Below, piece after piece: positions 1 through 24,740 of a DNA stretch of 24,740 nucleotides. Each line of letters begins with the position of its first letter. The stretch's first letter is position 1. Source of the DNA: a virus (taxonomy: Duplodnaviria; Caudoviricetes); IMG/VR virus record IMGVR_UViG_3300031683_000036, positions 1-24,740 of that record, one strand, 5' to 3'. A model generated the notes under the pieces. The model worked only from the letters and a program-made list of their open reading frames with translations, was not told the DNA's origin and searched no databases. The translations under genes and the position numbers were made by a program.

Positions 1-106
1 GATGGCAGAAAAGAGAGCCATGAGTAGGATAGTATTAAAGGTTTGTGGATTCTATGAACTAGGTGTATTTGGTGAAGATGAGAGTGAAGACTTTAAACGC
101 AAATAA
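1..106 (+). CDS. 3' end of a hypothetical phage protein (partial)
   Basis: Frame 2 is open from the window start: MAEKRAMSRIVLKVCGFYELGVFGEDESEDFKRK, TAA at 104-106; the next ATG is at 108. Not in the ORF track. Confidence 0.7.
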   Translation, partial: MAEKRAMSRIVLKVCGFYELGVFGEDESEDFKRK

Positions 107-107
107 C

Positions 108-326
108 ATGAACGAAAAAGGAAGAGGCTGGATACCTCAAACAAAACTACAAGTGTTATTCTTTAGCACTTACACAACGAAGAAAGCAGCAAGTGTAAAC
201 ATGGGGGTTACAGTTACAACCCTCCGCTTGTTGTTTGGTAGAGAAGATAGATTCACTTACAGCCAACTTAAACAACTATCAAAAGATAGTGATGTAAAAC
301 TAACAGACATAATCAAACTAATATGA
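108..326 (+). CDS. Small HTH-like protein (72 aa)
   Basis: ATG at 108, right after the upstream stop, is preferred to the track start at 63. TKKAASVNMGVTVTTLRLL looks like a helix-turn-helix. Confidence 0.55.
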   Translation: MNEKGRGWIPQTKLQVLFFSTYTTKKAASVNMGVTVTTLRLLFGREDRFTYSQLKQLSKDSDVKLTDIIKLI

Positions 327-799
327 AAGATCAATATTTTGAAAAGCTAATTACGCATTCAGCAAAGATAAACAAAACATTTGCAGGTGCTTTACTAGAT
401 AAGGGAAGACAACAGTTTGACGTTGAGTCAAGAAATATGTGTTACAATGTATTAAGAAAATTGAATTGGAGTTTGCCGGACATTGGCAATAGATTCAATA
501 GAGGTCATGCTACTGTTATACACGGGATTAAGAACCATGATATTGCTTATGCGAGAGGTGGGTACTATATGAACAACTATGATGACTTAGTCATAAGAAT
601 GGCTGACAATACAGAGATGGAAAAGATTGAAAACACTAACTACATCGAAAAGAATAGAATCAAGTTCGAGTTACTAGAAGATTCAAACGTAAAGCTAAAG
701 GAAGAGCTATTCGATATTAAAAAAACAACAAGGCTTTTATTACGATCAATCAAAGAACAACAATCATTAACCAATTTATTAAACAAATCATGCAGTTAA
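323..799 (+). CDS. DnaA C-terminal-like HTH protein with coiled-coil tail
   Basis: RNMCYNVLR..WSLPDIGNRFNRGHATVIHG matches the DnaA domain IV signature (SLPxIGxxFxRDHTTVxH). No AAA+ domain. Confidence 0.75.
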   Translation: MKDQYFEKLITHSAKINKTFAGALLDKGRQQFDVESRNMCYNVLRKLNWSLPDIGNRFNRGHATVIHGIKNHDIAYARGGYYMNNYDDLVIRMADNTEMEKIENTNYIEKNRIKFELLEDSNVKLKEELFDIKKTTRLLLRSIKEQQSLTNLLNKSCS

Positions 800-1119
800 A
801 AGGAACAGTTATCGAGATTAAGGAAGTACAAGTTATTTCTGACAAGTTTAAGAAGCAAGAGGTTATTCTTAAACAGGAGGGTGTAGAGTATGACGCTGAC
901 ATTCCTATCGAGTTTATACAGGATAAAGGCATAGAACTTGTGAATGGCTTAAAAGTAGGTCAGTCGTACGAAATAGACATTAATATAAGCGGTAGAGCTT
1001 GGAAGGATCGTTACTTCGTCAGCTTGAAAGGTTGGAAGGTTGCAGAAGCATCTGAATCTACTGAATCCACAAGAAGAGCAATAGCTGCAGATGATGGAGC
1101 TGATGCCTTCCCCTATTAA
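790..1119 (+). CDS. DUF3127-family single-stranded DNA-binding protein
   Basis: FKKQE..IEFIQDK..LKVGQ...INISGRAW..RYFVSLKGWK pattern, plus an acidic SSB-type tail DDGADAFPY. Confidence 0.8.
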   Translation: MQLKGTVIEIKEVQVISDKFKKQEVILKQEGVEYDADIPIEFIQDKGIELVNGLKVGQSYEIDINISGRAWKDRYFVSLKGWKVAEASESTESTRRAIAADDGADAFPY

Positions 1120-1152
1120 ACGAGTATTAGATATACTCAAATGGTTAAATTT

Positions 1153-1185
1153 GGAGGAGCTTTAAGTAGTTCCTCCTTTTTTTTT
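1153..1185 (+). terminator. Intrinsic terminator after SSB
   Basis: Stem GGAGGAGCT (1153-1161)/AGTTCCTCC (1168-1176) with one G.U pair, followed by T9. Confidence 0.85.
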
Positions 1186-1204
1186 ATACATATCAGTATA
1201 ATTA

Positions 1205-1236
1205 TTAGTTTAATTAAATACTTATTTGTATATTCG
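1205..1236 (+). promoter_or_regulatory. Bacteroidota-type promoter variant (sRNA A)
   Basis: TTAG(1205-1208)-N20-TATATTCG(1229-1236); shares TTATTTGTATATT with the element at 1330-1342. Confidence 0.55.
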
Positions 1237-1240
1237 TCTA

Positions 1241-1303
1241 ACATAACTAAATTTTTAATACTACCACTAAAACCCTCATTGTCACGTGAGGGTTTTCTTT
1301 TTT
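1241..1303 (+). ncRNA. Candidate antisense sRNA A (body ~1241-1268 + terminator 1269-1303)
   Basis: Promoter upstream, no plausible ORF, terminator AAAACCCTCA/TGAGGGTTTT + CTTTTTT. Body is complementary to 15885-15907. The TSS is inferred. Confidence 0.6.
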
Positions 1304-1312
1304 ACATTAACA

Positions 1313-1344
1313 TTAGATTATTTAATATATTATTTGTATATTGC
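1313..1344 (+). promoter_or_regulatory. Bacteroidota-type promoter variant for the replication initiator leader
   Basis: TTAG(1313-1316)-N20-TATATTGC(1337-1344). Confidence 0.55.
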
Positions 1345-1348
1345 ACCC

Positions 1349-1429
1349 ATCGAGTAGAGGCGATACTTATAACATTTTTACAAAAACCTATTTCAGCGAG
1401 CCCTCTACCTCCTGAGATAGGTTTTTTTT
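1349..1429 (+). promoter_or_regulatory. Structured leader/attenuator with loop-loop complementarity
   Basis: Hairpin 1: ATCG/CGAT with loop AGTAGAGG. Hairpin 2: 1382-1400/1409-1426 with loop CCCTCTAC, ending in a T8 run (1422-1429). GTAGAGG pairs with CCTCTAC. Confidence 0.65.
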
Positions 1430-1447
1430 ATACCAAATAGTTAAATT

Positions 1448-2254
1448 ATGAAAATCAAATCCGTATTAAGTCAGGGAGCGTTTTGGCAAATCAATAAGTC
1501 ATTAGCTCAAAAGGTAGGTTTAGAGTCTGCTTTATTATTATCCGATCTTATAGATAGGGAATCTTATTTTGAGGGTAGAGATATGTTGATTAATATTAAT
1601 GGTGAAGGTTATTTCTTTGTAACTAGTAAGCAGATAAGCGATGCAACTACGTTATCATATAGGAAACAAAAGAAGTGCATTGCAGTGCTTGAAGATGAAG
1701 GAATGATTAAGACTTTTTTGCGAGGTGTTCCTGCAAAACTACATTTTACTATATGCGAAAGCAAGATTTGGCAAAGTGTAAATACTAGTATTAGCGAAAC
1801 GCTAAAACTAGATTTAGCGAAAACGCAAAACAAGAGTGAGCGAAACGCTAAAACTATTAATAATAATAAAGAATTAATAATAAAGAATAATAATAAAGAA
1901 CAATATAAAAAGGTTGAGAATTATTTTGACAATATTCTGATAGATAATTTATTTAAAGAATTTTTAATATTAAGAGTATCTTTAAAAGCTAAAAACACAG
2001 ATAGGGCTGTAGGGCTTATATTAAAAAAATTAGAAGGACTATCTCCAGAACTACAAACGGAGATGCTAGAGCAATCAATTGAGAACAGTTGGAAGAGTGT
2101 ATTCCCTATTAAAAAACAATTCAACAAAGCAGAACCTACAAGCCTAAGCAAACACTACTTCCCTGATATGTTTAAAAAGGAAGAGAACCCTTTACCGATA
2201 GAAACAAAGATTCTAAGCACTGGAGATATGAACGACTTTTTTAGTAAACCATAA
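1448..2254 (+). CDS. Phage replication initiator (N-terminal wHTH, C-terminal replisome-organizer-like domain)
   Basis: NKSLAQKVGLESALLLSDL...FFVTSKQI..TTLS..KQKKCI..L...GMI wHTH, low-complexity linker with DNA repeats, C-terminal FKEFL..R...MLEQSIENSWKSVF. Confidence 0.75.
   Translation: MKIKSVLSQGAFWQINKSLAQKVGLESALLLSDLIDRESYFEGRDMLININGEGYFFVTSKQISDATTLSYRKQKKCIAVLEDEGMIKTFLRGVPAKLHFTICESKIWQSVNTSISETLKLDLAKTQNKSERNAKTINNNKELIIKNNNKEQYKKVENYFDNILIDNLFKEFLILRVSLKAKNTDRAVGLILKKLEGLSPELQTEMLEQSIENSWKSVFPIKKQFNKAEPTSLSKHYFPDMFKKEENPLPIETKILSTGDMNDFFSKP
1793..1900. repeat. Putative origin: iterons plus AT-rich 13-mers inside the initiator gene
   Basis: AGCGAAACGCTAAAACTA at 1793 and 1839, with a variant at 1816 (23-nt period). 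TAATAATAAAGAA occurs exactly at 1861, 1875 and 1888. Confidence 0.75.
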
Positions 2255-2256
2255 AA

Positions 2257-2288
2257 TTTGCTTAATCCGATAATTAGAATTACATTTA
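2257..2288 (+). promoter_or_regulatory. Bacteroidota-type promoter for gene 2305
   Basis: TTTG(2257-2260)-N20-TACATTTA(2281-2288); 2272-2289 is 17/18 identical to 3515-3532. Confidence 0.6.
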
Positions 2289-2304
2289 CCAAAACAAAAC
2301 AACT

Positions 2305-2979
2305 ATGAAGGAAATAGGAAAAGAACCAAGCGATCAACTATTAAAATTCTGTGAACTAACGATTAATAAATGCTTGTTTGAGATGAGCCAAAAGAAGTCT
2401 TTAGAAGATGCCTCAATAATGGCGAACATATTAATGACTGATTTGAACGACAGCTTCTACAGACTAACTCAGCAAGATGTAGTTCAAGCATTCCATAGAG
2501 GAGTAAGAACAGGAGAACAGTTAGCAATCAATCCTCGAACGTGGTGTAACTGGTTAAATTCTCAGAAGTTGAAATCTAACGCCACACGCATCAATTCATC
2601 ACAGCTTAACGAGAAGATGTTAATTGAAAGTAAATGCAGTAGCGTTGATAAAAAGCAGGTTCTGAAGGATTTCTTAGAGCTTTGTGTAATTGAACCATAT
2701 GAAGAATATTGCAAAGATGAAGACATTATACTGCAAGGAGTCAATCAAATATTCATTTGGCTTGAGAAAAACGGCTTTCTATTTGTATCAGACGAGGAGA
2801 AGGAAAAGATTTGGACAAAGGTACAAGGCACGATTAAGAAGCGGAAGATGTTCACGCATAACAATGAGAAGCAATTCCATCCAGTAATTATGTGCAGAGA
2901 ATACGCCATCATGAATTTATTCAAAGAAATGCGTGAGTCAAAAGTTGATTTGCGAAGTGAAATTTTAAAAGCTATTTAA
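2305..2979 (+). CDS. Putative replication accessory protein (helicase-loader position)
   Basis: 224-aa ORF right after the initiator; helical LTQQDVVQAFHRG motif. Function is inferred from position only. Confidence 0.45.
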   Translation: MKEIGKEPSDQLLKFCELTINKCLFEMSQKKSLEDASIMANILMTDLNDSFYRLTQQDVVQAFHRGVRTGEQLAINPRTWCNWLNSQKLKSNATRINSSQLNEKMLIESKCSSVDKKQVLKDFLELCVIEPYEEYCKDEDIILQGVNQIFIWLEKNGFLFVSDEEKEKIWTKVQGTIKKRKMFTHNNEKQFHPVIMCREYAIMNLFKEMRESKVDLRSEILKAI

Positions 2980-2981
2980 TT

Positions 2982-3158
2982 ATGAACGAAGAAATAAGTA
3001 AACTATTAGAAGAGAATGCCTTTAACGTAGCCAATTCAGGCACTGGAAGTCATAAAGATATTGGAGGAGAAAAGGAAGTTCAGAAGGCTTGGCAAATAAT
3101 ACAGAAGAAGATTAAGAAAATAGATGCAGCCTTTTACGAAGTAATCAAAGAACGATGA
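2982..3158 (+). CDS. Hypothetical protein (58 aa)
   Basis: MNEEISKLLEEN...FYEVIKER fills the gap; ATGA overlap with the next gene. Below the track cutoff. Confidence 0.7.
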   Translation: MNEEISKLLEENAFNVANSGTGSHKDIGGEKEVQKAWQIIQKKIKKIDAAFYEVIKER

Positions 3159-3499
3159 AATCAAAAGAAGATGATTTACAGGTTGCAGTAGTTACCTACT
3201 TGAAGCTAAAATATAAAGCTCTTTACTGTGCTTCTTTAGGTGGTCAATACCAAAAGCACATATCTCAAAGAATGAAAGCTAAAAGAACTGGCTACGTTGC
3301 AGGATTCCCTGACCTATTCATTTACGAATCCAAAGGTGATTACAGCGGTTTAGCTATCGAATTAAAAGTAAAAGGTAACTATGCCTCACCTAAGCAAAAG
3401 GATTGGATAGAGAAGCTAAACGCTAGAGGGTATTCAGCTCATGTATGCACAGGCTTCGACAACGCAAAGGAAGTGATAGACAATTATTTTAATCAATAA
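3155..3499 (+). CDS. VRR-NUC domain nuclease (PD-(D/E)xK; resolvase-like)
   Basis: EDDLQ...GYVAGFPDL...IELK..G..SPKQKDW..L..RGY motif set. Confidence 0.85.
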   Translation: MKSKEDDLQVAVVTYLKLKYKALYCASLGGQYQKHISQRMKAKRTGYVAGFPDLFIYESKGDYSGLAIELKVKGNYASPKQKDWIEKLNARGYSAHVCTGFDNAKEVIDNYFNQ

Positions 3500-3531
3500 T
3501 TAGTACATCTCGAAAATTAGAATTAAATTTA
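3500..3531 (+). promoter_or_regulatory. Promoter variant, probably giving a leaderless transcript
   Basis: TTAG(3500-3503)-N20-TAAATTTA(3524-3531); the ATG at 3536 lies only 4 nt downstream. Confidence 0.5.
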
Positions 3532-3535
3532 CGGA

Positions 3536-3691
3536 ATGAAACAGACAAACAGCAAAAGAGTAATGCCACCTATACACAAACAAACAGCTTTCGAGCTTAT
3601 GTTTGGCTGGAGTGGCACAATAGAAAAGGTAAGATTAAAACCATTGAAACTAGAGAAAGGAGCGTCTAGAGTTAATGGCGTAAGGATTTAG
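3536..3691 (+). CDS. Hypothetical protein (51 aa)
   Basis: MKQTNSKRVMPPIHKQTAFELMFGW...VNGVRI, TAG at 3689-3691. Below the track cutoff. Confidence 0.55.
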   Translation: MKQTNSKRVMPPIHKQTAFELMFGWSGTIEKVRLKPLKLEKGASRVNGVRI

Positions 3692-3880
3692 AGGGGTTCT
3701 ACTTGAGTGAATCAATAACTATTGAACGGCGTAACATTCGGGAGGGGATCTGTCAGATGTTGAGTGAAGTGAGTAAGCTACTAGAACGCTGCGAATTAGT
3801 TTAAACCATTGGGGTTTAAAAGTCAGAGTTAGGGAGGGCGGGATTCCTCCCTAACCATGGACTAACTAAAAGTAACGCAA
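3692..3880 (+). ncRNA. Candidate structured non-coding RNA upstream of the GIY-YIG gene
   Basis: GC-richer gap with nested stems: GTTCTA/TAGAAC, TCAAT/ATTGA, AACAT/ATGTT, TTTAAACC/GGTTTAAA, GTTAGGGAGG/CCTCCCTAAC, AGTC/GACT, TGCG/CGCA. No family recognised. Confidence 0.5.
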
Positions 3881-3882
3881 AA

Positions 3883-4365
3883 ATGAAGAAATGTACGAAA
3901 TGCAATATAGATAAAGACTTAATAGATTATCCTAAGCAATCTAGTAAAAAGTCAGGGTTAGCTTCTCAGTGTAAGAAATGTGATAATTTTAGAAATAGAA
4001 TTTACCACCTATCTAACTTAGCAAAATCTAATATTAAAAGTAAAATATACCGAGATTCACTTAAAGAAAATGTTGTGTATAGAGTTTCAGTCGAAGGTAA
4101 AGGTTCTTATATTGGAAGTACGACTTGCGGACTACTAGCAAGGTTAGGACACCACAAAGGGTACTTATGTAGAGGTGAGCATAAAAACCATAAACTACAA
4201 GCCATATATAATAAGTTAGGCTGGGATGTGTTTAAATTCAAAGTCATAGAAATATTAGAATCGGATGTAGACCTAAAGGTTAGGGAGCAATACTATATTG
4301 ATAACAATAAAGAGTCATTAAACATAGCAACGGCTAACAAAAAAACTAAAACAATACTAATCTAA
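3883..4365 (+). CDS. Zinc-finger + GIY-YIG endonuclease
   Basis: N-terminal CTKC...CKKC; VVYRV..SYIGST..R...H...REQYYI..N matches the GIY-YIG motif order. Confidence 0.8.
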   Translation: MKKCTKCNIDKDLIDYPKQSSKKSGLASQCKKCDNFRNRIYHLSNLAKSNIKSKIYRDSLKENVVYRVSVEGKGSYIGSTTCGLLARLGHHKGYLCRGEHKNHKLQAIYNKLGWDVFKFKVIEILESDVDLKVREQYYIDNNKESLNIATANKKTKTILI

Positions 4366-4388
4366 AGTAGTCGAATTCGACCACTTTA
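4363..4388. repeat. 26-bp imperfect palindrome
   Basis: TAAAGTAGTCGAATTCGACCACTTTA, one mismatched pair, no U-tract. Confidence 0.7.
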
Positions 4389-4401
4389 AAACAAGACTAA
4401 G

Positions 4402-4620
4402 ATGGAAGCACGAGAGATAGACCACATGCTTGAGCTAGGATACTGGATTCAGGTAAGTCCATTAGCTAATGCAGGTTCAGGTTGGATATGCGGAATATAT
4501 AAACGAGGAAAGATTTCAGGCAACTGGATAACGGAAGTGTCTAAAAAGTTCGATAACCCGCTAGGTTGTTTTGAGTGGGCTGATAAAGAGATTGTTCAAT
4601 TAATAAACAAAGTAAAATGA
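4402..4620 (+). CDS. Hypothetical protein
   Basis: 72-aa ORF in operon context; no motif recognised. Confidence 0.65.
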   Translation: MEAREIDHMLELGYWIQVSPLANAGSGWICGIYKRGKISGNWITEVSKKFDNPLGCFEWADKEIVQLINKVK

Positions 4621-4751
4621 AAGACGAGAAGAAAAAACCTACAGAAGTAGCCGAAGCAATGTTTGAGAATTGGCTGAACGATTTAGAAGATAAGGAACAG
4701 CCCGAAGCGTGTTCGATTGATAACCCAGACTGCGAGAATTGCGGTTCATAA
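4617..4751 (+). CDS. Small acidic protein ending CSIDNPDCENCGS (44 aa)
   Basis: ATGA overlap with the upstream gene, TAA at 4749-4751; next ATG at 4762. Below the track cutoff. Confidence 0.7.
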   Translation: MKDEKKKPTEVAEAMFENWLNDLEDKEQPEACSIDNPDCENCGS

Positions 4752-4761
4752 AAAACTAACT

Positions 4762-5118
4762 ATGAGTAAGATAGGAATAAACGAAGTGCTAGAGCTTATT
4801 AATGGATTAACCGAAGCTTTAGAAGACTCAATGGAGTCAAAAGATTTGCTATTCAATTTAGTAGATAGGAATATAAATGACATTGCTGTACTAGAACATC
4901 AAGTTGATGAACTACTGTCTGAACGAAAACCTACAATAGAGGATAAGGTATGTCAGAAGATTCAAGAACGTGCTGAGATGGGTTTAAATAAATATGGCAC
5001 GACTATGGAGAGGACTGACCTTAGTATAGAAGATTGGCTAACTCATGCTCAAGAAGAATCTTTAGACTTATCTATCTACTTAGAAAAAATAAAGAGCTTA
5101 CTACCTATTGTTAAATAA
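4762..5118 (+). CDS. Phage protein with a MazG-like/all-alpha NTP-pyrophosphatase-like C-terminus
   Basis: ATG at 4762 preferred. GLNKYGTTMERTDL..WLTHAQEESLDLSIYLEK carries an EExxD helix motif; the N-terminal part looks coiled-coil. Confidence 0.5.
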   Translation: MSKIGINEVLELINGLTEALEDSMESKDLLFNLVDRNINDIAVLEHQVDELLSERKPTIEDKVCQKIQERAEMGLNKYGTTMERTDLSIEDWLTHAQEESLDLSIYLEKIKSLLPIVK

Positions 5119-5137
5119 TAAAGTGTATATTAGCAAA

Positions 5138-5196
5138 GTATTTCATACATAGTTGTTTTGGTGGGGATGTGGTGTGAAAGCTGCATCCCCATTTTT
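5138..5196 (+). ncRNA. Candidate antisense sRNA B (body ~5138-5161 + terminator 5162-5196)
   Basis: -7-like TATATTAG at 5126-5133 (no clear -33). Stem TGGGGATGTGG/CTGCATCCCCA + T5. Body is 20/22 complementary to 2295-2316. Confidence 0.65.
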
Positions 5197-5219
5197 GCGA
5201 CTATACAAAAACAAAAACT

Positions 5220-5387
5220 ATGAGAGGAATTGTAAACCATTCAATACTAAAAGGAATTAAAAAAGGCAAGAAGATGCACGTGATCAGAAGATACTTAGCT
5301 ATTTGCTATGGTATTAAGGTAGGTCATAAAGTAATGCTCACAAGGTATGGCAACATTAAAAGAAGATTTAGCAGCACATTACGATGA
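5220..5387 (+). CDS. Small basic hypothetical protein (55 aa)
   Basis: MRGIVNHSILKGIKKGKKMHVIRRYL...; A-rich leader; overlaps the sigma factor start. Below the track cutoff. Confidence 0.6.
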   Translation: MRGIVNHSILKGIKKGKKMHVIRRYLAICYGIKVGHKVMLTRYGNIKRRFSSTLR

Positions 5388-5856
5388 TTTGTATAGGATA
5401 GCCTTAAAGATTACTAAGACTACAGCAGACGCAAAGGATTTAACTCAGGACATATATATCATTCTGCTTGAGTACGATCAAAGGAAGCTACAAGTTATTT
5501 TTGACAATGGGCATTTGGGGTTTTGGGTTACTAGGGTAATGTGTAACCAATACCTAAATGCTAATTCTAAGTTTAAGCGTAAGTATTACGGTAAGCTTAG
5601 GACTGATAAAGATAACGACCAGCACTTGGTTAATCTAGTGGACGAAGAGTATGAAGACGATACTAGAATCGACATGATTAACGAAGCTATGAACGACTTA
5701 CATTTCTATGACAGGTCTTTATTCAAAGTCTATACAGAAACAGACCACACAATTAGAAGCCTTGCAGCAGCGACAGGGATAAGCACTACAAGCATATTCT
5801 CAACGCTCAAGAAGGTCAGAAATAAGATTAAAGATGAAGTTAAAAACAAGTACTAG
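5347..5856 (+). CDS. Phage ECF-like RNA polymerase sigma factor
   Basis: Region 2: YDDLYRIALKIT..ADAKDLTQDIYI...FWVTRVMCNQY. Region 4: AMNDL..YDRSLF..TIRSLAAATGISTTSI...LKKVRNKIK. Confidence 0.8.
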   Translation: MATLKEDLAAHYDDLYRIALKITKTTADAKDLTQDIYIILLEYDQRKLQVIFDNGHLGFWVTRVMCNQYLNANSKFKRKYYGKLRTDKDNDQHLVNLVDEEYEDDTRIDMINEAMNDLHFYDRSLFKVYTETDHTIRSLAAATGISTTSIFSTLKKVRNKIKDEVKNKY

Positions 5857-6205
5857 AACCTATCAGGAGAGAATGAGTATCTGTAATGGATGCCCTCACT
5901 TCAGGAAATCTCTTAGTCAATGTAAAAAGTGTGGTTGCTTCATGAAGGTAAAAGCACAGATAGCATTCACTAGATGTCCTGTAGGTAATTGGGAAAGGGA
6001 GAACGACCTAACCAAAGACCAACTTAGTATATTGAAACGATTGCTAAATCAAATCGGTTCAGATAAGATAAACCATAGTGATAATGTAGGAGTTACCAAT
6101 CTATACAATGAAATCTTCGGAATGAAGAAGCAAGTTTCTAAATGTGGTTCTTGTGTAGCTCAAACGATAAACGAACTTAAAGAAATACTTAAAAGTTATG
6201 AGTAA
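5834..6205 (+). CDS. Cys-rich putative metal-binding protein
   Basis: ICNGC..QCKKCGCF..K......CP.G.W plus a C-terminal CGSC. Confidence 0.6.
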   Translation: MKLKTSTRTYQERMSICNGCPHFRKSLSQCKKCGCFMKVKAQIAFTRCPVGNWERENDLTKDQLSILKRLLNQIGSDKINHSDNVGVTNLYNEIFGMKKQVSKCGSCVAQTINELKEILKSYE

Positions 6206-6425
6206 AAATATAAAACCAATTTTCATTATAGGGGTACCCGACACATTTAGCAGTGAAGAGCAATCAGATATAGTAACAAGGGTTTCACAAAGGCTTGACG
6301 AATATCATGTGATGACTTATCATACAAGATCCTTTGAGCCTAAATTTGAATGTTTCAATGCTGACAATTTCACAGACATAAATCTAGAAGAACTAAAGAA
6401 GTTTATAGATGAAAATAGAAAGTAG
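6198..6425 (+). CDS. Hypothetical protein
   Basis: 75-aa ORF overlapping both neighbours. Confidence 0.65.
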   Translation: MSKNIKPIFIIGVPDTFSSEEQSDIVTRVSQRLDEYHVMTYHTRSFEPKFECFNADNFTDINLEELKKFIDENRK

Positions 6426-6858
6426 AAGGATAAGCGAGTTAAAGTTTGCAGAGTATAATCCACGAACGATTAACAAGAAGCAATTTAAGGATTTAAAAGC
6501 AAGTTTAAAGAAGTATAGTTTAATTGATCCAATCATTATAAACTCTTCTAAGGATAGAGAGAACATTATCATAGGAGGGCATCAACGCTCACGTGCTTGG
6601 CTTGAATTAGGAAACGATACAATATTATGCGTAGTGTTGGACTTATCTTTAGCAGATGAGATGGAGCTTAATTTACGCTTGAATAAAAACGGTGGTAAAT
6701 TTGACGATGATTTACTCTTGAACTATTTCGATGAAGAACTATTATTTGAGGTAGGTTTTACAGTAAACGATTTGAATATTAACCTCGACAAGTACGAAGA
6801 CAATACTTTAGCAGAAGAAACTAAAGATGTTTGTGAGTGCTGTGGAGAAAAACTTTAA
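6409..6858 (+). CDS. ParB/Srx N-terminal domain protein
   Basis: LKFAEYNPRTI...LKASL..Y...DPIIIN....IIGGHQR..AW..LG; C-terminal CECCG. Confidence 0.8.
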   Translation: MKIESRRISELKFAEYNPRTINKKQFKDLKASLKKYSLIDPIIINSSKDRENIIIGGHQRSRAWLELGNDTILCVVLDLSLADEMELNLRLNKNGGKFDDDLLLNYFDEELLFEVGFTVNDLNINLDKYEDNTLAEETKDVCECCGEKL

Positions 6859-6860
6859 CT

Positions 6861-6941
6861 ATGACAACACCAATAATAATATTTTTTACAGTAGTATTCA
6901 CCTCGATATTGGTGGAGAAGTATATCAGACAGAATCCGTAA
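6861..6941 (+). CDS. Small membrane peptide (26 aa)
   Basis: MTTPIIIFFTVVFTSILVEKYIRQNP; fills the gap exactly and has a TAATG overlap with the HNH gene. Confidence 0.5.
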   Translation: MTTPIIIFFTVVFTSILVEKYIRQNP

Positions 6942-7207
6942 TGCGTAAACACACCAAAATATATCTAGAGTTCTTTAACTTTGATGAGTTGGATTATATC
7001 CCTTGCGAGGTATGTCATTCACCTGCTCAAGACATTCACCACATCGAGGCTCGTGGCATGGGAGGTAGTAAGTTAAAGGATTACATCGGTAATCTACAAG
7101 CAGTGTGCAGACCTTGCCACATCAAGTACGGAGATAAAAAACAATTCAAGGATATGCTAGTAGAAATACATTTAAACTATATGGAAAAGTATGGAAAACA
7201 AGACTAA
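6941..7207 (+). CDS. HNH endonuclease (packaging-region type)
   Basis: ATG at 6941 preferred; CEVC...DIHHI..RGMGG.....NLQAVCRPCH. Confidence 0.85.
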   Translation: MRKHTKIYLEFFNFDELDYIPCEVCHSPAQDIHHIEARGMGGSKLKDYIGNLQAVCRPCHIKYGDKKQFKDMLVEIHLNYMEKYGKQD

Positions 7208-7430
7208 GATGCTTCAAGCAAAGTTAGAACATCAATTACGAAACACAGTTAGGGAAACATCAAGAGAACCTAATTTGATTGTTATGCATCCATTAACTTG
7301 GACTTACCTTATACATGAAGTTACTTTACACATGAGGTTAGGTGTATATATGCAAGACTCAAACCTTATGTATAGAGGAATTAAAGTTCGTAGGAGTTTA
7401 GATATGAATGAGGGCGAATTTGAAATGTAG
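7191..7430 (+). CDS. Hypothetical protein
   Basis: 79-aa ORF overlapping the HNH stop. Confidence 0.6.
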   Translation: MENKTKMLQAKLEHQLRNTVRETSREPNLIVMHPLTWTYLIHEVTLHMRLGVYMQDSNLMYRGIKVRRSLDMNEGEFEM

Positions 7431-7434
7431 AAGT

Positions 7435-8070
7435 ATGGAAATTAGCAACGAGTGCAACATGGAACTAATGGCTAGGTATGAAGATAATCACTTTGATTTG
7501 GCTATCGTGGATCCTCCTTATGGTGGTAATGATGCGATAGGTTTAAAAGATAACACATCGAAAAACAAACAAGCAACAAAAAGAACTGACTACAGTGTAT
7601 TTGAAAATATTGCTCCATCAGCTGAATATTTCAACGAATTAAAAAGAGTATCAAAAAACCAAATAATTTGGGGAGTAAATTTTTATAGTAATTTTGATTT
7701 ATCTGGCGGTCGTTTATGTTGGGATAAAAAAGGGACTGCGTTTGGTCGTGCTGAACTTGCCTATCTATCTATGACTAAAAGCGTAAATATTTGTGAAATT
7801 ACTTGGAACGGAATGATTCAGCACGACATGAAGAACAAAGAGCAACGAATACACCCTACACAAAAACCAGTCAAATTATACGAATGGCTTTTAATGAACT
7901 ACGCAAAGCAAGGAGACAAAATACTCGACACACATCTAGGAAGTGGCTCAATAGCTTTAGCGTGTCATAATTTAGGATTTGATTTAACGGCTTGTGAATT
8001 AGATAAAGAGTATTTCGATGCTAGTCAGAAGCGTTTAAAGCAACATCAATCACAATTAAGGATGTTATAA
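7435..8070 (+). CDS. DNA N6-adenine/N4-cytosine methyltransferase (beta class)
   Basis: DPPY catalytic motif precedes HPTQKP and the SAM-binding ILDTHLGSGS. ATG at 7435 preferred. Confidence 0.9.
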   Translation: MEISNECNMELMARYEDNHFDLAIVDPPYGGNDAIGLKDNTSKNKQATKRTDYSVFENIAPSAEYFNELKRVSKNQIIWGVNFYSNFDLSGGRLCWDKKGTAFGRAELAYLSMTKSVNICEITWNGMIQHDMKNKEQRIHPTQKPVKLYEWLLMNYAKQGDKILDTHLGSGSIALACHNLGFDLTACELDKEYFDASQKRLKQHQSQLRML

Positions 8071-8071
8071 A

Positions 8072-8431
8072 ATGAAAGAAACTGAAGAACAGAATCGCAC
8101 TAAATTAGCTAAAGTGCAGATGCTTAAAGCATTAGAGAAAACGCTTGGAATTGTTACAGGTGCTTTGAAGATAGCTGAAGTAGGTAGGTCGCAGTATTAC
8201 AAGTGGTTAAGGGATGATGAAGCCTTCGCTGCTAAGGTTAAGGCAATGGATAACCTAGTACTTGACTTCGCAGAGAGCAGTTTAATGAAGCAGATTAAAG
8301 ATGGTAATCATTCAAGTACTCAATTCCTTTTAAAGAACAAAGGGAAAATTAGAGGGTACGGTGATAAGTTAGATATTACCAGTAATGACGAAACGATTAA
8401 AATACATATAGACCTTGGAGATAAGTCCTGA
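8072..8431 (+). CDS. Putative terminase small subunit (HTH)
   Basis: LKALEKTLGIVTGALKIAEVGRSQYYKWLRDDEAF HTH; sits immediately upstream of TerL. Confidence 0.75.
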   Translation: MKETEEQNRTKLAKVQMLKALEKTLGIVTGALKIAEVGRSQYYKWLRDDEAFAAKVKAMDNLVLDFAESSLMKQIKDGNHSSTQFLLKNKGKIRGYGDKLDITSNDETIKIHIDLGDKS

Positions 8432-9725
8432 ATTTACGAGTAAGCAAAAGGATTGTTTACGCTACCTATTCGATGATTCCACTAATGAGGTGCTATTTGG
8501 TGGTGCTGCTGGAGGTGGTAAGTCTTGGGTAGGTTCTGCTTGGCTTGTAACTATGTGTTTAAGGTATCCTAAGACACGATACTTAATGGGAAGGTCTAAG
8601 TTAGATGCATTAAAGAAGACTACGTTAAACACGTTCTTTGAGGTGTGTGGTGCTTGGGGTTTAAAGAGTGGGGAACATTATACTTTCAACGGTTCATCTA
8701 ACATCGTTACATTCAAGAACGGTTCAGAGATAATACTTAAAGATTTATTCTTATACCCATCAGATAGAAACTTCGATAGTCTTGGTTCATTAGAGATTAC
8801 AGGGGCATTCATTGATGAGGTGAATCAAGTAACATACAAGGCTGTAAATGTAGTGCAGTCTAGAATCAGATACAAGCTAGATGATTACGGAATCATTCCA
8901 AAGCTTCTAATGACTTGCAACCCTGCTAAGAATTGGGTTTACACAGAGTACTACAAACCTGCTCAATTAGGTACATTAAAAGACTACCGTAGATTTATCC
9001 CTTCATTAGTAACAGACAATAAATTTATATCAAAGCATTATGAGAAGCAGTTATCGAAGCTTGATGAAGTTTCTAAACAGCGTTTACTATTTGGAAACTG
9101 GGAATACGATGCCTCAAGTGATTCACTTATTAACTACGATAGCATCTTAAACCTATTCGATAACAAAGGAGCGGAAGGCGAGAAGTACATCAGTTGTGAT
9201 GTTGCTCGTATGGGAGAGGATAAGTCTGTAGTGATGTTGTTCGAAGGGCTTCAGGTAGTAATGATTAAGACGTTTGATAAGAATACGATTACAGAGTTAG
9301 CTGAATACATTAGAGAACTACAGAAGAATCACCAAGTTAAGCTGTCTAATATTATAGTCGATAGTGATGGTGTTGGTGGTGGGCTTCAAGATGTACTCAG
9401 ATGCAAGGGGTTCATTAACAACGCATCACCAATTAAGAAGGAGAACTTTCAGAACCTTAAAACTCAATGCTATTATAAACTTGCAGACTTAATTAATAAA
9501 GGGCAGATAGGTATAACCATTAGAGATGTAGATACACGCAAACACATCACAGAAGAACTAGAGCAGGTTAGAACTAAGGACATAGATAAGGACGGAAAGC
9601 TGAAGATAGTACCTAAGGACGTGGTTAAGTCTGTGATAGGTCGTTCTCCTGATTACTCCGATGCTTTAGCGATGAGAATGTTTTATGAGGTTAAGCCTAA
9701 AGTTGGAAGGTATGCAGTTAGGTAA
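8415..9725 (+). CDS. terL: Terminase large subunit
   Basis: Walker A GGAAGGGKS, Walker B GAFIDE, motif III TCNP; nuclease motifs CDVAR.G.D, DSDGVGGG, RSPDYSDA. TTG start. Confidence 0.95.
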   Translation: MEISPEFTSKQKDCLRYLFDDSTNEVLFGGAAGGGKSWVGSAWLVTMCLRYPKTRYLMGRSKLDALKKTTLNTFFEVCGAWGLKSGEHYTFNGSSNIVTFKNGSEIILKDLFLYPSDRNFDSLGSLEITGAFIDEVNQVTYKAVNVVQSRIRYKLDDYGIIPKLLMTCNPAKNWVYTEYYKPAQLGTLKDYRRFIPSLVTDNKFISKHYEKQLSKLDEVSKQRLLFGNWEYDASSDSLINYDSILNLFDNKGAEGEKYISCDVARMGEDKSVVMLFEGLQVVMIKTFDKNTITELAEYIRELQKNHQVKLSNIIVDSDGVGGGLQDVLRCKGFINNASPIKKENFQNLKTQCYYKLADLINKGQIGITIRDVDTRKHITEELEQVRTKDIDKDGKLKIVPKDVVKSVIGRSPDYSDALAMRMFYEVKPKVGRYAVR

Positions 9726-9756
9726 ATTCTAATATGTTAAAAATAATCACAATTAG

Positions 9757-9787
9757 TTTGGTGTTCTATTAATTTGTAGTATATTTG
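9757..9787 (+). promoter_or_regulatory. Consensus Bacteroidota housekeeping promoter
   Basis: TTTG(9757-9760)-N19-TATATTTG(9780-9787), followed by hairpin TATCGC-AATGAA-GCGATA at 9791-9808. Confidence 0.85.
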
Positions 9788-9824
9788 TCCTATCGCAATG
9801 AAGCGATAACCTAACCACAACGCT

Positions 9825-10088
9825 ATGAGCTTTACTTTAAACTATACTTACAACGCTAATAACTTCTCACAAGACTTTGAAACATTATTAGAAGCTACTA
9901 CAGAACTTGAAAGAATAGGTGGTGATGCTTATGTAATGTTTACTACTAACAACGACTGGACGTTCAACTATAAGATCCAAGCTAACGAAGTGGTTTTCTC
10001 TGTAGGTAAGTCGGATCTTTACAAAGGATCTAAATTTGGAACTATAGGGCACTTAAGACATATGATATTAACACAAGGGATTGCGTAG
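9825..10088 (+). CDS. Moron-like hypothetical protein (87 aa)
   Basis: Has its own host-type promoter and lies between terL and the tail genes; no motif recognised. Confidence 0.7.
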   Translation: MSFTLNYTYNANNFSQDFETLLEATTELERIGGDAYVMFTTNNDWTFNYKIQANEVVFSVGKSDLYKGSKFGTIGHLRHMILTQGIA

Positions 10089-10109
10089 TATTAATTAATT
10101 GTATATAAA

Positions 10110-10140
10110 TTTGGTAGTTCAATATATTGTTTTATCTTTG
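10110..10140 (+). promoter_or_regulatory. Consensus Bacteroidota housekeeping promoter (sRNA C)
   Basis: TTTG(10110-10113)-N19-TATCTTTG(10133-10140). Confidence 0.85.
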
Positions 10141-10144
10141 TAGG

Positions 10145-10200
10145 GAACTAAAATAAACGCTCCCTCGATTGTAAGGCTCTCCAAACGGAGGGCTTTTTTT
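10145..10200 (+). ncRNA. Candidate antisense sRNA C (body ~10145-10172 + terminator 10173-10200)
   Basis: Perfect promoter, no + strand ORF, stem AAGGCTCTCC/GGAGGGCTTT in a T7 run. Body carries AAACGCTCCCT, complementary to 1473-1483. Confidence 0.65.
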
Positions 10201-10212
10201 GTTTATAGTTAT

Positions 10213-10238
10213 ACAAAACAAACAATTTAAGATTATTA
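10213..10238 (+). promoter_or_regulatory. Candidate late promoter (phage sigma)
   Basis: ACAAAA-N14-TTATTA; identical spacing recurs at 20276-20301. Confidence 0.45.
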
Positions 10239-10243
10239 AATAG

Positions 10244-10846
10244 ATGAAGTTAAACATTCCAACAGACTTGAGTGAGATTACATTAGGGCAACTACAATCT
10301 CTGACTAAATTAGAGGCTAGTGAACTGAATGAACTCGAACTACAGAAGCAAACGATTGAGCTGCTAACCAATGCAGACAGGGGTATTATAGATCAGATTA
10401 AGTTAAACGACTTGAATGATGTGTATAGTAAACTGCTAGGTTTATCCAAGTCAAGCGATAAACTACACCAACTTATTTCAATTAATGGGGTGCAATATGG
10501 ATTTCACCCTAACCTTTCAGAGATAAGTACGGGTGAATTTGCTGATTTAGACACCCTATGCCAAGACTTTAACGACAATTTGCACCTTATTATGGCGATA
10601 TTATACAGACCTGTAGAGAAAGAAGCTGCTGGTAAGTATAGTATTGAGGCTTATGACGGTGATGTAGATGAAAGAGCTAGGTTATTCAGGAAGAATATGA
10701 AGGCAAATGTAGTTAATTCTGCATTAGTTTTTTTTTGGACTATCGGAAACGACTACTTGAGAGATTCGCTAACCTCTTTACAGGAGGAACAGGCGACCAA
10801 AAGCAGCAAAGCTTCGGTAAGAAGTGGGGTTGGTATTCAATACTAA
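10244..10846 (+). CDS. Putative tail assembly chaperone (G-like, frame 0)
   Basis: IP.DLSEITLGQ...YGFHPNLSEISTGEFADLD...LHLIMAILYRP; the VFFW codons carry a T9 slippery run. Confidence 0.65.
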   Translation: MKLNIPTDLSEITLGQLQSLTKLEASELNELELQKQTIELLTNADRGIIDQIKLNDLNDVYSKLLGLSKSSDKLHQLISINGVQYGFHPNLSEISTGEFADLDTLCQDFNDNLHLIMAILYRPVEKEAAGKYSIEAYDGDVDERARLFRKNMKANVVNSALVFFWTIGNDYLRDSLTSLQEEQATKSSKASVRSGVGIQY

Positions 10847-10959
10847 TGAGTTTATGTAGTGAAGATTTATTAAAGTTAGATGAAGCTACAAAGATAAGCA
10901 TAGAACAAGCGTTTACCTTCATGAGTTACAAACGAGATCAAGACAGAATAAAGAAATGA
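10729..10959 (+). CDS. -1 frameshift extension of the tail chaperone (GT-like C-terminus)
   Basis: T TTT TTT heptamer at 10729-10735. The -1 frame opens after TAA at 10714-10716, reads FFLDYRKRLL...KKWGWY..., and ends in an ATGA overlap with the next gene. Confidence 0.7.
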   Translation, partial: FFLDYRKRLLERFANLFTGGTGDQKQQSFGKKWGWYSILMSLCSEDLLKLDEATKISIEQAFTFMSYKRDQDRIKK

Positions 10960-11411
10960 AAACATTCAAAGCAGTAGTAAACCAATTTAAGGATATTTGT
11001 GAAGCACATAAACAGCTGAACTCTTTTTCCTTTGGTGATATATTCGAAGTAGATTTAAGTAATGAGATGAACTTTGCAAAGGCTCATTTAATAGAGCAAC
11101 CTGCAACGATAAACAATAGAGATTTCGTATTCACGTTTGACTTGCTTGTTATGGATTTAGTGGCAGCAGATGGCTCTAATGAACCCGATGTATTGAATGA
11201 CACCTTCTTGATAGTATCAGACATTTATAGAGAGTTTAAAAACGGTATAGCAAAATCAACTTCACCGATGACTTCTAGAGATTTCGTGGTAAGTGATAGT
11301 ATAACCTGTGAACCATTTACAGACAGGTTTGAGAATCTATTAGCAGGTTGGAAGGCAACTATCTCAATTACAGTACCATCACACAATAACGCTTGTAACA
11401 GTCCAATTTAA
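10956..11411 (+). CDS. Putative tail completion/terminator protein
   Basis: 151-aa acidic, beta-rich protein in the tail block; call is based on size and position. Confidence 0.5.
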   Translation: MKTFKAVVNQFKDICEAHKQLNSFSFGDIFEVDLSNEMNFAKAHLIEQPATINNRDFVFTFDLLVMDLVAADGSNEPDVLNDTFLIVSDIYREFKNGIAKSTSPMTSRDFVVSDSITCEPFTDRFENLLAGWKATISITVPSHNNACNSPI

Positions 11412-11935
11412 TGGCTGCATTTGATTATGATAAAACAAATAAAGCCTTGCGAAAGTTTGGTCTTGATGTCGTTATTCGTGCTGCAAGTTTATTACAATCT
11501 AGAAAGCGTGGTTACGATACTGGTCGTCTGTATAAGTCAATGGACTCAGACCTTCAAGTAGCAGCGAATAGCATCAGTTTAAAATTCAAGATGGAAGATT
11601 ACGGTCTTGCGATTGATAAAGGTAGAAAGCCAAGTAGTTCAGGAAGTGGTTCTGAATTATACCCTAAGATATTAGAATGGGTAAAGAGGAAAGGGTTAAG
11701 GCCTAGAAACTCAAAAGGTCAGTTTCAGGCTTGGAAGAATAAAGAAAAACAACAACGAGGTATTGCATATGTAGTAACTCGAAAGATAAATAGATTTGGA
11801 TATGAAGGAACTAACTTCTTTACTGACGCGTTTGCAATGAAGTATAAGAAGCTTCCTCGAGTATTAGTAAAAGCTTTTGGATTAGATGTAGAATCTTTTC
11901 TATCTCAAACAATAGACGAAGTAAATAAAAAGTAA
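11411..11935 (+). CDS. Putative neck/tail-completion morphogenesis protein (HK97 gp10-like)
   Basis: Basic protein with DTGRLYKSM, YGLAIDKGRKP, ILEWVKRKG and G..GTNFFT motifs. Confidence 0.55.
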   Translation: MAAFDYDKTNKALRKFGLDVVIRAASLLQSRKRGYDTGRLYKSMDSDLQVAANSISLKFKMEDYGLAIDKGRKPSSSGSGSELYPKILEWVKRKGLRPRNSKGQFQAWKNKEKQQRGIAYVVTRKINRFGYEGTNFFTDAFAMKYKKLPRVLVKAFGLDVESFLSQTIDEVNKK

Positions 11936-13488
11936 TGGCAACAACGGTAACAAGTCCTAACTATTGGACGCTAACATTAACGAGTAATACTGCAAGTACA
12001 TTCAACTTCAAATTTGTGGTTGATATAACTATCGGCGGTGTTGTAGTAGCTCGTATTAAACAACCTAAGAACATCAACGGTTCAGCTCATATGTCTTTTG
12101 AAAAGATAGTGAAGAACTACATTGATATATCTCAGAAGCATAAGAATACAATTACAGGTACTCAATACGATTCTATTCACTTGATGCCACAAAACATACC
12201 TAACCCAAGCGGTTCTACATTCAATGACTATATTGCTTCTAAAAATAGTGGCGACCTTAGAACGGTTCTGTTTGAGTTCTATGAAGAGTATTCAAGTACA
12301 TCAGGAGGAGCTATTACGGTAAACGCTTCAGGTGCTTCTGATATTACTAAAGCATTAATTAACTTTGCAGATAGCTGGGAGGATCAAAAGACGTTTGACT
12401 TGACTAAGTTTGATTTTGATGCACAAGCAACACCTTCACAATTCATTACTGATAGACCAACGGATACCACAAATCAAAACGATTTAGAAGGTAAGATAGC
12501 ACAATTAACGAGTGCGAATGACTACCAGACTATGGCGTTGTTCAATGAAGATTCTACCTACTTCAATACTGAAAATGGTAGATTCTTGTATAAGTTTTAT
12601 GAAGATAAACCTGATACTTATGGAGCAAACGATAACCATGTAGGTATTATATCGGTACAGAATAATAGTGCAGCTGGTTCGGAAACACCATCATCATCTA
12701 ATACAGAAGATGAGTACTTAATTTACTTAGCTTGTGGTGGTGCTAACGTTATGAATATGAAATACGATTTGTATGGAGGATACCAACCAACGGCAAGCAT
12801 TAAATATTATACTATTCAATATATAAATACAACTCATACGGCTAGTACTACTCGCATCACTTCAGCAGAAATAAAACAAGGCGAATATATACAGATAATA
12901 ACGGTAGGAACAACTGATTATACAACGATAGGTGCTGCTGATAATAATGTAGGAACTCTATTCTACGCAACAGGATCAACTGTGGGTACTGGAATAAGTC
13001 GAGCGTATGAATACGCACATTTATCTAAAACATACTTATTTGAAATGGTAAGCGATGCAAATTGCAACTCATCAAAATACGCAGGTAAGAATTTAGCTTG
13101 GAAGAATAAGTATGGTGTTTGGGATTACTACTATTTCGATGGGGCTTCATCTGATAAAGAGAACTTTAAGCGTTCAACACAGAGAGAGAATGTGGCAGGT
13201 TCATGGAATGCTACAGCGTTCACAATAGATACGTTTGAGCGTGGAAGGATTGACAAGGTAGAAGGTAATAAACTAACCACCATCAATACTAGATACATCG
13301 GCGAGGAATGGAACGAGCATTTCAAAGGCTTACTTATGAGCAACGAAGTACAAATTATCGAAGGAGGTAAGTCTTATCCTGTAAATATTAAGAACAACGC
13401 TTTAGATATTAAGACTAATCTAAACGATAAGCTAGTTCAGTACACATTCAATTATGAATATTCACACGCATTAAAATCTAGGGTTTAA
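11935..13488 (+). CDS. Tail structural protein (distal-tail-like)
   Basis: 517 aa, S/T-rich; C-terminal WKNKYGVWDYYYF...LLMSNEV domain; translationally coupled to its neighbours. Confidence 0.55.
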   Translation: MATTVTSPNYWTLTLTSNTASTFNFKFVVDITIGGVVVARIKQPKNINGSAHMSFEKIVKNYIDISQKHKNTITGTQYDSIHLMPQNIPNPSGSTFNDYIASKNSGDLRTVLFEFYEEYSSTSGGAITVNASGASDITKALINFADSWEDQKTFDLTKFDFDAQATPSQFITDRPTDTTNQNDLEGKIAQLTSANDYQTMALFNEDSTYFNTENGRFLYKFYEDKPDTYGANDNHVGIISVQNNSAAGSETPSSSNTEDEYLIYLACGGANVMNMKYDLYGGYQPTASIKYYTIQYINTTHTASTTRITSAEIKQGEYIQIITVGTTDYTTIGAADNNVGTLFYATGSTVGTGISRAYEYAHLSKTYLFEMVSDANCNSSKYAGKNLAWKNKYGVWDYYYFDGASSDKENFKRSTQRENVAGSWNATAFTIDTFERGRIDKVEGNKLTTINTRYIGEEWNEHFKGLLMSNEVQIIEGGKSYPVNIKNNALDIKTNLNDKLVQYTFNYEYSHALKSRV

Positions 13489-15749
13489 TGGTACAGATAA
13501 TAGCATATTCACAAGATGGTGGTGATGCCACTTACTTAGATTTGGGGGCTATAAGTATCAAAGCTACCTACTCGAGTAAGGAGATACAAGATATAACCTC
13601 TCAAAAGAGTAATTACACCCATAACATTACGCTCCCGTATAGTAAAACTAACAATGATTTCTTTGCTCACTATTACGAAGTGAATGTCGATGGTGTATTT
13701 AGGGCAGATGTTAAGGCTTCGTGTTCTATTTACGTAGATTCAAACCTACAATTTGAGGGTTATTTACAATTATTAAGAGTTGATAACCTAAAAGAGAACT
13801 ATACCGTTATCTGTTATGGTGATATAGCTAACCTAGCTACTGAATTAGGAGAGTCAAAGCTGAATGATTTAGATTTATCTAAGTACAATCACCTATTATC
13901 ACAAGCTAATATTCTAAATAGTTGGAGTGGCGTTACCGATTACATAGGAACTCAACCAGATGGAGTTGAGATATTGTATCCTATCATTGATTATGGTTCT
14001 GTTTATCATGGCGATACGTTAAATACAAACGCAGGAGCAATTAAGCCAAGAGATTTAAAACCGTCCATTCAACTAAAGGCATTGTTAGACGTAATATTAG
14101 AGAGTGCAGGATACACAATTAGTTCTACATTCTTAAATAGTACATTCTTCACTAGTCAATACATGACTTTAGGGGGTGAGGTTAAGGGTGCTATTACTGA
14201 TTTAGTAGATGGGTTTAAAGTTGGTATGAATGCAGACCAAACGCCAACAAGCTCCTCAACTATTGAATTCAATAACGAAACTACTGCAAGTGGGTATTAT
14301 GATATAAATGGTAATTTTAGTTCATACAACTACAACGCACCTCATGCAGGAAATTACAACTTTAAAGTACAGGTGGTGTTAAATATTACCCTATCATCTA
14401 ATTTTGGATTTAGAGTTTATTTGTACACAAATGGACTTCCTACTGCATGGAAAAACATACCTGAACCTGCAACATCAGGACTATCGGTACATACTTTTGA
14501 TTTTGAATCAATATACCAAACATCTGGGGATGGCGTAAAAGTTGTTTTAGTTAGGGTTAATGGAGATAACACTACGACTACAATAGAAACATCAGGAACG
14601 ATAAACAGCATTCTATACGATTCATTCTTTAAACTTACCTCTATTCCTATTGCAGTTGAAGGTGGTACAGTAGAGTTAGGTGCAGGAAATAACTTACTAT
14701 CTAAAGATAAACAAGTTGATTTTATCAAAGCTATATTCTCAAGGTACAACCTAATTGCTGAATCTGACAAGGATATTCCTAATCAATTAAATATTGAACC
14801 AATACAAGACTACAGAGATGCAGGAACTTCTAAAGATTGGACTGATAAATTAGATGTTTCTAAGAGTATATTAATAGAGCCAACAAGTAAATACAGAAAG
14901 GCAGAGATTAACTTAACGGATAAAGAAGATAAGGATATAAATAATGAGGACTGGTTAGACGAGAAAGGTACAATCTACAACTCATACACGTTCCCATTTT
15001 ATGGGGATTTTGGAAGTGGAGAATTGAAAGTGCCGACTATATTTTCAAGCTTTGTGCCTGATAAGATCCCTAATAATAGAATGTTTATTTCTAAGCATTA
15101 CAAGTGGAACAACGGAGAAGCCGAAGCTGTAACGACTAAGCCAAAGCTATTCTATTATAGTGGACTTAAAAACTTACCAACAGATTCAAACTTTGAATTA
15201 ATGAATGAACCCGCAGGCACTTATTCAGAACGCACAGCTTATCCGTTTTGCCATCACTATTCCATGGCAGGTAATATGGTTGTAAATACGGATAAAGATA
15301 TTCGTTTCAAGAGCGGTTCGGTTAAGTATCAAAATGACATTGTAGAAACACAAACCAACAACGATGTTTATACAGATTACTGGGGTGATTCTTTAAACAA
15401 TATCTACAATAAAGGTGCGAGAATTATGAGTGCTTACTTCTATTTAGATAGTCAAGACATATCAGACTTTAAATATAACGATAAGGTATTTGTAAAGGAT
15501 TCTTATTGGTTAATTAATAAGATAGATAGTTATGCGATGGGTGTAGGTAGTTCGACTAAGGTGGAGCTTATAAAAATAATTGAAACTCCTGACGATAGTG
15601 TCTGTGCTTTAACTATGATCTCATCTAATGTGGATGGTTCAACTAATTGGGTAGATGCAAGTGGTACAGCTACAGCCCCTACAGCGTTATGCTGTGAAGC
15701 TAATGGAATGACTTACAGTAGTGGTCATGGTGGTAAATGTTATTGGTAA
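13488..15749 (+). CDS. Tail tip/baseplate hub-like protein
   Basis: 753 aa; N-terminal EIQDI..KSNYT.NITLP..KTNN.FF, YPIIDYG, DWTDKLD; central C1q-like insert; C-terminal FKYNDKVFV...WLINKI. Confidence 0.6.
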   Translation: MVQIIAYSQDGGDATYLDLGAISIKATYSSKEIQDITSQKSNYTHNITLPYSKTNNDFFAHYYEVNVDGVFRADVKASCSIYVDSNLQFEGYLQLLRVDNLKENYTVICYGDIANLATELGESKLNDLDLSKYNHLLSQANILNSWSGVTDYIGTQPDGVEILYPIIDYGSVYHGDTLNTNAGAIKPRDLKPSIQLKALLDVILESAGYTISSTFLNSTFFTSQYMTLGGEVKGAITDLVDGFKVGMNADQTPTSSSTIEFNNETTASGYYDINGNFSSYNYNAPHAGNYNFKVQVVLNITLSSNFGFRVYLYTNGLPTAWKNIPEPATSGLSVHTFDFESIYQTSGDGVKVVLVRVNGDNTTTTIETSGTINSILYDSFFKLTSIPIAVEGGTVELGAGNNLLSKDKQVDFIKAIFSRYNLIAESDKDIPNQLNIEPIQDYRDAGTSKDWTDKLDVSKSILIEPTSKYRKAEINLTDKEDKDINNEDWLDEKGTIYNSYTFPFYGDFGSGELKVPTIFSSFVPDKIPNNRMFISKHYKWNNGEAEAVTTKPKLFYYSGLKNLPTDSNFELMNEPAGTYSERTAYPFCHHYSMAGNMVVNTDKDIRFKSGSVKYQNDIVETQTNNDVYTDYWGDSLNNIYNKGARIMSAYFYLDSQDISDFKYNDKVFVKDSYWLINKIDSYAMGVGSSTKVELIKIIETPDDSVCALTMISSNVDGSTNWVDASGTATAPTALCCEANGMTYSSGHGGKCYW

Positions 15750-15892
15750 TGATAAACGAAGTTATAAAAGGTATTTGTCAAGGCAAAATAAAACCTAGCA
15801 AAGAGAATGAGATAGCGTTTGGATTGAATGAATATCCGACCACATTTAAGAAAGCTTGGAAACAAATAAAAGAATTATGGCACAAGAGGTAG
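15749..15892 (+). CDS. Hypothetical protein (47 aa)
   Basis: MINEVIKGICQG...PTTFKKAWKQIKELWHKR; TAATG overlap upstream; overlaps the tape measure start. Below the track cutoff. Confidence 0.65.
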   Translation: MINEVIKGICQGKIKPSKENEIAFGLNEYPTTFKKAWKQIKELWHKR

Positions 15893-17469
15893 TATTAGAT
15901 TTAGTTGCCAATGACAAGGCTTCTAAAGTTGTAAAAGGAACATCAAAAGAGATTAAAGGAGCTACAACAGAAGCAACCTTAATGAGTGGAGCTATGAACA
16001 CTGTAAGAGGTGCGATGGTTAAGGTTAAGGCTACTGGAAAATTAATGTTTGGAAGCATTAAGGCAGGACTTATTAGTACTGGTATCGGTGCGTTTGTAGT
16101 TGTGATCGGTTCGCTTGTGGCGTATTTTACACAGACTAAAAAAGGGGCTGAACTACTAGAGCAAGCATTTGCAGGAATAGGAGCAGCGATTTCAGTTCTT
16201 ACAGATAGGATTTCTGCTATTGGTGGAGCTATTATGAAAGTCTTTTCAGGAGATTTTAAAGGGGCAGCCGAAGATGTAAAAGGGGCTTTAAGTGGTATAG
16301 CAGATGAGATAGTATCTGAGGTGGATGCAGCGGTAAGACTTAAGGGTGAACTTCAAAATATTACAGATGCCACAAGAGGGTTTAATATTGAAAAGGCTAA
16401 AACAAACCAAGAGATTGCTAAGGCTTTATTATTAGCAGAAGATGAACACGCAAGTAATGAGGTTAGACTAGAAGCATTAAAAGCTGCATTAGTATTAGAA
16501 GAGCAAACTACAGCTAAACAATTAGAACTTCAACGAAGAAAAGTAGCAGCCATAGAAGAAGAGGTCGGTTTAGGCGAAAGTTTAGAAGAGGATTTACAAC
16601 GATTGAATGATGAGAAGATTCGTTTAATTGAATTAGAAACGGCATCTATAAAACAAAAGAAAAAGGTAGTTACTCAGGTAAATGACTTTGAGAAAAGCAT
16701 AAACGCAGAAGCAGTAGCAAGATATAATAAACAGTTAAAACTTAAAGAGGAATCTGATAAATTAGAATCCGATAGACTAATTAAACAAGCCGAATACAGA
16801 GAAACGGCTATTGATGCGATTACAAACAAATTCAAACTTGCAAGAGATGAGAGTGAAATAGAAGCCGTTGAAAGGGAAAAGGATAAGCAATTAGCAGAAC
16901 TCGAAAGATTAGAAGCAAGTGAACAAGCCAAGGCAGATGTAGAAGCTTTCTTTAGCGATAAGATAGTAGGCATTAAAACCACACAAGCAGCCAAAGAAAA
17001 GAAGTTAGAACTAGCAAAAGTCAAAGCAACAACAGATACAAACAACGCTACACTTGCATTGGTTGGAGGTTTAGCTGGTGCATTAGGTAAGTTAGCAGGA
17101 GATTCAAAAGGTTTGGCTATCGGTGAAGCTACAATTTCGACTTACTTAGGAGCAACGAAAGCACTAGCAGCAGGAGCAGGTACTCCAGTAGGTTATATTA
17201 ATGCTGCAGCAATTATAGCAACAGGTTTATCGAATGTTAAAACTATTATAAGCACTGATGTAGGGAGTGGTTCAGGTGGGAGTGTTCCTAACGTTGGTTC
17301 TGTAGGTGGAAATATAGCAGCATCAATTCCAGCTCAAACAGGTTTAGGCGATGTAGTAGATACCATTAACGGACAAGGACAACAACCAGTACAAGCATAC
17401 GTAATATCACAAGAAGTAACAGACAGCCAAGAGGCTCAAGCATATATTAATAACCAAAGAACCCTATAA
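15877..17469 (+). CDS. Tape measure protein
   Basis: ATG at 15877 preferred. Ala/Gly-rich hydrophobic helices (STGIGAFVVVIGSL), a long coiled coil and C-terminal QPVQAYVISQEVT. Confidence 0.75.
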   Translation: MAQEVVLDLVANDKASKVVKGTSKEIKGATTEATLMSGAMNTVRGAMVKVKATGKLMFGSIKAGLISTGIGAFVVVIGSLVAYFTQTKKGAELLEQAFAGIGAAISVLTDRISAIGGAIMKVFSGDFKGAAEDVKGALSGIADEIVSEVDAAVRLKGELQNITDATRGFNIEKAKTNQEIAKALLLAEDEHASNEVRLEALKAALVLEEQTTAKQLELQRRKVAAIEEEVGLGESLEEDLQRLNDEKIRLIELETASIKQKKKVVTQVNDFEKSINAEAVARYNKQLKLKEESDKLESDRLIKQAEYRETAIDAITNKFKLARDESEIEAVEREKDKQLAELERLEASEQAKADVEAFFSDKIVGIKTTQAAKEKKLELAKVKATTDTNNATLALVGGLAGALGKLAGDSKGLAIGEATISTYLGATKALAAGAGTPVGYINAAAIIATGLSNVKTIISTDVGSGSGGSVPNVGSVGGNIAASIPAQTGLGDVVDTINGQGQQPVQAYVISQEVTDSQEAQAYINNQRTL

Positions 17470-17470
17470 A

Positions 17471-18058
17471 ATGAGAGTAGTAGAATTTGTAATAAACGAG
17501 GAAGAAGATGATTTCGGAGTATTCGCAATTAGTCTAGTAGATAAACCTGCGATAGAAGAAAACTTCAGATACTTTTCAGAAGAGAAGCAAACCTTTGCGA
17601 CCGTAGATACGGATGAGCGTATTGTAATGGGTGCAGTTATGATTCCTGATTTAGAGATTATTCGAGTAGATGAGAACGGAGAAAAGTATAAATGCTTCTT
17701 TTCTAAGGAAACAGTGAAAAGAGTAAGCCAATTATATATGCTTAATTCTAAGCATCAAAACGCAACGATTGACCATGCAAGAACGGTGAATGGAATCACT
17801 ACAATAGAAACGTGGTTAGTAGCTGATACCAAGCACGATAAGACACAAGCGTTTGGGTTAAGTTATCCAGTAGGCACGTGGGTTGCGACTATGAAGATAG
17901 ACAACGAGGACATATGGCAGAACTATATCAAAGAGGGTGTAGTTAAAGGTTTTTCTGTGGAGGGATACTTCAACGAAAAGAAGCAAGAGATGAGTGAAGA
18001 TTCTACTTTAGCAGCTATCCGTCAAATCATTATGGAAGATGAAAACGCAACAAACTAG
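17471..18058 (+). CDS. Prohead protease (XkdF-like serine protease)
   Basis: AISLVDKPAIE, ATIDH, PVGTW, GVVKGFSVEG. Confidence 0.8.
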   Translation: MRVVEFVINEEEDDFGVFAISLVDKPAIEENFRYFSEEKQTFATVDTDERIVMGAVMIPDLEIIRVDENGEKYKCFFSKETVKRVSQLYMLNSKHQNATIDHARTVNGITTIETWLVADTKHDKTQAFGLSYPVGTWVATMKIDNEDIWQNYIKEGVVKGFSVEGYFNEKKQEMSEDSTLAAIRQIIMEDENATN

Positions 18059-18072
18059 TTTTAATTGTATTA
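18047..18072 (+). promoter_or_regulatory. Candidate late promoter upstream of scaffold/capsid
   Basis: GCAACA-N14-GTATTA, a degenerate copy of the 10213/20276 motif. Confidence 0.35.
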
Positions 18073-18085
18073 TAAAATAAAGAAC

Positions 18086-18673
18086 ATGGAAACATTGAAG
18101 AAGATTAAGGTCTTACTAGGTATGGTGGAGGAAGTAACTCCAGTAGAATTAGAAGAGGCAAAAGAGCAAATGAAGTTCGAAGAGTTAGCTTTGGAAGATG
18201 GTACTATCGTTAGTGCTGATTCTCTTGAAGTTGGTTCTGCTGTATTCATTATGGTCGAAGAAGAAAAGCAACCTTTGCCAATTGGTGAATATGCTTTAGC
18301 TGACGGATCTCTTTTAGTTGTAGTTGAGGAAGGTATCATTGCCGAAATCAAAGCAGCAGAAGAGAAAGTTGAAGAAGAAGTAGTTGAAGAGGAAATGGCT
18401 ACAGAAGACAATTCTAAGTCAGCACTTATCGAAGCTATCGGAGTTCTTGAAAACTTAGTACAGGAGTTTAACTCTATCAAAGAGGAATTTGCATCTTTAA
18501 AAGTAGAAGCAAAAGAAAACGCTGTTAAGGTTGAAGAGTTCGAAGCAGTAGGTGAAGAAGTTAAACCAAATCCAGAAGGTAACTTTAGTTCAACGGTAAG
18601 TTTAACATCAGTAGAGTTTGGTAAATTATCAGCTCAAGGTAGAGTACAGTATTTAATTAACAAAAATAAATAA
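18086..18673 (+). CDS. Putative capsid scaffolding protein
   Basis: Very acidic; LEDGT..PLPIGEY.L.DG..LVV.EEGII followed by a coiled coil; lies between protease and capsid. ATG at 18086 preferred. Confidence 0.65.
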   Translation: METLKKIKVLLGMVEEVTPVELEEAKEQMKFEELALEDGTIVSADSLEVGSAVFIMVEEEKQPLPIGEYALADGSLLVVVEEGIIAEIKAAEEKVEEEVVEEEMATEDNSKSALIEAIGVLENLVQEFNSIKEEFASLKVEAKENAVKVEEFEAVGEEVKPNPEGNFSSTVSLTSVEFGKLSAQGRVQYLINKNK

Positions 18674-18679
18674 AAGATT

Positions 18680-19576
18680 ATGGCAGATTCAATCAATGGG
18701 GCATATGTAGGCGAAGAGGCTGCAGGTTTCATATCAGCATCACTTTTAAGTGGTGAAACATTATCAAAAGGGAATGTAACTATACTTCCTAACGTAAGTT
18801 ATAGCGTAAACTTAAAGAAGTTCGATTTATCAGCTTCTTCTGTAGTAGATGCAACTTGTGATTTCACAGACGCAGGTGATGTAACTTATGATGACAAAGC
18901 TTTAACTCCTAAGAATCTTGGGTTGAACAAGCAACTTTGTAAGAAAGAATGGCTTTCTACTTTTGCAGGTTCTCAAATGAGAGTTGGAATTGACGGTACT
19001 TTACCTTCAAACTTCCAAGAGTACATTATCAGTCAAGCAGGTGCAGTAGTTGGTCAGGAAATGGAGAAATCTATCTGGCAAGGTGCAGCAGCTACAACTG
19101 GAGAGTTTAATGGTTTTCAAGCTTTATGTTTAGCAGATGCAGCAGTTGTAGATGTTACTGCAACAACTTTATCAGCAGCAAACATCATTGCTGAATTAGG
19201 TAAAGTTCGTGATGCAATTTTAGACGCTAACTACGGTCAAGAAGATTTAGGTATCTACATCGGTACTGCTGCAATGAAATTTTACATTTCTGCACAAGCT
19301 GCTTTAGGTTACCAAGACAACTTCCACGTAGGAGTTTCAGAAGCTAACTTTGAAGGTACTAAGTTAATTCTTGCACCCGGAATGTCAGCTAACAAGATGA
19401 TTGCTGCACGTAGATCAAACCTATTCTTTGCAACTGACCTTGTAACAGATATGGCTGAAGTTCGTGTATTAGACATGACTCCAACTGATGGTTCTGATAA
19501 CGTACGTTTAGTGATGAAGTGGAATGCAGGTGTAGGATTTGCAAACGGTTCAGACATCGTTTATTACAACGCATAA
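18680..19576 (+). CDS. Major capsid protein
   Basis: 298 aa after protease and scaffold; EMEKSIWQG....EFNGF long-helix motif typical of HK97-fold capsids; strongly biased codon use. Confidence 0.8.
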   Translation: MADSINGAYVGEEAAGFISASLLSGETLSKGNVTILPNVSYSVNLKKFDLSASSVVDATCDFTDAGDVTYDDKALTPKNLGLNKQLCKKEWLSTFAGSQMRVGIDGTLPSNFQEYIISQAGAVVGQEMEKSIWQGAAATTGEFNGFQALCLADAAVVDVTATTLSAANIIAELGKVRDAILDANYGQEDLGIYIGTAAMKFYISAQAALGYQDNFHVGVSEANFEGTKLILAPGMSANKMIAARRSNLFFATDLVTDMAEVRVLDMTPTDGSDNVRLVMKWNAGVGFANGSDIVYYNA

Positions 19577-19588
19577 TAATAACAATAC

Positions 19589-19612
19589 AGAGGGGGTTTA
19601 AACGCTCCCTCT
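19589..19612 (+). terminator. Hairpin after the capsid gene (weak terminator/mRNA stabiliser)
   Basis: AGAGGGGGT/GCTCCCTCT stem with two G.U pairs, followed only by TATTT. Confidence 0.55.
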
Positions 19613-19631
19613 TATTTAAACATAAAGAAAT

Positions 19632-20210
19632 ATGGCTTGTTTAGTAGCAAACGGTAGAGCTTTGGAATGTCGAGAGAGTATCGGTGGTATAAGAAACATT
19701 TACTTTGTGAACAACAATGTGATGGGTGCTTATACGATTGATGTAGATGGGGAATTAGATGACTTAGGGGCTGTTAGTTCAGCGTACAAGTACGAATTAA
19801 ACCCTCAATCTTCAGACTTTGACGAAGCGATTACAGTTTCAGAAGAAAACGGAACGGTATTTTATGAGCAAACTATCAATTTAGCTTTGCCTAATTTATC
19901 AAAAGATGCATTAAAGAACTTGAAATTACTTGCACAAGGTAGATTTCAGATTTTCGTAGAAGATAACAACATCAATGAGGCTACAGGCTTCGGTGATTTG
20001 TATCTTGCAGGTGCTTATAATGGAATGACTGTTACAGGTGGTAACATTGGACGTGGTAAAGCGTTTGGAGATATGAGTGGTTATAACATTGCATTGGTAG
20101 GTAGAGAGCAAAGAGCTGCTTTATCAGTAGTACCTAGTGCAGTTGTAGCAGATACAATCTTCGGAGGACTTACGACTACAGGAAACAGACCAACAATAGT
20201 TACTTCGTAA
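19632..20210 (+). CDS. Putative major tail (tube) protein
   Basis: MACLV..GR..ECRESIGGI..IYF...SEENGTVFYEQT...G.AFGDMSGY; 192 aa; follows the capsid gene. Confidence 0.65.
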   Translation: MACLVANGRALECRESIGGIRNIYFVNNNVMGAYTIDVDGELDDLGAVSSAYKYELNPQSSDFDEAITVSEENGTVFYEQTINLALPNLSKDALKNLKLLAQGRFQIFVEDNNINEATGFGDLYLAGAYNGMTVTGGNIGRGKAFGDMSGYNIALVGREQRAALSVVPSAVVADTIFGGLTTTGNRPTIVTS

Positions 20211-20232
20211 AAATAAAGTATAATTTAATATC

Positions 20233-20262
20233 AAAGCCTTCCCTAATCGGAGGGCTTTTTTT
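20233..20262 (+). terminator. Intrinsic terminator
   Basis: AAAGCCTTCC/GGAGGGCTTT in a T7 run. Confidence 0.85.
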
Positions 20263-20275
20263 AGTTAAAATAAAA

Positions 20276-20301
20276 ACAAAACGCTTATTTTTAGATTATT
20301 A
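20276..20301 (+). promoter_or_regulatory. Candidate late promoter (phage sigma)
   Basis: ACAAAA-N14-TTATTA, just after a terminator and upstream of structural genes. Confidence 0.45.
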
Positions 20302-20316
20302 TAAAAGACACACATT

Positions 20317-20574
20317 ATGCCAACGAATTTAATAGTAAGACAAGGAACAACAGGAGTAGTAGTTACTCCTAGCGATGCCGTAGATATAACTGGATCAACA
20401 GCCAATACTCCAGCAACATTATTTGTAGGAACTGCGGGAGATATTGAAGTTATCACGTTAGGAGGCTCTACATTAGTTCTTAAAAATATTCCTGCAGGTT
20501 CTTTCTTACCTATACAGGTGACAAGAGTTAAGGCAACACTTACAACTGCATCGGACATAGTAGCTATATTTTAA
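20317..20574 (+). CDS. Head-spike base-like protein (RcGTA Rcc01079-like)
   Basis: VTPSD...LFVGTAGDIEV...G.TL..KNIPAGSFLPIQVTRVKAT.TTASDIVA pattern. Confidence 0.7.
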   Translation: MPTNLIVRQGTTGVVVTPSDAVDITGSTANTPATLFVGTAGDIEVITLGGSTLVLKNIPAGSFLPIQVTRVKATLTTASDIVAIF

Positions 20575-20577
20575 GGT

Positions 20578-22302
20578 ATGATTAATATCATACAGAATAC
20601 GATTGGTGCTTCACAGAAAGCTTCGGGAGTTGCTTCAATTTTACCTATAGCATACAACGTGCTTATTACAGGTGACTTTATTGAGGGCGTAACCCTAGCA
20701 GGTTCGTATCAATATACTGACCCTAATAGTGTACCTCAAGGCGTTACTACATTTAAGTGGTATCGTGCTGCAGATTCAATCGGTACAGGGAAAACGGTAG
20801 TAAGTACAACGCAATCATACACAGTCTTAGGTTCAGATGAAGGTGATTATATATCTTTTGAGGTAACTCCAAAGAATACAAACGGTGATGTTGGTACACC
20901 AAGAGCTACTACTTACGCAGAAGTTCCAATCCCTTTACCTTTAGCAAACAGCGTTTCTTATGGCTCTGTATTATTCCAAGGAGAAACACTTACAGGTGCT
21001 TATACTTATGTAGAGAATGGAAGCGCCCCTGAAGGTACTACAACGTTTAAGTGGTACACAGCAACAGATTCAAGTGGTACAGGTAAAGTAGCAATAGTTG
21101 GAGCTACATCACAGACTTATATATTACAAGCAACTGACAAAGATAACTTTATTTCATTCGAGGTGACACCTGTTACCAATACGGGCGTTTCTGGTGCTTC
21201 TGTTCAGACTGCTTATCAAACGGCTATTGGAGGCTTACCAGTTGCTACTAATGTAGTTTATACAGGAGTAGTTCAAGTTGGAGAGATTCAAACAGGTTCA
21301 TACGATTATAGCGGTGCTCCTGAAGGTAGTTCTGGTAAATATTGGTATAGATATAATTCAGTAGGCGGTGGTTCGGCTACTTACTTAGGTAGTGGTTCTA
21401 CATATACAATCATTGCAGCTGATGAGGGTAATACAATTAAATTCAGAGTAATTCCTAAATCAGTATCAGGCGTAGCTGGAACAAATGTATACTCACCAAC
21501 TAGAGGGGTTGTAGCTCCTTCTGCCTTCACAGGCTTACTAGACACTTACTCAGGTGCAGCAGTAGGTTATTCGCTTAGACAATTAAGTTCTACTTATAGC
21601 GGTAATTGCATTAAAGTTAGACGAGCTTCGGATAGTACTGAGTTAGATATTGGATTTGTAAATAACGTATTAGACACTGCAAGTTTAGCCACGTTCTGTT
21701 CAGGAACTGATGGGTTTGTTTCTGTTTGGTACGACCAAAGTGGTAATGCTAAACCGATGTTTAATACCTCGGCATCAAGGCAGCCAAAGATTGTGACTAG
21801 TGGTTCGATATTGTTGGAAAACGGAAAACCTATATTAACGTCTGATGGCTCTACTAGTGGAATGACTTCTGATTATATAGCAGATTCTGGAGTTTCGGCA
21901 AAAGGCTTGTTTATTGTAACTAAAAGGAATTCAAGTACAAACCAATGTATTTTAGGTTCTTATTCTGATGGAAATAATATAAATTACATATTAGATAGTG
22001 GTTCAACAAGTACATCAGTAAATCTAAATGTAGCCGTTACATCTCAGAAACTTAATGGTAGCTCGTGGGTATATACTAATAGGGGTGGTGTTTACACCGA
22101 CTTAAGTGTTCAGTCAATAATATCGGCTAACGCTGTATATAGTTTTGGAGTTGATACTACTGATGCATTAAGTTTAGGATATAGATATACATCTCCTGTT
22201 AATTTTGAAATGACTAACATGCAAGAGCTTGTTATATTTGAAAACCAAACAGACCAAGCAGCAAAAGAAACGGCGATTAATTCATTTTACAACGCTTACT
22301 AA
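20578..22302 (+). CDS. Head fibre/spike: three Ig-like repeats + ConA-like (arabinofuranosidase-B-like) domain
   Basis: Repeats start near 20641, 20935 and 21235 (G.TL.G.Y.Y...PEG...KWY....Y.....D....I.F.V.P). From ~21535: YSLR.L...YSG..I.VRR.SD..E.DIGF...FC..T.GFV..WYDQSGN. Confidence 0.65.
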   Translation: MINIIQNTIGASQKASGVASILPIAYNVLITGDFIEGVTLAGSYQYTDPNSVPQGVTTFKWYRAADSIGTGKTVVSTTQSYTVLGSDEGDYISFEVTPKNTNGDVGTPRATTYAEVPIPLPLANSVSYGSVLFQGETLTGAYTYVENGSAPEGTTTFKWYTATDSSGTGKVAIVGATSQTYILQATDKDNFISFEVTPVTNTGVSGASVQTAYQTAIGGLPVATNVVYTGVVQVGEIQTGSYDYSGAPEGSSGKYWYRYNSVGGGSATYLGSGSTYTIIAADEGNTIKFRVIPKSVSGVAGTNVYSPTRGVVAPSAFTGLLDTYSGAAVGYSLRQLSSTYSGNCIKVRRASDSTELDIGFVNNVLDTASLATFCSGTDGFVSVWYDQSGNAKPMFNTSASRQPKIVTSGSILLENGKPILTSDGSTSGMTSDYIADSGVSAKGLFIVTKRNSSTNQCILGSYSDGNNINYILDSGSTSTSVNLNVAVTSQKLNGSSWVYTNRGGVYTDLSVQSIISANAVYSFGVDTTDALSLGYRYTSPVNFEMTNMQELVIFENQTDQAAKETAINSFYNAY

Positions 22303-22505
22303 TGTACTATACAGGAACTAAAATAGAGTGCGAGAACTACAACAAGAAGGTAACGCTAAGCGAGGGTTATAGTGGCTCAACTACTAGATGGGCTGACGTG
22401 GTTACGCATAAAGATGGCAATAGATTCGCTATAATTAAGCACGAGAATTATACAGCGAATATGGATTTGATAGTATTAACGGACGATTGGTTTGAAACGA
22501 CATGA
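22302..22505 (+). CDS. Hypothetical protein
   Basis: 67 aa, TAATG-coupled to the fibre gene. Confidence 0.65.
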   Translation: MYYTGTKIECENYNKKVTLSEGYSGSTTRWADVVTHKDGNRFAIIKHENYTANMDLIVLTDDWFETT

Positions 22506-22681
22506 TTAAGATAGATAAACTTAGAAGCACGTATCTTATAACGCTAACGGAGAACGGAGAGATTAAACTTCAAACTCAGAGAGATGATTACAAGGTAGCT
22601 AAAACCTACGCTAAGGAATTAGGCAAGAAAAATAAAGTTAAAGTTAAGGATAATGTTAAAGTTAGCAACATCACAGAGTAA
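22502..22681 (+). CDS. Hypothetical protein (59 aa)
   Basis: MIKIDKLRSTY...VKVSNITE; ATGA overlap upstream. Below the track cutoff. Confidence 0.6.
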   Translation: MIKIDKLRSTYLITLTENGEIKLQTQRDDYKVAKTYAKELGKKNKVKVKDNVKVSNITE

Positions 22682-23051
22682 TACAGTTTACTTATCATTA
22701 GAAGAAAATTCCTCTAATGCATTTGATAACTACTATTTACTTGTATTTACTAATCTACAGACACGAGTTAGTGAAGCGAAAGTGGTAACTAAGGGCGATG
22801 TGAATGCAAGGTCGGTGGCTTTAACTTTCAATGTAAACACAGGAGCAGAACCTAAATATACAATGCAAGAGAACAGCTTCTTTTCTTACGATGTATATGA
22901 ACAAACTAGTTCAAGCAATACAGACATTGCAGATTCAAGCGTGTTAGGATTAAGAGAAACAGGGAAAGCTTGGGTAAACGGAACGAGTGAAGTGGTTTAC
23001 GTTAAACAAGCAGAAGCAAACAATACTAATTCAGTATATTTAAAAGTATGA
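22653..23051 (+). CDS. Putative virion/head-associated protein
   Basis: 132 aa with YLLVFTN...YDVYEQ.S..N.D....LRETGK; ATGA-coupled to the portal gene. Confidence 0.5.
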   Translation: MLKLATSQSNTVYLSLEENSSNAFDNYYLLVFTNLQTRVSEAKVVTKGDVNARSVALTFNVNTGAEPKYTMQENSFFSYDVYEQTSSSNTDIADSSVLGLRETGKAWVNGTSEVVYVKQAEANNTNSVYLKV

Positions 23052-24740
23052 GTTTCAAGGTTATAAATTTCGCATCTATAAACACCCCGAAAGCGGTGGA
23101 AAGTCCTGCAAAGGATTGGGTTGCATATGGTGAAGATAACGATTACTTCACTTATCTCATTGATAGGTGTAATGGTTCAGCTGTTTCTAATGCTATTATC
23201 TCAAGTGTAAGCGACCAAATCTACGGAGAGGGCTTATCTGCTACGAATAGCAATACGAAGCCGTTAGACTTCGCTAAAATGCGCACCATATTTAAGGGTG
23301 AAGATTTAAGAAGGGTATCTGGTGACTTGAAAAAGTTAGGAATGGGCGCTTTTAATGTGATTTGGAACAAGGGAAAGACGCAAATTCTACGATCAAAACA
23401 CATACCAATGCAGAACCTACGACCTGAGAAGGCTACGGATGGGGAAATCAAGGCTTGGTATTATTCTGACAACTGGAGCGAGTACAGAAAAGCTAGGTAT
23501 TCGCCTAAAAGAATAGAAACCTTTACAGGTGCTAAGGGTGAAGACTCTCAAATACTAGTAATTGCTCCTTATTCAGCAGGGTTCTTTTACTTCAGTCCTG
23601 TTGATTATGTGGGTGCTTTAGCTTGGTCAGAGATAGACGAAGAGATAGCTAACTATCATAAAACTAATATACAGAACGGCTTCGCTCCTACGATGTTAGT
23701 TAATTTTAATCAAGGTATTCCAGTAGAAGAAGAACAAGATAAAATTGAACGAGCGATTGAGTCTAAGTTAATAGGTACAGGTGGGAAGAAATGGCTTACA
23801 TCATGGAACGATGATCAATCTACTGCTACAACAATCGAAACAATACCTATTTCAGAAGCTTCAGAGCAGTACAAGTTTCTATCTGAAGAAGCTACACAAA
23901 AGATTCTTATAGGTCATAAGGTTACAAGTCCTATGCTTTTCGGTATTAAGGATTCAGCAGGGTTAGGTAATAACGCAGACGAGATTAAAACGGCTTCACA
24001 GTTGTTTGATAACAAAGTAATTCGTCCTAAGCAGAATATGATAATAGAAGCCGTTGATAGCGTTCTTGCTGTTAATGGTATTATATTGGATTTATTCTTC
24101 AAAACTCTCGAACCTATTGAGTTTGTAGAAACTGAAGGTTTAAGCGTAGAAGAAGCAGAAAAGGAAACAGGCGTTAAGATGTGTGAGAACTTTTCAAAGG
24201 AGGAAGAAAAAGAGGATTTTAAGATAGCTGCTGAGCTTATCGGAATGGGTGAGGAGTTGAGCAGCGAAGATTGGGAATTAATATCTGAAGAAGATGCTGA
24301 GGAACATGAAGAACTAGAAGCCTTTGAATTTGCTAGTACAGGAACAGCAAGACCTAATTCCAAAAGTGAGCAAGATAAGACCATAAACGGTTTTATGTAT
24401 AAGGTTCGTTATTCTTATGCACCATTACAAACAAGTTCTAATAGTAGAGAGTTCTGTCGTAAGATGGTGAGTGCTGATAAGCTTTACAGAAAGGAAGATT
24501 TAATTTCAATGGGTAAAGTTAATGTTCACGGAACTCCAAGCAATAAAAAAGGTTGGGGAGAAGGTGGTAAAAAAACCTATTCTATTTGGAAGTATAAAGG
24601 TGGTGGAGCTTGTCATCATAAATGGAAAAGAAAGACTTTCAAGAGTACTATTAAAGTAGATGTTAAAAGTCCTTTAGCACCAACGATAAGCACAAACAAA
24701 TCGGACAAAGAAGGCTATAGAATACGCAACGACAAAGATG
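23048..24740 (+). CDS. Portal protein with C-terminal extension (partial, runs off the window)
   Basis: Open from ATG 23048 to the window end (absent from the track). WVAYGEDNDYF, NIQNGFAP, KILIGHKVTSPMLFG, GLGNNADE, VIRPKQ are portal motifs. Confidence 0.85.
   Translation, partial: MSFKVINFASINTPKAVESPAKDWVAYGEDNDYFTYLIDRCNGSAVSNAIISSVSDQIYGEGLSATNSNTKPLDFAKMRTIFKGEDLRRVSGDLKKLGMGAFNVIWNKGKTQILRSKHIPMQNLRPEKATDGEIKAWYYSDNWSEYRKARYSPKRIETFTGAKGEDSQILVIAPYSAGFFYFSPVDYVGALAWSEIDEEIANYHKTNIQNGFAPTMLVNFNQGIPVEEEQDKIERAIESKLIGTGGKKWLTSWNDDQSTATTIETIPISEASEQYKFLSEEATQKILIGHKVTSPMLFGIKDSAGLGNNADEIKTASQLFDNKVIRPKQNMIIEAVDSVLAVNGIILDLFFKTLEPIEFVETEGLSVEEAEKETGVKMCENFSKEEEKEDFKIAAELIGMGEELSSEDWELISEEDAEEHEELEAFEFASTGTARPNSKSEQDKTINGFMYKVRYSYAPLQTSSNSREFCRKMVSADKLYRKEDLISMGKVNVHGTPSNKKGWGEGGKKTYSIWKYKGGGACHHKWKRKTFKSTIKVDVKSPLAPTISTNKSDKEGYRIRNDKD

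Follow-up and report, generated by a model that had tools for sequence, protein, structure and literature searches.

A conserved promoter-seed-terminator unit ahead of a phage sigma-factor operon is a candidate antisense RNA against early-gene leaders

Phage antisense RNAs made from the head of an operon include the P4 CI RNA, which is grouped with the C4 RNA of phages P1 and P7. The C4 RNA comes from the head of an operon in which a small gene and a developmental regulator are also encoded, and represses its own operon to hold lysogeny (PMC8198154). PreS, OOP and VpdS are further phage-encoded RNAs that work by base pairing and influence the infection cycle, of which OOP is an antisense RNA against cII-O mRNA, and PreS mainly acts on host genes (10.1101/2024.10.31.621285). 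In Bacteroides thetaiotaomicron, whose phylum is described as having no obvious Hfq, the host RNA GibS (~145 nt) is encoded in trans and places an unstructured 5' seed over the start codons of metabolic targets (PMC7366714). The prematurely terminated leader rnTrpL of Sinorhizobium meliloti also pairs in trans (PMC6614838), and in T4 a single factor, RegA, blocks the AU-rich starts of ~30 phage messages (PMC3014915). Here we describe a unit, B, that resembles each of these in part.

We analysed a 24,740-nt stretch of phage DNA (the window), which likely derives from a marine Flavobacteria-type phage; a genome-collection scan for the host returned no usable one, and neither a repressor nor an integrase was found among the proteins scanned. 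A preliminary description had proposed that three units (A, B and C) share a layout of promoter, short ORF-less body and terminator, and this layout is confirmed in the sequence (Table 1). Each unit carries a TAnnTTnG-type box (at 1229, 5126 and 10133, respectively) and an ORF-less body of 22-28 nt, followed by a hairpin and T residues. Because the -7 box is placed at -12 to -5 relative to the start (PMC9723704, section 15), the starts are predicted near 1241, 5138 and 10145, giving predicted RNAs of 63 nt (A), 59 nt (B) and 57 nt (C), and folding leaves all three bodies open. A terminator scan picked up A and C and missed B, whose hairpin folds at ~-21 kcal/mol and has a T run of just five T. 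A sigma-70 promoter scan, whose coverage does not extend to this promoter type, gave 49 sites vs 58.9 expected, and an Rfam scan of the window to E = 1 gave nothing at A, B or C and two weak hits elsewhere. Among the sequencing runs listed for positions 1000-10400, no RNA run carried the stretch.

Table 1. Features of the three units, their complementary sites and neighbouring genes (window coordinates).
Feature	Position	Strand	Remark
C-complementary site, codons 8-12 of replication initiator	1469..1483	+	not conserved
A promoter box / open body / terminator	1229-1236 / 1241-1268 / 1269-1303	+	lineage-restricted
Top-ranked B target in the window phage, spanning the gene 2305 leader and its start codon	2295..2316	+	13 perfect pairs plus 6
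-7 box of the B promoter, host type (Bacteroidota sigma-A)	5126..5133	+	sequence; consensus as given in PMC9723704
B body, a seed predicted to be single-stranded and complementary to the leader tags and start codons of early genes	5138..5162	+	conserved core in alignment
B intrinsic terminator	5163..5196	+	hairpin 5163-5190, T run to 5196
Post-terminator strand, would pair with seed core 5148-5156 in read-through RNA	5197..5204	+	covariation
55-codon basic protein, overlaps sigma gene	5220..5387	+	ORF
Phage sigma factor	5347..5856	+	PHROG sigma hits, Pfam Sigma70_r2
Accessory gene 9825 with own host-type promoter; travels with C	9780..10088	+
C: promoter plus leader of accessory-gene type, running straight into the slot terminator (10173-10201)	10133..10201	+	likely empty slot
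A-complementary site, codons 4-10 of tape-measure gene (start 15877)	15887..15907	+	allele-specific

We found the matches proposed for A, B and C at three distant gene starts or early-coding sites to be present, at about -21 kcal/mol each. Ranked by energy against the whole + strand, A and B come first and C third. Duplex energies were supplemented by opening energies: the B site, which spans a start codon, takes 1.2 kcal/mol to open, and the A and C sites, within coding sequence at codons 4-10 and codons 8-12 respectively, each take 7-8 kcal/mol. Near gene starts, the observed Watson-Crick score was reached by 1/250 (A), 0/250 (B) and 2/250 (C) shuffled bodies, compared with 11/250, 4/250 and 44/250 when the entire window was searched. 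Scored by energy at 40 gene starts, 3/120, 0/120 and 1/120 shuffles equalled the observed value. Whole-window energies were -21.1 for A (shuffles -18.0 +/- 1.7), -22.0 for B (-20.0 +/- 1.6) and -22.2 for C (-22.9 +/- 1.6; 40 shuffles each), a thin margin. A and B stand modestly above shuffles and C does so near gene starts but not across the window. AU-rich tracts readily find partners.

Unit B is a conserved feature of the clade. It precedes a 55-codon gene and a phage sigma factor in all 42 loci examined, and its position, TAnnTTnG-type box, core and terminator are kept in every one of them (19 distinct bodies), while the sigma proteins diverge down to 49% identity. The letters of the terminator vary among relatives with pairing kept, 7 of 10 pairs having changed on both sides. 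The sigma factor would, judging from gene order, be an activator of late genes. The small protein encoded at 5220 has 15 K+R and no D/E, and found neither a family hit in protein-family searches nor a usable atlas hit. A pattern scan for B returned 28 stretches, the 7 new ones lacking a terminator, and a covariance model found only B in the window and scored more distant units at 26-39 bits, values that rest partly on promoter and terminator alone. On the minus strand at B a small peptide has a start-like pattern; by eye, its frame and peptide vary from relative to relative and the hairpin lacks a T run in that direction, and we rejected it.

The body of B is preferentially complementary to early-gene starts. 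With start codons chosen by an A-richness rule and early and late assigned by gene order, perfect complements of at least 10 nt occurred in 11 representatives at 24/183 early starts, 1/278 late starts (an accessory gene) and 0/174 coding-interior controls. Matches beat shuffles (<=11/300) in 9 of the 11, the exceptions being G042 (196/300) and G044 (52/300); G050 has no early-start match of 9 nt, and the window lineage has just two starts with a complement of at least 10 nt. Moreover, B bodies are a closer fit to the tags of their own phage than to the tags that relatives carry (three scores, with permutation p = 0.0013, 0.0004 and <0.0001; an initial set of 14 gave p = 0.002), although the representatives are related and these p values overstate independence. 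The proposed partnership of B with gene 2305 is to be recast: 2305 is the top hit in the window, yet ranks first in just 2 of 15 records (the window and one near-identical record), and the partner is a family of leaders of early and accessory genes. The description of 2305 as a replication gene is drawn from its position; the family search gave no hit, and the atlas offers a weak DUF6633 lead (11% of members).

At the sequence level, B has the attributes of a trans-encoded base-pairing sRNA: its own promoter and intrinsic terminator, no ORF, and an open seed with complementarity to the start regions of genes at other sites, the last of which A and C show in the window alone. Seed-target pairing is conserved or co-varies for B and the family of leader tags, but not for any single pair, be it B-2305, A-tape measure or C-initiator.

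We consider it somewhat better than an even bet that B is a multi-target anti-leader small RNA, a candidate on the grounds of sequence, conservation, complementarity and covariation; this estimate covers the whole explanation, including read-through locking and A and C as extras. We infer transcription, termination, in-cell pairing, repression and timing, along with the early and late labels, in proposing that the element ahead of the sigma-factor operon would give a terminated 59-nt RNA that binds several presumed early and accessory genes at their A-rich leader tags and start codons by base pairing, and lowers their translation. Upon terminator read-through, the seed would fold onto the next 8 bases, turning the antisense function off in the sigma-encoding message. 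This post-terminator helix is paired in 88 of 99 cells across 11 representatives, whereas permuting the partners gives 78.3 +/- 2.3 and sliding the register 23-55, and one of its columns contains three Watson-Crick pair types, the changes being compensatory. It is absent in 5 of 16 representatives.

A bolder version, which we hold to be possible though doubtful, makes one promoter an RNA-only early-to-late switch: stopping at B would silence early genes through the shared tag, and reading through would lock the seed by a built-in decoy while late sigma is made. Accessory units like A would then be plug-in RNAs built to the B design, and tape-measure alleles of rival phages would be among their variable targets.

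The strongest alternative, in our judgement unlikely, is that B acts in cis only, as a leader attenuating the 5220-sigma operon, whose terminator and extended helix set the sigma level via a hidden 5220 start or an RNase III-type site, its likeness to early leaders being a by-product. The covarying helix would fit such a role, as would the predicted read-through fold, in which the 5' arm of B pairs with the 5220 start in many members. In 7 of 16 representatives, presence of the body leaves the 5220 start region far less open. However, pairing of the body to its own leader and of the arm to its own start has no own-partner advantage (p = 0.80 each), and the five representatives without the helix still conserve the body, two of these five having the longest early-tag matches (14-15 nt). 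Furthermore, similar units are present in a more distant clade, where they lie on the opposite strand and are not followed by a gene, which argues for action in trans. In G008 and G010, the match of these distant units to early starts extends over 12-14 nt and takes in the ATG, and 2 of 6 distant units tested match their own starts over just 9-10 nt; among the best four distant units, two come from nearly the same phage. The cultured phage P12024L, the closest cultured relative that we found, with a capsid 30% identical, has one such unit at 9826, whose body is not clearly above shuffles (130/200, 189/200 and 18/200).

It is improbable that B is instead a general anti-start RNA mainly directed at host or rival-phage messages with A-rich Bacteroidota starts. 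Bacteroidetes starts are reported to rely on upstream adenines rather than Shine-Dalgarno sites (PMC6847099), tags of related phages are good pairing partners for the bodies too, and PreS of lambda sets a precedent for host targets (10.1101/2024.10.31.621285), but the own-phage advantage and the few late-start matches point to the phage's own early genes.

Units A and C behave as lineage-specific extras. A is probably an orphan unit, identical in five closely related contigs and confined to them; scanning for its core returned 43 stretches, comprising 5 identical A copies, 2 window-type tape-measure starts and others that are unrelated by eye. C is likely an empty accessory-gene slot, as its ends coincide with those of such a slot, an early accessory promoter and leader share its first 22-23 bases exactly, and relatives have genes in its place. 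For the C-rich slot tails of G003 and G005, no good target emerged (the best scored -12.1 and -10.8, respectively). Self-pairing of the C seed, considered as an objection to C, is predicted just for a start by 10142, and the seed is open at the literature offset; we set the objection aside.

These distributions bear on the reciprocal early/late wiring of the preliminary description, in which the tape measure would be the target of A, gene 2305 that of B and the initiator that of C. That such a network was recently assembled in the window lineage we regard as slightly less probable still than the host-directed reading. The three matches are real in the window, each above shuffles at gene starts, all bodies are predicted open, and of 18 tape-measure alleles the window type suits A best. 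Yet no pair is conserved in relatives: G001 has an identical A and a tape-measure start pairing at just -7.9 kcal/mol, L005 has an identical B with a weaker 2305 match, and both L005 and G001 lack C despite having the same initiator start, while C in the window is third by energy and does not surpass shuffles searched over the whole window. What survives is B as a conserved candidate antisense RNA at start regions, not the three-way wiring. Finally, that the bodies are functionless scars, inverted or emptied leader copies beside ordinary terminators, we hold to be very improbable. It suits C but not B, whose body is kept while terminator letters turn over and carries compensatory changes.

Our literature search found neither a paper on a phage anti-leader RNA class of the B type nor an explanation of early-gene shut-off in small Bacteroidota phages. 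If true, B would account for the stereotyped leaders common to the early genes of these phages, its seed-locking helix suggests how one transcript could be repressor or activator message, and the ~70-base promoter-seed-terminator unit could become a simple knock-down tool for Flavobacteria. Like GibS (PMC7366714), B would place an unstructured 5' seed over start codons, but it is phage-encoded, with a predicted length of ~59 nt, and would be directed at a shared leader tag. Like C4 (PMC8198154), it stands at the head of an operon with a small gene and a putative developmental regulator; its best-supported partners, however, are other genes, and pairing to the 5220 start, which own-operon repression of the C4 type would involve, is predicted in some members without own-partner advantage. 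Its fold is a plain seed plus terminator, unlike C4, and has no Rfam C4 match. As in rnTrpL, a terminator lies between promoter and operon, but B has no leader peptide on its strand (the window's B body holds no ATG on the + strand), and its seed-locking helix has no counterpart in the rnTrpL abstract (PMC6614838). PreS, OOP and VpdS are likewise phage-encoded, and none of them is described, in the account cited, as reading a shared early-gene tag (10.1101/2024.10.31.621285). The likeness to RegA is functional only, since RegA is a protein and B would act by non-coding RNA pairing; an RNA that reads leader tags would, if true, be the RNA counterpart of T4 RegA.

In the window, a virus record of 24.7 kb (relatives have ~29-31 kb), genes for single-strand binding protein, initiator, nucleases and sigma factor come first, and those for terminase, tail, capsid and portal follow. 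Because the nearest cultured match found was Nonlabens phage P12024L/S (capsid, 30%), and the promoters are of the TAnnTTTG type, which is that of Flavobacteria by the consensus in PMC9723704, we infer a Bacteroidota host.

The preliminary description had proposed three units without open reading frames (A, B and C; Table) as sRNA genes wired reciprocally to replication and virion genes, and all three units and their matches are present in the sequence. Transcript starts were set by assigning positions -12 to -5 to the -7 box; the predicted RNAs would then have open bodies, and pairing net of opening costs amounts to -12.3 (A), -18.0 (B) and -12.6 (C) kcal/mol, the proposed site ranking first in the whole window for A and B and third for C. 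Across the whole window shuffled bodies reached the observed score in 11/250 (A), 4/250 (B) and 44/250 (C) cases; near starts they did so in 1/250, 0/250 and 2/250, and by energy at 40 starts 3/120, 0/120 and 1/120 shuffles were as good. A single genome cannot decide on such matches, and we therefore gathered relatives and retrieved long records. What they leave of the original interpretation is one solid candidate, B, a putative anti-leader RNA whose predicted read-through fold is unusual in that it would disarm itself; the reciprocal three-RNA network is not conserved.

Features of the window and of related phage records (L and G handles)
Feature	Position	Observation
Unit A	1229-1303	predicted RNA of 63 nt; proposed site, tape measure 15885-15907
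Unit B	5126-5196	predicted RNA of 59 nt; proposed site, gene 2305, 2295-2316
Unit C	10133-10201	predicted RNA of 57 nt; proposed site, initiator 1469-1483
B seed core	5148-5156	predicted read-through partner 5197-5204
Start of gene 2305	2298-2311	MKEIGK (MEIGK in relatives); three substitutions shift the ATG and extend the match to B
Initiator leader	1337-1430	host-type promoter, small hairpin, terminator; hairpin loop 1354-1360 complementary to terminator loop 1402-1408
Hairpin	9791-9808	short, perfect; at 5' end of gene 9825 (accessory); accessory genes in L018, L019, G005, G033, G034 begin with similar hairpins
C-rich tract	10158-10167	just before slot terminator, whatever gene is present; also L008, L014-L022, L166
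Motif upstream of gene 10244	10203-10243	TACA, 14-16 bases, TATT; kept across relatives
Second structured element	L166, L171, L172	upstream of 10244 homologue; ~50 bases long, located before slot terminator
tRNA-like sequence	L181, L183, L221	upstream of 10244 homologue, at end of accessory slot
Promoter-body-terminator unit	L312:9826	only one found in Nonlabens phage P12024L; after holin gene; 11-12 nt matches to two starts, not significant
Gene-less promoter-body-terminator unit	L166:2978 (same record as L119:13176)	early region
Promoter-like box, very AU-rich body	G005:6180, G007:22981, G024:8006, L106:7096 (oriented)	before terminator following the gene after the capsid gene; weak matches to starts

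The core, promoter box and terminator of B were found in all 42 loci examined, which were chosen for a sigma protein of 49% identity or more and include some near-duplicates and 19 distinct bodies; ten more close loci were omitted as repeats or, in nine cases, as already viewed or duplicating viewed records. No B-like unit was seen at 13 more distant loci, where the sigma match was short. In an alignment of 16 representatives the promoter and U-rich core are best kept, and the terminator varies in its letters while keeping its pairs.

B bodies mirror A-rich leaders, such as AAAACAACTA, ahead of early and accessory genes, and sequence comparison indicates that the partner of B is this family of tags rather than gene 2305. 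The latter, the partner originally named, ranks top in only 2 of 15 records (the window and the near-identical G030) and from 2 to 30 elsewhere, with no start found in one record; L012 has the same B body as the window, yet it pairs with its own 2305 start at only -8.5. With starts picked by an A-richness rule and labelled early or late from gene order, perfect complements to B of at least 10 nt occur in 11 representatives at 24/183 early starts, 1/278 late starts and 0/174 coding interiors; at an 8-nt threshold, 15 records give 78/236 early and 19/363 late starts. Nine of the 11 representatives outdo shuffles (at most 11/300 as good) and two do not. At the level of the tag family, bodies and their own tags vary together: the altered cores of G045 and G048 match their own leaders over 14-15 nt, and B favours its own phage's tags over those of relatives (p = 0.0004 to 0.0013 or lower, among related records). 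The window's lineage has a second target, matched over 11 nt in G030 and G031: the gene that opens an early operon lying outside the window.

In the predicted read-through RNA, the B seed core would pair with bases directly after the T run. This helix keeps a fixed register in 11 of 16 representatives, the other five having none. In these 11, chosen because they share the helix-forming core, 88/99 cells are paired, compared with 78.3 +/- 2.3 for permuted partners (0/50,000 matching that score) and 23-55 in slid registers. Opening the seed is predicted to cost 10.2 kcal/mol in the read-through RNA versus 1.7 in the terminated RNA, and our reading is that the helix acts as a decoy and would disarm the seed in the sigma message. 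Rival readings make it a processing site or a block acting in cis; its predicted effect on the start of gene 5220 is mixed, and the whole B body had no own-partner advantage at that start (p = 0.80). The basic 55-codon protein encoded by 5220 is a possible candidate for allowing read-through.

In a more distant clade, whose terminase is 70% identical, many phages have a minus-strand promoter-body-terminator unit that lies between the terminase gene and its neighbour and is followed by no gene; other members have no such unit. The G008 and G010 bodies have 12-14 nt matches, ATG included, at three or four early starts, the top five in G008 being better than 120/120 shuffles; G015 and G028 reach 11-12 nt, and G009 and G012 only 9-10. 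This supports the view that units of the class act in trans.

Outside the window, unit A turned up in five contigs only, each time as an identical copy, and being invariant it offers no covariation. Among 18 tape-measure alleles it pairs best with the window's (-21.1; others -5.4 to -16.0), and tape measure as a conserved partner does not hold: G001 has the same A with an allele pairing at -7.9, and the best start there is a ParB-like gene. It may be that A is a genuine accessory RNA.

The interval from terminase to gene 10244 proved to be a slot for accessory genes. Of 26 close records, three show the window form, six no slot, 11 genes and one another empty form, the remaining five being cut off or rearranged; ten of the 11 gene-bearing slots end in a related terminator and one is cut off inside the slot. 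In its first 22-23 bases C exactly matches an early accessory gene's promoter and leader, and C is best read, from such comparisons, as an emptied slot. The rival reading is a recent, local function. The initiator is not a conserved partner, as L005 and G001 have the same initiator start without C and related initiators pair with it at -14.4, -7.6 and -2.9. A search for a target of the C-rich tract before the slot terminator found none. The TACA/TATT motif is a candidate for a promoter read by the phage's own sigma factor. Separately, the initiator leader looks like a loop-loop attenuator; in G002 both loops are changed with complementarity kept, related leaders occur in other phages, and Rfam gave no match.

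For B, the sequences show its layout, its conservation, its complementarity to targets and covariation of two kinds. Host polymerase would transcribe B from the start of infection, and the terminated RNA would accumulate and cover early messages at their start regions where these carry the tag; starts in Bacteroidetes depend on upstream adenines, according to PMC6847099. Read-through would instead yield a sigma message with the seed locked. We lean slightly towards this mechanism as a whole. The literature searched, mostly outside subscription journals, held no description of an RNA like B, nor did term searches of non-coding RNA surveys, whose supplements could list the motif. B resembles GibS in its predicted pairing, T4 RegA in its predicted effect and rnTrpL or C4 in origin, and lies outside each of these families.
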